From: an uncultured Acidobacteriota bacterium
GTDB taxonomy: Bacteria; Acidobacteriota; Vicinamibacteria; Fen-336
NCBI GenBank assembly: GCA_963720545.1
Contig: OY970399.1
Coordinates: 3,104,001 to 3,168,000 of the forward strand
Length of the DNA: 64,000 bases
Direction: 5' to 3'
A program made the position numbers and the translations under genes. The notes below the pieces were generated by a model. It worked only from the letters and a program-made list of their open reading frames with translations. It searched no databases and was not told where the DNA came from. Below, piece by piece: positions 1 through 64,000 of this stretch; position 1 is the first letter of the stretch; each line of letters starts with the position of its first letter.

Positions 1-33
1 CCTTCCGCTTCTCCCGTTCCGGGCGGTCTCCTC

Positions 34-66
34 AAACTGGACCAAAAAGTACAGATTCGATACAAT
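34..66 (+). promoter_or_regulatory. sufB promoter (TGGACC-17-TACAAT) overlapped by an imperfect palindrome AAACTGGAC-N6-GTACAGATT, a putative Rrf2 operator
   Basis: TGGACC at 38-43, a 17-nt spacer, TACAAT at 61-66 and ATG at 73. The arms at 34-42 and 49-57 match 7/9 as an inverted repeat. Confidence 0.55.
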
Positions 67-72
67 GGAGCC

Positions 73-1517
<1,445 letters not shown>

Positions 1518-1525
1518 CAGGCGCC

Positions 1526-2286
<761 letters not shown>

Positions 2287-2290
<4 letters not shown>

Positions 2291-3513
2291 ACCTGCAGGA
2301 GCGCCGCGAGCGGGCCGCGGAACGGTTCCGCGCCAGGGGCTATCCGACGGTGCGCGACGAGGAGTGGCGCTACACCAACCCGGCGCCGCTCACGGGCGAC
2401 TGGGCGCGCGCCAGCACCGAGGCGCCGCGGGTTCCAGAAGATGCGCTCTGCGACGGCTTCGAGTCGAGCCTGCTGGTGTTCGTCAACGGCCGCTTCGACG
2501 CGGAACGCAGTTCCGTGGGCGCGGCCGACGGCGTGCGCATCTCCGGGCTGGCTGAGGCGGTCGATGCCGGGCGCGCCGATGAGTTGGGCACGCTCAGCCA
2601 TCCCGGCCACGCGTTCGCGTCGCTCAACCTCGCGAACGGCGAGGACGGGGCCGTCATCGAGGTGGCGCCGCGTGCGGTGCTGGCCCGGCCGATCCACATC
2701 GCCATGCTCGCGAGCGGCGACGAGGAGCGCAGCGCCAGCCACCCGCGCGTGTTCGTTTCGCTTGGCGCCGGCAGCCGCGCGGCCATCGTCGAATCGTATG
2801 GTGGCGCCGCGCGCAAGCTCTACTGGACGAACGCGGTGACCGAGATCGTGATCGGCGAGGGCGCCGCGATCGACTACACCAAGGTGCAGAACGAGTCGAC
2901 CCGCGCCTACCACACAGCCTCCATCACGGTGCGCCAGGGACGCGACTCGCGCTTCGCCGGCCGCATCATCCACGCGGGCGGCGCCCTCAGCCGCGACGAC
3001 ATCGCGATCAGCCTCGAGGGCGCGGGCGCCGCGTGCGACCTCGCCGGCATGTTCGCGCCGGCCGGCGACCAGCACCACGACACGCACAGCCGCATCGACC
3101 ACGTGGCCGCGCACTGCACGAGCGCCGAGTACTACAAGGGAGTGCTCGCCGACCAGGCGCGCGGCGTGTTCCACGGCCGCATCGTGGTGGGCGCGGGCGC
3201 GCAGAAGACCGACGCGCGGCAGTCGAACAAGAACCTGCTGCTGTCGCGCGGCGCGCTCGTCAACAGCACGCCGCAGCTCGAGATCCTGGCCGACGACGTG
3301 AAGTGCAAGCACGGTTCGACCACCGGGCAGATCGACCCCGCGGCGCTTTTCTACCTGCGCTCGCGCGGCATCGGCGAGGAGGCGGCGAAGCGGCTGCTGG
3401 TGCAGGCGTTCGCGGCGGAGATCGTCGGCCTGGTCCGCCCCGACGTGCGCCGCGCGGTCGCGTCGGTGCTGGCCTCGCGCACCGGCGCGCTGGTGGAGGA
3501 GGTGGTCGCGTGA
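2287..3513 (+). CDS. sufD: Fe-S cluster assembly protein SufD
   Basis: [46 protein letters not shown] and LFYLRSRGI. The GTG start overlaps the sufC stop. Confidence 0.93.
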
Positions 3514-4781
3514 GCGCCGCCCCCGTCAAGCCGGCGCCGAAGCCGGTGTCGCAGCCCGCCGCCTACGATGTCGCGCGCGTGCGCGCCGACTTTCCGATCC
3601 TCGGCGTGCAGGTCCACGGCAAGCCGCTCGTCTATCTCGACAACGCCGCCTCGGCGCAGAAGCCGTCGGCCGTGATCGAGGCGGAGAAGCGCGTCTACGA
3701 GCAGTATTACGCGAACGTGCACCGCGGCGTGCACACGCTTTCGCAGCGCGCCACCGACGCCTACGAAGCGACCCGCGGCAAGCTGCAGCGCTTCATCAAC
3801 GCCCGCGACAGCCGCGAGATCGTGCTGCTGCGCGGCACCACCGAAGCGATCAACCTGGTGGCGCAGACCTTCGGGCGCAGGAAGGTGAAGCACGGCGACG
3901 AGGTGCTGATCAGCGGGCTCGAGCACCATTCGAACATCGTGCCGTGGCAGATGCTTTGCGAAGAGAGCGGCGCGCGCCTGCGGGTCGCGCCGATCAACGA
4001 CCGCGGCGAGATCGTGCTGGAGGAGCTGGAGCGCCTGCTGCGCTTCCGCACCCGCATCGTCGCCGTCAACCACGTGTCGAACGCGCTCGGCACCGTCAAC
4101 CCGGTGAAGCGCATCGTCGAGATGGCGCACGCGCACGGCGCGGTGGTGCTGGTGGACGGCGCGCAGGCGGTGCCGCACATGCGCGTCGACGTGCGCGCGC
4201 TCGACTGCGACTTCTACGCCTTCTCCGCCCACAAGATGTACGGGCCGTCGGGAATGGGCGCGCTCTACGGCAAGGCGGAGCTGCTGAACGCGATGCCGCC
4301 GTGGCAGGGCGGCGGCGAGATGATCCTGTCGGTCACCTTCGGCAAGACCATCTACAACGAGATCCCGCACAAGTTCGAGGCCGGCACGCCGAACATCGCG
4401 TCCGGCATCGCCTGGGGCGCCGCTGTCGACTACCTCGATAACCTCGGCCTCGATGCGGTCGCCGCGCACGAACACGACCTGCTCGTCTACGGCACCGAAG
4501 CGCTGCAGGCCATCCCCGGCCTGACGCTGGTCGGCACCGCGCGCGACAAGGCCGGCGTGCTGTCCTTCGTCCTCGACGGCATCCATCCGCACGACATCGG
4601 CACCATCCTCGACTACGAGGGCATCGCGGTGCGCACCGGCCATCACTGCGCGCAGCCGGTGATGGACCGCTTCGGCGTGCCGGCGACGGCGCGCGCTTCC
4701 TTCGGCCTCTACAACACCCGCGAGGAAGTGGACGCGCTGGTGCGCGGCATCCACAAGGTCAAGGAAACCTTCGGGCGATGA
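3510..4781 (+). CDS. sufS: Cysteine desulfurase SufS
   Basis: YLDNAASAQKP, FSAHKMYGP (PLP Lys) and VRTGHHCAQP (catalytic Cys). The GTG overlaps the sufD stop. Confidence 0.95.
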   Translation: MSAAPVKPAPKPVSQPAAYDVARVRADFPILGVQVHGKPLVYLDNAASAQKPSAVIEAEKRVYEQYYANVHRGVHTLSQRATDAYEATRGKLQRFINARDSREIVLLRGTTEAINLVAQTFGRRKVKHGDEVLISGLEHHSNIVPWQMLCEESGARLRVAPINDRGEIVLEELERLLRFRTRIVAVNHVSNALGTVNPVKRIVEMAHAHGAVVLVDGAQAVPHMRVDVRALDCDFYAFSAHKMYGPSGMGALYGKAELLNAMPPWQGGGEMILSVTFGKTIYNEIPHKFEAGTPNIASGIAWGAAVDYLDNLGLDAVAAHEHDLLVYGTEALQAIPGLTLVGTARDKAGVLSFVLDGIHPHDIGTILDYEGIAVRTGHHCAQPVMDRFGVPATARASFGLYNTREEVDALVRGIHKVKETFGR

Positions 4782-5227
4782 GCGACCTGCGCGAGCTGTA
4801 CCAGGAAGTGATCCTCGACCACACGCGCAAGCCGCGCAACCTGCGCGCGATCGCCGACGCCGACCGCATTGCCGAGGGCTACAACCCGCTGTGCGGCGAC
4901 CGTGCGACGGTCTACCTGCGGATGGACGGCGACCTCATCAAGGACGCGAGCTTCGTGGGCCGCGGCTGCTCCATCTCCACCGCGTCGGCGTCGATGATGA
5001 CCGAGGTGCTCAAGGGCAGGACAACCGCGGAGGCCGAGCGCCTGTTCGGCAAGTTCCACACGCTCGTCACCGAAGGGCCGGGCGCCGCCGATGACCCGGA
5101 GCTCGGCAAGCTCGCGGTGTTCGCCGGCGTCAGCGAGTTTCCGGCGCGGGTGAAGTGCGCTTCGCTCGCGTGGCACACGATGAAGAACGCGCTGCACGGC
5201 GCAGCCGAGACGGTTTCGACGGAGTAA
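4778..5227 (+). CDS. sufU: SUF NifU-family scaffold/sulfur-transfer protein SufU
   Basis: LYQEVILDH, NPLCGD, GCSISTAS and RVKCASLAWH. Confidence 0.93.
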   Translation: MSDLRELYQEVILDHTRKPRNLRAIADADRIAEGYNPLCGDRATVYLRMDGDLIKDASFVGRGCSISTASASMMTEVLKGRTTAEAERLFGKFHTLVTEGPGAADDPELGKLAVFAGVSEFPARVKCASLAWHTMKNALHGAAETVSTE

Positions 5228-5235
5228 CGAAGATC

Positions 5236-5775
5236 ATGAGAGAAGCCAGGACGCTCGCGCGCGCGATCGAGGTGACCGCCATTCCCTACGGCGAGCGCAT
5301 CCCGATGCAGGCGGGCACCACGCTCTACATCACCCAGTCGCTCGGCGGTTCGTTCACCGCCGTCACCGACATGGGCTACATGGTGCGCATCGACGGCAAG
5401 GACGCGGACGCCATCGGCGAGCAACTGGCCGCCGGCCCGTCGGCCGCCGACCTCGAGAGCAAGCCGCTCGACGAGCTCGTCTGGGACCAGCTGAAGAGCT
5501 GCTACGACCCGGAGATCCCGGTCAACATCGTCGAGCTGGGCCTCGTCTATTCCTCGACCGTCACCCCGCTCGACGGCGGCGGCAACAAGGTCGCGGTCAC
5601 GTTTTCGCTGACGGCGCCCGGCTGCGGCATGGGCGACGTGCTGCGCACCGAGATCCAGTCGAAGATCCAGGCCCTGCCCGGCGTCGAGGAGACGGACGTG
5701 CAGATCGCGTTCGATCCGCCGTGGGACCAGAGCCGCATGTCCGACGCGGCGCGCCTGCAGCTGGGGCTCATGTGA
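5236..5775 (+). CDS. sufT: Fe-S assembly protein SufT (DUF59 domain)
   Basis: ITQSLGGSFT in the N-domain; YDPEIPVNIVELGLVY, LTAPGCGMG and FDPPW. Confidence 0.9.
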   Translation: MREARTLARAIEVTAIPYGERIPMQAGTTLYITQSLGGSFTAVTDMGYMVRIDGKDADAIGEQLAAGPSAADLESKPLDELVWDQLKSCYDPEIPVNIVELGLVYSSTVTPLDGGGNKVAVTFSLTAPGCGMGDVLRTEIQSKIQALPGVEETDVQIAFDPPWDQSRMSDAARLQLGLM

Positions 5776-6257
5776 AGCTCAGCAGCCAGGAGGAGTACGG
5801 TCTGCGCTGCCTGCTGCAGGTGGCGCGCCGTCCGGCGGGGCAGAGCATTGCGCTCAACGAGCTGAGCCAGCTCGAGGGCCTGAGTCTCGCCAACACCGCC
5901 AAGATCCTGCGCCTGCTGCGCCGCAAGGGCTTCGTGCAGAGCACCCGCGGCCAGGCCGGCGGTTACGCGCTCACCCGCCCGGCCGCGGAGATCGGCGTGG
6001 GCGCGGTGATGACTGCGCTCGGCGGCCGCATCTACGACGAACGTTTCTGCGACCAGCATTCCGGCGTCGCGGCGCAGTGCGCCCACAAGAGCGACTGCTC
6101 GATCCGTCCGGTGCTGCGCCGCCTGCAGGGCGCCCTCGACTCGGTCCTCGGCGCCATGACTCTGGCCGATCTCCTGTGCCCGGAGAGCAGCGTCCGCCTG
6201 CCGCACGAGGGTATGCGCGCGCTGCGCATCGCCCCGGCGGCGCCCGTCTCCGGCTAG
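5772..6257 (+). CDS. Rrf2-family transcriptional regulator with three Cys (likely Fe-S sensing)
   Basis: EEYGLRCLLQVA, STRGQAGGYAL and FCDQH..QCAHKSDCSIR. The GTG overlaps the sufT stop. Confidence 0.88.
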   Translation: MKLSSQEEYGLRCLLQVARRPAGQSIALNELSQLEGLSLANTAKILRLLRRKGFVQSTRGQAGGYALTRPAAEIGVGAVMTALGGRIYDERFCDQHSGVAAQCAHKSDCSIRPVLRRLQGALDSVLGAMTLADLLCPESSVRLPHEGMRALRIAPAAPVSG

Positions 6258-7165
6258 GCCTTCTTCTTCCGTTTGTAGGTGCCGTTGAAGGCCACCGTCC
6301 AGGTCTTGCCGCCGTCCGTCGATTGCTCGACGTACTGGCGCACCTGGTCTGGGCCTTCGCTCCAGAACGTCATGCGGCCGATGGCCGGCGGGCCACCCGG
6401 AGTGCCGGCGTTGTCGTTCAGATAGACCATCTTGCCGTCCTTGAACTCGCCTTCGTAGTGCGACACGCCGCCCTTGTTGTCCACCCAGAACTGCCGCCAC
6501 TTCTTCGCGGCAGTGTCGTAGACGTTCAGGCTTCGGCCAGCGTACGGGCCGTTCTCGTAGTACTCCGCGATGATGCAGCGGTCCTCGACGAGTTCGATGC
6601 GGCTGGTCGCCGGCACGGTCATCCCCGGCACCTGCACGTCCCACTCGCCGATCCAGAAGTCGAACTGCCGCGATTCCGGCTGGTACGCACACGGATGCAC
6701 GTTGCGGGCGATCCCTTCGGTCAGGGCCTGCCACTTCGCATCCTTGCGCAGGTTCGCGAATGCGGTTTCGGCGTCGAGGGTCGCCTGCAGCTGGAAGCCG
6801 CCGGCCACCGCCTGGTCGAGTGCCTTGAAGGCATCGTCCGTCCGGCCATTGGTGGCGTAGGCGCGCGCGCGATGGAAGGCCACCTGCACCGGCGGCGCAC
6901 CCTGAGTCTCGGCGACCTTCAGTTCCGCGAGGCCGGCGTCGACCTGGCCCGCACCGATCAGCGACGCGCCGTAGCGGACACGGAGCATCGTGTCGGCCGG
7001 CTCCGCCTTGGCCAGCGGCGCGAACGCCGCCGCTGCCGCCTGCCACTCGCGCGCCTGGTAGAGGGCCTCGGCGCGCTCGCGCGGTGTTGCCGTCGCAACC
7101 GCGTGCCCGGTCCCGGCGGCGAGGGCCAGCATGGCGAACACGGGCAGGGCGGTGCGAAAAACCAT
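6254..7165 (-). CDS. Secreted TPR-containing protein with a C-terminal beta-barrel-like domain (RQFDFWIGEWDV)
   Basis: GGAGGA RBS before the ATG at 7165, a signal peptide and TPR-like helices. Confidence 0.7.
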   Translation of the reverse strand: MVFRTALPVFAMLALAAGTGHAVATATPRERAEALYQAREWQAAAAAFAPLAKAEPADTMLRVRYGASLIGAGQVDAGLAELKVAETQGAPPVQVAFHRARAYATNGRTDDAFKALDQAVAGGFQLQATLDAETAFANLRKDAKWQALTEGIARNVHPCAYQPESRQFDFWIGEWDVQVPGMTVPATSRIELVEDRCIIAEYYENGPYAGRSLNVYDTAAKKWRQFWVDNKGGVSHYEGEFKDGKMVYLNDNAGTPGGPPAIGRMTFWSEGPDQVRQYVEQSTDGGKTWTVAFNGTYKRKKKA

Positions 7166-7229
7166 GGTCTTCCTCCATCGGCCCGCGGCTGCGGACCAGC
7201 TACTGACGATGGCGAGAGTCTCGCGCACG

Positions 7230-7293
7230 ATTGGACCATCGAGAAGATCCAATGTAGCGCAGTTCGAGGGTGCCATTTTTGGCGGTACCATTT
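7230..7293. promoter_or_regulatory. Putative MocR operator: inverted repeat ATTGGA-N12-TCCAAT plus direct repeat GGTGCCATTT/GGTACCATTT
   Basis: IR at 7230-7235/7248-7253 and DR at 7269-7278/7284-7293, between the divergent MocR and TPR genes. Confidence 0.5.
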
Positions 7294-7301
7294 GCTTGAA
7301 C

Positions 7302-8786
7302 ATGGCACGGCCTTCGCCGCCGCTTTTTTCCGCGCTGACGCTCGACCGCGGCCGCCCGCAGGCGTTGCACCGCCAGCTCTATGACGAACTGCGCGCCGCC
7401 ATCCTCGGCAAGCGCCTGCCGGCGGGCACGCGGCTGCCGGCGACGCGCACGCTGGCGCGCGAGCTGTCGGTCTCGCGCAACACCGTGCTGGAAGCGTACG
7501 AGCAGCTGCTCGCCGAGGGCTACCTGCGCGGCCGCGTCGGCGCGGGCACCTTCGTCGACCCGGCGATAGCGCCAGCGCGGCCTGTGGATGCGCTTGCGCA
7601 GCCCAAAGACGAAGACACGCCGGCACGCGTCTCGCGCCGATCACGCGACGCCGCGGCGGCGGTGAGCGGGCTCGACCCACGCCTGCCGCTGGCACCCGGC
7701 GTACCGTACTTCGACGGCTTTCCGCTCGCCGCCTGGGCGCGGCTGGCAGCGCGCCGCATGCGCGATGCCTCGCTGCGCCAGCTCAACTACGGGGAACCCG
7801 CGGGCGAGCCGCGGCTGCGCGCCGCCATCGCCGCGCACCTGGCTGCCGCGCGCGGCGTGCGCTGTGCCGCGGACCAGGTGGTGCTGGTCGCGGGTGCGCA
7901 GCAGGGGATCGACCTGGTGGCACGCCTGCTGCTCGATGCCGGCGAATCGGCGTGGCTCGAGGATCCCGGCTATCTCGGCGCGCGCGCCGTGTTTGCCGCG
8001 ACCGGCGTGCGGGTGGCGCCGGTGCCGGTTGACGACAACGGCCTGGTGGTCGCGGCCGGGGTGCGGCGCGCACCGCGCGCGCGCCTCGCGTACGTGACGC
8101 CGTCTCACCAGTTCCCGACCGGCACCACCATGTCGCTGCCGCGCCGCCTCGAGCTTCTCGCCTGGGCGAGAGGGGCGTCGGCCTACGTGATCGAGGACGA
8201 CTACGACAGCGAGTTTCGCTTCGGCGGCCGCTCGCTGCCCGCGCTGCAGGGCCTCGACACCGCCGGGCGCGTGATCTACCTCGGCACCTTCAGCAAGGTG
8301 CTGTTCCCGTCGCTGCGCTGCGCGTACCTCGTGATGCCGCGCAGCCTGCTCGGCGCCATGATCGGCCTGAAGGGCGCCCTCGACTCCGCGGCGCCGCTCA
8401 TCGACCATGCCGTGCTCGCCGACTTCATCGCGGCCGGCCACTTCAGCCGCCACATCCGGCGGGCGCGCGCGCACTATGCCCGGCGGCGCGAGGCGTTTCA
8501 TCGCGCCGTCGCCGAGCGGTTCGGCGATACCGTGCGGCTCGGTGCCGTGTCCGGCCTGCACACCGTGCTGTGGCTGCCGCGCGGGCTCGACGACCGCGAT
8601 GTCGCCGCGCGGCTGCGCGCCAGGGGAGTCGGCACGGCACCGCTCTCGGCATTCGCGCTCCGCCGCCGGCTGCCGCCCGGACTCGTGGTCGGCCAGGCGA
8701 ACGCGTCTCCCGCGCAGATGACGGTGGCGCTCGCGGCACTGGAATCGGTGCTGCAATCGGCGGCGCGCAAGGCGCGGCGCGCCTAG
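7302..8786 (+). CDS. MocR/PdxR-family regulator (GntR HTH + PLP aminotransferase domain)
   Basis: LPATRTLARELSVSRNTV, YVTPSHQFPTG, IEDDYDSEF and YLGTFSK. Confidence 0.93.
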   Translation: MARPSPPLFSALTLDRGRPQALHRQLYDELRAAILGKRLPAGTRLPATRTLARELSVSRNTVLEAYEQLLAEGYLRGRVGAGTFVDPAIAPARPVDALAQPKDEDTPARVSRRSRDAAAAVSGLDPRLPLAPGVPYFDGFPLAAWARLAARRMRDASLRQLNYGEPAGEPRLRAAIAAHLAAARGVRCAADQVVLVAGAQQGIDLVARLLLDAGESAWLEDPGYLGARAVFAATGVRVAPVPVDDNGLVVAAGVRRAPRARLAYVTPSHQFPTGTTMSLPRRLELLAWARGASAYVIEDDYDSEFRFGGRSLPALQGLDTAGRVIYLGTFSKVLFPSLRCAYLVMPRSLLGAMIGLKGALDSAAPLIDHAVLADFIAAGHFSRHIRRARAHYARRREAFHRAVAERFGDTVRLGAVSGLHTVLWLPRGLDDRDVAARLRARGVGTAPLSAFALRRRLPPGLVVGQANASPAQMTVALAALESVLQSAARKARRA

Positions 8787-8957
8787 AAAAAATGGCGACC
8801 GGCCCAGTGCTCAGGATCACCGAACCGGCCGCCGCACGATCAAGATGTTGTGTCGTAGTGTATGGGATGGACCGAGTCTCGTCAACGTTTGTTGCGCACC
8901 CCAGGTAATTCGCACAACGTCGGCGAAGGCCCGGGCATGATCAGGAGATTCCCTTAA

Positions 8958-10610
8958 ATGAATCGCCACGCCTGGTTGTTGAGACTGCCATTGGCCGTGT
9001 TCACGGCCCATGCACTGTTTGGTGTTGCCGCGGTGGCGCGCGCCCAAAGCCAGGCGCCGCCGGCAGTGATCGTCGACGGCCGCATCGGCGCCGATACGTG
9101 CCAGGACTACGATCCGGCGAGCCGCGCGTGCGGCAGCGGCACGGCGCGCGCCGTGCGGCGCCTTGCTGCACTTGGCGCGCTGCGCCCGGGCGATGTCGTC
9201 GCGCTGCGCGAAGGCGACTACGACGAGACGCTGCACGCGGCCTCGGGCGCCGCCGGCGCTCCGATCACGTACATGCGCTACGGCGACGAGCACCCACGCA
9301 TCCGCGGTGCCGAGCTCGACCCCGCGATCGACCTGTCGAACGTGCGATACGCGGTCATCGACGGCCTGGCGGTTGCCGACGTGGTCGGCTGGGTGCGAGC
9401 CGAGAACGCGCAGCATGTGGTGATTCGCAACAGCACCTTCCGCGGCGCCACCGCCTCGGGCAGCCGCGCCGGGCTCAAGTTCATCCACGCCAACGACAAC
9501 CGCATCCTCGACAACGTCATCGACGACGGCAACGACAACGTCCTGCTGATCGACTCGAACCGTAACCTGGTTGCGGGCAACCGCATCACCGGCGCCGGCC
9601 ACGCGCTGTGGACGATCCTCTGCGGGAGCAACAACGTCATCCGCGGCAACACGCTCGAAAACGAGTGGCAGAAGCTCGCGCAGGTGACCGACTGCGAAGG
9701 CGAGCCCTCCGACACCCCGACGAAGAACAAGAGCACGCGGCGCAACCTGGTCGAAGACAACGATTTCGGCGCGGTGCCCGACGCCGGCGGCCAGGCGCCC
9801 TATTCGCACATCCAGTACTCGGCGCAGCAGGGCATCGTGCGCCGCAACCGCTTCTTCGATTCGAAGGGCAGCGGGCTGCAGATGACGATCTACGACTACG
9901 AGGCGCGCTACAACACCGGCAACCGCGTCTACAACAACGTGTTCTACGCGATCGATACCGGCGCGATCGCGATCGACGCCGGCTCCGACTTCAAGGACAA
10001 CGTCTTCAAGAACAACATCCTTGCCGGCAGCCACTTCGTCGCCCATGACGGGCGCTTCGCCTGGTACCGCGACCTCGCCGGCAAGCCGGTGCAGGTGATG
10101 ACCGCGCGCCGTGACGGCTACCTGTTCGACAACAACGACATCTTTGGCGGCAAGCCCGGCGCGCCGTACGTCGTCGCCTACGGCGAGCGCGAGGGCGGCG
10201 ACGCCGGTGCCCGCACCATCGAAGCGTGGCAGCGCCGCGACGCGAAGCTCTTTGCCCGCAACCTCGAAGTCGATCCCGGCTTTGCCGCGGCGGAGCGCCG
10301 CGACTTTCATCTCCTCGCGGACAGCCCGCTGATCGACCGCGGTGCCTTCCTCACCAGCGCTGTCGCTGCCGGCAGCGGCACCACCCTGCAGGTCGCGGAT
10401 GCTTCCTGGTTCTACGACGGCTTCGCGATCGAGGGCGAGGAAGGCGACCGCATCCAGCTGGACGGCCAGGCGCAGACGGCGCGCATCGTGCGCATCGACC
10501 TGGCCGCGAACACCCTGGTGCTCGACAAGCCGCTCACGTGGACGGCGGGCCAGGGCGTGACGCTCGCGTACAACGGACGCGCGCCCGACATCGGAGCATA
10601 CGAGCACTAG
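8958..10610 (+). CDS. Secreted right-handed parallel beta-helix protein (polysaccharide lyase-like)
   Basis: AGGAG RBS, a signal peptide, Asn-ladder repeats (NRILDNVI, NLVAGNRI, NVIRGNTL) and a DFHLLADSPLIDRG...APDIGAYE terminus. Confidence 0.78.
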   Translation: MNRHAWLLRLPLAVFTAHALFGVAAVARAQSQAPPAVIVDGRIGADTCQDYDPASRACGSGTARAVRRLAALGALRPGDVVALREGDYDETLHAASGAAGAPITYMRYGDEHPRIRGAELDPAIDLSNVRYAVIDGLAVADVVGWVRAENAQHVVIRNSTFRGATASGSRAGLKFIHANDNRILDNVIDDGNDNVLLIDSNRNLVAGNRITGAGHALWTILCGSNNVIRGNTLENEWQKLAQVTDCEGEPSDTPTKNKSTRRNLVEDNDFGAVPDAGGQAPYSHIQYSAQQGIVRRNRFFDSKGSGLQMTIYDYEARYNTGNRVYNNVFYAIDTGAIAIDAGSDFKDNVFKNNILAGSHFVAHDGRFAWYRDLAGKPVQVMTARRDGYLFDNNDIFGGKPGAPYVVAYGEREGGDAGARTIEAWQRRDAKLFARNLEVDPGFAAAERRDFHLLADSPLIDRGAFLTSAVAAGSGTTLQVADASWFYDGFAIEGEEGDRIQLDGQAQTARIVRIDLAANTLVLDKPLTWTAGQGVTLAYNGRAPDIGAYEH

Positions 10611-10621
10611 AATCCCGCCCC

Positions 10622-11653
10622 ATGCGCGACCTGCGGCTGGCGTTCGTCGGCTTCGGCAACGCCGGCCGGCACTTCGGCGAGCGGCTGGCGGGAGACTACG
10701 GCCGCATCCTGCGCAGCCGCGGCGTGCGCCCGCGCATCGTCGGCATTGCCACCGGCCGCAACGGCATCGCCGTCGATCCGCGCGGCCTCGATCCGCGCCG
10801 CGTGCTGCGCGCGCTGGCTGAGCGCCGCGGCCTGCAGGCGCTGCACCGCGGCAAGCCGGTCGGCAACACCCTCGATTTCATCGCCCGCGTGCGCGCCGAC
10901 GTGCTGTTCGAAATATCGCCGCTCGATCCCACGGCCGGCCAACCGGCGATCGCGCACGTCCGCGCCGCCCTGCGCCGGCGCATGCATGTGGTGACGGCCA
11001 ACAAGGGTCCGGTGGCGTTCGCGCTGCGGCCGCTGCGGGCGCTGGCGCGGCGTGAAGGGCGCAGCTTCCGCTTCGAGGGCGCTGTGCTCGACGGCACGCC
11101 GCTCTTCAACATGGTCGAACGCACCCTCGCCGGCTGTCGCATCCTCGGCTTTCGCGGCGTGCTCAACAGCACCACCACGCGCATCCTCACCGCGATGGAA
11201 AAGGGGATCAGCGGCCTGGAAGCGCTGCGCCAGGCGCAGGCGGCCGGTGTCGTCGAGGCGAACCCGGCCTTCGACCTCGACGGCTGGGACGCCGCGGTCA
11301 AGGGCTGTGCCATCGCCAACGCGCTGATGGGCGCGCAGGTGACGCCGCGCGACGTACGCCGCACCGGGATCGGCGCGGTCACGGTGCAGGACGTCGGTGA
11401 AGCCACCGCCGCCGGTGCGCGCCTGCGCCTGGTGGTGCGTGGCCATCGCGAGGGCAAGCAGGTGCTGGTGAGCGTCGCGCCGGAACGCATCGTGGTGGGC
11501 GACCTGCTGGTCTCGCCCGGCTGCGACGGTGTCGTGGTGCTGCAGACCGACCTGATGCGCGAGGTCGGCATCTGGGAAGGCGCCGGCGGCGTCGACCAGA
11601 CCGCCTACGCACTCCTCTCCGACCTGCTGGCGATCGTGGACGGCGTCCGGTGA
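10622..11653 (+). CDS. hom: Homoserine dehydrogenase
   Basis: GFGNAG, VVTANKGPVA, FEGAVLDGTP, GVLNSTT and DLDGWDAAVK. Confidence 0.85.
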   Translation: MRDLRLAFVGFGNAGRHFGERLAGDYGRILRSRGVRPRIVGIATGRNGIAVDPRGLDPRRVLRALAERRGLQALHRGKPVGNTLDFIARVRADVLFEISPLDPTAGQPAIAHVRAALRRRMHVVTANKGPVAFALRPLRALARREGRSFRFEGAVLDGTPLFNMVERTLAGCRILGFRGVLNSTTTRILTAMEKGISGLEALRQAQAAGVVEANPAFDLDGWDAAVKGCAIANALMGAQVTPRDVRRTGIGAVTVQDVGEATAAGARLRLVVRGHREGKQVLVSVAPERIVVGDLLVSPGCDGVVVLQTDLMREVGIWEGAGGVDQTAYALLSDLLAIVDGVR

Positions 11654-12576
11654 GCGAAAGCCAGTCGGCGGTTTCCGCGGTCTTCGACGCGCTGCAGGAC
11701 GCGGTGTCGCACACCCGCGCGCAGCTCTTCCCGTTCCGGCTCAACCGCTGGCTGCCGCTCGGCGTTGTCGCGTTCCTCGACCAGTGCGGCCGGCAAGGCG
11801 GTCCGGCTTTCCCGAACTTAGGCAACAGCTACCGTCACAACACAGGCGCCGGGAGCCCCGTCGGCGTCGATATGGTCCGCGCCGGCGGATGGCTGGGCCA
11901 GCACGTCGTGCTGATCATGCTCATTGCCGCGGGCGTCTTCGCCGTGGCCGTGGCGGTCATCGCGCTTGCAACGTGGCTGCGCAGCCGCGGCACGTTCATG
12001 TACATCGACAACGCCGCCGGCGGCACCTGCGACATCGAGCGGCCGTGGCGCCAGCACCGCGAGATCGCCGGTTCGTGGTTCGCGTGGCAGCTCACCATCG
12101 GCCTCGCCAGTTTTGTCGGCGTGGTCGGCATGCTGATCCCGATCGGCATACTCGTCTACCGGTTCTTTCTCGTCCGCCAGCCGGCGATCCTGCTTGGCCT
12201 GATCGTGCCGTTCCTCGCGCTGCTGGCGATGAGCCTCGTCTACGGCGCGTTCGCCGTCGCCTCGCGCGATTTCGTGGCGCCGCTGCAGTTCCAGGCGGGT
12301 CGGTCCTTCGGCGCGGCTCTGCAGATCTTCTGGGGCCTGCTGTGCCGCGAGCCGCTGGCGTTCTTCATCTACCTGATCCTGAAAATGGTCTATGCGGTCG
12401 CCGCCGGGGTGCTGGCTTTCATCGCCTGCTGCCTCACCTGCTGCATCGCCGCACTCCCCGTGGTGAACCAGGCAGCGCTCCAGCCCGTCTACTACTGCGA
12501 ACGGTCCTGGTCGCTGTTCCTGCTGCGGCGCCTGGGCTACGACGTCTTTCCCCCTTCCGGAGGTTTGCGCACATGA
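11650..12576 (+). CDS. Polytopic membrane protein of unknown function
   Basis: Several hydrophobic helices, a Cys cluster ACCLTCCIA and GTGA coupling to the previous gene. Confidence 0.7.
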   Translation: MSESQSAVSAVFDALQDAVSHTRAQLFPFRLNRWLPLGVVAFLDQCGRQGGPAFPNLGNSYRHNTGAGSPVGVDMVRAGGWLGQHVVLIMLIAAGVFAVAVAVIALATWLRSRGTFMYIDNAAGGTCDIERPWRQHREIAGSWFAWQLTIGLASFVGVVGMLIPIGILVYRFFLVRQPAILLGLIVPFLALLAMSLVYGAFAVASRDFVAPLQFQAGRSFGAALQIFWGLLCREPLAFFIYLILKMVYAVAAGVLAFIACCLTCCIAALPVVNQAALQPVYYCERSWSLFLLRRLGYDVFPPSGGLRT

Positions 12577-13082
12577 CCACGAAGCCCGCCTTCTCCCGCG
12601 AGGAGCGCGAGAAGCTCATCGAAACCTACGCCGCCGGACCCGAGCGGCTGCGGCGTGCGTGGCAGGCCGTGCCGGAGGCCGCGCAAAAGCTGGCGCCCGC
12701 GGCGGGGAAGTGGTCGCCGCACCAGGTCGTCATCCACTGCGGCGATTCCGAGACCTACGGCGCGGTGCGCATCCGCATGCTGGTCGCCGAGAAGTCGGCG
12801 ACGATCGTGGGCTATGACGAAGCCGAGTGGGCGCGGGTCCTCGACTATCACTCGCTGCCGATCGAGCCGGCGCTGGCGGCGGTCGCGGCCGCGCGCGGCA
12901 ACACCCTCGCGCTGCTGCGCCAGATGGACGAGAGGGCCTGGGGCAAGTCCGGCACGCACACGCAGTCGGGCCACTTCAGCGCCCAGGACTGGCTGCGGGT
13001 CTATTCGGTCCACGTCGAGAACCACGCAGCCCAGATCGACCGCGCGGTTGCGGTGTTCAAAGAGAAAGGCGCGGGCGCCTAG
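12573..13082 (+). CDS. DinB-family protein
   Basis: GKWSPHQVVIHCGDSE, YDEAEWA and HVENHAAQI; GGAGG RBS. Confidence 0.82.
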   Translation: MTTKPAFSREEREKLIETYAAGPERLRRAWQAVPEAAQKLAPAAGKWSPHQVVIHCGDSETYGAVRIRMLVAEKSATIVGYDEAEWARVLDYHSLPIEPALAAVAAARGNTLALLRQMDERAWGKSGTHTQSGHFSAQDWLRVYSVHVENHAAQIDRAVAVFKEKGAGA

Positions 13083-13765
13083 GCGGGTGCGGCGGCGGCC
13101 GCCGGCTTGCCCTTCTTGGCGGCGTCGGCCGCGACCCAGCGCACCGAAGGCGAGGCCGAGAGCTTCATCTCTTCGATCAGCTTGGCGGCCGCCACCTTCA
13201 GCTTCGGGTTGCGCGCGCCGATCTGGCGCAGCGCCGAGGCCACGGCCTTCTTCACGTGCACGCGCTCGTCGGTTGCGTGCTGCTTGACGACGCCGAGCAG
13301 GGTGAGGAAGCGCGAGTCTTCCGCCTTCTTGTCGTGGACCGCCATCTCCGCGATGAGCGCGAAGCCGGCGCGCTTCACGAACTCCTGCGGGCGCTGCGTC
13401 CAGGCGAGTGCGCGGCGGTACGCGTAGGGCGTGTTCCAGAAGAGGTCGGTGCAGCAGGTGTCGCCGATGACGTAGTTGTCGAAGTCGCGCGCCCAACGGT
13501 CCATCTGGCGCTCCGAGACCTTGTCGGGCTCGTCGATGAGGGCCGCCAGGATGCGCGCGTCGTGGACGCCGGTGGCCCACAGCTCCTGCGCCAGGCGATG
13601 GTCGCGGCCCAGCTCCTTCGCAAGCTTGCGCAGCTGCGCCGACGACAAGCCATAGGCCTTGCGCGTCTGGATGCCGGCCTTCATCATGTCGGCCACGGCC
13701 TTTGCGTTCTCCATGGCGCGAATGCGCTGCAGCACCACCCCGACCTCGGGCAGATCGGTCCTCAT
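13079..13765 (-). CDS. DNA alkylation repair protein (AlkD-like HEAT-repeat)
   Basis: LAQELWATGVHDARILA, WARDFDNYVIGD and DERVHVKKAVASALRQIG. Confidence 0.82.
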   Translation of the reverse strand: MRTDLPEVGVVLQRIRAMENAKAVADMMKAGIQTRKAYGLSSAQLRKLAKELGRDHRLAQELWATGVHDARILAALIDEPDKVSERQMDRWARDFDNYVIGDTCCTDLFWNTPYAYRRALAWTQRPQEFVKRAGFALIAEMAVHDKKAEDSRFLTLLGVVKQHATDERVHVKKAVASALRQIGARNPKLKVAAAKLIEEMKLSASPSVRWVAADAAKKGKPAAAAAPA

Positions 13766-14541
13766 TGGGCCACCGCTGCGGTGCCGACGGCGGGGCTGCC
13801 GCTTTCCCTGCGGACCAGCGCCTCTATCGTCTGCACCACTTCGTCAACGCTCTTGCGGGATGTGTCCACGATGTGGGCCGCGCCGCGATACAGCGGCTCG
13901 CGAGCCTGCAGCAGGCGTCGAAGTTCGGCCATGGCGTGCGGGTTGTCGGCCATCGGTCGTCTGTCTCCTTGTTGAATCACTCGGTTCCAGTGCTGTTCGG
14001 GGTCGGCACGGAGCCACACCGTCATCGAGTCGCGGCGCAGCAAGGCGAAGGTGGCAGGCGATGTGACGATCCCTCCGCCCGCAGCAAGGACGAGGGGGCG
14101 CCGCTCGGCCAGGATCCCCTCCAGAACCTCGCGCTCAAGACGCCTATAGTACTCCTCGCCGTGGAAATCGAATATCTCGCGGAGCGCGAGGCCGGCGGCT
14201 TCCTCGATGCGCGCGTCCAGTTCGACGAACGGAATATGCAGCCGGCGGGCTAGTTTCCGGCCGATCGTCGTCTTGCCGGCGCCGCGCAATCCCATGAGCG
14301 AAACGACCGGCAGCGGAGCCGCCGCGGCGTCCACGTCAGAGACGAGGGCCGAGAGCGTGGTGTCGAGCGCACGGGCCAGCGCCGCCAGCCGCTTGACGGA
14401 GATGTTGCCTTCGCCGGCCTCGACCTGGACGAGAAACCGCGACGACAGCCCGGAGCGTTCGGCGACGTCGCGCAGCGTGAGGCCGCGATGCGCGCGCAGC
14501 TCCCGGGCGCGCCGCGCGAGGCCGTCGAGGATCGGGTCCAT
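13762..14541 (-). CDS. boxR: BzdR/BoxR-type regulator (XRE HTH + shikimate-kinase-like benzoyl-CoA-sensing domain)
   Basis: N-terminal XRE HTH, GLRGAGKTTIG and QQGDRRPM; divergent from boxC. Confidence 0.85.
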   Translation of the reverse strand: MDPILDGLARRARELRAHRGLTLRDVAERSGLSSRFLVQVEAGEGNISVKRLAALARALDTTLSALVSDVDAAAAPLPVVSLMGLRGAGKTTIGRKLARRLHIPFVELDARIEEAAGLALREIFDFHGEEYYRRLEREVLEGILAERRPLVLAAGGGIVTSPATFALLRRDSMTVWLRADPEQHWNRVIQQGDRRPMADNPHAMAELRRLLQAREPLYRGAAHIVDTSRKSVDEVVQTIEALVRRESGSPAVGTAAVAQ

Positions 14542-14547
14542 AAAGAC

Positions 14548-14620
14548 GCACTATACTACACAACTGCCATATGTCGGAAGCACTATAATGCTTGACAGGG
14601 GAGAAATCGCCGGGTAACTT
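14548..14620. promoter_or_regulatory. boxR/boxC divergent promoter with a BzdR/BoxR-type operator
   Basis: TTGACA at 14592-14597, a 17-nt spacer and TAACTT at 14615-14620. Palindrome AAGCA-CTATAA-TGCTT at 14578-14593. GCACTATA repeated at 14548 and 14580. Confidence 0.7.
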
Positions 14621-14627
14621 CCGGCGT

Positions 14628-16277
<1,650 letters not shown>

Positions 16278-16297
16278 GACGAAAAGGACGAAAAGCC

Positions 16298-17710
<1,413 letters not shown>

Positions 17711-17930
17711 CTATCGACGGATGGGCCGTCTCGCCCCCGTCCCATCCGTCGATCTTCTTTTGTCCGTTGCCAGGCGCTTGCCCGCTATCGACGGATTGGC
17801 CGGCCGTCCCTGCCCAATCCGTCGATTTCCTTTTTCCGTTCCCAGGCGCTTGCGACAGGGTTCGTTTCGTTTCGTTTATTCCCTGGGCGCTTGCGTCAAC
17901 GACCTGTTGCCACTGTGTCCGGACACAGTG
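17711..17930 (+). repeat. REP-like modular repeat, copy 1: two 13-bp hairpins + GGCGCTTGC linkers + terminal palindrome CACTGTGTCCGGACACAGTG
   Basis: Hairpins at 17713-17753 and 17787-17826; palindrome at 17911-17930. The same modules recur at 55107-55353 and 55905-56185. Confidence 0.9.
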
Positions 17931-18006
17931 AATTCCTCCTGGAACGCGGCTCGCTCTGAGTTCCCTCGCGGCTGGAAAGAACTGGACCGCTCGGGAAAGC
18001 GCAGTT

Positions 18007-18348
18007 CTATTCAATGACCAGCGAGGTCACCTTGATCTGGTCGCCGCTGCGGTCGCCGACGACAGTGGCGCGCAGGTGGTCGGTCTTCTTGGTGGCGAGC
18101 AGGGCGGCGTGCGTCTTTTCGTTGCCGGCGGCGTCGAACTTCAGGTACGAACCGTCGGCGGTGACGAGGCCGTAGCCGCCCTTTACGCACTGCAACGCGC
18201 ACTTGGTCTCGTGCTTGTCGGGGTCGGCCTTGACCCGGTCGAAGCACTGCGTGTCCACGACCGACACGTTGCTCCAGGTTTCGGCGCTGGCGACCATCGG
18301 CGCGGCCAGCAGCGCCGCCATCATCACCATCGTCTGCGTCGTCTTCAT
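18007..18348 (-). CDS. Small secreted Cys/His-containing hypothetical protein
   Basis: GAGGAGG RBS, a signal peptide and DTQC..HETKCALQCVKGGYGL. Confidence 0.75.
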   Translation of the reverse strand: MKTTQTMVMMAALLAAPMVASAETWSNVSVVDTQCFDRVKADPDKHETKCALQCVKGGYGLVTADGSYLKFDAAGNEKTHAALLATKKTDHLRATVVGDRSGDQIKVTSLVIE

Positions 18349-18375
18349 GCTTGCCTCCTCAATCTGCCTGCTGGG

Positions 18376-18759
18376 TTAAGCGACCGAACGCACTTCGCTG
18401 AGGCGCGCCAGCGTGTACGCGCCAATCGCGATCTCGACGTCGCGCACGGCGAGGTCGTAGAACATTCCGGTTGTCACCAGCTGCGCCGCGATCGCGAGCA
18501 GCCATGCCATCGCGACATAGCCGCCGAGCCGCGTGACGCCGGCGAGGATGGCAAGGCCAACCACCATCTCGATCACGCCAACCATGTGCATGAACGCGGT
18601 GGCGCTCATGGGCAGGCGGCTGGCGATGGCCGGGCTCAGATACATCCCCCAGTCGGCGAGGATGTTGAAGAACTTGTCGAGCCCCGCCAGGAACGGTCCC
18701 AGGCCAAGCCCGATGCGCAGCGCCCACCACGCCGAATCCACACCCTTCGAGAGCGGCAT
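18376..18759 (-). CDS. DoxX-family membrane protein
   Basis: AGGAGGT RBS; PFLAGLDKFFN, VGVIEMVVG and YDLAVRD. Confidence 0.8.
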   Translation of the reverse strand: MPLSKGVDSAWWALRIGLGLGPFLAGLDKFFNILADWGMYLSPAIASRLPMSATAFMHMVGVIEMVVGLAILAGVTRLGGYVAMAWLLAIAAQLVTTGMFYDLAVRDVEIAIGAYTLARLSEVRSVA

Positions 18760-18779
18760 TGCCACCTCCTGCCTCCATT

Positions 18780-18850
18780 GAGTGAGCGGACCGCGAAAGG
18801 TTACGCCCACGCCGGGGGAGGCTTGTAACCTTTTATGCCCGGTGCGACTC
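18780..18850. promoter_or_regulatory. Back-to-back ECF-type promoters GTAAC-N15/16-(G/C)ACTC
   Basis: Plus strand: GTAAC at 18825-18829, 16 nt, GACTC at 18846-18850. Minus strand: GTAAC at 18804-18800, 15 nt, CACTC at 18784-18780. Confidence 0.6.
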
Positions 18851-18875
18851 TGTTGGATCAGGTGGCCGTCAAAGG

Positions 18876-19583
18876 ATGCCGGCGATGCAAATAGCGACGG
18901 TGAACGAGCGCCCGGAGTGGCGTGAGCTTTCGGACGATGCCGTGGTCGCGCGCGTCAAGGCCGGCGAGGCGGCGCTCTTCGAGGTGCTGATGCGCCGCTA
19001 CAACCAGCGCCTCTACCGGGTCGCTCGCGCCATCCTGCGGGACGATTCCGAGGCCGAGGACGTCATGCAGCACGCCTACGTCCAGGGCTACCTGCACCTC
19101 GGCCAGTTCGCGGGACGCGCCTCTTTCGCCACCTGGCTCACCAGGATCGCGGTGCACGAGGCGCTCGGCAGGGTGCGCAAGCGCGGCCGTGAGCAGGGCG
19201 CCATGCCGCACGAGGAAGGCGAGGACAGGATGAGCAGGGTGGAGTCGCCGCGGGCCGACCCCGAGCAACAGGCTGCGCATGGGGAAGCGCGACAGCTGCT
19301 CGAAGCCGCGATCGCGGCGCTGCCGCAGAACTACCGCTCGGTGTTCGTGCTGCGCGACGTCGAGGGCATGAACACCACCGAGACCGCATCGTGCCTCGAC
19401 CTCACGGACGAATCGGTGAAGACGCGGCTGCATCGGGCGCGGGCGATGCTGCGCAAGGACCTGTTCCAGCGCGCCGGCGTCGCCGCGCCGACCGCGTTCT
19501 CCTTCCACCTGTCGCGCTGCGACCGGGTGGTCGCGGCGGTCTTCGGCCGCCTGCAGGTGACGCCGGTTCGCACCGGCAACTGA
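18876..19583 (+). CDS. ECF sigma factor with a C-terminal RCD-motif extension
   Basis: AEDVMQHAY, SFATWLTRIAVHEA, VKTRLHRARAMLR and the tail FSFHLSRCDRVVAAV. Confidence 0.9.
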   Translation: MPAMQIATVNERPEWRELSDDAVVARVKAGEAALFEVLMRRYNQRLYRVARAILRDDSEAEDVMQHAYVQGYLHLGQFAGRASFATWLTRIAVHEALGRVRKRGREQGAMPHEEGEDRMSRVESPRADPEQQAAHGEARQLLEAAIAALPQNYRSVFVLRDVEGMNTTETASCLDLTDESVKTRLHRARAMLRKDLFQRAGVAAPTAFSFHLSRCDRVVAAVFGRLQVTPVRTGN

Positions 19584-19592
19584 AAAAAATCT

Positions 19593-19617
19593 GCAACGTC
19601 CGGCCGCGCCCGGACTC
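19593..19617 (+). promoter_or_regulatory. Third ECF-type promoter GCAAC-N15-GACTC
   Basis: Same architecture as the 18780-18850 promoters, 8 nt upstream of the ATG at 19626. Confidence 0.5.
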
Positions 19618-19625
19618 ACTTGGGC

Positions 19626-20966
19626 ATGAGGATCCATTGGCTCGCCGCAGGAGTTCTCGCCGCAACGGTCGCAGCCGTTGCCATCGGCTTCGACGTTTCG
19701 CGCACCAGCGCGGCGGAAGACGCCGCGGCCCGCTCGAGTGCGGACGCTGCCACGCTGCGCCACGCCGCCCAACAGCTGACCAGGGGCCGGAAGGTGTTTC
19801 GCCACGACACCTTCGGCGACGAAGCGTTCTGGGGCGGCGAGCTGCGGCTGCACGAGGCGATCGCCGGCGACGCCAACGGCGGTGTCGGCCCCGGCGTGAG
19901 CCCGGCGACTGCGCTCGCCGTGGGCCTGAAGGTCGATCTCGACGCGCTGCCGGCGTCCCTCATCCGCCAGCTCCGGCGCGGCGAGGTCGACCTGCAGGAT
20001 CCGGCCACGACCCTGGCCCTGCTGCGGCTCGATGCCGTGGTGGGTGTGCACGGCACGTTCGGTTCCAGCGGCCGGATCGCCACGATCGGGATCCAGTGCG
20101 CGCTATGCCATTCGGTGGTCGACGATTCGTTCGCTCCCGGCATCGGGCATCGGCTCGACGGCTGGGCCAACCGCGACCTCGACGTCGGCGCCGTCGTCGC
20201 GCTGGCGCCCGACCTCTCCTACTTCAGCGACCTGCTGCACGTCGATCAGGAGACCGTGCGCGCGGTGCTGCGCAGCTGGGGCCCGGGCAAGTTCGACGCC
20301 GAGCTGGCGCTCGACGGCCAGCCGTTCCGCCCCGACGGACGCTCCGCCGCCACGCTCATTCCGCCGGCGTTCGGCCTCGCCGGCGTAAACCTGCACACTT
20401 ACACGGGCTGGGGTTCCGTGACCCACTGGAACGCAATGGTCGCGAACCTCGAGATGCACGGCCAGGGCACCTTCTACGATCCGCGGCTCGACGACCCCGT
20501 CAAGTTCCCGATCGCCGCCGCCAACGGGTTCGGCAACGTGCGCAACGACGACGACCTCATCACCGGCAAACTGGGCGCGCTGCACTTCTACCAGCTCGCG
20601 ATCCCGGCTCCGGAGCCGCCGCCAAACAGCTTCGACGCAGCGCTCGCGCAGCGCGGGCGGACGCTCTTCGCGGGCCGGGCCGACTGCGCGCGCTGCCACG
20701 TGCCACCGCTCTTCACCGAGCCCGGCTGGAACATGCACACCGCCGCCGAGATCGGCATCGACGATTTCCAGGCGAAGCGTTCGCCCGACGAGCGCTACCG
20801 GACGACGCCGCTCAAGGGACTGTGGACGCACCAGAAGGGCGGCTTCTACCACGATGGCCGCTTCCGGACGCTGCGCGCGGTGATCGACCACTACGACGCG
20901 TTCCTGCACCTCGGCCTGTCTGCAGCGGACAAGGCCGCCCTCGCGGAGTACCTCAAGAGCATCTAG
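19626..20966 (+). CDS. Exported di-heme cytochrome c (peroxidase-like)
   Basis: N-terminal signal/anchor, two CXXCH motifs (CALCH, CARCH) and YRTTPLKGLW..GGFYHDGRF. Confidence 0.78.
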   Translation: MRIHWLAAGVLAATVAAVAIGFDVSRTSAAEDAAARSSADAATLRHAAQQLTRGRKVFRHDTFGDEAFWGGELRLHEAIAGDANGGVGPGVSPATALAVGLKVDLDALPASLIRQLRRGEVDLQDPATTLALLRLDAVVGVHGTFGSSGRIATIGIQCALCHSVVDDSFAPGIGHRLDGWANRDLDVGAVVALAPDLSYFSDLLHVDQETVRAVLRSWGPGKFDAELALDGQPFRPDGRSAATLIPPAFGLAGVNLHTYTGWGSVTHWNAMVANLEMHGQGTFYDPRLDDPVKFPIAAANGFGNVRNDDDLITGKLGALHFYQLAIPAPEPPPNSFDAALAQRGRTLFAGRADCARCHVPPLFTEPGWNMHTAAEIGIDDFQAKRSPDERYRTTPLKGLWTHQKGGFYHDGRFRTLRAVIDHYDAFLHLGLSAADKAALAEYLKSI

Positions 20967-20981
20967 CGAATCGAGCCGCTA

Positions 20982-21926
20982 TCAACGCGCGAGCGTTTCC
21001 TTGGTGACGAGGCCGATCTGGGTCCGCTGGTCGGTCGGCACCGCCTGGCCGCGTAGCAGTGCCACCGCGGTTTCTACCGCGACCCGGCCCATTTCGGCGG
21101 GAAACTGGGCGACCGAAGAATCCATCGCGCCGCTCCGGATGGCGGCGCGGGCGTCATCGACGGCGTCGAAGCCGATGACGCGGATCCTGCCGGTGCGCCC
21201 GGCGGCGGCGATGGCCTCGACAGCGCCGAGCGCCATCATGTCGTTGCACGCGAACACGGCGTCGATCTCGGGATGAGCCTGCAGCATGTTCTGGAAGACG
21301 TTGAAGCCCTGGTCGCGTTCCCAGTTCGCGGTCTGCGAAGCGACGATGACGACGCCGCTGGCCGCGGCCAGCGCCTCGTGGAAGCCCTTGAGTCGGGAGT
21401 CGCCGGTCTCGTGGCCGGGAATGCCTTCGAGCACCGCCACCTTCGCCTGGCCGCCGCTCGCTTCGATGATGCGCCTGCCGGCGAGGCGGCCGCCTTCCAC
21501 GTTGTCCGAACCGACATAGCTTTCCGTGTGCACCGAAGCGTCCTGCGCCGCTTTCGGGTCGACGCGGTCGTCGACCACTACGATCGGCACCGCGGCGGCG
21601 TTGGCGTGCGCCAGCGCCGGCACGATGCCGGTGGAGTTCGATGGCGCGATGCAGAGGGCCTTCACCCCAGATTGCACCAGGTTCTCGACGATCTGCATCT
21701 GCCGCTCGACGTCGATCTCGCGCTCGGGCGCCTGCACCACCAGCTCGACGCCGAGGCGCTTCGCGGCCGCTTCCGCGCCGCGCTGCATCTCGATGAAGAA
21801 CGGATTGTTCGCAGTCTTCATCACCAGCGCCACTCTCGGCAGCGCGGAACCGTCGTGCGCCGGGCGCCCGCACCCGGCCGCAAGCAGTGCGAACGCGCCG
21901 GCGGCGAACCGCACGCGGCCGGTCAT
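20982..21926 (-). CDS. RbsB-like sugar-binding lipoprotein
   Basis: Lipobox LAAGC; KTANNPFF, YVGSDN, ANWER, FACNDMMALGA and GFDA. Confidence 0.88.
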   Translation of the reverse strand: MTGRVRFAAGAFALLAAGCGRPAHDGSALPRVALVMKTANNPFFIEMQRGAEAAAKRLGVELVVQAPEREIDVERQMQIVENLVQSGVKALCIAPSNSTGIVPALAHANAAAVPIVVVDDRVDPKAAQDASVHTESYVGSDNVEGGRLAGRRIIEASGGQAKVAVLEGIPGHETGDSRLKGFHEALAAASGVVIVASQTANWERDQGFNVFQNMLQAHPEIDAVFACNDMMALGAVEAIAAAGRTGRIRVIGFDAVDDARAAIRSGAMDSSVAQFPAEMGRVAVETAVALLRGQAVPTDQRTQIGLVTKETLAR

Positions 21927-22603
21927 CGCGCTGCCGTGAACACCAGGAAGTACTGATAGGGAAGGAACGTGTGTTCGCCGGCGAGGCGGAAGCCGTTCTC
22001 CTGCATCTGCTTCACCACGTCCTCACGCGCGATCTTCGTGTCCATGCCCGGCCCAACCGGCAGCGGGCGCTTCTGGTAGTCGATCATGACGATGCGCCCG
22101 CCCGGCGCGAGCGAATTCCGCAGGGCCGCGATATAGGCCGCCTGCTTCTCGACGTGGTGCCAGACGTCGCAGAAGAAGACGAGGTCGACCTTGTGCTCCG
22201 GCAGTCGCGGGTCGTCGGGCGGAGCCAGCGTCGCGGTGACGTTCGTGAGCCCGGCTGCGGCGGCGCGCTGCCTGATGTGCTCGACCATGCCCGGCTCGAC
22301 GTCGACTGCGTACACTTGCCCGGCGGCGCCCACCGCGCGCGCGAATCGCAGCGTGAAATAGCCTGAGCCAGCGCCGATGTCGGCGACCGCGTCGCCCGGC
22401 TTCAGCGCCAGCGCCGCCACCACCTCGTCCGGCTTCTGGTAGCCGTCGCGCGCGGCGCTGTCGAGCATCCTTATGTATGCGTCCACATCGGTATGCGCGC
22501 CGTGTTCGCGGCGGGTGGCGGGATCCTGCGCCTGCGCGGACGCCGCAGAGCTCGCGGCCAGCGCGGCTGCAATTGCCCAGGCCGAGCAACGCCGCATCGT
22601 CAT
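21923..22603 (-). CDS. Class I SAM-dependent methyltransferase with a signal peptide
   Basis: VADIGAGSGYF and VYAVDV; ATGA overlap with the NUDIX gene. Confidence 0.82.
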   Translation of the reverse strand: MTMRRCSAWAIAAALAASSAASAQAQDPATRREHGAHTDVDAYIRMLDSAARDGYQKPDEVVAALALKPGDAVADIGAGSGYFTLRFARAVGAAGQVYAVDVEPGMVEHIRQRAAAAGLTNVTATLAPPDDPRLPEHKVDLVFFCDVWHHVEKQAAYIAALRNSLAPGGRIVMIDYQKRPLPVGPGMDTKIAREDVVKQMQENGFRLAGEHTFLPYQYFLVFTAAR

Positions 22604-23172
22604 GACGACACCCCGCGCAGCGCCGGATCGACCAGCGCACGCGCCTTCGTCAGCAGCCGGCGCAGGCCGCTGTCGATGTCGAGCGCCAGCGCGTCGTCCC
22701 AGGCGAACCAGCGCATGTCGTCGGTCTCGTCGCGCGAGCGTTCGAAGGCGGCCCCGGCGGGCGCAACCACCAGGTAGCGCAGGTCGAGATGGTCGTGCGC
22801 AGGCTCGGCGCCGCGCGCCGGGATGCGGTGCACGTCGACGTCGAGCGGTCGCGGCGCCTCCGGGTGCAGGGCCAGGTCGCTCATGCCCGACTCCTCCGCG
22901 GCTTCGCGCATGGCCACCGCCGCGCCCGAGGTTTCGCCGGCTTCGCCGTGGCCCCCGCATTGCAGCCAGCGCTGCAGCTTCTTGTGGCGCAGGAGCAGCA
23001 CGCGCATGCCGTCGGCGGAGACGACCAGCGCGCTGCCGACCAGGTGGCCGTGCAGGTGGGCGCGATCGAAGGGCCGCTCGTGGCCGGCCGCGAATGCGCG
23101 GATGCGCGCGAGCCCCGCGGCCTCTTCGGCATCCTGCGCCACGTACGTGTCGAGCCGCTCGTCGAGACCCAT
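22600..23172 (-). CDS. NUDIX hydrolase
   Basis: Nudix box GGHGEAGETSGAAVAMREAAEESG; HDHLDLRY. Confidence 0.88.
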   Translation of the reverse strand: MGLDERLDTYVAQDAEEAAGLARIRAFAAGHERPFDRAHLHGHLVGSALVVSADGMRVLLLRHKKLQRWLQCGGHGEAGETSGAAVAMREAAEESGMSDLALHPEAPRPLDVDVHRIPARGAEPAHDHLDLRYLVVAPAGAAFERSRDETDDMRWFAWDDALALDIDSGLRRLLTKARALVDPALRGVSS

Positions 23173-23251
23173 GGTGTTATGGTGCGATCGGCTCGATTGT
23201 GGCACACTGCGCGCCGCACGGGAGGCCGCCCTGAGCGAACGCTACGAACGC

Positions 23252-24496
23252 ATGAAGGACGCGGTTCGCGCCCTCTTCGACCGCAACCGGCAGCAGGGCA
23301 TCGCGTCGTGGTGCGGGCTCGGCTACGACTTCGTTTGCCCGTCGCCCGGCACCTATCCGTTCCAGTGGTTCTGGGACTCGTGCTTCCATGCCGTGGTGCT
23401 CAGCCACTTCGACGTCGAGCGCGCGCGCTCCGAGGTGCGCAGCCTGCTCGCGAACGCGCAGGACGATGGCTTCGTCGCGCACGTCACCTTCTGGCAGCGC
23501 GAGCACTACGAGGACCTTCTCTCGACCTACTCCATCGCATATCGCACGCCGTATCTCTCCGACTGCATGCAGCCGCCGTGCCTCGCCGAGGCGGTGGCGG
23601 CGGCCGCGGAAGGGCCGGGCGGCGAACAGTTCCTGGCGGAGGTCATGCCGCGGGTGCTGGCCTACTACGAATGGCTGGCGCGCGTGCGCGATCCCGACCG
23701 CGATGGCCTGATCGCAACGCTGCAGCCGGACGAATCGGGCCTCGACCATGCGCCGAAGTACGACGAGTACCTCGGCGTCACCGGCACCTCGCAGGGCGAC
23801 CTCGACGACGCCTGGCAGCGGGTGGCCGGACCCTACGCGGAAGTGGGCCGCGATCCGCAGCGCATGTTCGCGCTCGACCGCTTCATCTGCGAGGACGTGT
23901 TCGTCAACACGATCTACGCCGAGAACCTGCGGGTGCTGGGCGGCCTGCTCGAGAAGAGCGGCAAGCCGAATGAGGCGGCGCGTCGCTATCGGCGCGCCGA
24001 TCACACCGTCTCGTCGCTCGCCGCGAAGTGCTGGGATGCCGAGACCGGCCTCTTCTACGATCTTGCCGGGCGCGGCGAAAGGCGGCTGAGGATGAATACC
24101 ATCAGCTCGCTGGTGCCGATCCTGCTCGACATCCCGCGCCGCGCCGTGGACGGCATCGTCCGCCAGCTCGGCGACGAGCGCACCTACGCGGCGCCGTTTC
24201 CGGTGCCGTCGGTGGCGCTCAACGAACCGTCGTACCTGCCCGGCGCGAACGATCGCAAGCTCGTGTGGCGCGGACCCACCTGGATCAACAGCAACTGGTA
24301 CATCGCGCGGGGGCTGCGCCGTCACGGTTATCACGACCTCGCGCGCGGCATCGAGGACCGCTCCGCCGCGCTGGTCGAGAACAACGGCTTTCGCGAGTAC
24401 TACGATCCCTGGACCGGCGCGGGCTACGGTGCCGAAAACTTTGCCTGGAGCGGCCTCGCTCTCGACATGCTCGCGCGGCACGAGGGCCTGCGTTGA
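23252..24496 (+). CDS. (alpha/alpha)6 glycoside hydrolase, MGH1/GH63-like (a CTG start at 23231 is possible)
   Basis: YPFQWFWDSCFHA, ESGLD, WRGPTWINSNW, GFREYYDP and FAWS. GGAGG at 23221 precedes the in-frame CTG at 23231. Confidence 0.8.
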   Translation: MKDAVRALFDRNRQQGIASWCGLGYDFVCPSPGTYPFQWFWDSCFHAVVLSHFDVERARSEVRSLLANAQDDGFVAHVTFWQREHYEDLLSTYSIAYRTPYLSDCMQPPCLAEAVAAAAEGPGGEQFLAEVMPRVLAYYEWLARVRDPDRDGLIATLQPDESGLDHAPKYDEYLGVTGTSQGDLDDAWQRVAGPYAEVGRDPQRMFALDRFICEDVFVNTIYAENLRVLGGLLEKSGKPNEAARRYRRADHTVSSLAAKCWDAETGLFYDLAGRGERRLRMNTISSLVPILLDIPRRAVDGIVRQLGDERTYAAPFPVPSVALNEPSYLPGANDRKLVWRGPTWINSNWYIARGLRRHGYHDLARGIEDRSAALVENNGFREYYDPWTGAGYGAENFAWSGLALDMLARHEGLR

Positions 24497-25917
24497 TCCT
24501 GGCGGCGGCGCTCTTCGCCGCCGCGGCCACCGCGGCTGTGGAGCGCCAGCTGGTGGTGCCGCTGCGTGCCGCCGACGTCGCCGTATCGCGCTACCGCCAT
24601 GTGCCGTTCGCAGTGCCGGCAGGCACCACGCGTGTCGAGGTCGCGCTTGCGTTCGACAAGGCGGGCGGCGCCAATGTCATCGACCTCGGGCTGATGGAAC
24701 CCGGCAGCATTTCGCTGCCGAGCGGCGCCTTTCGCGGCTGGAGCGGCGGCGAGCGCGCGGCCGTCTTCGTCGCCGCGGACGATGCGACTCCCGGCTACTG
24801 GCCCGGCGCGACACCGGCCGGCACCTGGCACGTCGTGCTCGGGCTTTACAAGATCGCGCCGCAGGGCGTGTCCGTGACGCTCACGGTGAAAACAGCCAGT
24901 GTGCCTCCTGGCATCGGCATCACCAGGGCGCCACAGGCGTTGCGCTCGCCGGCCGCGGCACCGCTGCGCAGCGACGCGCGCTGGTACGCTGGCGCGCTGC
25001 ACACGCACACCGTTCACAGCGACGGCAGGCTGACGCCGGCGGAGCTGGCACGCGCGGCACGCGCGGCGGGCCTCGACTTCCTGGCGATCACCGATCACAA
25101 CAACACCGCACAGCAGCGCGAGCCGATCGCCGTGCCGGGCCTGCTGGTGATCACCGGCGAAGAGGTGACGACGCCGGGCGGCCATGCCGGCGTGTGGGGC
25201 CTGCACGGTCCGCGTGCCTTCGTCGATTTCCGTGTGGCGCCGGGCGATCCGCGCGTCGCCGAACTGGTCGCGGCAGCCCATGCCAAAGGTGCACTCTTTG
25301 CGATCAACCATCCGTTCGACAACTGCACGGCCTGCTCGTGGACGCACGCAGTGCCGGACGGCATCGACGCGCTCGAGATCACGAACCCCGGCGGCTCGAA
25401 CACGGCGCAGGCCATCGCGCTCTGGGACACGCTGCTGCGCGCGGGCCGCAGGGTCGCGGGGATCGGCGTCAGCGACTGGCATCGGCCGGGGGAGGCTGCG
25501 CGCACCATCGACGTCGCCAACTCGCGCATCTACGCGAGCGAGCTGTCGGAGCCGGCGATCCTGGCGGCGATCAAGGCCGGTCGTGTCATCGTCACCGCCT
25601 CGGCGAAACTGCCCGTGCCGTCGTTCACCGTGTCGACGCCGCGCAACGAACGTGCCGCGGCGGGCGGGCACCTCGAGCTTGTCGCGGGCGAGCCGCTGCG
25701 CCTCGAAGCCGCGGGCGACGCGCCTTATGCGGGCGGCCGCGTGCAGTTCGTGTGGCGCGGCGAGACGCTCGGATCGTTCGACGTGCCGGCGGGTGCGCCC
25801 GCCTCGTTCGCGCACTATCCTGCAGCGGATGGCTACGTGCGCGCCCACTTCTTCGCGCCCGACGGCGCACCGCTCGCCATCACCAACCCCGTGTGGGTCA
25901 CGGTGAAGGCGCCGTGA
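24493..25917 (+). CDS. Secreted CehA/McbA-family PHP metallohydrolase
   Basis: LHTHTVHSDG, AITDHN, GEEVT, INHP, SDWH and AITNPVWV. The TTG overlaps the previous stop. Confidence 0.82.
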   Translation: MILAAALFAAAATAAVERQLVVPLRAADVAVSRYRHVPFAVPAGTTRVEVALAFDKAGGANVIDLGLMEPGSISLPSGAFRGWSGGERAAVFVAADDATPGYWPGATPAGTWHVVLGLYKIAPQGVSVTLTVKTASVPPGIGITRAPQALRSPAAAPLRSDARWYAGALHTHTVHSDGRLTPAELARAARAAGLDFLAITDHNNTAQQREPIAVPGLLVITGEEVTTPGGHAGVWGLHGPRAFVDFRVAPGDPRVAELVAAAHAKGALFAINHPFDNCTACSWTHAVPDGIDALEITNPGGSNTAQAIALWDTLLRAGRRVAGIGVSDWHRPGEAARTIDVANSRIYASELSEPAILAAIKAGRVIVTASAKLPVPSFTVSTPRNERAAAGGHLELVAGEPLRLEAAGDAPYAGGRVQFVWRGETLGSFDVPAGAPASFAHYPAADGYVRAHFFAPDGAPLAITNPVWVTVKAP

Positions 25918-28217
25918 CGAGAGGCAGCACGCCGCGGCTGCTGCCCGGCGCCTTGCTGGTTCTTGGTTCGCTTCTCGCCGTGCCGCGCGCCGGGCAGGCC
26001 GACGAACTGGTGACGCCGGTGCGCGTCGGCCGCAGCGATGCGCCGCTCGCGGTGAGCGTGTGGGCCCAGGCCGAGTATTCGCACGTCGCGGGCCGGCCCG
26101 AACTCGCCGCCGTGTTCACGAAGATTTTCACCGACTGGGCAGTCGCGCGGCCCGACATCCGCCTCGACATCTCGGTGATGCCAGGGCTGGAGATGCACAA
26201 GGCGAAGCTGCTGCTGGCTGCGAACGCCGACCGGCTGCCCGACGTCGCGTCGATCGACAGTTTCTGGATGCCGCTCTTTCTTGCCGGCGGACACCTGCAG
26301 CCGCTCGATCCCGAATGGCCGGTGGCAGATCGCGCCGACTACCTGCCGTTCACCATCAGCACGCTCTCGGATCGCGCCGGGCACGTCTATGGCATGTGGC
26401 ACGGCACCGACTGCCGCGCGCTCTATTACCGCAAGGACCTGGTGCCGAAACCGCCGCGCACCTGGGACGAGCTGCTCGAGCTGGCGGCGAAGATCTCGCG
26501 CGAGAAGGGCATAGCCGGCTACATGTTCAACGCCGGCCGGTGGGAGGGCACCGTCTTCGACCACCTGCCGATGCTGTGGGCGCAAGGCGGCGAGATCGTC
26601 GATGCCGACGGCCGGCCGGTGTTCGGCCTGCCGCAAAACCGCGAGAAGCTGCTCGCCATCCTGCGCTTCCTGCGCCGCGCGGTCGAAAGCGGCGCGTCGC
26701 CGCGCTCGGTGCTGGGCTCGATCGACTATCACCAGCTGTCGTCGGCGGCGATCGCCGGCGACACCGCGATGTTCCTCGGCGGCAACTGGCAGGTGCGCGA
26801 GCTGGAAGTGGGGATGACGAAGGCGCAACTCGACAACTGGGACGTGGCGCCCATCCCGCAGCGCGCGCCGGGCCAGATGGCGACCGGCACCGGCGGCTGG
26901 GTGTGGGTGGTGTTCGCCAAGGACCCGGCGCGCCGCAAGGCGGCGATCGAGTTCCTGCAGTTCCTGCAGTCGAGCGAGCACGTCGCGCAGATCGAGCCGG
27001 TCACGGGCCACCTGCCGGTGCGCATCAGCGTCTATCGCGACGCGCCCTTCTTCCGCGACGACCGCTGGAACGCCAAGTTCGCGACGCTCCTCGCAGGTGC
27101 GCGCGCCCGGCCGGCGGCGCTCATCTATCCGTACCTCTCGGAGCAGCTGCAGATCGCCATCGGCGACGTGGTCGCCGGCAGCGCCACTCCCGAGGGGGCG
27201 TTGGAGCGCGCGTGGCAGGCGACGCTGCGCCAGGACGCGCGCCTGCGCGACGTGCGGCCGCGCGCCGGTTTCGACAAGTGGCGGCTGCTGCCCATGGTCC
27301 TGGCGCTGGCCGCCGCCTTATTCGCGGCCGCGCTGTTCGCGCGCGCCTCGGTCCTCCTGTGGCTGGGCCCTGCGCTTGCGGTGATCGGCCTGGTCCTCAT
27401 CTATCCGATCTTCGACCTCGTGCGGCTCGCGTTCTCCGACGCGCACACCGCGGAAGCTGCGACCCGCTACGGCCTGCAGAGCTTCGCGGATCTGTTCCGC
27501 GACCCGGAGTTTCGCGGCATGCTCGCGGTCACCGTTGCGTTCGTGGTCGCGAGCGTTGCGTTGCAGCTGGGCCTTGGCCTGCTGCTCGCCACCGGACTCG
27601 ACGCGGCGCGCCGGGCGCGGCGGCCCGGCACCTTGTTCGCGCGCGCTGCGGTGGTCAGCGCGTGGGTGGTCCCCGGCATCCTGGTGGGCGTGCTGTGGAA
27701 GGTGCTGCTCGTCGAAAACCGTTCCGGAATCGCCAACTATTTCCTGTCCTTCTTTGGCGGCGGTCCGTACCCGTGGCTGTCGTCATCCACACTCGCGCTG
27801 GTGTCGGTGATCGCCGCCAACACCTGGCGCGGCTCGGCCTTCAGCATGATCCTCTTGTACGCGGCGCTGCAGCGGGTGCCGCGCGAACTGCACGAAGCCG
27901 CCGACCTCGAGGGACTGGGGCCGCTGGCACGCTTTCGCGTCGTGGCGTGGCCGCAGATCCGCGCCGTCGCGGCCCTCAACCTGACGCTCATCACCATCGC
28001 GACGCTCAACACCTTCGACCTCATCCTGCCGCTCACCGCCGGCGGCCCGGCCCGGGCCACCGAGGTGATGTCGCTGTTCATGTACCGCACCGCGTTCATG
28101 AACCTCGAGGCGGGCCGCGCCGCGGCGGTGGCGATGATCATGCTGCTGCTCAACCTGGTGCTCGCGTGGGCGGCGCTGCGCCTGATGCGTGAGCGCCGGA
28201 GCGTGTCTTCACCATGA
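25914..28217 (+). CDS. Fused sugar ABC substrate-binding protein + permease
   Basis: Family-1 SBP (LYYRKDL..PPRTWDEL, GGWVWVV) continues in frame into TM helices and the EAA motif ELHEAADLEG. Confidence 0.85.
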   Translation: MTRGSTPRLLPGALLVLGSLLAVPRAGQADELVTPVRVGRSDAPLAVSVWAQAEYSHVAGRPELAAVFTKIFTDWAVARPDIRLDISVMPGLEMHKAKLLLAANADRLPDVASIDSFWMPLFLAGGHLQPLDPEWPVADRADYLPFTISTLSDRAGHVYGMWHGTDCRALYYRKDLVPKPPRTWDELLELAAKISREKGIAGYMFNAGRWEGTVFDHLPMLWAQGGEIVDADGRPVFGLPQNREKLLAILRFLRRAVESGASPRSVLGSIDYHQLSSAAIAGDTAMFLGGNWQVRELEVGMTKAQLDNWDVAPIPQRAPGQMATGTGGWVWVVFAKDPARRKAAIEFLQFLQSSEHVAQIEPVTGHLPVRISVYRDAPFFRDDRWNAKFATLLAGARARPAALIYPYLSEQLQIAIGDVVAGSATPEGALERAWQATLRQDARLRDVRPRAGFDKWRLLPMVLALAAALFAAALFARASVLLWLGPALAVIGLVLIYPIFDLVRLAFSDAHTAEAATRYGLQSFADLFRDPEFRGMLAVTVAFVVASVALQLGLGLLLATGLDAARRARRPGTLFARAAVVSAWVVPGILVGVLWKVLLVENRSGIANYFLSFFGGGPYPWLSSSTLALVSVIAANTWRGSAFSMILLYAALQRVPRELHEAADLEGLGPLARFRVVAWPQIRAVAALNLTLITIATLNTFDLILPLTAGGPARATEVMSLFMYRTAFMNLEAGRAAAVAMIMLLLNLVLAWAALRLMRERRSVSSP

Positions 28218-29029
28218 AGCGCCGCTCGCCGCCGTTGGCGCTGCTGCTGCTTGCGGGAGCGTTCCTGCTGCCGCAACTGTGGCTGCTTTCGCTGGCCCTG
28301 CACACGGGCGCCTCGGTTTACGAGTACCCGCCGCGCTTCATCCCGGCGCACCCGACGCTCGCCAACCTCACGTTCGTCTTCACCAAGACGCAGGTGCCGA
28401 CGTACCTGTGGAACAGCACCAAGCTGGCTTTCCTGGCGACCGCAGCGACGCTCGTCATCGGCGTGCCGGCCGCCTTCGTCCTGTCGCGCGAGCGCTTCCG
28501 CGGCCGCGCCGCGCTGCGCGGCTCGCTGCTGGTGGTGCAGATGGTCTCGCCGCTGGTGCTGCTGGTGCCGATCTACACCGTGATCACGGCGCTGGGCCTG
28601 CTCGACACGCACTCGGGCCTGGTCCTCGTCTATTGCGCGCTGCAGCTGCCGTTCACGATCGCGGTGCTCGCCGGCTTCTTCGACGCGCTGCCGACGGCGC
28701 TCTTCGAAGCCGCGCGCCTCGATGGCGCCTCGCGGCTGCGCACCTTGACGCGCGTGGCGCTGCCGATCGCCGGCCCCGGCCTCGCCGCCACCGCCATCTT
28801 CAACCTGGCGGCCTACTGGTCCGAGTTCGGGCTCGCGCTGGTGCTTCTCGACTCGCAGTCGCGCTACACGGTGCCGGTGGGGTTGTTCGCGCTGCAAAGC
28901 GGCTACGAAACCGAGTGGCAGCTGGTTTCGGCGGCGGCGCTCGTCGGTATCCTGCCGGTGATGGCGATGTTCGTCTTCCTGCAGCGCTATTTCGTCACCG
29001 GCCTGACGGCTGGAGCGGTGAAAGGCTGA
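28214..29029 (+). CDS. Carbohydrate ABC transporter permease
   Basis: EAA motif LFEAARLDGAS; QRYFVTGLTAGAVKG terminus. Confidence 0.92.
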   Translation: MKRRSPPLALLLLAGAFLLPQLWLLSLALHTGASVYEYPPRFIPAHPTLANLTFVFTKTQVPTYLWNSTKLAFLATAATLVIGVPAAFVLSRERFRGRAALRGSLLVVQMVSPLVLLVPIYTVITALGLLDTHSGLVLVYCALQLPFTIAVLAGFFDALPTALFEAARLDGASRLRTLTRVALPIAGPGLAATAIFNLAAYWSEFGLALVLLDSQSRYTVPVGLFALQSGYETEWQLVSAAALVGILPVMAMFVFLQRYFVTGLTAGAVKG

Positions 29030-29054
29030 CGCCTGGCGCGCTGACGCGCCCGGC

Positions 29055-30557
<1,503 letters not shown>

Positions 30558-30558
30558 G

Positions 30559-31341
30559 TCAGGCGCTCGGCTGGTGGTGGCGGGTCACGAACAGATCGTA
30601 CGCCGAGGCGCCGGCGATGCCACCGACGAGCGGGCCGGCGATGGGCACCCACCACCAGCCGTGGCCGGCGCGGAACACTTCGGGCCCCCAGCCGGCGACG
30701 AGCGTGAAGAGGCGCGGGCCGAGGTCGCGCGCGGGGTTGATGGCGTAGCCGGCGTTGAAGCCGAAGCACATGCCGATGAGGACCACCGCGAGCCCGACGA
30801 GCACCGGAGCGTTGCGCGGGTCGGGCGCGTGGTTCTTGGCATCGCCGATCGCGAGGATCAGGATGACGAGCATCGCGGTGCCGACCACCTGGTCGAGAAG
30901 GCCGCCGCCGATGCTCAGGAACGGCTGCGGGTAGGTGGCGAAAATGCCCGCGGTCGCCTGCGCGCCCGCGACCTGGCGCACGCCGCCGTCGAAGTGGTCG
31001 AAGGCTTCGCGGTAGGTGAGGAGCGTCAGCGCGGATGCGGCGAAGGCGCCGGCCACCTGCGCGGCAGCATACGGCAACACCTTGCGCCACGGAAAGCCGC
31101 GCCGCACGGCGAGCGCCAGCGTCACCGCGGGGTTGAGGTGCGCGCCCGAGAGGCCCGCCGAGGCATAGACGCCCATCATGACGGCAAGGCCCCAGGCGAT
31201 GTTGATCGACAGGTAACCGCCGTGGCTGCCGCCGCTCAGCACCACCTGCGCCACCACGGCCGTGCCGAACGCGATCAGCAGGAACGTGCCGAAGAACTCG
31301 CCGCTCACTTCGCGGGCCAGGGACGACCGTGACTCATTCAT
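30559..31341 (-). CDS. glpF: Aquaglyceroporin (glycerol uptake facilitator)
   Basis: [19 protein letters not shown] and AGIFATYP. Confidence 0.92.
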
Positions 31342-32705
31342 GGATTCACCGCCTTTGCGGGTACGGGTATTTCATACGCCGGCCCCTCGCCGCGAAGCGC
31401 GGCGTCGCCGCGCCACTGCAGCAGGGTCCTGTCCGGCTCATCGTCACCGTTGAGGAAGAAGAGCGCGTTGACCGCGGCGAGGCGCGCGGCACCGCTGCCC
31501 GGCGCCAGTGGGGTCTCGCCTTTGTCGCGCGGCGGCCGGGTGTGCGCGCGGATGGCGAGCGACACGACGTCGGCGGCGGTGGCTCCGGGAGGCAGCGCGA
31601 CCGCGCCGCGAAAGCAGCCGGTGGGGAAGTGGATGGGCTCGCGCGCGATGCGGAAGTTGGCAAGCCCGCCGCTCGAGTCGTAGTCGGCCACGGTGCCGTC
31701 GCGCCGCCGCGCGCGCACCGAAAACGAAAGCACGGCATCCGTCGCCGGCGCGCACGCCTCGAGCGTCAGGTAGCGGCGCGGGTCCACGATGCGGCCCTTG
31801 CCCGGCGCGGCCTCGCCTTTCACGCGGCCCTCGCGCCGCGCTTCCTGCGCGCTCACGCGGTAGGTCCATGGCTCGCGGTCCATCGCCACCTCGCGCGACA
31901 CCGAGGCGAGCTCGATGAGCACCGGAGCCGGCGCGAAGCGCATGCCGGTGCCACCCTTGGTGTCCACCATGTTGTTCTTCGTCACCACCCACATCAGCGG
32001 GTGATCGCCCTCGCGCCGGCCGTGGAACGGTTCGATCGCATGCCCCGGCGCCTGGAACTCGGAACTCACCGCGGCGCCGTCCGCGGCGGTGACGACACCG
32101 TAGACGTATTCGATGTCGGTGAGCCGCCCCCACGTTGCCAGCAAGCGGTCGGCAGGCGTGCCGCCGTCTTCGTTGCTGAAGACGACGGTGTAGCGCAGCC
32201 GCGTGCCCGCGGCCACCTGGTCTTCCTCCACGTACATGATGAGCGGCACGTCGCTGAAGCGGCCGATGGTGTCGCGGCGGATGTAAACGAAAGGTGAGTG
32301 CGCGAGGCGGCGGCCTTGCGGCGACGCGGAATCGATGGCAGCGAGTTCCAGGCTCTCGACCATCGCCGCCCGGACCTTCCTGGCGCTGCGCGTGCGGTCG
32401 ATGCGTACCTCCACCTGGTGCGTGCCGGGCTCGAGGCGTCCCAGCGCGATGCGATAGGGAGCGGGCCGCGCGCCTCGGGTCAGGAACAGGTGCTGCGAAT
32501 AGCGGCCATCCACGTTCACCACCAGGGCGGCGGCTTCCTGCCCCTTGCGCTGCCAGTCGCATTCCGCGCACGACGCCGTGATGGTCGCGACTATTTCCGA
32601 CTGCGCGGCAAGCGCGAGCGTACGCGTGGCGAGCGCCGCGTCGTCGATTGTGGCCGGGGCCATGGCCGTGGCCGCGGTGACGAAGAGCGATGCGAGGAGC
32701 GCCAT
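31338..32705 (-). CDS. Secreted hypothetical protein
   Basis: 455-aa ORF with a signal-like N-terminus and FSNEDGGT..WGRLTDIEYVY; coupled to glpF. Confidence 0.7.
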   Translation of the reverse strand: MALLASLFVTAATAMAPATIDDAALATRTLALAAQSEIVATITASCAECDWQRKGQEAAALVVNVDGRYSQHLFLTRGARPAPYRIALGRLEPGTHQVEVRIDRTRSARKVRAAMVESLELAAIDSASPQGRRLAHSPFVYIRRDTIGRFSDVPLIMYVEEDQVAAGTRLRYTVVFSNEDGGTPADRLLATWGRLTDIEYVYGVVTAADGAAVSSEFQAPGHAIEPFHGRREGDHPLMWVVTKNNMVDTKGGTGMRFAPAPVLIELASVSREVAMDREPWTYRVSAQEARREGRVKGEAAPGKGRIVDPRRYLTLEACAPATDAVLSFSVRARRRDGTVADYDSSGGLANFRIAREPIHFPTGCFRGAVALPPGATAADVVSLAIRAHTRPPRDKGETPLAPGSGAARLAAVNALFFLNGDDEPDRTLLQWRGDAALRGEGPAYEIPVPAKAVNP

Positions 32706-32736
32706 CGGCGCACGAAGCTATAATGGCCGCGCTCCA

Positions 32737-33765
<1,029 letters not shown>

Positions 33766-33774
33766 AATCGGCAG

Positions 33775-33822
33775 TTGACAGGCGAAATGTGCGCGAGTAG
33801 CTTCGCGATTGGAACGTTGCAA
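33775..33822 (+). promoter_or_regulatory. sigma70 promoter TTGACA-17-TAGCTT plus LacI-type operator TTGGAACGTTGCAA
   Basis: TTGACA at 33775-33780, TAGCTT at 33798-33803 and a near-palindrome with AACGTT core at 33809-33822. Confidence 0.7.
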
Positions 33823-33917
33823 GAAAATCACCGTTTCGCCCCCACGCCATCACGAACGCCGGTCAAAGTGACATCGAAGTGCCCGACAGACCGCTCGTAG
33901 TCCGAGGAGGATTTGAG

Positions 33918-36900
33918 ATGAAGCGCATCGTTGCCGCCCTGGGATTGATGCTCGCGCTGGCGCTCCCGGCCATGGCCCAAATCGATCGTGCATCGCTGAC
34001 CGGCACCGTGAAGGATTCGCAGGGCGCGCTCGTCCCCGGCGCCGCGGTGACCGCGACCCACATCGCCACGAACGTTGCTGCGAGGACCCGGAGCAACAAT
34101 TCCGGAAGCTTCCTCATCGTCAACCTGCGCTCGGGGCAATACCTCGTCGAGGTGGAGGCCGCCGGCTTCGAGAAGACCCAACAGTCGGTCATCCTCGACA
34201 CTGGCCAGCGCGGTGCGCTCGACTTCACGGTCGGCGTCAGCGGCGTCAGCGAATCGGTCACCGTCCAGGAAGGCCAGCGCCTGCTGAGCACAACTCAGTC
34301 GAACCTCGGCGCGGTCATCGAGCAGAACGCCGTCGCCAAGCTGCCGCTCGCGATTCGCAACTGGGACGACCTGCTGGCGCTGGTGCCCGGCGTGCAGGGC
34401 GACCGCTTCACCGAACAGGGCGGCGGCACTTCGTTCGGCCGCACCGGCGGCATCAACGTTCACGGCGCGCGTTCGTTGCAGAACAACTTCCTGCTGGACG
34501 GCGTCGACAACAACAGCATCTCCGAGAACGTGCAGGAGCTGACGACCCAGGTGTCGCGCCCCTCGGTCGACGCCATACAGGAGTTCAAGGTAGTAACCAG
34601 CCCGTTCACCGCCGAGTTCGGCCGCTCGCCCGGCGCCGCGGTCAGCGTGGTCACGAAGTCCGGGACCAACGAAATCCACGGCACGGCCTACGACTTCTAT
34701 CGCAATGAGGGCTTCGACTCGAACGACTTCTTCTCGAAGCGCGCCAACCTGCCGAAGCCGCCGAACGACCAGAACCAGTTCGGCGCCAACATCGGCGGCC
34801 CGATCCGCAAAGACCAGGCGTTCTTCTTCGCCGACTACGAAGGCACGCGCATCACTCGTGGCGTCACCCGCATCACCCGCGTGCCCAGCGCGAGCGACCG
34901 CGCCGGCATCTTCTCGACCGCCATCAAGGACCCGGTCACCGGCCTGCCGTTCCCCGGCAACACCATCCCGCAGGACCGCATCGACCCGTTCGCCGCCGGC
35001 ATCCTCGGCCTGGTGCCACTGCCGAACCAGTCGGGCGCCAACAACTTCGCGCGCCAGGCCAACATCGAGGACAACTCCGACCGCTTCCTTTCGCGCCTCG
35101 ACCTGCGCGCGAGCGACAGCGACTCGGTGTTCGCCCGCTACATCTACTCGAATCGCTCCCGCAACATCCCGGGCGCCTTCGACGGCGTCGTCGACGGCAC
35201 CGGCACCTCGGCGTTCGGCAACCAGAAGATCAAGACCAACGCTCTGGTCGCCGGCTGGACGCACATCTTCTCGCCCACCGTCGTCAACGAGTTCCGCTTC
35301 TCGTGGTCGAAGTCGGTGTCGGACGCAGTGCAGCGGCCCTTCGGCCTCGCAACCCCGCCCGAGGCGACCATTCCGGGGGCGATCAACAACCCGGTCGTCG
35401 CGGGCGGCCTGCCGGGCATTACCATCGACGGCTTCTTCGGCGGCTCCGGCCTTGGCCGCATCGGCTCGCCCGACTTCCTGCCGAAGTTCCAGCACACCAA
35501 CCAGTTCGAGTTCATCAACAGCGTCTCGTGGCTGCGCGGCGACCATGCGTTCAAGATCGGCGCCGACATCATCGCGCCGATGAAGAACCAGTACTTCGAC
35601 GTGCCCGCCACCCGCGGCGCGCTGCGCTTTCGCAACTCGTTCACCGGCAACGCGATGGCCGACTACCTGCTGGGCTACGCCTCCGACCTGCAGCTCTCCA
35701 ACGTGTTCGTGGTCGAGCAGCGCCACTGGGCCTCGATGTTCTTCGTACAGGACGACTGGAAGGTGAACGAGAACCTCACCCTGAACCTCGGCCTGCGCTA
35801 CGACTTCATCACCCCGGCGCTCGAGGCGCAGAACCGCCAGACCAACTTCGATCCCGCAGGCACCGGCTCGCTGGTGTTCGCCTCCGACGGCTCGCTCGAG
35901 GAGCGCGGCCTGGTGAAGGCCGACAAGAACAACTTCGCGCCGCGCTTCGGCTTCGTCTACAAGCTCGACGAGAAGACCCTGGTGCGCGGCGGCTTCGGCA
36001 TCTTCTACAACCTGTTCGACCGGGTTGGCAGCGAAGACCAGCTGGCGCTGAACGTCCCCGGCCTGGTCAACAAGCAGCTGACGCAGACGAGCGGCGCGCC
36101 GGTGATGATCCTGCGCAACGGCTTCCCGGCGAACTTCCTCAACCTGCCGAACCTCGATCCCGCGGCCGGCCAGCTGAAGGCGCTGCGCATTCGCGCGGTC
36201 TCCGAGGACGCGCCGAAGACCACGATGAAGCAGGCGAGCATCGGCTTCCAGCGCGAGGTGCTCGACAACGTGGTGCTGTCGCTGGACGGCATCTGGACCA
36301 AGGGTACGAACCTCGGCGCGCTCATCAACCTCAACCAGCCGCTGCCGAACGCGGCCGGCAACAACGCGCTCGGCGCCTTGCCCTACCCCAACTTCGGCTT
36401 CATCGAGTGGCGCACGCAGACCGGGCGCTCGCAGTACAAAGGCATCGACCTCGGTCTCGACAAGCGCTTCGCCGACGGCTACAGCTTCGGCGTCTCGTAC
36501 ACGCTCGGCGACTCGAAGGACAACACCTCCGAGCAGCTCTCCACCCAGGGCTCGAACGCCTTCCCGCAGAACTCGCGCGATTTCGAGGCGTGGTACGGAC
36601 CGAGCGACTACGACGTGCGCCACCGCCTCGCCGTCAACTTCGTGGTCGAGCTGCCGTTCGGCGCGAACAAGAAGTACCTGAACTCCGGTGTCGGCCGAGC
36701 GATCCTCGGCGGCTGGACCGTCTCGGGCATCTTCACCGCCCGGTCCGGACGGCCGTTCACGGTCAACCAGGCCAACAACAACGTCGGCGCCAACATGACC
36801 GGTCTGCCCAATCAGGTTGGCGACCCCGACGGCCCACAGACGGTCGACGAATGGTTCAACAAGGCCGCGTTCCAGGCGGTTACCTCCGGAACCTTCGGCA

Positions 36901-37142
36901 ACGAGGGACGCAACCAGCTGCGCGGGCCGAACTACCGCTCGTTCGACCTGACCTTCTCGCGGCGTTTCGGTTTCAGCGAGCGCGTCGGCGCCACGCTGCG
37001 CCTCGACGTGTTCAACGTCTTCAACCGCACCAACTTCGGCTTGCCGAACCGCAACCTGACCGACCTGGCCACGCTGGGCACGATCACGAGCCTCGGCGGC
37101 GATGCGCGCATCATGCAGGTCTCGGCCCGGCTCCAGTTCTAG
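33918..37142 (+). CDS. TonB-dependent receptor (Oar-like, N-terminal carboxypeptidase-regulatory-like domain)
   Basis: GAGGAGG RBS, a signal peptide, GTVKDSQGALVPGA, DAIQEFKV, FFVQDDWKV..LNLGLRYD and a terminal F. Confidence 0.92.
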   Translation: MKRIVAALGLMLALALPAMAQIDRASLTGTVKDSQGALVPGAAVTATHIATNVAARTRSNNSGSFLIVNLRSGQYLVEVEAAGFEKTQQSVILDTGQRGALDFTVGVSGVSESVTVQEGQRLLSTTQSNLGAVIEQNAVAKLPLAIRNWDDLLALVPGVQGDRFTEQGGGTSFGRTGGINVHGARSLQNNFLLDGVDNNSISENVQELTTQVSRPSVDAIQEFKVVTSPFTAEFGRSPGAAVSVVTKSGTNEIHGTAYDFYRNEGFDSNDFFSKRANLPKPPNDQNQFGANIGGPIRKDQAFFFADYEGTRITRGVTRITRVPSASDRAGIFSTAIKDPVTGLPFPGNTIPQDRIDPFAAGILGLVPLPNQSGANNFARQANIEDNSDRFLSRLDLRASDSDSVFARYIYSNRSRNIPGAFDGVVDGTGTSAFGNQKIKTNALVAGWTHIFSPTVVNEFRFSWSKSVSDAVQRPFGLATPPEATIPGAINNPVVAGGLPGITIDGFFGGSGLGRIGSPDFLPKFQHTNQFEFINSVSWLRGDHAFKIGADIIAPMKNQYFDVPATRGALRFRNSFTGNAMADYLLGYASDLQLSNVFVVEQRHWASMFFVQDDWKVNENLTLNLGLRYDFITPALEAQNRQTNFDPAGTGSLVFASDGSLEERGLVKADKNNFAPRFGFVYKLDEKTLVRGGFGIFYNLFDRVGSEDQLALNVPGLVNKQLTQTSGAPVMILRNGFPANFLNLPNLDPAAGQLKALRIRAVSEDAPKTTMKQASIGFQREVLDNVVLSLDGIWTKGTNLGALINLNQPLPNAAGNNALGALPYPNFGFIEWRTQTGRSQYKGIDLGLDKRFADGYSFGVSYTLGDSKDNTSEQLSTQGSNAFPQNSRDFEAWYGPSDYDVRHRLAVNFVVELPFGANKKYLNSGVGRAILGGWTVSGIFTARSGRPFTVNQANNNVGANMTGLPNQVGDPDGPQTVDEWFNKAAFQAVTSGTFGNEGRNQLRGPNYRSFDLTFSRRFGFSERVGATLRLDVFNVFNRTNFGLPNRNLTDLATLGTITSLGGDARIMQVSARLQF

Positions 37143-37163
37143 GGCTTCACCAGAGCCGTCCAC

Positions 37164-37193
37164 CGCGCCGGCCAGCAGCACCGGGCCGGCGCG
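37164..37193 (+). terminator. GC-rich hairpin after the TBDR (terminator or mRNA stabiliser)
   Basis: CGCGCCGGCC-N10-GGCCGGCGCG with no U-tract. Confidence 0.4.
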
Positions 37194-37240
37194 TGCGCGC
37201 CTGAATACAACCGTTCATCCCTGACGCAAACGAAAGGCAA

Positions 37241-38152
37241 GTGGCGAGCGTGGCGATGCGTGTCGGCAATGCACCTGTGAGCTGGGCGGTCTACGAGGCC
37301 GACCGCCCGAACCCCCCGTACGCGATGGTCCTCGACCAGATCGCCGCCGCGGGCTACGGCGGCACCGAGCTGGGGCCCTACGGCTACCTGCCGACCGACC
37401 CCGCGGCGCTGCGCGCGGAACTGGCGCAACGCGGCCTCGGCCTCGGTTCGTCGTTTGTGCCGGTATCCCTCGAGTTCGCGGCGAGCCGCGCCGCGGCGGT
37501 GGCGCACGCGCGCGAAGTCGGCGCGCTGCTCGCGAGCCAGGGGGTGAAGGAGCTGATCCTCGCCGACGACGAAGACCAGCACCGCAGCGCTGTCGCCGGC
37601 CGTGTCCAGGGCAGCGACGGCTGGTCGGACGCACAGTGGGCGAACGCGGTGACGACCGTGAACGCCGTCGCGCGCACGCTGCGCGACGAGCTCGGCATGG
37701 GCGTGGTGCTGCACCACCACGCCGGCACCTTCATCGAGACGCCCGATGAGATCGAGCGCTTCCTGAGCGCGACCGATGCCGACACCGTGGGCCTGCTGCT
37801 CGACACCGGCCACCTCGTCTACGGCGGCGGCGACCCGGTGGCGCTGGTGCGCCGCCACGGCGCGCGCATCCGCTACGTGCACCTCAAGGATGCGCGCGGC
37901 GAGGAACTCGCACACATTCGCAGCAGCGACATCGGCATGGCCGACGCCTGGGCGCGCGGTGTCTTCTGCCCGCTGGGCGACGGCGTCGTCGATTTTCCGG
38001 GCGTCATCGAAGGGCTGCGCGGCCACGGCTACGACGGCTGGGTGATCGTCGAGCAGGACGTGGTGCCGGATGCTGCCGGCAAGCTGGTGCCCGAACCGTT
38101 CGCGAGTGCGCGGCGCAGCCGCGCCTACTTGCGCGACGAGCTCGGCCTGTGA
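37241..38152 (+). CDS. Sugar phosphate isomerase/epimerase TIM barrel, IolE (inosose dehydratase)-like
   Basis: GNAPVSW, GTELGPYGYLP, HHHAGTFIET, LDTGH, YVHLKD and WVIVEQD. Confidence 0.82.
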   Translation: MASVAMRVGNAPVSWAVYEADRPNPPYAMVLDQIAAAGYGGTELGPYGYLPTDPAALRAELAQRGLGLGSSFVPVSLEFAASRAAAVAHAREVGALLASQGVKELILADDEDQHRSAVAGRVQGSDGWSDAQWANAVTTVNAVARTLRDELGMGVVLHHHAGTFIETPDEIERFLSATDADTVGLLLDTGHLVYGGGDPVALVRRHGARIRYVHLKDARGEELAHIRSSDIGMADAWARGVFCPLGDGVVDFPGVIEGLRGHGYDGWVIVEQDVVPDAAGKLVPEPFASARRSRAYLRDELGL

Positions 38153-39249
38153 GCCGGCCGCTGCGCGTCGGTGTCGTCGGCTGCGGCGGCATCGCGCAGA
38201 TGATGCACCTGCCGACGCTTGCCGAACGTCCCGACCTCTTCACCATCGCCGCGCTCGCCGACGTCAGCGCGCAGACGCTGCGGGCGGTCGCGGCGCGCTA
38301 CCCGGCACCGCTGCTGACGCCGGATCCGGAGGCGGTGTTCGCCTCGCCCGAGGTCGAAGCGGTGCTGCTGCTGCACTCCGGCACGCACCACGAAGGCGCC
38401 ATCCGCGCGCTCGCGGCTGGCAAGCACGTGTTCGTGGAGAAGCCGGTGGCTTTCAGCCTCGCCGACACCGAGGCGGTGGCGCTGGCCGCGCGCCGCGCCC
38501 GCGGCACCTTCATGGTGGGCTATCACAAGCGCTACGACCCGGCGTACGGCGCCGCGCGCCGGGCGGTGCGGAGCATGAAGCAGCTGCGCTTCGTGGACGC
38601 GACCATCCTGCATCCCGACGACGGCGCCTACCGCGCTCACCATGCCGTGCTGCCCTGGCGCGCCTGGCGCGAACAGCCCGAAGCGGCGGTGTTTGCCGCC
38701 GCCGCGCGCGACGCGGAGAGAGGGCCCACGGCGGCGGCGATCGCGGCGACCGTGGGGAAGCGCGGCGGCCGCGCGCGGCGCGTCGCCGTGTCGATGCTGT
38801 TCCAGAGCCTCATTCACGACATCAACGCGCTGCGCGGCATCCTCGGCGAACCACTCGAGGTCCTCTCGGCACACACCTGGATGGACGGCATGGCGCAGTC
38901 GTCGCTGACGCGCTTCGCGGGCAATGTGCGCGTGGCGCTCACCTGGATTTATGCGGGCGGGCTCAAGAACTACGACGAGCGCGTGATCTTCGTCGCGCCA
39001 AGCCGCCGCGTCGAGCTGCGCTTCCCGTCGCCCTACCTGCGCAACGCGCCGACGCCGCTCACCATCGAACGCGCCGCCGCCGCTGATGAGCTGGTGGTGG
39101 AGCGCCACACCGTGAGTTACGACGAGGCCTTCCAGCTGGAGCTGCACCACTTCCGCGATTGTGTCCTGCGCCACAAAAAACCGCAGACCGGGATCGAAGA
39201 CGCGCTCGGTGACGCGAAGTGGATAAAGGCCATAGCAACTCGCTTGTAG
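38149..39249 (+). CDS. Gfo/Idh/MocA-family oxidoreductase
   Basis: GVVGCGGIA, HVFVEKPV and VGYHKRYDP. Confidence 0.9.
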   Translation: MSRPLRVGVVGCGGIAQMMHLPTLAERPDLFTIAALADVSAQTLRAVAARYPAPLLTPDPEAVFASPEVEAVLLLHSGTHHEGAIRALAAGKHVFVEKPVAFSLADTEAVALAARRARGTFMVGYHKRYDPAYGAARRAVRSMKQLRFVDATILHPDDGAYRAHHAVLPWRAWREQPEAAVFAAAARDAERGPTAAAIAATVGKRGGRARRVAVSMLFQSLIHDINALRGILGEPLEVLSAHTWMDGMAQSSLTRFAGNVRVALTWIYAGGLKNYDERVIFVAPSRRVELRFPSPYLRNAPTPLTIERAAAADELVVERHTVSYDEAFQLELHHFRDCVLRHKKPQTGIEDALGDAKWIKAIATRL

Positions 39250-39270
39250 CGCGAGCTAGACTGCGCAGCC

Positions 39271-40143
39271 ATGCCGACCGATGCCGCGCTGCTGGCCGAG
39301 GTGCCGTTCTTCGAGCTGCTGAGCGAAGACGAGCGCGTCGAGCTGGCCGCGAGCGCCGAGGTGCTGCGCTTCGAGCCGGGTGAACTGGTGTTTCGCTTCG
39401 GCGATCCGGGCGATTCGCTCTACGTGGTCCGCCATGGAGTCGTCGAGGTGTTCACCAAGGACGACACCGGCCGCCGCATCGTGCTCGAGTCGCCGGGCGC
39501 CGGCGATTTCTTCGGCGAGATCTCGCTGCTCGACAACGGCCCGCGCACCGCGTCGGTGATGGCGGCGAAAACCACCGAAGTGCTGCGCGTCGGCCGCCGT
39601 GAGATCGCACTTTTGCTGGTCAGCCATCCGGGTGCTGCCATGAGTGTGCTGGCTGCAACCGGCCGGCGGCTGCGCAAGACCGCGGACCTGCTGCGCCACA
39701 CGGCGTCGCGCAACGTCAACGCCGAGGCCGAGGACAAGCGCGGCGCGGTGCAGAAGGCCGCCGACTGGATCTCGGAGTTCAGCGGCAGCCTGCCGTTCCT
39801 GTTCCTGCATCTGTGCTGGTTCGGCACGTGGCTCGCCCTCAACACCCGCATCGCGGCGGAGCTCGGCCTGCCGCAGGCGCTCACCGGCTTCGATCCGCCG
39901 CCCTTCGGCCTTTTGACGCTGATCGTGTCGCTCGAGGCGATCATCCTCTCGGTGTTCGTGCTGCTCAGCCAGAACCGGCAGGCCGCGAAGGACCGCGTGC
40001 GCTCCGACGTGGAGTACGAGGTGAACCTCAAGGCGGAGCTCGAGATCGCCCACCTGCACGAGAAGGTGGACCACATGAACAGCGCCATCCTCGAGCGCCT
40101 CTCGACACTGGAGCGCAACGGAGCGAGCGCCAAACCCCGGTAA
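39271..40143 (+). CDS. Cyclic-nucleotide-binding domain + DUF1003 membrane domain protein
   Basis: FFGEISLLDNGPRTASV; FDPPPFGLLTLIVSLEAIILSVFVLLSQNRQ. Confidence 0.88.
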   Translation: MPTDAALLAEVPFFELLSEDERVELAASAEVLRFEPGELVFRFGDPGDSLYVVRHGVVEVFTKDDTGRRIVLESPGAGDFFGEISLLDNGPRTASVMAAKTTEVLRVGRREIALLLVSHPGAAMSVLAATGRRLRKTADLLRHTASRNVNAEAEDKRGAVQKAADWISEFSGSLPFLFLHLCWFGTWLALNTRIAAELGLPQALTGFDPPPFGLLTLIVSLEAIILSVFVLLSQNRQAAKDRVRSDVEYEVNLKAELEIAHLHEKVDHMNSAILERLSTLERNGASAKPR

Positions 40144-40291
40144 ATATTGCGCGCGGGCCTTTTTTTCTGGATCTGCGCGCTTGCGCTCGTTACTCTCGGC
40201 TAAACATCGTGCCCGCGTGAGCCGAAGGCTTGCCGCGAGCGAACCTCACACGACGCGTTGACGCGTCCCTCTTCCCTCCGGGAGGGACCCC

Positions 40292-41851
40292 TTGCTTAAT
40301 CCTCGCTACCTCAGCCACTGCCGTAGCTTCGCCTTTGCGGCCGCCGTTGCCTCAGCCTTCGTTCCCTCGACCTCGACACGCGCCCTCGGCGCCGACCAGG
40401 CCGTGCGCGGCGGCGTACAAGGCGCGTGGGGCCCGCGCTACACGCCGCGCGGTCATCACCCCTGGCCGCGGTACCCGCGGCCATTCGACCTGACGCAGCG
40501 CATCCTGCTTTGGAACCAGATCGCGGTCGACGCCAGCGGCTTCGACCACACGCCGCCGGCGCCGGGCGAAACCCGCGTCTTCGGCGAGCAGCTCGGCCCC
40601 GGCCGCTCCGCGCGCGCCATGGCCATCGTCCACATCGCGCTCTTCGACGCGCTCGCGTCGATCACTGGCGGCTATGAAACCTTCACCGGCCTGCGCTCCA
40701 GCCGCTTCGCCTCGCCGGATGCGGCGATCGCGCAAGCGGCACACGACGCGCTCGTCTACGCGTTCCCGTCGCAGGCCGCGGCATTCGACGCGCTGCTCGC
40801 CGAGGACCTCGGCCGGCTGCGCGACGGATGGCGCAAGGCCGAGGGCATCGAAGCGGGCCGCCGCGCCGCCGCGGCGATCGTCGACGACCGCCGCAGCGAC
40901 GGGTCCGACCATCCCGAGCCGCGCCTGGGCGTCGACTGGCAGACGAGCATCGATCCCGGCCACTGGCGCCAGGATCCGATGAGCCTCGGCCCGCTCGCGC
41001 TGGGCGCGCACTGGGCGGAGGTGCGGACGTTCGTGCTGGAGTCGGCCGACCAGTTTCGCGTGCCGCCGCCGCCCGACATGACGAGCCCCGAATACGCCGC
41101 CGCCTACGCGGAGGCGAAGCGCCTGGGCGGCGTGGGCGTCCCGATCACGGCCACCGACCGCACCCCGGAACAGACGCAGATCGGCACCTACTGGGCATAC
41201 GACGGCACGCCCTCGCTGTGCGCGCCGCCGCGACTCTACAACCAGATCACGACCACCATCGCGAAGCAGCGCGGCACCCGCGGTGTCGCACTCGCGCGCC
41301 TGCTGGCGCTTCTCAACGTGTCGCTGGCCGACGCCGGCATCGCCATCTGGGAGTCGAAGTACCACTACGACGTCTGGCGGCCGATCACCGGTATCCGCGA
41401 GTCCGATCCCGGCACGGGCCAGACCGGTATCGGCGACGGCAACCCCGCGACCGGCGGCGATCCCGGCTGGACGCCGCTGGGCGCACCCGCGAGCAACCTG
41501 AGCGGGCCGAACTTCACGCCGCCGTTCCCGACCTATCCGTCCGGCCACGCCGGCTTCGGCGGCGCGCTGTTCGAGGTGCTGCGCCGTTTCTACCGCACCG
41601 ACCGGATCCGCTTCACGTTCACCTCCGACGAGCTGAACGGCGAGACGGTCGGCAACGACGGCCACGTGCGGCCGCTGGTGCCGCGCACCTTCAATTCGCT
41701 GTCACAAGCCGAGGAAGAGAACGGCCAGAGCCGCATCTACCTCGGCATTCACTGGAGCTTCGACAAGGTCGAAGGCATCCGCCAGGGACGGCAGGTGGCC
41801 GACTACGTCTTCGCGCGCACGTTCCGGCCGCGCTGGCCGTTCTTGCGCTGA
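40292..41851 (+). CDS. Vanadium-dependent haloperoxidase (PAP2 superfamily)
   Basis: Vanadate-binding motifs WESKYHYDVWRP, YPSGH and SRIYLGIHW. The start position is uncertain. Confidence 0.82.
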   Translation: MLNPRYLSHCRSFAFAAAVASAFVPSTSTRALGADQAVRGGVQGAWGPRYTPRGHHPWPRYPRPFDLTQRILLWNQIAVDASGFDHTPPAPGETRVFGEQLGPGRSARAMAIVHIALFDALASITGGYETFTGLRSSRFASPDAAIAQAAHDALVYAFPSQAAAFDALLAEDLGRLRDGWRKAEGIEAGRRAAAAIVDDRRSDGSDHPEPRLGVDWQTSIDPGHWRQDPMSLGPLALGAHWAEVRTFVLESADQFRVPPPPDMTSPEYAAAYAEAKRLGGVGVPITATDRTPEQTQIGTYWAYDGTPSLCAPPRLYNQITTTIAKQRGTRGVALARLLALLNVSLADAGIAIWESKYHYDVWRPITGIRESDPGTGQTGIGDGNPATGGDPGWTPLGAPASNLSGPNFTPPFPTYPSGHAGFGGALFEVLRRFYRTDRIRFTFTSDELNGETVGNDGHVRPLVPRTFNSLSQAEEENGQSRIYLGIHWSFDKVEGIRQGRQVADYVFARTFRPRWPFLR

Positions 41852-41881
41852 GCTCCCCGGGGAGCCGCCTAGGCGGCTCCC
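41852..41881. terminator. Overlapping palindromes between convergent genes
   Basis: GCTCCCCGGGGAGC at 41852-41865 and GGGAGCCGCCTAGGCGGCTCCC at 41860-41881. Confidence 0.4.
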
Positions 41882-42753
41882 TCGACCGCCGCATCGATCG
41901 CGGCGGAAACATCCGGTCGATCCGTGCGGAACTGCGCGGCGTTCTTCGGCAGCAGCTTCACGTCGCTGGCGATGCCCAGCAGCGACAGCGTGCGGATGAT
42001 CACCCAGTTGGTGTCGAACTCCCACCACGCGTGGCCATGGCGCGCCGAGCGCTGGAAGGCGTGGTGGTTGTTGTGCCAGCCCTCGCCCCAGGCGAGCAGG
42101 CCGACCCACCAGCAGTTGGTGGAGCCTTCGGGCGTGTTGTAGGTGCGGTAGCCGAAGGTGTGTGCCGCCGAGTTCACGAGCCAGGTGACGTGCACCGTGG
42201 TGACGATGCGCAGGAACACGCCCCAGGCGACGAGGTGGAAGCCGCCCCACGCGTAGAGGGCGAGGCCGACGAGGATGTTCGGCAGGACGTGCACGCGGTT
42301 TGCGATCCGGTGCACGGGGTCGGCGACCATCTCGGGCGCGTAGCGCTTCTCGAGTTCGCGGCGGTCGGTGCCGAGCTCGGTGAAGATCCAGCCCCAGTGC
42401 GCCCACCAGAAGCCGTCCTTCGGCGTGTGCAGGTCCTTCTGCGGGCGGTCCGACATGATGTGGTGGTAGCGGTGCATCGCCACCCACGAAATGGCGCCGC
42501 CTTCGGAGGCGAGCATGCCGCAGAAAGTGCCGAAGTACTCGAACCACTTCGGCACCTTGTAGCCGCGATGGGTGAGCAGGCGATGGAAGGTCACGCCGAT
42601 GCCCATCGAACCGCCGAGCCAGTGGAGGAACAGGAAGACGAAGAGGCCGGTCCACGAGAACTGCGTGAACGCGAACAGTGCGAGGACGTGGACTACTCCG
42701 AAGTAAACGACGTTCACCCATTCGAAGCGGTGTCCGTTCCAGGTCAGGGCCAT
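41869..42753 (-). CDS. Delta-9-type fatty acid desaturase
   Basis: His boxes HRLLTH, HRYHH and GEGWHNNHH. Confidence 0.92.
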   Translation of the reverse strand: MALTWNGHRFEWVNVVYFGVVHVLALFAFTQFSWTGLFVFLFLHWLGGSMGIGVTFHRLLTHRGYKVPKWFEYFGTFCGMLASEGGAISWVAMHRYHHIMSDRPQKDLHTPKDGFWWAHWGWIFTELGTDRRELEKRYAPEMVADPVHRIANRVHVLPNILVGLALYAWGGFHLVAWGVFLRIVTTVHVTWLVNSAAHTFGYRTYNTPEGSTNCWWVGLLAWGEGWHNNHHAFQRSARHGHAWWEFDTNWVIIRTLSLLGIASDVKLLPKNAAQFRTDRPDVSAAIDAAVEGAA

Positions 42754-42881
42754 GTCTTCCTTCTTCTCCAGAAACAGCGTGATTGGGACAGGATCGTCAC
42801 AAACGAAGCTAACAGTCCATGGCTCAGTCGTTTGTCAGAGTTGTGTAATACGTGCTCCAACCCACCCGGGGGTGCTAGCAT

Positions 42882-42900
42882 CCCCTAAGTAACTTATGGG
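42882..42900 (+). promoter_or_regulatory. Putative PadR autoregulatory palindrome overlapping the start codon
   Basis: CCCcTAAGT-A-ACTTAtGGG spans the ATG at 42896, with TAGCAT just upstream. Confidence 0.5.
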
Positions 42901-43216
42901 TGAGTTCCTGCCGGGTACCCTCGACATGTTGGTGCTGAAGACGCTGTCGCGCGGCGAAGCGCATGGCTATGCGATAGCGCTCGCGATCCAGCGCGCCTCC
43001 GCCGAGGTCCTGAGCGTCGAGGAGGGGGCGCTCTACCCGGCGCTCCATCGCCTCGAAGTGCGCGGCTTCCTGAAGTCGCGCTGGGGCACGTCCGACAACA
43101 ACCGGCGCGCGAAGTACTACCGCCTCAGCGTCCTGGGCGAGCGCGAGCTGCAGGCGGAGACCGCCTACTGGAGCCGCGTCGCCGCGGCCGTGACGCGCGT
43201 GGTGGAGTCGTCTTGA
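42896..43216 (+). CDS. PadR-family transcriptional regulator (acidobacterial type)
   Basis: GTLDMLVLKTL..HGYAIA..EEGALYPALHRLE..NNRRAKYY. Confidence 0.92.
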   Translation: MGEFLPGTLDMLVLKTLSRGEAHGYAIALAIQRASAEVLSVEEGALYPALHRLEVRGFLKSRWGTSDNNRRAKYYRLSVLGERELQAETAYWSRVAAAVTRVVESS

Positions 43217-45879
43217 AGCCGCTGCCTGCCGCGAACTCCGTGTGGAACCGGGTACACGCGCTGTTCCGCCGCCGCCGCCTCGCGCGCGACATCGACGACG
43301 AAATGGCCTTCCACCTCGAGATGCGCGAAGCGGCGGCGCGCGCGGCGGGCGAGAGGGAACCGGGCGTCGCCGCGAGGCGCGGCTTCGGCAGCATCGGCGC
43401 GCATTCCGAAGGAGCCCTGGACATGTGGACCTTTCCGTCGCTCGAGAGCATCCTCGCGGACCTGCGCTACGCCGTGCGCTCGCTGGCGCGCGCGCCGCTC
43501 TTCACCACGGTGGCGGTGCTGATGCTGGCGCTCGGCATCGGCGCCAACACCGCCATCTACAGCCTGGTGAACTCGGTCTTCGTGCGCGGGCTGCCGTACC
43601 CCGAGCCGCAGCGGCTGGTGGTCCTGACCGGCAACGTCGAGCGCACCAATGGCGTGGAGCGGCGCGGCGGCTCCTATCCCGACTTCCTCGACTGGCGCGC
43701 GCAGTCGACGAAGTTCGACGACCTCGCGGTCTACGAGGGCACCTCGGGTACGCTGCGCGAGGGCGACGAACCGGAGCGCGTGCAGCTGGAGGTGGTGTCG
43801 CCGCAGTACTTCGACCTGCTCGGCATCCGCCCCGTGGCGGGCCGCATGCTGCAGGCGCAGGACGAAGGGCCGCAGGCGGCGCCGGTGGTGGTGATGAGCA
43901 ACGGACTCTGGCAGCGCCGCTACGGCGCCGACTCCGGGGTCGTCGGCCGCACCGTGCGCTTCGGCCCCGACGTTGTCACCGTCGTGGGCGTGGCGCCACC
44001 CGGGTTCAAGGGGCTGACCGACCAGGCGGAGGCGTGGCTGCCGTATTTCTCCTACGTGGGCGCCGGCACCGACCTCGAGCGCGGCAACCGCAGTTTCCAG
44101 GTGCTGGGCCGGCTGAAGCGGGGAATTGCCGTGAAGGAGGCGCAGGTCGAGATCGACGGCGTCGCCCGCAGCCTCGCCCTCGCGTATCCGGATACCAACG
44201 AGAAGCGCGGCGTCGAAATCAGCCAGTTGTCCACCGAGATCTTCGGCGACCTGCGCACGGCCCTTGCGGTGCTGATGGCGGCCGTCACGCTGGTGCTGCT
44301 CATCGCCTGCACCAACGTCGCGAACCTGCTGATCGCGCGTTCCGAGACGCGCCGCCGCGAGATCGCGGTGCGCGCCGCGCTCGGCGCGGGCCGTTTGCGG
44401 CTGTGGCGCCAGCTCCTGACCGAGAGCCTGGTGCTGAGCATCCTCGGCGCAGCCGCCGGCCTCGCGGTCGCGTTCGTCGCCCTGCGCTGGCTCGTCGCGT
44501 TGAGCCCGGTGACCTTGCCGTCCTTCGTCGTCCCGGGGCTCGATGGCGCGGCCCTCGCCTGGAGCATCGGCCTGGCGCTTCTCTGCGGCACGCTTCTGGG
44601 CCTGGCGCCGGCGAGCCATGCGCGCCCCGAGGTTCTGGGCGAATCGCTGAAGAGCGCCGCGCGCGGCGGCACCGGCGCCGGCTCGCAGCGCACCCGCTCG
44701 CTGCTCGTCGTCGCCGAGGTGTCGCTCGCGGTGATGCTGCTGGTCTCGGCCGGACTCATGATCCGCTCGATGGGCAAGCTGCTCGCCATCGACCCCGGCT
44801 ACGATCCGCAGTCGCTCCTCACCCTGAGCGTCAACATTCCGCGGCTGCCGGCGCCGAGCCCGCAGCCGCCGGACGCGTCGCCGCGGCCGCTCGCGATCCC
44901 GTCGCAGGCGATGCTCGAAAGGCTGCGTGCCATTCCCGGCGTCGCGGCGGCGAGCCTCAGCAGCGACGTGCCCCTGGGAGCGACGAGCAGCGCGGGTTTC
45001 TACACGGCCGAGGGCGACACGTCCACGGGTGCACAGACGGCGCCGCGCGCCTACCTGCACCGGGTCTCGCCGTCCTTCTTCGCCACGCTCGGCATCAAGG
45101 TCAAGGCCGGCCGCGCGATCGAAACCGCCGACGGCCTGGAAGAGCGCAGCGTGGCAGTGGTGAGCGAAAGCCTGGTGAGGCGTTTCTGGCCGAACGAGGA
45201 TGGCCTGGGCAAGCGCATTCGCATCGGCCCGGCGACCCGGCCCTGGATCGAGATCGTCGGCGTCGTCGCGGACGTGAAGTACCGCGGCCTGCCGCGCAAC
45301 CCGACCGCCGACCCCGACGTCTACCTGCCGTTCGCCGATCGCTCCAACCAGGCGCTCATCCTGAGGACGACAGTCGATCCCCAGGGCGTGGTGCCGGCGG
45401 TGCGCGCGGCGCTGCGCGCGGCCGATCCCGGGATCGTCGTCTTCAACGCCGAGACCATGAGCACCCTGGTGGCCGCACAGACGCAGGCGGCGCGCTTCAC
45501 CGGCTGGCTCCTCGGTCTCTTCGCCACCGCCGCGCTCGCGCTCGCCGCGGTCGGCATCTACGGGGTGATGTCGTACCTCGTCACGCTGCGCGAGCGCGAG
45601 TTCGGCATTCGCCTGGCGCTCGGCGCCGGTCGCCGGCAGCTGGTGCGGCTGGTGGCGCAGGAAGGCGCGTGGCTCGTCGGCATCGGCCTCGCCGCCGGCA
45701 GCGCCGCGTCGTTCCTGCTCTATCGGCTGATGCGCAGCCTGCTGTACGAAGTCAGCGCGGTTGACCCGGCCGCCGCCCTGGGCATAGCGGTGCTCGCCGT
45801 CGTCGCGCTCCTCGCGTGCTGCGTGCCGGCCATCCGCGCGTCGCGCACCGATCCAGCGGTGACCCTGCGCGCGGAGTAA
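43213..45879 (+). CDS. Duplicated MacB/FtsX-type ABC permease (ADOP)
   Basis: DIDDEMAFHLEM, LALGIGANTAIYS, LLIACTNVANLL and REFGIRLALGA; follows PadR. Confidence 0.9.
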   Translation: MKPLPAANSVWNRVHALFRRRRLARDIDDEMAFHLEMREAAARAAGEREPGVAARRGFGSIGAHSEGALDMWTFPSLESILADLRYAVRSLARAPLFTTVAVLMLALGIGANTAIYSLVNSVFVRGLPYPEPQRLVVLTGNVERTNGVERRGGSYPDFLDWRAQSTKFDDLAVYEGTSGTLREGDEPERVQLEVVSPQYFDLLGIRPVAGRMLQAQDEGPQAAPVVVMSNGLWQRRYGADSGVVGRTVRFGPDVVTVVGVAPPGFKGLTDQAEAWLPYFSYVGAGTDLERGNRSFQVLGRLKRGIAVKEAQVEIDGVARSLALAYPDTNEKRGVEISQLSTEIFGDLRTALAVLMAAVTLVLLIACTNVANLLIARSETRRREIAVRAALGAGRLRLWRQLLTESLVLSILGAAAGLAVAFVALRWLVALSPVTLPSFVVPGLDGAALAWSIGLALLCGTLLGLAPASHARPEVLGESLKSAARGGTGAGSQRTRSLLVVAEVSLAVMLLVSAGLMIRSMGKLLAIDPGYDPQSLLTLSVNIPRLPAPSPQPPDASPRPLAIPSQAMLERLRAIPGVAAASLSSDVPLGATSSAGFYTAEGDTSTGAQTAPRAYLHRVSPSFFATLGIKVKAGRAIETADGLEERSVAVVSESLVRRFWPNEDGLGKRIRIGPATRPWIEIVGVVADVKYRGLPRNPTADPDVYLPFADRSNQALILRTTVDPQGVVPAVRAALRAADPGIVVFNAETMSTLVAAQTQAARFTGWLLGLFATAALALAAVGIYGVMSYLVTLREREFGIRLALGAGRRQLVRLVAQEGAWLVGIGLAAGSAASFLLYRLMRSLLYEVSAVDPAAALGIAVLAVVALLACCVPAIRASRTDPAVTLRAE

Positions 45880-45889
45880 CCTGTCCGGC

Positions 45890-46420
45890 ATGCCGGGTGC
45901 GAGTCAGCGGCAGCTGGCCGAGCGCGCGCTCGATGCACGCGCGTCGCCGGATGCCGACGACGAGGAGACGCGCGAATGGCCCGCGGTGGCGGGGCGGTTG
46001 CGCGCCGCGCGCGAGGGCGCCGGCCTCAGCAACAGCGCGCTGGCGAGCCGGCTGGGAATGACCGTCGAGTCGTACGACGACCTCGAGCGCCGCGACGACG
46101 ACATCTTCACCGTGCCGTCGCTGCGCGATATCGCCCTGCTTGCGCAACTCGTCGGCACCATCCCGCGCCTGATGCTGCTGGGCCCCGAGGCTGCCGCCAC
46201 GAACGAACCGCTGAGCTTCGAGGACGTCATCGCGCTGCTGGCGCAGCGCATGGACACCTCCGGCGAAACCATGGAAGAACTGATTCACGAGATCGGCTGG
46301 GACGTGCGCGAACTGATCCACGACCCCCAGGAACTGTGGAGCTACAGTGTCGAAGGCCTGTACGAGGTGTGCAAGGCGGTCCGTGCCGACTGGGTGGCGG
46401 CCCTTCCCGAGTCGATCTGA
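45890..46420 (+). CDS. XRE-type helix-turn-helix protein
   Basis: RLRAAREGAGLSNSALASRLGMTVESYDDLE. Confidence 0.65.
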   Translation: MPGASQRQLAERALDARASPDADDEETREWPAVAGRLRAAREGAGLSNSALASRLGMTVESYDDLERRDDDIFTVPSLRDIALLAQLVGTIPRLMLLGPEAAATNEPLSFEDVIALLAQRMDTSGETMEELIHEIGWDVRELIHDPQELWSYSVEGLYEVCKAVRADWVAALPESI

Positions 46421-46542
46421 GCCGTCCTGCATCACAAACGGCCGGCCGCCGGGCCGGGAGTGACGCCGCTCAGCACCAGGCGGCGCGTCGGCGGATGTAG
46501 CCTCCTGGTGTGGGCGAGCCTGCTGGCTTCACGCTCGAGCCG

Positions 46543-47547
46543 ATGCACCGGCGTTTCCTGACCGCGTGCGCGGTGACTGCCGCCGTCCTGTGCCCGGCTC
46601 CCAGGATCGCCTCGACCCTGCCCTACGACTACTACGTCATCGGCAATCCCGCGGACGTCAAGGCCACGACCCGCTTCGGCATCGCCCTCGTCGGCGGCGG
46701 CAAGGACGTGGACGCCGTCTTCGAGTGGATGAGCGAGCGCGCCGGCGGCGGCGACTTCGTCGTGATCCGCGCCTCGGGCGACGACGCCTACAACGACTAC
46801 GTCGACCACCTCGGGCAGTTCGATTCGGTCGAGACGCTGGTGCTGAAGAACCGCGCCGCCTCCTCCGATCCGTTCGTGCTGGCGAAGATCCGCGGCGCGG
46901 ACGCCTTGTTCATCGCCGGCGGCGACCAGTCGAACTACGTCGAGTACTGGAAGGAAACCCCGGTCGCGAACGCCATCCAGGAGCTCGCGAAGCGCGGCGT
47001 GCCGATCGGCGCCACCAGCGCCGGCACCGCGGTCCTCGGCGAGACCGCGAACGCGGCCCTGCGCGGCTCGACCCGCTCGCGCCAGGCGCTCGCCGACCCG
47101 TACAGCGCCGAGGTCTCGCTCGACCACAACTTCCTGCGCCTGCCGTTCATGGACGAAGTGATGACCGACCAGCACTTCGTCGAGCGCGACCGCATGGGAC
47201 GCACGCTCGCGTTCATGGCGCGCACCGTCGCCGAAGGCTGGCGCGAACGCTCGTGGGCGATTGCCATCGACCGCGAGACGGCCGTGCTGATCGACGACAC
47301 CGGCAAGGCACGGGTGGTGGCGAACGCCGGCCACCGGACGCCGTACGCCTACTTCCTGCGCGGCGGCAAGCCGCAGGTGGTGGCGCCGCGCACGCCGCTC
47401 ACCTACCGCGGCATCGGTGTCGATCGCGCCGCGCCAGGAAGCGAGTTCGACATTCCCACCTGGCGCGGCTCGTACGTGACCTCTTATGAACTCGACGTCG
47501 ACGACGGCGTCATCAAGTCGACGCAGGAAAACGGCGCCCCGTACTAG
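46543..47547 (+). CDS. Secreted cyanophycinase-like peptidase (S51)
   Basis: FIAGGDQSNY, GATSAG and DQHFVERDRMGR; signal peptide. Confidence 0.85.
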   Translation: MHRRFLTACAVTAAVLCPAPRIASTLPYDYYVIGNPADVKATTRFGIALVGGGKDVDAVFEWMSERAGGGDFVVIRASGDDAYNDYVDHLGQFDSVETLVLKNRAASSDPFVLAKIRGADALFIAGGDQSNYVEYWKETPVANAIQELAKRGVPIGATSAGTAVLGETANAALRGSTRSRQALADPYSAEVSLDHNFLRLPFMDEVMTDQHFVERDRMGRTLAFMARTVAEGWRERSWAIAIDRETAVLIDDTGKARVVANAGHRTPYAYFLRGGKPQVVAPRTPLTYRGIGVDRAAPGSEFDIPTWRGSYVTSYELDVDDGVIKSTQENGAPY

Positions 47548-47559
47548 CGGGGCTCAGGG

Positions 47560-48453
47560 CTATTCGCAGGCGAAGGCGAACGCCGCCGTGCTGCCGCTGC
47601 CGAGCTGGCGCAGCACTTCGCGGGTGATGCGCAGCTGGTAAGAGCGGATGCGGCGCAGCGCCGCATGGCTCGCGACCGGGATGCGGGCCAGGTATTCCTC
47701 ACCGCCGGGACTCGAGATCCAGTCGTTGCCCGGGAACGCCGCACCGCCGCGGAACAGCGACGGCACGCCCGACACCAGCGGTGTGTACTCCAGGCCAAAC
47801 TGCGCCGCCGCCTGCGTGTAGCCGTCGATGAACTGCTGGTCGGGCACGAACGACTGCAGCGAAAGGTACGCACGGCCGTACTGCGTGTAGCCGCTGCTGT
47901 CGGTCGAGAAGAGCTCGGGGTCGATCTGCCCGACCGCGCGGAACAGGCGCGCCGATTCGGGAATGCCCGGCTGCGCCGCGAAGTTCAGCACCACGTAGTT
48001 CGCCGGGAAGTCGAAGCGCTCCGGCCGCTCGGCATCGAGCAGGAACGCGCTGAACTGCGAGAACACGTAGCCGAGGCTGTCGGTGAGCACGCGGATGTCG
48101 GCTTCACTCGCGGCGTTCGGACCATCGTCCATCACCGTGTAGACGAACGCGGGGTTGGTCGAACCCTGGAAACCGCCGGCGCCGACCTGGAAGCGCGTGT
48201 TGACGCCGTTGACCGTGGTGATGGCACCGGTGCGCGCCAGCGAGGTCATGACACGGTCGACGACGCCGCAGGACAGCACCCGTTCGGCAAACTTCTGCCG
48301 CACCGCAAGCGACTGGTCGTGCAGCAGTGTCGTGTCGAGCACCGCCGGGTTGGCGATGGGCTCGACCGAGCCGAAAGTATCGGCGTGCAACGCCGCGGTG
48401 AACGACAGCGCGGCAGCGGCCGCTCCGGCAAGTACGAACGCATTCCTCTTCAT
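47560..48453 (-). CDS. Secreted hypothetical protein
   Basis: Signal peptide MKRNAFVLAG..ALHA and host-like codon usage. Confidence 0.7.
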   Translation of the reverse strand: MKRNAFVLAGAAAAALSFTAALHADTFGSVEPIANPAVLDTTLLHDQSLAVRQKFAERVLSCGVVDRVMTSLARTGAITTVNGVNTRFQVGAGGFQGSTNPAFVYTVMDDGPNAASEADIRVLTDSLGYVFSQFSAFLLDAERPERFDFPANYVVLNFAAQPGIPESARLFRAVGQIDPELFSTDSSGYTQYGRAYLSLQSFVPDQQFIDGYTQAAAQFGLEYTPLVSGVPSLFRGGAAFPGNDWISSPGGEEYLARIPVASHAALRRIRSYQLRITREVLRQLGSGSTAAFAFACE

Positions 48454-48556
48454 TTGAGCGGCGCTCCCATATTTTCTTCCGTGAGGTTGTTCCTGGTCCG
48501 CAATTGCTATCGTCAAGCGCGCCGCGTGTCAAGAAAATGCTGACGCGGACGCTCGG

Positions 48557-49429
48557 TTATCGCAGCTGTTGCAGCCAGGTGATGACGGCTTGTTCCAGGG
48601 CGATACGCTTATCGGACCAGGAGTGGTCGGTCGCTTCGTGGCGGGTGGTCACGTGCGCCGTTCCTTTCGCCTGAATGATCGCTTTCACCAGCGCGTCGGA
48701 GTCTGGCGCCAGGCCGTCATCCGAGGTCAGGACCAGCATCGGGACGCGGCCGAGGCCCTCGGCAGCGGGTGCAAACTTCCATTCCGCGGCATGCGCGCGC
48801 ACCTCGTCGGCCATGCTTTCGGCGGTTACGCCGGCGAGCGACTCCATGTCGTCCGCCATGAGCGCCACCAGCCGGTCGCGAGGCTGGGCCGCGGCGATTG
48901 AACCCATGTCGGCGGCGCAGATCAGGATCGCGCCCGCAAGCGCCGTGTCGCGCGCCGCGGTCAGCGCCGTAACCCAACCGCCCATGCTGTGGCCGCCCAG
49001 CACGATGCGCCGGGTGTCGATGCCGAGTCGCTCCGCGTTTTTCGGCTCACGCAGGTAGGCGAGCGCCGCAACCGCGTCCTCCAGGTTGCCGGCGAAACGG
49101 TAGGCGCCCGGGCTGCCCCAGGACCCGCGATAGTTGAAGGTGATCGCGTTCCAGCCCGCGCGTCGCACCGCCTGGGCGAGGTCGAGGTTCTTCTCGTTGC
49201 CGGGGAGGCCGTGCAGCAGCACCAGTGTCGGATGCGCACCGGCGCCCGATGCCAGATACGCGACGCCGTTGATGCTCACTTCGCCCGAGGGAATGTGCAG
49301 CACCTCCATCCGCGCCGGGTGCGCCTTGTCCGCAGGGGGATCGGCGGCAATCGCGCCCTGCGCTTGCTGCGCGGGCGCTGTGCTCGGGAGAAAGGATGCC
49401 GCGAGGAGGAGAGCGAGTGTCATGGTCAT
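48557..49429 (-). CDS. Secreted alpha/beta hydrolase
   Basis: LHGLPGNE, NYRGSWGS and the GHSMGG nucleophile elbow. Confidence 0.88.
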   Translation of the reverse strand: MTMTLALLLAASFLPSTAPAQQAQGAIAADPPADKAHPARMEVLHIPSGEVSINGVAYLASGAGAHPTLVLLHGLPGNEKNLDLAQAVRRAGWNAITFNYRGSWGSPGAYRFAGNLEDAVAALAYLREPKNAERLGIDTRRIVLGGHSMGGWVTALTAARDTALAGAILICAADMGSIAAAQPRDRLVALMADDMESLAGVTAESMADEVRAHAAEWKFAPAAEGLGRVPMLVLTSDDGLAPDSDALVKAIIQAKGTAHVTTRHEATDHSWSDKRIALEQAVITWLQQLR

Positions 49430-49480
49430 GCGCGAAGACTAGCGCGTCCCGGGAGCCAGGAGCGTCGTAGGATTGGCTCG

Positions 49481-49999
49481 ATGACGAAGAGCGAAGAACT
49501 GCCCTGTCTCGACCTGCTCGAGGCGACTCCCGCGATACTGCGCGGACTCATGACCGGCCTCTCCGATGAAGACGCGCGCTGGAAGCCCGCCGCCGACCGC
49601 TTTTCCGTCGCGGAGGTGCTCGCGCACCTCTCGCACTCGGAGTGGCATTGCTATCGCACGCGCCTCGACAAGTTCCTCGCGGAAGAGATGCCGGAGTTCG
49701 AGTTCGACGACGCGCAGCTGCATCTGGAGCTTTACCGGAACGCCGATCCCGAGGACGAGTTCGCACATTTCGAGGACCAGCGCGAGATCAACGTCGAGCT
49801 GCTGCGCGGGCTTCCGGCCGAGGACGGCCGGCGCAAGGCGAAGCACCCCGCGGTGGGCGAGATCACCCTCGCGCAGATGCTGCACGAATGGGCGTTGCAC
49901 GATCTCGGGCACGTGCGGCAGGTCGCGGAGCTGGTGCGGGCGCGCAAGTACCTGTCGGGCGCCGGTCGCCTGGGCGAGGACTACAAGCTGACGCCCTGA
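49481..49999 (+). CDS. DinB-family protein
   Basis: FSVAEVLAHL and WALHDLGHVRQ. Confidence 0.82.
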   Translation: MTKSEELPCLDLLEATPAILRGLMTGLSDEDARWKPAADRFSVAEVLAHLSHSEWHCYRTRLDKFLAEEMPEFEFDDAQLHLELYRNADPEDEFAHFEDQREINVELLRGLPAEDGRRKAKHPAVGEITLAQMLHEWALHDLGHVRQVAELVRARKYLSGAGRLGEDYKLTP

Positions 50000-50008
50000 C
50001 CCGCGCGG

Positions 50009-50317
50009 CTACGCGCGGACGAAGGCGGCGGGGCGGCGGGGGCGAAGCGCGCGGACGATGAGGTAGACGCCGCCGGCGAAGGCCAGGATCGGCAGCAGCG
50101 GGATCGCGAGCAGGGCGACGCCGCCGGCGAGCACCGCGAACACCAGGCCGACCAGGCCGACCACCAGGCCGAGGACCCCGGAGAGCACGCCGAAGGCCAG
50201 GCCGAGGACGCTGCCCACCAGGCGGAAGGGCAGCAGGATCAGCTTGAAGACCACGGTCACGGCGAGGATCGGCACGATGAAGAGCGCCAGGAACGCGAGA
50301 AATATGAGCGTCATCAT
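50009..50317 (-). CDS. Small hydrophobic membrane protein
   Basis: 102-aa ORF that is almost entirely hydrophobic. Confidence 0.65.
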
Positions 50318-50384
50318 GTGTCTTCTCTTCGGAGGCTACGGTGCCGTGAAAACAGATGTTCCGTGGAATGAGAGAATCGGCCCC

Positions 50385-52067
<1,683 letters not shown>

Positions 52068-52112
52068 TCGCCATAGCCGACTTCGGCTAGGATGCGCCAC
52101 AGGAGAACCCGC

Positions 52113-53795
52113 ATGAATTTGCGCCTTTGGTGTGCCCTCGCCGTTGCCGCCAGCCTCGGCTTCGCGACCGCGAGCGAGGGCCAGGAGCAGTACGACGTCC
52201 TCATCAAGGGCGGCACTGTCTACGACGGCACCGGCGCCCCCGGGCGCGTTGCCGACGTCGCCGTGAAGGGCGACCGCATCGCCGCGGTGGGCAGCCTCGA
52301 CAAGGCGAAGGCCGCGACCACCATCGACGCCAGGGGCATGGCCGTGGCGCCAGGGTTCATCAACATGCTGTCGTGGTCGGTCGACTCGCTGATCGTCGAC
52401 GGCAAGTCGCAGGGCGAGATCCGGCAGGGCGTCACCACCGAGATCTTCGGCGAAGGCGAGTCGATGGGTCCGTGGAACGAGGCGATGAAGCAGGACCGCC
52501 TCAAGGGCCAGGGCGACGTCAAGTACGCGATCGAGTGGACGACGCTGTCCGAGTACCTGCGTTACATGGAAAAGCGCGGCATCTCGCCCAACGTCGCGTC
52601 CTACATCGGCGCCGCCACCATCCGCGAGAACGTCATCGGCCTCGAGAACAAAGCGCCGACGCCGGCACAGCTCGACGCGATGCGCGCGCTGGTGCGCAAG
52701 GAGATGGAAGACGGCGCGCTCGGCATCGGCTCGTCGCTCATCTACGCGCCCGCGCTGTACGCGACCACCGAAGAGCTGATCGAGCTTTGCAAGGTCGCGG
52801 CGAAATACCAGGGCAAGTACATCTCGCACATGCGCAGCGAAGGCGACCGCCTGGTGGAGGCGGTGGACGAGCTGATCCGCATCAGCAGGGAAGCGGGGCT
52901 GCCGGCCGAGATCTACCACCTGAAGGCGGCGGGCGAATCGAACTGGCCGAAGATGGACACCGTGATCGCCCGCGTCGAGGCGGCGCGCAAGCAGGGCCTG
53001 AAGATCACCGCGGACATGTACACGTACACCGCCGGCGCCACCGGCTTCGACGCGTGCATGCCGCCGTGGGCGCGCGACGGCGGCTACGAGGCGCTGTTCA
53101 AGCGCTTCGACGAGCCGGAAACGCGCGCGCGCATCATCGCCGACATGAAGACCAAGGGCTCCTGGGAAAACCTGTGCCTTTCGGCCGGCAGCACCGACCG
53201 CATCCTGCTGGTCGAGTTCAAGAACGACGCGCTGAAGAAGTACCAGGGCAAGACGCTCACCGAAGTGGCGAAGGACCTGGGCAAGACCGCGGAAGACGCG
53301 ATCCTCGACCTGATGAAGCAGGACCAGACGCGCGTCGGCGTGGTGTTCTTCCTGATGTCGGAAGAAAACGTCAAGAAGCAGATCGCGCTGCCGTGGGTGT
53401 CGTTCGGCTCGGACGCCGCGTCGCTTGCGATCGCCGAACCGTTCACCCGCTCGTCCACGCATCCACGCTCCTACGGCAACTTCTCGCGGCTGCTCGGCAA
53501 GTACGTGCGCGACGAGAAGGTGATTTCGCTGGCCGAGGCGCTGCACCGCCTCAGCGGCCTGCCGGCGACGAACCTCGGGCTCGCCGACCGCGGCGCGCTT
53601 CGCGCCGGCGCCTTCGCCGACGTTGTGGTGTTCGACCCGGCGAAGATCGCCGACCGAGCCACCTTCGACCAGCCGCACCAATACTCGGTGGGCATGAAGG
53701 ACGTGCTTGTGAACGGCGTTCCGGTGCTGAAGGATGGCGAGCACACGGGCGCAAAGCCCGGCCGGGCCCTCTGGGGACCGGGCAAGACCCGCTAA
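52113..53795 (+). CDS. Secreted N-acyl-D-amino-acid deacylase (D-aminoacylase) family protein
   Basis: IKGGTVYDGTG, YISHMRSEG, THPRSYGNF and ADVVVFDP; AGGAG RBS. Confidence 0.88.
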   Translation: MNLRLWCALAVAASLGFATASEGQEQYDVLIKGGTVYDGTGAPGRVADVAVKGDRIAAVGSLDKAKAATTIDARGMAVAPGFINMLSWSVDSLIVDGKSQGEIRQGVTTEIFGEGESMGPWNEAMKQDRLKGQGDVKYAIEWTTLSEYLRYMEKRGISPNVASYIGAATIRENVIGLENKAPTPAQLDAMRALVRKEMEDGALGIGSSLIYAPALYATTEELIELCKVAAKYQGKYISHMRSEGDRLVEAVDELIRISREAGLPAEIYHLKAAGESNWPKMDTVIARVEAARKQGLKITADMYTYTAGATGFDACMPPWARDGGYEALFKRFDEPETRARIIADMKTKGSWENLCLSAGSTDRILLVEFKNDALKKYQGKTLTEVAKDLGKTAEDAILDLMKQDQTRVGVVFFLMSEENVKKQIALPWVSFGSDAASLAIAEPFTRSSTHPRSYGNFSRLLGKYVRDEKVISLAEALHRLSGLPATNLGLADRGALRAGAFADVVVFDPAKIADRATFDQPHQYSVGMKDVLVNGVPVLKDGEHTGAKPGRALWGPGKTR

Positions 53796-53814
53796 GGAAC
53801 GACACCGAGCACTC

Positions 53815-54744
53815 GTGGCCAACACCATCGCGATCACCGGGGCAAGCGGGTTCGTCGGGCGACACGTGGTTGCCGCCGCTGCGGCCGCCGGGCTCGACGT
53901 GGTGGGCCTCTATCGCCAGCCGCGCGGCGAAGCCATCATCCGGGACGCCGGCGGCCGGCCGATACAAGTGCACGGCCTGCACGAAGACACACTGGTGCGC
54001 GCCTTCAAGGGCGCGTCCGCCGTCATCCACCTCGCGCAGGTGGGTTCGGAGCGGCCTGAGGCAACCTACGACGGCATCAACGTCAACGGCACGCGCAGCG
54101 TCGTAGACGCGGCGCATCGCGCCGGCGTTCCGGTCTGCTCCTACCTCAGCGGTCTCGGCGTGGCCCACTACGGCATGACCCGCCACTGCACCAACCGCTA
54201 CTTCCTCTCCAAGCTGCAATCGGAGATGCAGCTCTTCAAGTCCGACCTGCGGGTCGCCGTCTTCCGGCCGTCCTACATCATCGGCCCCGGCGGCGAGCTG
54301 GTCTCGCGGCTGCTCCAGCAGATGAGCGCGGGCGAGGTGGAGATGGCGGGCGACGGCGCCACCCGGCTGCAGCCAGTCTCGGTTTTCGACGCCGCCGATG
54401 CGCTGGTCGCCACGGTCACGCGCGAAAATCCGCCTCGCCACACCGTCTACGACCTGGTGGGTCCGCAGCCGGTGTCGTATCTCGAGTTCATCGATCACGT
54501 CGCTTACCTCGCCGCGGGGGCCGGCCGGCCGGCCACGTTCGAGCTGAAGTCGATAACGGTGGAAGCGGCTGAGCAGCAGGCGGCGGAAGGCGGCTATCAA
54601 GGCATGGGGCCGGACAGCCTCGACTGCCTGTTGTGCGACCAGGTCGCCGACTGGCAGCCGCTGGCGCGCCTGCTCGACCGGCCACTGCGCAGCCTGGACG
54701 AAACCGTCGAGAGCGCCATGGCCGTCGTGCCGATGCCGACGTAG
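53815..54744 (+). CDS. NAD-dependent epimerase/dehydratase (SDR)
   Basis: ITGASGFVG, YFLSK and FRPSYIIG. Confidence 0.82.
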   Translation: MANTIAITGASGFVGRHVVAAAAAAGLDVVGLYRQPRGEAIIRDAGGRPIQVHGLHEDTLVRAFKGASAVIHLAQVGSERPEATYDGINVNGTRSVVDAAHRAGVPVCSYLSGLGVAHYGMTRHCTNRYFLSKLQSEMQLFKSDLRVAVFRPSYIIGPGGELVSRLLQQMSAGEVEMAGDGATRLQPVSVFDAADALVATVTRENPPRHTVYDLVGPQPVSYLEFIDHVAYLAAGAGRPATFELKSITVEAAEQQAAEGGYQGMGPDSLDCLLCDQVADWQPLARLLDRPLRSLDETVESAMAVVPMPT

Positions 54745-54762
54745 TAGCCTCGGCCACCCGCA

Positions 54763-55107
54763 ATGAAGCTCGGCATCACCGATAACGTGGACTGCGCGCA
54801 CTTCCTCCCCGGCCACCCCAAGTGCGGGCGGCTGCATGGCCATACGTACAAAGTGGAGGTGGTGATCGAGGCCCCGGCGCCCGCCGGCGGCATGATCGTC
54901 GACTTCGCCGAGCTGAAGGCGAAGACGCGGCAGGTGCTGGAGCAGTACGACCACCGCAACTGGAACGACACGCTCGAGTATCCGTCGGTCGAGAACATCT
55001 GTTCGCTGTTGTGCGCAGGCCTGCGCGCAAAGATCGATTTCCCCTTCGTCTTGCGCGTCTACGAAGGCGCCCTGAAGTGGGCCGAGATGGATAGCCGGGA
55101 AGCCTAA
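54763..55107 (+). CDS. queD: 6-carboxytetrahydropterin synthase (QueD/PTPS family)
   Basis: AHFLPGHPKCGRLHGHTY, DHRNWND and PSVENI. Confidence 0.85.
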   Translation: MKLGITDNVDCAHFLPGHPKCGRLHGHTYKVEVVIEAPAPAGGMIVDFAELKAKTRQVLEQYDHRNWNDTLEYPSVENICSLLCAGLRAKIDFPFVLRVYEGALKWAEMDSREA

Positions 55108-55353
55108 TCGACGAATTGGCCGTCTCGTCCCCGCCCAATTCGTCGATTTCCGTTGCCCGCTATCGACGGATTGGCTGGCCGTCCCGATCCAATCCGTCGA
55201 TTTCCTTTGTTCCGTTTCCCTGGCGCTTGCGACAACGTTCGTTGGCTGTCCCCCGAGCGCTTGCGACAACGTTCGTTCCTGCTTCGTTCAGGCGCTTGCG
55301 TCAGCGGTTTTTTGCGCTGCTTCTATTTCTGATTAACTGTGTCCGGACACAGT
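55107..55353 (+). repeat. REP-like modular repeat, copy 2 (left arm), ending in palindrome ACTGTGTCCGGACACAGT
   Basis: Hairpins at 55107-55147 and 55162-55201, GCGCTTGCGACAACGTTCGTT twice, and the palindrome at 55336-55353. Confidence 0.9.
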
Positions 55354-55357
55354 AACA

Positions 55358-55894
55358 ATGCATTCACGGAGCAAGCGCGCAGCGGCCGGGGCCATCTTCG
55401 TCGTGGTTGGCGGCCTGTTTCTCCTTTGGCGGGCATGCTGCGCCGGTGTTGCGTGTCGAACGGCGCTTGTGGTCCCCGACCTGCCGCCATATCGGGAAGA
55501 ACTCTCAGCAGCACGATCTGGCAGGCGCATCCACGATGCGAGCGTGCCGCACGCCGTCCCCGCCTATGGGGGCGAGGGCGACGACGTTGAATTCTCGCCC
55601 GACGGAATGTTCGCAGCGGTTTCATTGAGGGCGAGGCTGTACGCCGCCGGGCGCGAGTCGACCCACACGGTCAACGTGTGGGATCGACGCAAAGGCACAC
55701 GCACCGACGTCGTTGCTATTGGCGAAGCTGATCCGGGTTCCGGAGCCTCGCACGACTACAAGTGGTCGCGAGATTCTCGCGCGCTCTTGATCTACGGAAC
55801 AGGAGTGCTGTGGCCGGAATCGGATTGGCGGGAGCTGTGCCTCATTTACTTGCCGGAGACGAGTCAACTGGACCGAATCGAGCCGTGCCGCTGA
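55358..55894 (+). CDS. Orphan hypothetical protein (N-terminal TM, TolB/WD40-like FSPDG and WSRDS segments); putative cassette cargo
   Basis: 178-aa ORF that fills the space between two identical palindromes and visibly has more A/T-ending codons than its neighbours. Confidence 0.6.
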   Translation: MHSRSKRAAAGAIFVVVGGLFLLWRACCAGVACRTALVVPDLPPYREELSAARSGRRIHDASVPHAVPAYGGEGDDVEFSPDGMFAAVSLRARLYAAGRESTHTVNVWDRRKGTRTDVVAIGEADPGSGASHDYKWSRDSRALLIYGTGVLWPESDWRELCLIYLPETSQLDRIEPCR

Positions 55895-55904
55895 GGGTCG
55901 ATTC

Positions 55905-56185
55905 ACTGTGTCCGGACACAGTAGCAACGACCGTTGTCAACAACGAACGTTGTCGCAAGCGCCTGGGAAACGGACAAAAGGAAATCGACGGATTGGGCGG
56001 GGACAGCCAGCCAATTCGTCGATAGCGTAACGACCGTTGTCGCAAGCGCCTGGGAAACGGCCAAAAGGAAATCGACGAATTGGGCGGGGACGAGACAGCC
56101 AATTCGTCGATAGCTGGCAAGCGCCTGGGAAACGGACAAAAGGAAATCGACGGATTGGACGGGGACAGCCAGCCAATCCGTCGAT
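55905..56185 (-). repeat. REP-like modular repeat, copy 3 (right arm, inverted)
   Basis: Palindrome at 55905-55922; hairpins at 55984-56023, 56071-56111 and 56146-56185, each with the linker GCAAGCGCCTGGGAAACGG(A/C)CAAAAGGAA. Confidence 0.9.
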
Positions 56186-56187
56186 GA

Positions 56188-57021
56188 TTACGGTTCAGCC
56201 GCTTCCTTGGCGATGAGTTGCGCAAGCGCGGCCATCAGGCGGCGGGTGAGCGGGCCGGGGGCGCCGGTGCCGAGCGTGACGGCGTCGATGGCGACGACCG
56301 GCAGGATTTCGCGCGACACGCTGGTGATGAAGGCTTCGCTCAAGTGCTTCAGGTCGGCGAGGGACACCGGGTGTTCATCGATCGGCAGCACCGTCGCGGC
56401 GACTTCGAGGACGAGGCTGCGGGTGACTCCCTTGAGGACGCGGTCGCCTTCGGTGCGCAGCGTGCCATCGAGGATCGCGAAGAAGTTGCTGCTCAGGCCT
56501 TCCAGGATCTGGCCGTCGCGGTCCGCCATCAAGCCTTCGTGGATGTCCTTGCCCAGCGACTCTCGTGCCGCGTGTGCCGCCGACAGGAAGCGCGTGTCCT
56601 TCGCGTGCGGGTCGTCGCGGTGCAGTTGCACCGTGGCGCAGCGGACTCCCTGCTCATAGAGGGCGGCGTCGAGAGGGGTAAACGGTTCGATGCCGATGAA
56701 GAAACGCTTCGGCGACGGAGAGAAGGTGAGGCGCAGGCGCGACTCGCCGTCGCGGCCGGCCAGCAGATCGGCCAGCGCTCGACGCACGGCCGAGTGGTCG
56801 AGGGTCGCGGGCTGTCCCAGGACCCAGACCGACTCCTCCAGACGGCGCAGGTGCTGGTCGAGGCGCAGGATTCGCGATCCGTCGTAGGTGCGGAAGGTCG
56901 TGTAGGCGCCGGGGGGAAGGAGTTTCGCCGCGGCGTCGACCGAGCACGTTCCGAGGTTGGCCTCGAGCAGTCCAGTCGCGGTCAGCTCGAATGTGCCGCT
57001 TTGTGAATTTCCCTTATACAT
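56188..57021 (-). CDS. Class IV PLP aminotransferase (branched-chain/D-Ala/ADC-lyase family)
   Basis: AYTTFRTY..LDQHLRRL, ILEGLSSNFF, LKGVTR and EAFITSVSR. Confidence 0.85.
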   Translation of the reverse strand: MYKGNSQSGTFELTATGLLEANLGTCSVDAAAKLLPPGAYTTFRTYDGSRILRLDQHLRRLEESVWVLGQPATLDHSAVRRALADLLAGRDGESRLRLTFSPSPKRFFIGIEPFTPLDAALYEQGVRCATVQLHRDDPHAKDTRFLSAAHAARESLGKDIHEGLMADRDGQILEGLSSNFFAILDGTLRTEGDRVLKGVTRSLVLEVAATVLPIDEHPVSLADLKHLSEAFITSVSREILPVVAIDAVTLGTGAPGPLTRRLMAALAQLIAKEAAEP

Positions 57022-57054
57022 AAACCCAATAGTAACAACATGTTAGTCGCCATT

Positions 57055-57085
57055 ATTGACAGGAAGGCACTCAAGTTCCTACTCT
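57055..57085 (+). promoter_or_regulatory. dnaJ promoter TTGACA-18-TACTCT overlapped by a HAIR-like HspR operator ATTGACA-N7-ACTCAAG
   Basis: The HAIR consensus is CTTGAGT-N7-ACTCAAG. The right arm at 57069-57075 is perfect and the spacer is exactly 7 nt. hspR lies in the same operon. Confidence 0.72.
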
Positions 57086-57098
57086 AGTCGGGTACCCC

Positions 57099-58157
57099 AT
57101 GGCCCACGACGTCGATTATTACGAGCTGCTGAGCGTGCGTCGCTCTGCCAGCGGCACCGAAATCAAGCGGGCTTTCCGCAAGCGCGCACGCCTCTATCAT
57201 CCCGATCTCAACCCCGGCGATCCAGTGGCGGCACAGCGCTTCCAGGCGATCGCGATGGCGTTCGAGATCCTCTCCGATCCCGACCGGCGGCAGCGCTACG
57301 ACCGCGGCGAGAAGACGGTGACGCCGTCGGTGCACAGCCCCAACGTCGAGTTTCACGGCTTCGACTTCGTCGCCGGCGGGCAGGCGCCGGCCGGCAGCAT
57401 CCGCGACCTGTTCAGCGACCATGCCGCGCGCAAGCCGATCAACCGCGGCGACGACATCACGCAGACCGCGCACCTGACGTTCGACGAGGCGTTCCGGGGC
57501 ACGAGCCGCACCCTCGACGTGGTGCGCATGGACCACTGCCCGGCGTGCGAAGGTGCCGGCGAGATCGCGAGCGAGCCGCGGCCCTGTGCCACCTGCAAGG
57601 GGCGCGGGGCACTGCAGGTGAAGCGCGGCCGGCTGGTGTTTTCGCGGCGCTGCGGCTCCTGCGGCGGCACCGGCATGCGCTCGCTCACCACCTGCGGCAG
57701 CTGCGGCGGCGACGGCCGCGTGGTGCGCAGCGAACAGATCGCCCTGCAGGTGCCGCCCGGCACGCGCGGCGGCAGCCGGCTGCGTCTCACCGGCATGGGC
57801 CACGCCGGACTCGGCGGCGCGCCGCCGGGCGACTTCGTGCTGGCGATCGACGTCGCGCCCGATCCGGTGTTTCGCACCGAAGGCGACGACCTGGTAGCCG
57901 CGGTGTCGGTGTCCGCCATCGACGCGGCGCTTGGCGCACGCGTGGACGCGCCCACCCCCGACGGCCCGCTGACGATCGAGATTCCCGCCGGTACGCAGAA
58001 CGCGCAGCGCTTCCGCCTGCGCAAGCGCGGCCTGCCGCGGCCCGGCGACGACGCCCGCGACGACCTGTTCGTCGAGGTGCGGGTGCAGGTGCCGCGGGTC
58101 GTGGACGACCGCTGCCGTGCGCTGCTCGAAGAATTCCGCCGGTTGAACGAGGAGTAG
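57099..58157 (+). CDS. dnaJ: DnaJ-family chaperone
   Basis: J-domain with HPD, four CxxCxGxG repeats and a DnaJ C-terminal domain. Confidence 0.85.
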   Translation: MAHDVDYYELLSVRRSASGTEIKRAFRKRARLYHPDLNPGDPVAAQRFQAIAMAFEILSDPDRRQRYDRGEKTVTPSVHSPNVEFHGFDFVAGGQAPAGSIRDLFSDHAARKPINRGDDITQTAHLTFDEAFRGTSRTLDVVRMDHCPACEGAGEIASEPRPCATCKGRGALQVKRGRLVFSRRCGSCGGTGMRSLTTCGSCGGDGRVVRSEQIALQVPPGTRGGSRLRLTGMGHAGLGGAPPGDFVLAIDVAPDPVFRTEGDDLVAAVSVSAIDAALGARVDAPTPDGPLTIEIPAGTQNAQRFRLRKRGLPRPGDDARDDLFVEVRVQVPRVVDDRCRALLEEFRRLNEE

Positions 58158-58162
58158 CTTCG

Positions 58163-58609
58163 ATGGCAAGGCGACGGCGATCGGCACGGCCGGGCGAGGA
58201 GGCGCCGAACGCGCCGCAGACTGGCGGCAAGTACTTCATGATCAGCGTGGTCTCCAGCCGCTATGACATCCATCCGCAGACGCTGCGCCTCTACGAGCGC
58301 GAGGGCCTGCTGCGCCCGTCGCGCACCGAAGGCAACACCCGGCTCTATTCCGAGGACGACCTCAAGCAGCTGGAGCTGATCCTCAACCTGACGCGCGAAC
58401 TGGGCGTCAACATCGCGGGCGTCGAGATCGTCCTCAACATGCGCCGCAAGATGGAAGAGATGCAGCGCGAGATGAACGAGTTCGTGCAGGTGGTCGAAGG
58501 CGAACTGCGGCGTCCCGACCAGGACGGCTGGCGCGAGCGCTTCGAACAGGCGCTCGTCAAGCTGCCGCCGGGGCCCATCGTGCGCACGCCCGGCCGCACA
58601 GACGAATAG
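58163..58609 (+). CDS. hspR: HspR-like MerR-family heat-shock repressor
   Basis: ISVVS..IHPQTLRLYEREGLLRPSRTEGNTRLYS..LGVNIAGV; directly follows dnaJ. Confidence 0.85.
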   Translation: MARRRRSARPGEEAPNAPQTGGKYFMISVVSSRYDIHPQTLRLYEREGLLRPSRTEGNTRLYSEDDLKQLELILNLTRELGVNIAGVEIVLNMRRKMEEMQREMNEFVQVVEGELRRPDQDGWRERFEQALVKLPPGPIVRTPGRTDE

Positions 58610-58621
58610 AATCGTTTCATC

Positions 58622-59527
58622 ATGGCTATGGCGTCGCGCCCGCGGGCCCGCAAGGCCCGTGCGGGTTCGAAGGAATCGCGCGATGCCGGCCGCGGCGCCG
58701 CCATCGGCGACAGCCTCGCTGCCTACATGCGCGAGATCGCCAAGTTCGAGCCGCTGCCAAGCGACGAAGAGAAAAGCCTCGGCAGGAAGATCCAGGCGGG
58801 CGACGAAGCCGCGCTCAACAAGCTCGTCGAATCGAACCTGCGCTTCGTCGTCTCCTATGCGAAGCGCTACCGGGGCCTGGGCCTCTCGTTCCTCGACCTG
58901 ATCCACGAGGGCAACCTCGGGCTCATCGAGGCGGCGAAGCGCTTCGACCCGGAACGCAACGTGCGCTTCATTTCCTACGCCGTCTGGTGGGTCCGCCAGG
59001 CGATCTTCCACGGCCTCGCCGAGCACAGCCGCATGTTCCGCCTGCCGGAGAAGGTCTCGGGCCAGGTGTCGAAGGTGGGTTCGGTGCGTGACCGGCTGGC
59101 CGCGGAGCTGGAGCGCCAGCCGACCAACGAGGAAGTGGCGAAGGAGGCGGAGCTCACCGAGGCCGACGTCGAGAGGCTGCTGCGCGTGGCGGGCGAGGGG
59201 TTGTCGCTGTCCACCGAGGTGGGCGAGGACGGCAATATGGAGCTTGGCGACCTGATCGAACAGGACACCATCCCGCCGATCGAGATCGAGATGATCCGCG
59301 ACTCGTTCACCCGCCAGATCAAGCAGCTGCTCGAGGTGCTGGACGACAAGGAACGCGAGGTCATGCGCATGCGCTTCGGCCTCGACGGCGAAGACCCGCG
59401 GAACCTGCGCGAGATCGGCGAGTTGCTGGGCCTGTCGCGGGAACGCGTCCGCCAGATCGAAAGCAAGGCGAAGGAGAAGTTGCGCCGCAACGAAACGACC
59501 AAGGGCCTGCGCGGCTACCTGACATAA
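58622..59527 (+). CDS. Short RpoD/SigA-family (group 2-like) sigma factor
   Basis: Region 1.2 DSLAAYMREI, NLRFVVSYAKRY, DLIHEGNLGL and SRERVRQIE; no region 1.1. Confidence 0.9.
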   Translation: MAMASRPRARKARAGSKESRDAGRGAAIGDSLAAYMREIAKFEPLPSDEEKSLGRKIQAGDEAALNKLVESNLRFVVSYAKRYRGLGLSFLDLIHEGNLGLIEAAKRFDPERNVRFISYAVWWVRQAIFHGLAEHSRMFRLPEKVSGQVSKVGSVRDRLAAELERQPTNEEVAKEAELTEADVERLLRVAGEGLSLSTEVGEDGNMELGDLIEQDTIPPIEIEMIRDSFTRQIKQLLEVLDDKEREVMRMRFGLDGEDPRNLREIGELLGLSRERVRQIESKAKEKLRRNETTKGLRGYLT

Positions 59528-59531
59528 GCTC

Positions 59532-60308
59532 ATGACCCCCATGTGCGAGGACTGCGGCGGCACCGGCTTCGTCTACGTCGAGCGCAACGGCGTGACCTTC
59601 GCGCAGCCGTGCACCTGCCGGGCGCGCGTGCCGGTGAGCGGCGAGGACGCGTTCCTGAAGCTGACCCGCATCCCGCCGCGCTACCAGCACTGTTCGTTCG
59701 CCAACTTCGAGGCGTTCACCGCGCCGCTCGCCTCGGCGCTCGAGAAGTGCCTGCTGTACTGCTCCGGCTACCCGCACAGCGGCGTCACCGACCAGGGGCT
59801 CGGCCTGCTGATGAGCGGCGACAACGGCGTCGGCAAGACCCACCTGGCGGTGGCGGTGCTGCGCGAGCTGATGCAGAACAGCGGCGCCCGCGGCCAGTTC
59901 TGGGACTTCCACGCGCTGCTGCGCGAGATCCGCAACTCGTACAACCCCGAGACCCGCACCACCGAGCTGCAGGTGCTCGAGCCGGTGGTGGAGGCCGACA
60001 TCCTGCTGCTCGACGACCTCGGCGCGTGGCGCATGACCGACTGGATGGTGGACACGCTCTTCTACATCCTCAACAGTCGCTACATGGCGAAGCGGCCGAC
60101 GCTCATCACCACCAACTTCCAGGACGTCACCGCCGAGGAAGCCGCGCGCAAGGACCCCAACGAGCGCAAGGAGTTCCTGGTGGAGCGCGTCGGCCAGCGG
60201 GTGCGCTCGCGCATCATGGAGATGTGCCTCGTCATCAGGATGAACGGCCAGGACTACCGGCAGGTGCGGCAGACGTCGAACCAGGAGCTGCTGCTGCGGC
60301 GGTCGTGA
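59532..60308 (+). CDS. DnaC/IstB-like AAA+ ATPase with an N-terminal Zn-binding motif
   Basis: CEDCGGTG..CTC, Walker A GDNGVGKT, Walker B LLLDDLG and RVRSRIMEMC. Confidence 0.85.
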   Translation: MTPMCEDCGGTGFVYVERNGVTFAQPCTCRARVPVSGEDAFLKLTRIPPRYQHCSFANFEAFTAPLASALEKCLLYCSGYPHSGVTDQGLGLLMSGDNGVGKTHLAVAVLRELMQNSGARGQFWDFHALLREIRNSYNPETRTTELQVLEPVVEADILLLDDLGAWRMTDWMVDTLFYILNSRYMAKRPTLITTNFQDVTAEEAARKDPNERKEFLVERVGQRVRSRIMEMCLVIRMNGQDYRQVRQTSNQELLLRRS

Positions 60309-61468
60309 CACCCGACGCCGGATCCGGCCTCGGCCTGTACGTTCACGTCCCGTTCTGCGAAGTGAAGTGCAGCTACTGCCACTTCGCCATCGACCCTGGG
60401 CTGCCCTCGGGCGCGCGGCAGGAGCGCTACGCCGATGCCGTGCTGCTCGAGATGCAGCGGCGCGCTGCCACAGCGCCGCCGCCGCGAGACGGCGCGGCCG
60501 ACACCTTGTATTTCGGCGGCGGGACGCCGTCGCTCCTCGGCGCTCCGCACCTCGGCGCGATGGTGCAGCGGGCCCGCGACCTGTTCGCACTTCGGCCCTC
60601 GGCCGAGGTCACGATCGAAGCCAACCCCAGGGATCTCGACGATGCCGGCTATGCGGCGCTGCGCGCCGCCGGCGCCACCCGCCTCAGCATCGGACTGCAG
60701 CACTTCGATCCCGAGGTGCTGCGCGCGATGGGCCGGGCACATACCGCCGCCGACAACGCGGCGTCGTTCGCGTCGGCACGCCGCGCCGGTTTCGACAACA
60801 TCTCGATAGACCTCATCCTCGGCTGGCCAGGCGAGACCGAGGCGCGCTGGCGGCACACGCTCGAGAGCGCCCTGTCCCTGGCACCCGAGCACGTGAGCCT
60901 CTACATCCTCGAAGTGGACGGCCGCAACGTCCTGGCTCATCAGGAGCGCGCCGGCACCTTGCTGCTGCCCGACGACGACCTGGTGGCCGACCTGTACCTC
61001 GCCGCTGTCGCGCGGCTCGGCGCCGCCGGCATCGCCCGTTACGAGATCTCGAACTTCGCGCGCCCCGGACGCGAGTCGCGGCACAACGCCCGGTACTGGG
61101 CCGATCGCGAGTTCCTCGGCTTCGGGCTCTCGGCCCACAGTTATGTGGCTTTGCGCCGCTCGTGGAACGAGCCGACCTTCGGGCGGTACATGGCTGCGAT
61201 CGACGGCGGCGGAACCGGGGAAGCGGGCGCGCGCGAGCCGAGCGCCAGCGAGCGTCTCGGCGAGGCTCTCTTCACCGGCCTGCGCCGCACTGACGGCATC
61301 GACCTCGCCACCTTCGGCGAGCGCTATGGCGTCGACGTGCTCGCCGCGTATCGCGGCCCGTTCGCGGACGCCTTTGCCGCGGGCCTGCTGGAACACGTGG
61401 ACGGCCGGCTGCGCCTCACCGACAAAGGCGTGCTGCTCTCGAACGAGGTGTTTCAACGTTGCGTTTGA
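60305..61468 (+). CDS. hemW: Radical SAM heme chaperone HemW
   Basis: LYVHVPFCEVKCSYCHF, YFGGGTPS and YEISNFARPG..HNARYW. Confidence 0.88.
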   Translation: MTPDAGSGLGLYVHVPFCEVKCSYCHFAIDPGLPSGARQERYADAVLLEMQRRAATAPPPRDGAADTLYFGGGTPSLLGAPHLGAMVQRARDLFALRPSAEVTIEANPRDLDDAGYAALRAAGATRLSIGLQHFDPEVLRAMGRAHTAADNAASFASARRAGFDNISIDLILGWPGETEARWRHTLESALSLAPEHVSLYILEVDGRNVLAHQERAGTLLLPDDDLVADLYLAAVARLGAAGIARYEISNFARPGRESRHNARYWADREFLGFGLSAHSYVALRRSWNEPTFGRYMAAIDGGGTGEAGAREPSASERLGEALFTGLRRTDGIDLATFGERYGVDVLAAYRGPFADAFAAGLLEHVDGRLRLTDKGVLLSNEVFQRCV

Positions 61469-61497
61469 GTCGCATACAATTTTCGCCTGACATCCCG

Positions 61498-62829
61498 GTG
61501 CGATTACATCTCTGCCTGATCCTCGCCTTGACGGCCGTCGCCTGCGGCTCGGACCCCGCCGACCAGGAAACGCCGGATGCGGCGCGTGAGACGTCCACGG
61601 CGCCATCGGAATGGCCGATGTACGGGCACGACGCGTCGCGCACCTGCTACAACCCCGACGAACGTGCGATCACGGCCGGCAACCTCGCGAACCTCGCGCA
61701 GCGCTTCACCGCCGACCTCGGCAATGGGCGCGTGCCCTCGTCGAGCGGCCCGGTGGTCGCGGCGGGCCGCGTGTGCACCGGCAGCAGCGTCGCCACGGGA
61801 CCGAACTACTTCTGCTTCGACGCCACCAGCGGCTCGCTTCTGTGGAGCGCCGACCTCGGCCGGCTGCCTCCGGACAAGGCCGATGTCGGCATCGGCTCGA
61901 CAGCGGTCATCGCCTCTGGCGCGCTCGCGATAGGCGGCGGCGACGCCGCCTACTACCTGCTCGACGCCGCCACCGGTGCCGTGCGCTGGCGCCACGAGAT
62001 GGGTGCCGCACCCGACCCGTTCGCCTGGTCGTCGCCGCTCATCGCCAACGGCCGCGTCTACGTCGGCATCTCGGCGCACTATGAAGGCGTCGAAGGCGAG
62101 CTGCGCGCGCTGAACCTCGACGACGGCAGCATCGCGGCGCGCCGCCAGTTCGTGCCGGCGGGGCAGCGCGGCGCCGACATCTGGAATTCGCCGGCCCTCA
62201 GCCCGGACGGCAGCACCGTGCTGGTCGCGACCGGCAACGATTACGGCGGCTACGACGGGCCGTACGGCCGAGCGATGCTCGCGCTCGACCCGCTGACGCT
62301 CGAGGTGCGCGACGTGCGCCAGGAAGCGACGGCAAACCAGGACCTCGACTTCGGCACGACACCCGTCGTCTTCCGCGACGCCGCCGGCCGCGTGCTGGTG
62401 GGCGCCAACAGCAAGAACGGCACCTTCTACGCGTACGCGCTCGGCGCGCTTCACGACGGGCCGGTGTGGACGCGGGTGACGGGGCTGTCTGCCGGCGCCA
62501 TGCCCGGCTACGACCCGAACACCGGCAGCGGCGGCACGCTCTTCATCGTCGGCGACAACGGCTTGCTGTTCGGCGTCGACCCGGCGACCGGCGCCGACCG
62601 CTTCCCGCCGGTAGCGGTCGGTTTCACCACCGGCGGCCTGGCGCTCGCGAACGGCCTGGTGTTCGTCAACGTCGGCGGCGCCCTGCGCATCCTGGCCGCC
62701 GACAGCGGCCGCGTGCTGCGCACCCTGCAGCCGCCGGCGATCGGGCGCAACTTCAGCGGCCCGGCCGTAGCGAACGGCCGTGTCTACTGGGCTGCCGCCG
62801 GCATCCTCAACTCGTGGGGACTGCCGTGA
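61498..62829 (+). CDS. PQQ-binding-like beta-propeller lipoprotein
   Basis: Lipobox AVAC, WPMYGHDASRT and repeated DAxTG..W / SSP motifs; TACAAT upstream. Confidence 0.78.
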   Translation: MRLHLCLILALTAVACGSDPADQETPDAARETSTAPSEWPMYGHDASRTCYNPDERAITAGNLANLAQRFTADLGNGRVPSSSGPVVAAGRVCTGSSVATGPNYFCFDATSGSLLWSADLGRLPPDKADVGIGSTAVIASGALAIGGGDAAYYLLDAATGAVRWRHEMGAAPDPFAWSSPLIANGRVYVGISAHYEGVEGELRALNLDDGSIAARRQFVPAGQRGADIWNSPALSPDGSTVLVATGNDYGGYDGPYGRAMLALDPLTLEVRDVRQEATANQDLDFGTTPVVFRDAAGRVLVGANSKNGTFYAYALGALHDGPVWTRVTGLSAGAMPGYDPNTGSGGTLFIVGDNGLLFGVDPATGADRFPPVAVGFTTGGLALANGLVFVNVGGALRILAADSGRVLRTLQPPAIGRNFSGPAVANGRVYWAAAGILNSWGLP

Positions 62830-63320
62830 GCAAGCTGCTGCCGGTCGCTGCGCTCGCGTGCACCCTCTGCGCCTGCGGCGCCGACCCGGAGCCGCTCGCG
62901 ACCACCGCGGACAGCGCCGCGACCACCATGCAGCAAAGCGCGACGTTCGCGATGACGGTGGAGCCGACCGCCTTCAGCGTCGCGGCCGGGACGCCGCCGC
63001 CGCTGAGCGCGGCGTGGAACGTGGTGCTGCGCGAAACCAGCGGCCGCGTCGCCGGCAAGGTGAACTTCATCAACGCCACCATCCGCGACGCCCAGAGCGG
63101 CGCAGTCGCCGAGCCCGGGCACATCGTGCTCGACGCGGCCGCGATCGCCGCCGCTGCCGGCAGCAACCGCATCGCCGCCGGCGGCACGCTCGTGGTGCCC
63201 TTCAGCTTCCGGTTCTCGCTCTGGTCCGGCGGCAAGGCCGCCGTGGTGTCGATCGCCGCCGAATGCGAGGACGACACCGGCGCGGCGCAGACGACACTCG
63301 CCCAGGCCGACCTGCGCTAG
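62826..63320 (+). CDS. Hypothetical lipoprotein
   Basis: The GTG overlaps the previous stop; lipobox-like LCAC. Confidence 0.65.
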   Translation: MSKLLPVAALACTLCACGADPEPLATTADSAATTMQQSATFAMTVEPTAFSVAAGTPPPLSAAWNVVLRETSGRVAGKVNFINATIRDAQSGAVAEPGHIVLDAAAIAAAAGSNRIAAGGTLVVPFSFRFSLWSGGKAAVVSIAAECEDDTGAAQTTLAQADLR

Positions 63321-63326
63321 CGCCGT

Positions 63327-64000
63327 TCAGCGCGCGGCGTTGCGGTTGCGCAGCCGGCGCAGCGTCAGCTCGACGTCCACCATCAGCGCCTCGGTGGTGT
63401 TGTCGAGGTGGTCGAGGCCGCGGTGGAACTGGGTGTAGTCGGCGTTGCGCGGCTCCTCGGCCTCGATCAGGTTCTCGATGCGCGCCGACCACTCCATGAG
63501 GTTGTGGAGGCTGGCTTCGCCGTGCGAGTCCATGTGCGAGGTTTCGGTGGCACCGAGGTGCAGCCCGCGCAGGAACGCGCCGATCTCGCGGCGACGCTGC
63601 TTGGCGCGGTCGACGACGCTCTGGAAGGTGCGGCGCTGCGTGAGCGACACGCGTGACGGCGGCAGCGCCTCGATGGAACCGGAGTCGAAGCGCTTGGCGA
63701 ACACAGCCGCGATCTTGTCGAGCTCGCCCTTGGCGGGATCGTTCTCCGGATAGCCGCGCTTCGCCAGGATCTCGAGGACGCCGTGGCTCGGGACGGCGTG
63801 CTCGGCGGCGACCGTGCCGCGGAAGAAGTAGTGCACTTCCTCGGCGCTCAGCGGCCCGCCGGCGAGCAGCAGGTCGCCCGGTGTGAGGAACTCGCCGTTC
63901 GGCATGCGCCGCTGGTAAAGCGTGGACCGGCGCGACGCCTTCTTCGAGGCGCCGCCGCGTCCCGCCTTTGTCTTTGGCGAGGGAATCTTCTTGCCTGGGC
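63327..64000 (-). CDS. Hypothetical protein, probably 5'-truncated at the window edge
   Basis: The frame stays open upstream of 63905 to the window end, with a Lys/Pro-rich segment. Confidence 0.6.
   Translation of the reverse strand, partial: PGKKIPSPKTKAGRGGASKKASRRSTLYQRRMPNGEFLTPGDLLLAGGPLSAEEVHYFFRGTVAAEHAVPSHGVLEILAKRGYPENDPAKGELDKIAAVFAKRFDSGSIEALPPSRVSLTQRRTFQSVVDRAKQRRREIGAFLRGLHLGATETSHMDSHGEASLHNLMEWSARIENLIEAEEPRNADYTQFHRGLDHLDNTTEALMVDVELTLRRLRNRNAAR

What the first reader, a model, noticed from the sequence alone, without database searches (positions are those of the whole stretch)
55107..56185. Candidate new gene-cassette system: an orphan ORF tightly bracketed by identical 18-bp palindromes within inverted hairpin arrays
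Seen: queD stop, hairpin array, ACTGTGTCCGGACACAGT (55336-55353), 4 nt, ATG..TGA (55358-55894), 10 nt, ACTGTGTCCGGACACAGT (55905-55922), inverted hairpin array, then the stop of the convergent aminotransferase. The palindrome is invariant in all three copies in the window, while the arrays vary in unit number and sequence. The ORF has no SD and looks compositionally foreign. Known: tight gene-plus-site packaging typifies integron cassettes and dif modules, but this site resembles neither attC (no GTTRRRY/RYYYAAC pair) nor dif. Inference: the palindrome is a recombinase or nuclease target that lets single genes be captured, excised or, being symmetric, inverted within REP-like arrays. The enzyme would be encoded in trans, as none is present here.
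Basis: partly seen in the sequence, partly recalled or inferred. Interest (0 to 1): 0.88.

Follow-up and report, generated by a model that had tools for sequence, protein, structure and literature searches.

The report
Nuclease-site palindromes bracket a captured gene
A rare foreign-looking gene sits between two copies of a short palindrome that is most likely the docking site of a selfish DNA-cutting protein encoded elsewhere in the genome, and a related strain appears to have one palindrome and no gene here, which suggests these sites can occasionally take in or lose genes.

Summary
The 18-bp palindrome is one of about 70 mostly solo sites in this genome (family ACT-NNN-TCCGGA-NNN-AGT), from which REP-like modules point outward. 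It is tied to a nuclease family with a ParB/KorB-like DNA-binding domain, a dimerising middle domain and an HNH domain. All 4 copies here carry a family palindrome upstream, inside or at the end. The link recurs across the class and in Elusimicrobia, where three paralogue-specific palindromes tested are dispersed mainly in the genome carrying that paralogue. The 1.08-kb segment is an insertion: queD and the aminotransferase abut in 12 of 14 relatives that have both. One 173-nt contig from another study shows an empty allele with one palindrome. One more cargo-like locus exists here. However, pairs are rare, no cassette arrays, circles, inversions, RAYT or linked recombinase were found, and cutting is untested. 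Best reading: a non-autonomous cargo form of an HNH-palindrome element, not an integron-like system. The scan noted the HNH-palindrome link before on other DNA; cargo plus empty allele is added here.

The parts
54763..55107 (+). queD (6-pyruvoyl tetrahydropterin synthase family), left host gene
   Evidence: Pfam PF01242 E 5e-23
55107..55335 (-). Left repeat arm: two REP-like hairpins (55107-55147, 55162-55201), linker repeats (55218-55312) and a 40-nt stretch unique in the genome (55296-55335); modules point away from the palindrome
55336..55353 (.). Left 18-bp palindrome, core of a 28-nt imperfect direct repeat (55331-55358); presumed binding site of the ParB-HTH/HNH protein
55358..55894 (+). 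Cargo ORF, 178 aa, intact; N-terminal hydrophobic helix followed by beta strands; small unnamed family
   Evidence: homologues 32-45% identical with a colinear frame; no Pfam or NCBIfam hit; low-confidence model, pLDDT 41
55905..55922 (.). Right 18-bp palindrome, within the second copy of the 28-nt repeat (55900-55927)
55926..56185 (+). Right repeat arm: 13-mer at 55926-55938 repeated at 56029-56041, linker repeats and three hairpins (55984-56023, 56071-56111, 56146-56185)
55357..56028 (.). Stretch skipped in the empty-allele contig (672 nt: ORF, one palindrome and one array unit)
   Evidence: run X3 record 10 (173 nt, depth 2.4)
56188..57021 (-). Class IV aminotransferase, convergent right host gene
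   Evidence: Pfam PF01063 E 6e-36
17714..17929 (.). Third window copy: hairpin array followed by a solo palindrome (17912-17929), with unique sequence on the other side

Best explanation
The palindrome is the cognate site of a family of selfish nucleases built of a ParB/KorB-like helix-turn-helix domain, a variable linker, a ribbon-helix-helix-like dimerisation domain and an HNH domain (distantly DUF222/REP13E12-related), encoded at four other loci. SHOWN: the genes carry the palindrome upstream, in the linker or downstream; free copies are scattered mainly in genomes with the matching paralogue; repeat modules radiate from the palindrome and are shuffled at it; this locus is a two-armed element split at its central palindrome, with the site duplicated around a foreign ORF; an unsplit form is seen in one contig. 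INFERRED: a dimer binds the palindrome through its two HTH domains and the HNH domain nicks or cuts nearby. Host repair then joins palindrome-bearing ends, which moves the nuclease gene (itself often palindrome-gene-palindrome), leaves solo sites, and occasionally installs another gene where the nuclease gene would be. The locus is thus a non-autonomous cargo derivative, a by-product rather than a dedicated cassette system. My odds: site recognised by this protein family about 0.85; its cutting drove dispersal and this insertion about 0.55.
For: 4 of 4 own nuclease genes carry a family palindrome. 9 of 10 exact hits in three relatives lie inside the same gene family, and the tenth is at a contig end. 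23 of 30 class loci have a site in the linker, 24 of 26 sites in one frame. All 35 class genomes with 3 or more sites are among the 57 with a strong family hit, versus 0 of 94 others, maximum 2. 8 of 12 Elusimicrobia paralogue loci have an 18-bp ACT-type palindrome within 100 nt upstream, 6 different sequences. Their free copies are genome-matched: 9/0/0/0/0, 4/1/0/0/0 and 6/0/0/0/0 across five genomes. Fold: the top three matches of residues 25-135 are ParB-parS (Z 7.9, rmsd 2.9, 95 aligned), KorB (Z 7.4, 7.2) and then Spo0J (6.6); residues 367-442 match HNH nucleases (Pfam HNH). The middle domain is predicted as a homodimer: score 0.52, best control 0.00, pLDDT at least 66, contact agreement at least 86%; the mark was reached by 20 of 30 solved pairs and 1 of 23 single chains, and the pass may be from memory of RHH dimers. 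Modules point outward in 57 of 66 cases. Site pairs share one flank only in 75 of 76 cases. Empty allele. Insertion relative to relatives.
Against: Binding and cutting were not tested. The empty allele rests on one 173-nt contig at depth 2.4 from one study, and its right side is repetitive; it could also be a deletion between the 28-nt repeats. Cargo is rare: 2 cargo-like loci among 53 clusters here, and 0 orphan cargo among 10 gene-sized palindrome intervals in other genomes (9 nuclease genes, 1 ordinary aminotransferase). The genome-level co-occurrence is partly circular because many sites lie inside the genes, and kin are not independent. Z under 8 is common for helical domains (note), and Foldseek gave no hit at E 0.001 or better. 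No clean residue-to-base code was found: R75 occurs only with ACTG half-sites (8 of 8), but 12 ACTG-type proteins have another residue. Three of five labelled palindrome groups are no more clustered on the tree than shuffles. One control module ('link') is also mostly one-sided (400 of 469). One own paralogue is split in two frames.
Confidence: 0.55

Rival explanations
1. Passive capture. The palindrome is a binding site or relic of the HNH family, but the ORF entered or left by host recombination or slippage between the 28-nt repeats and the repeat arrays, with no catalytic role for the nuclease in this event.
For: Arrays differ in unit number between strains, and the empty contig also lacks one array unit. 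Cargo loci are very rare. Inverted arrays and palindromes are fragile sites (established knowledge, recalled).
Against: It does not explain why dozens of perfect, paralogue-matched palindromes spread through genomes of two phyla, nor the 4-nt and 10-nt packing, which resembles the short spacing between palindrome and nuclease start in Elusimicrobia.
Confidence: 0.25
2. Ordinary REP/BIME mosaic spread by a now-lost HUH transposase (RAYT); two independent arrays happen to flank a horizontally acquired gene.
For: The hairpins start at stop codons and favour convergent gaps (23 of 49 versus 121 of 1053). They are lineage-specific (53 copies here, at most 1 in each of 58 relatives). Y1 transposases occur in 15 of 58 relatives.
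Against: No PF01797 or NF047646 hit in this 94.8% complete genome. The palindrome occurs without these arrays in Elusimicrobia and inside HNH genes. The empty allele keeps both arms around one palindrome.
Confidence: 0.1
3. Integron-like system: an unlinked tyrosine or serine recombinase recombines the palindromes to capture, excise or invert single genes.
For: Tight packing, a duplicated site and an empty allele with one site; hybrid half-site combinations in some genomes.
Against: Only two tyrosine recombinases, far from any site, and no resolvase or IS110 hit. No arrays, circle or inversion joints. In this genome 51 of 54 exact-pattern sites are symmetric, although free crossover at the centre between the two types would give many hybrids. 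The motif tracks the HNH family.
Confidence: 0.05
4. The palindromes are selected operator or chromosome-organising sites (parS/NBS-like) for a domesticated protein, and the bracketing is incidental.
For: ParB/Noc-like fold; sites overlapping the start region of the family's own genes suggest autorepression.
Against: Sites favour convergent gaps, are spread along the whole contig, differ between related genomes and cluster with palindromes of other paralogues 21-90 nt apart. The model shows no ParB CTPase domain.
Confidence: 0.05

Closest known systems
REP/REPIN/BIME elements with RAYT (TnpA-REP) transposases
   Same: Lineage-specific intergenic hairpins in inverted arrangement, with an enzyme gene flanked by its own repeat; each RAYT is tied to one REP type (passages of PMC3390384).
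   Different: The linked enzyme is an HTH + HNH protein, not an HUH tyrosine transposase. The core is a loopless 18-bp palindrome that also lies in frame inside the gene and is shared between phyla. A protein-coding cargo sits between two cores.
REP13E12 / DUF222-HNH repeat genes of mycobacteria
   Same: Multicopy genes with a helical N-terminal region and a C-terminal HNH domain, named among repetitive elements (passage of PMC10589994); weak PF02720 hits in 6 of 97 family members.
   Different: The query protein itself has no PF02720 hit. I found no paper linking these genes to cognate palindromes, free copies or cargo in my searches.
ParB-parS, Noc-NBS, KorB-operator, SopB-sopC
   Same: HTH DNA-binding fold read out on a short palindrome by a dimer; specificity switches through few residues (abstract of PMC7383237).
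   Different: No CTPase domain in the model; a nuclease domain is fused; the genes are multicopy and carry their own site.
Integron gene cassettes (attC) and pdif modules
   Same: One promoterless, tightly packed ORF between recombination-like sites, with a filled and an empty state.
   Different: No attC or dif motifs, no integrase at the site, no arrays, and the site is fully symmetric.

Membership tests
Integron cassette | attC with RYYYAAC/GTTRRRY core sites | tested here: not met
   no such motif in either flank
Integron cassette | IntI-type tyrosine recombinase linked to an array | tested here: not met
   two PF00589 genes only, more than 0.9 Mb from the locus and tens of kb from any site; no arrays
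pdif / dif module | XerC and XerD arms around a 6-bp core | tested here: not met
   no XerD-arm-like motif within 3 mismatches in the locus (motif recalled)
REP/REPIN-RAYT system | dispersed, lineage-specific intergenic hairpins in inverted arrangement | tested here: met
REP/REPIN-RAYT system | RAYT/Y1 HUH transposase flanked by the repeat | tested here: not met
   no PF01797 or NF047646 match in the own genome, 94.8% complete; past loss cannot be excluded
REP/REPIN-RAYT system | conserved GTAG/GGAG tetranucleotide at the hairpin foot (recalled) | tested here: not met
   the commonest 6-mers before the hairpin end in GGAA (43 copies)
REP13E12 / DUF222-HNH | C-terminal HNH domain | tested here: met
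   PF01844 above cut-off in 3 of the 4 sequences scanned, the fourth being the N-terminal half of the split gene; fold matches
REP13E12 / DUF222-HNH | DUF222 (PF02720) N-terminal domain | tested here: inconclusive
   6 of 97 members at E up to 0.01, best 1.6e-4; none in the query
ParB/Noc/KorB DNA-binding proteins | ParB-type HTH DNA-binding fold | tested here: met
   top three of 48161 chains, Z 7.9/7.4/7.2 over residues 25-135 with pLDDT above 90; middling Z
ParB/Noc/KorB DNA-binding proteins | N-terminal CTPase (ParB/Srx) domain | tested here: not met
   only 24 residues precede the HTH-domain match and there is no Pfam ParB hit
ParB/Noc/KorB DNA-binding proteins | sequence-specific binding to the palindrome | not testable with these tools
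   inferred from gene-site association only
Mobile non-autonomous element | filled and empty alleles at one locus | tested here: inconclusive
   one contig supports an empty allele; direction and mechanism are unknown
Mobile non-autonomous element | same cargo unit at other sites, or an excised circle | tested here: not met
   single copy in the genome; no circle joint listed, though contigs drop rare forms

The most novel reading that the evidence does not exclude
ParB-HTH/RHH/HNH proteins are the engine of an undescribed class of mobile DNA. Each paralogue reads, cuts and writes its own perfect 18-bp palindrome into genomes, much as RAYTs do for REPs but with unrelated chemistry. It builds the repeat mosaics and captures or releases foreign genes between duplicated sites, so this locus is a caught example of gene capture by a nuclease-driven, recombinase-free cassette mechanism with a natural library of orthogonal protein-site pairs.
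Probability: 0.35. Interest if true: 0.9.

Novelty: new variant of a known kind. Interest (0 to 1): 0.74.

Why it matters
Multicopy DUF222-like HNH genes have been listed as repeats without a mechanism in the papers I could search. Here the family comes with a named target, genome-matched free copies, a concrete domain architecture and a locus seen in filled and probably empty form, so binding, cutting and mobility can each be tested directly. If the nuclease does drive the spread, this is a REP-like system with a different enzyme class that can also move genes, and it offers many natural protein-palindrome pairs (9555 family representatives at E up to 0.001).

Tried and rejected
RAYT, resolvase and IS110 searches of the own genome gave no match. 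Rfam gave four hits far below gathering scores, treated as chance. The hypothesis that palindrome-adjacent genes are foreign was rejected (p 0.18 and 0.67). Context of ORF homologues was not obtained: the metagenome scan gave one 32-residue match inside an unrelated frame with no palindrome, and 1 of 400 other phylum genomes had a weak match at a contig end with no palindrome in 2 kb. The ORF model (pLDDT 41) was not used for a fold search, and Atlas hits were under 0.9. A profile search of the nuclease family against solved structures found nothing. A synteny test for the second cargo locus failed because thyA is not beside the hydroxylase homologue in any of 21 relative loci. Four viral-contig hits had no nuclease gene nearby and were not followed. 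One search used a pattern two bases too short and is uninformative. The output was cut and was redone. A regular expression for the HNH motif matched nothing, so the catalytic residues were judged only by Pfam and by eye. A residue-to-base code gave no clean rule. Supplementary files of papers were not opened.

Full report
OBSERVATION. The anatomy is as described: queD stop, hairpin array, palindrome at 55336, 4 nt, a 178-codon ORF, 10 nt, palindrome at 55905, inverted array, aminotransferase stop. Three exact copies in the window against 0.03 expected. The repeat around the ORF extends to 28 nt at 93% identity. No attC or dif-like motif was found. The ORF is a real gene: 4 other proteins by single-sequence search and 11 by profile, 41-45% identity to the closest independent homologues over most of its length in one frame, and no family name. 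One hit, P0002, reads through into the right palindrome and array, so it is this same locus in another assembly with frameshifts. GC3 is 0.70, like the nuclease genes below (0.71-0.77) and below all 3139 called genes, with the caveat that the caller selects typical genes.

THE PALINDROME GENOME-WIDE. The 4.09-Mb contig has 69 matches to ACT-N4-CCGG-N4-AGT against 0-10 for nine control patterns; 28 GCG-type, 23 GTG-type and 7 CGT-type copies are perfect. A looser pattern gives 70 sites in 53 clusters. Most are solo and intergenic. They favour convergent gaps (23 of 49 versus 121 of 1053) and share gaps with two REP-like hairpin modules (28 of 49). Nearest modules point away from the palindrome in 57 of 66 cases, and 20 of 70 sites have modules on both sides. 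Among site pairs with one similar flank, 1 shares both and 75 share one only; controls inside other modules gave 18/27, 69/400, 4/0 and 741/251. So the palindrome marks the joint of the mosaic, although one control behaves similarly. Six of 9 CGT-type sites lie 77-78 nt from a GCG-type site. The locus in question is therefore a two-armed element opened at its centre, with the centre duplicated around the ORF.

THE LINKED PROTEIN. No RAYT, resolvase or IS110 was found, and the two tyrosine recombinases lie far from any site. Instead, four genes of one HNH nuclease family (84281+, split in two frames; 1210480+; 1269805-; 3585114 region) each carry a family palindrome upstream, in frame in the linker, or at the 3' end. 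In three relatives 9 of 10 exact hits are inside the same family. In 30 class loci, 23 have a site in the linker and 24 of 26 sites are in one frame. Over 151 class genomes, all 35 with three or more sites are among the 57 with a strong family hit, and the other 94 have at most 2. The reversed-pattern control reaches 5, and the 24 genomes with six or more sites all have the family. These counts are partly circular, kin are not independent, and they include unpublished G129 (34 of 56 without it). By my count 55 of the 75 listed sites are perfectly symmetric, with several different triplets. The exact window palindrome gave 66 stretches in the species collection: 57 Elusimicrobia, 8 Ca. Marinacidobacterales (all at the nuclease gene) and 1 other. 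In Elusimicrobia most copies are free, and 3 sit just before a nuclease start. Of 12 Elusimicrobia paralogue loci fetched (of 21 matches), 8 have an 18-bp ACT-type palindrome within 100 nt upstream, in 6 sequences. Free copies follow the paralogue: 9 in one genome and 0 in four others; 4, 1, 0, 0, 0; and 6, 0, 0, 0, 0. One 2.3-Mb genome holds 39 copies of the window's palindrome within one mismatch. Different palindromes cluster 21-90 nt apart. The three Elusimicrobia proteins with the window's palindrome form a supported clade (99/97) apart from their paralogues, but three of five groups are not clustered beyond shuffles (37 rows).

STRUCTURE. A model from 97 sequences has three confident parts. 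Residues 25-135 best match the DNA-binding domains of ParB on parS, KorB and Spo0J (Z 7.9, 7.4, 7.2, 6.6; rmsd 2.9-3.7; such Z values are common for helical domains), and residues 367-442 match HNH nucleases. Foldseek ranks ParB/Noc chains high but at E above 0.5. I took the ParB lead from earlier notes of this scan and tested it here. Residues 222-295 are predicted to form a homodimer: score 0.52, best control 0.00, pLDDT at least 66, contact agreement at least 86%; the mark was reached by 20 of 30 solved pairs and 1 of 23 single chains. The contacts 241-239, 242-238 and 243-237 plus 270-270 fit a ribbon-helix-helix (my reading), so the pass may come from likeness to solved dimers. A dimer of ParB-like domains would read a palindrome and explain why both arms change together without a hairpin being needed. 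No simple residue-to-base code emerged.

IS THE ORF MOBILE CARGO? Of 29 relative queD loci, 14 have the aminotransferase convergent; 12 have at most 85 nt between the aligned ends, one has 226 nt and one holds an unrelated gene. None has the ORF or the palindrome, and the hairpin is essentially absent from 58 relatives. The whole segment is thus a lineage-specific insertion. I laid contigs of 4 of 21 listed runs, from four studies. All four cover parts of the ORF. In run X3 one 173-nt contig (depth 2.4) aligns to 55257-55356 and then to 56029-56101. Its left part includes a 40-nt stretch unique in the genome. The joint gives palindrome + 3 nt + the same 13-mer that follows the right palindrome in the filled form, so the simplest reading is left arm, one palindrome, right arm shorter by one unit. 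X3 also holds a near-identical ORF contig and flanking-gene contigs 96-97.5% identical, so the empty form probably belongs to a sister strain. It is one short contig, its letters were not shown, and the crossover cannot be placed. No circle or inversion joint at the palindromes was listed; contigs drop rare forms. Two ORF contigs of run X1 show gaps, so some strains may carry a damaged copy.

HOW GENERAL? Neighbour clusters 400-2500 nt apart number 7 against 1.46 expected (p about 0.0006); two are nuclease genes, and five remain (p about 0.017). One of these has the same grammar: inverted modules outside, palindromes inside, and three small ORFs without a clear family between them, the last stop 3 nt from a site (2580942-2581980). 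The others bracket a DUF4440 gene with modules in between, or ordinary genes. Genes next to palindromes are not more foreign than controls. In other genomes with listed sites I counted 10 gene-sized intervals: 9 hold the nuclease gene and 1 an ordinary aminotransferase. The nuclease gene is itself bracketed on both sides in 5 of 8 loci, several fetched because they were pairs. Cargo capture therefore looks real but occasional.

MECHANISM. Shown: gene-site association, modular shuffling at the site, insertion relative to relatives, and one empty contig. Inferred: dimeric binding, nicking or cutting beside the site, and repair-mediated joining that moves palindrome-bounded units. I put 0.55 on this, 0.25 on passive host recombination, 0.10 on a lost RAYT, 0.05 on an unlinked recombinase and 0.05 on a purely regulatory role.

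COMPARISON AND NOVELTY. It works like a REP-RAYT system with a different enzyme, and like an integron cassette only in packing; it fails the defining tests of both. The protein is at most a distant DUF222/REP13E12 relative. Nine searches found no paper that ties such proteins to cognate palindromes or cargo; the library lacks most subscription journals. I read passages of PMC10589994 and PMC3390384 and the abstract and outline of PMC7383237; other papers were seen as listings only, and no supplements were opened. Earlier notes of this scan report the HNH-palindrome link on other genomes and the hairpins of this genome as REP-like. Two look-ups for cargo or empty sites returned nothing. Verdict: a new variant of a known kind, interest 0.74; if the nuclease proves to be the engine, it would be a new class.

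Noticed in passing
L179:1443-2481 (own genome 2580942-2581980): Second split element: inverted hairpin modules outside, palindromes inside, three small same-strand ORFs between them (98, 62 and about 147 aa, the last with a weak ribbon-helix-helix hit), between a phenylalanine hydroxylase-like gene (label by my reading) and thyA.
   Followed up: partly
own genome 1617350-1617445, 1765873-1765968, 2006257-2006352, 2622197-2622292, 2622562-2622657, 2934876-2934970: Six mini-elements with a GCG-type and a CGT-type palindrome 77-78 nt apart around a short hairpin.
   Followed up: partly
own genome 2005142-2006194 (-): A proC-like frame (label by my reading) runs on for about 80 codons through two palindromes and a hairpin array, so repeat insertion seems to have extended the gene.
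   Followed up: no
own genome 2621837-2623124: A 1.3-kb intergenic mosaic with eight palindromes and tandemly duplicated units of about 365 nt.
   Followed up: no
L001:1282-2669 (own genome 84281-85668): One nuclease paralogue is split into 285 and 177 aa frames and is preceded by four tandem hairpin modules; it may be a pseudogene or an assembly error.
   Followed up: partly
L045-L110 (Elusimicrobia), e.g. L052, L056, L093: Several different perfect 18-bp ACT...AGT palindromes cluster 21-90 nt apart, and some copies are extended into perfect palindromes of over 30 bp, as if written in successive events.
   Followed up: partly
L151-L161 (G076): Eleven free intergenic palindromes, several combining half-sites of two types, some with flanks that also occur beside sites in the own genome.
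   Followed up: partly
window 17714-17929: The third copy has a hairpin array on one side only and unique sequence on the other.
   Followed up: partly
L118 (G022): An unrelated gene of about 1 kb lies between queD and the aminotransferase without palindromes, so this gap has taken an insertion independently.
   Followed up: no
own genome, whole contig: Cumulative GC skew has its minimum at the start and maximum at the end of the 4.09-Mb contig instead of a turning point in the middle; not examined.
   Followed up: no
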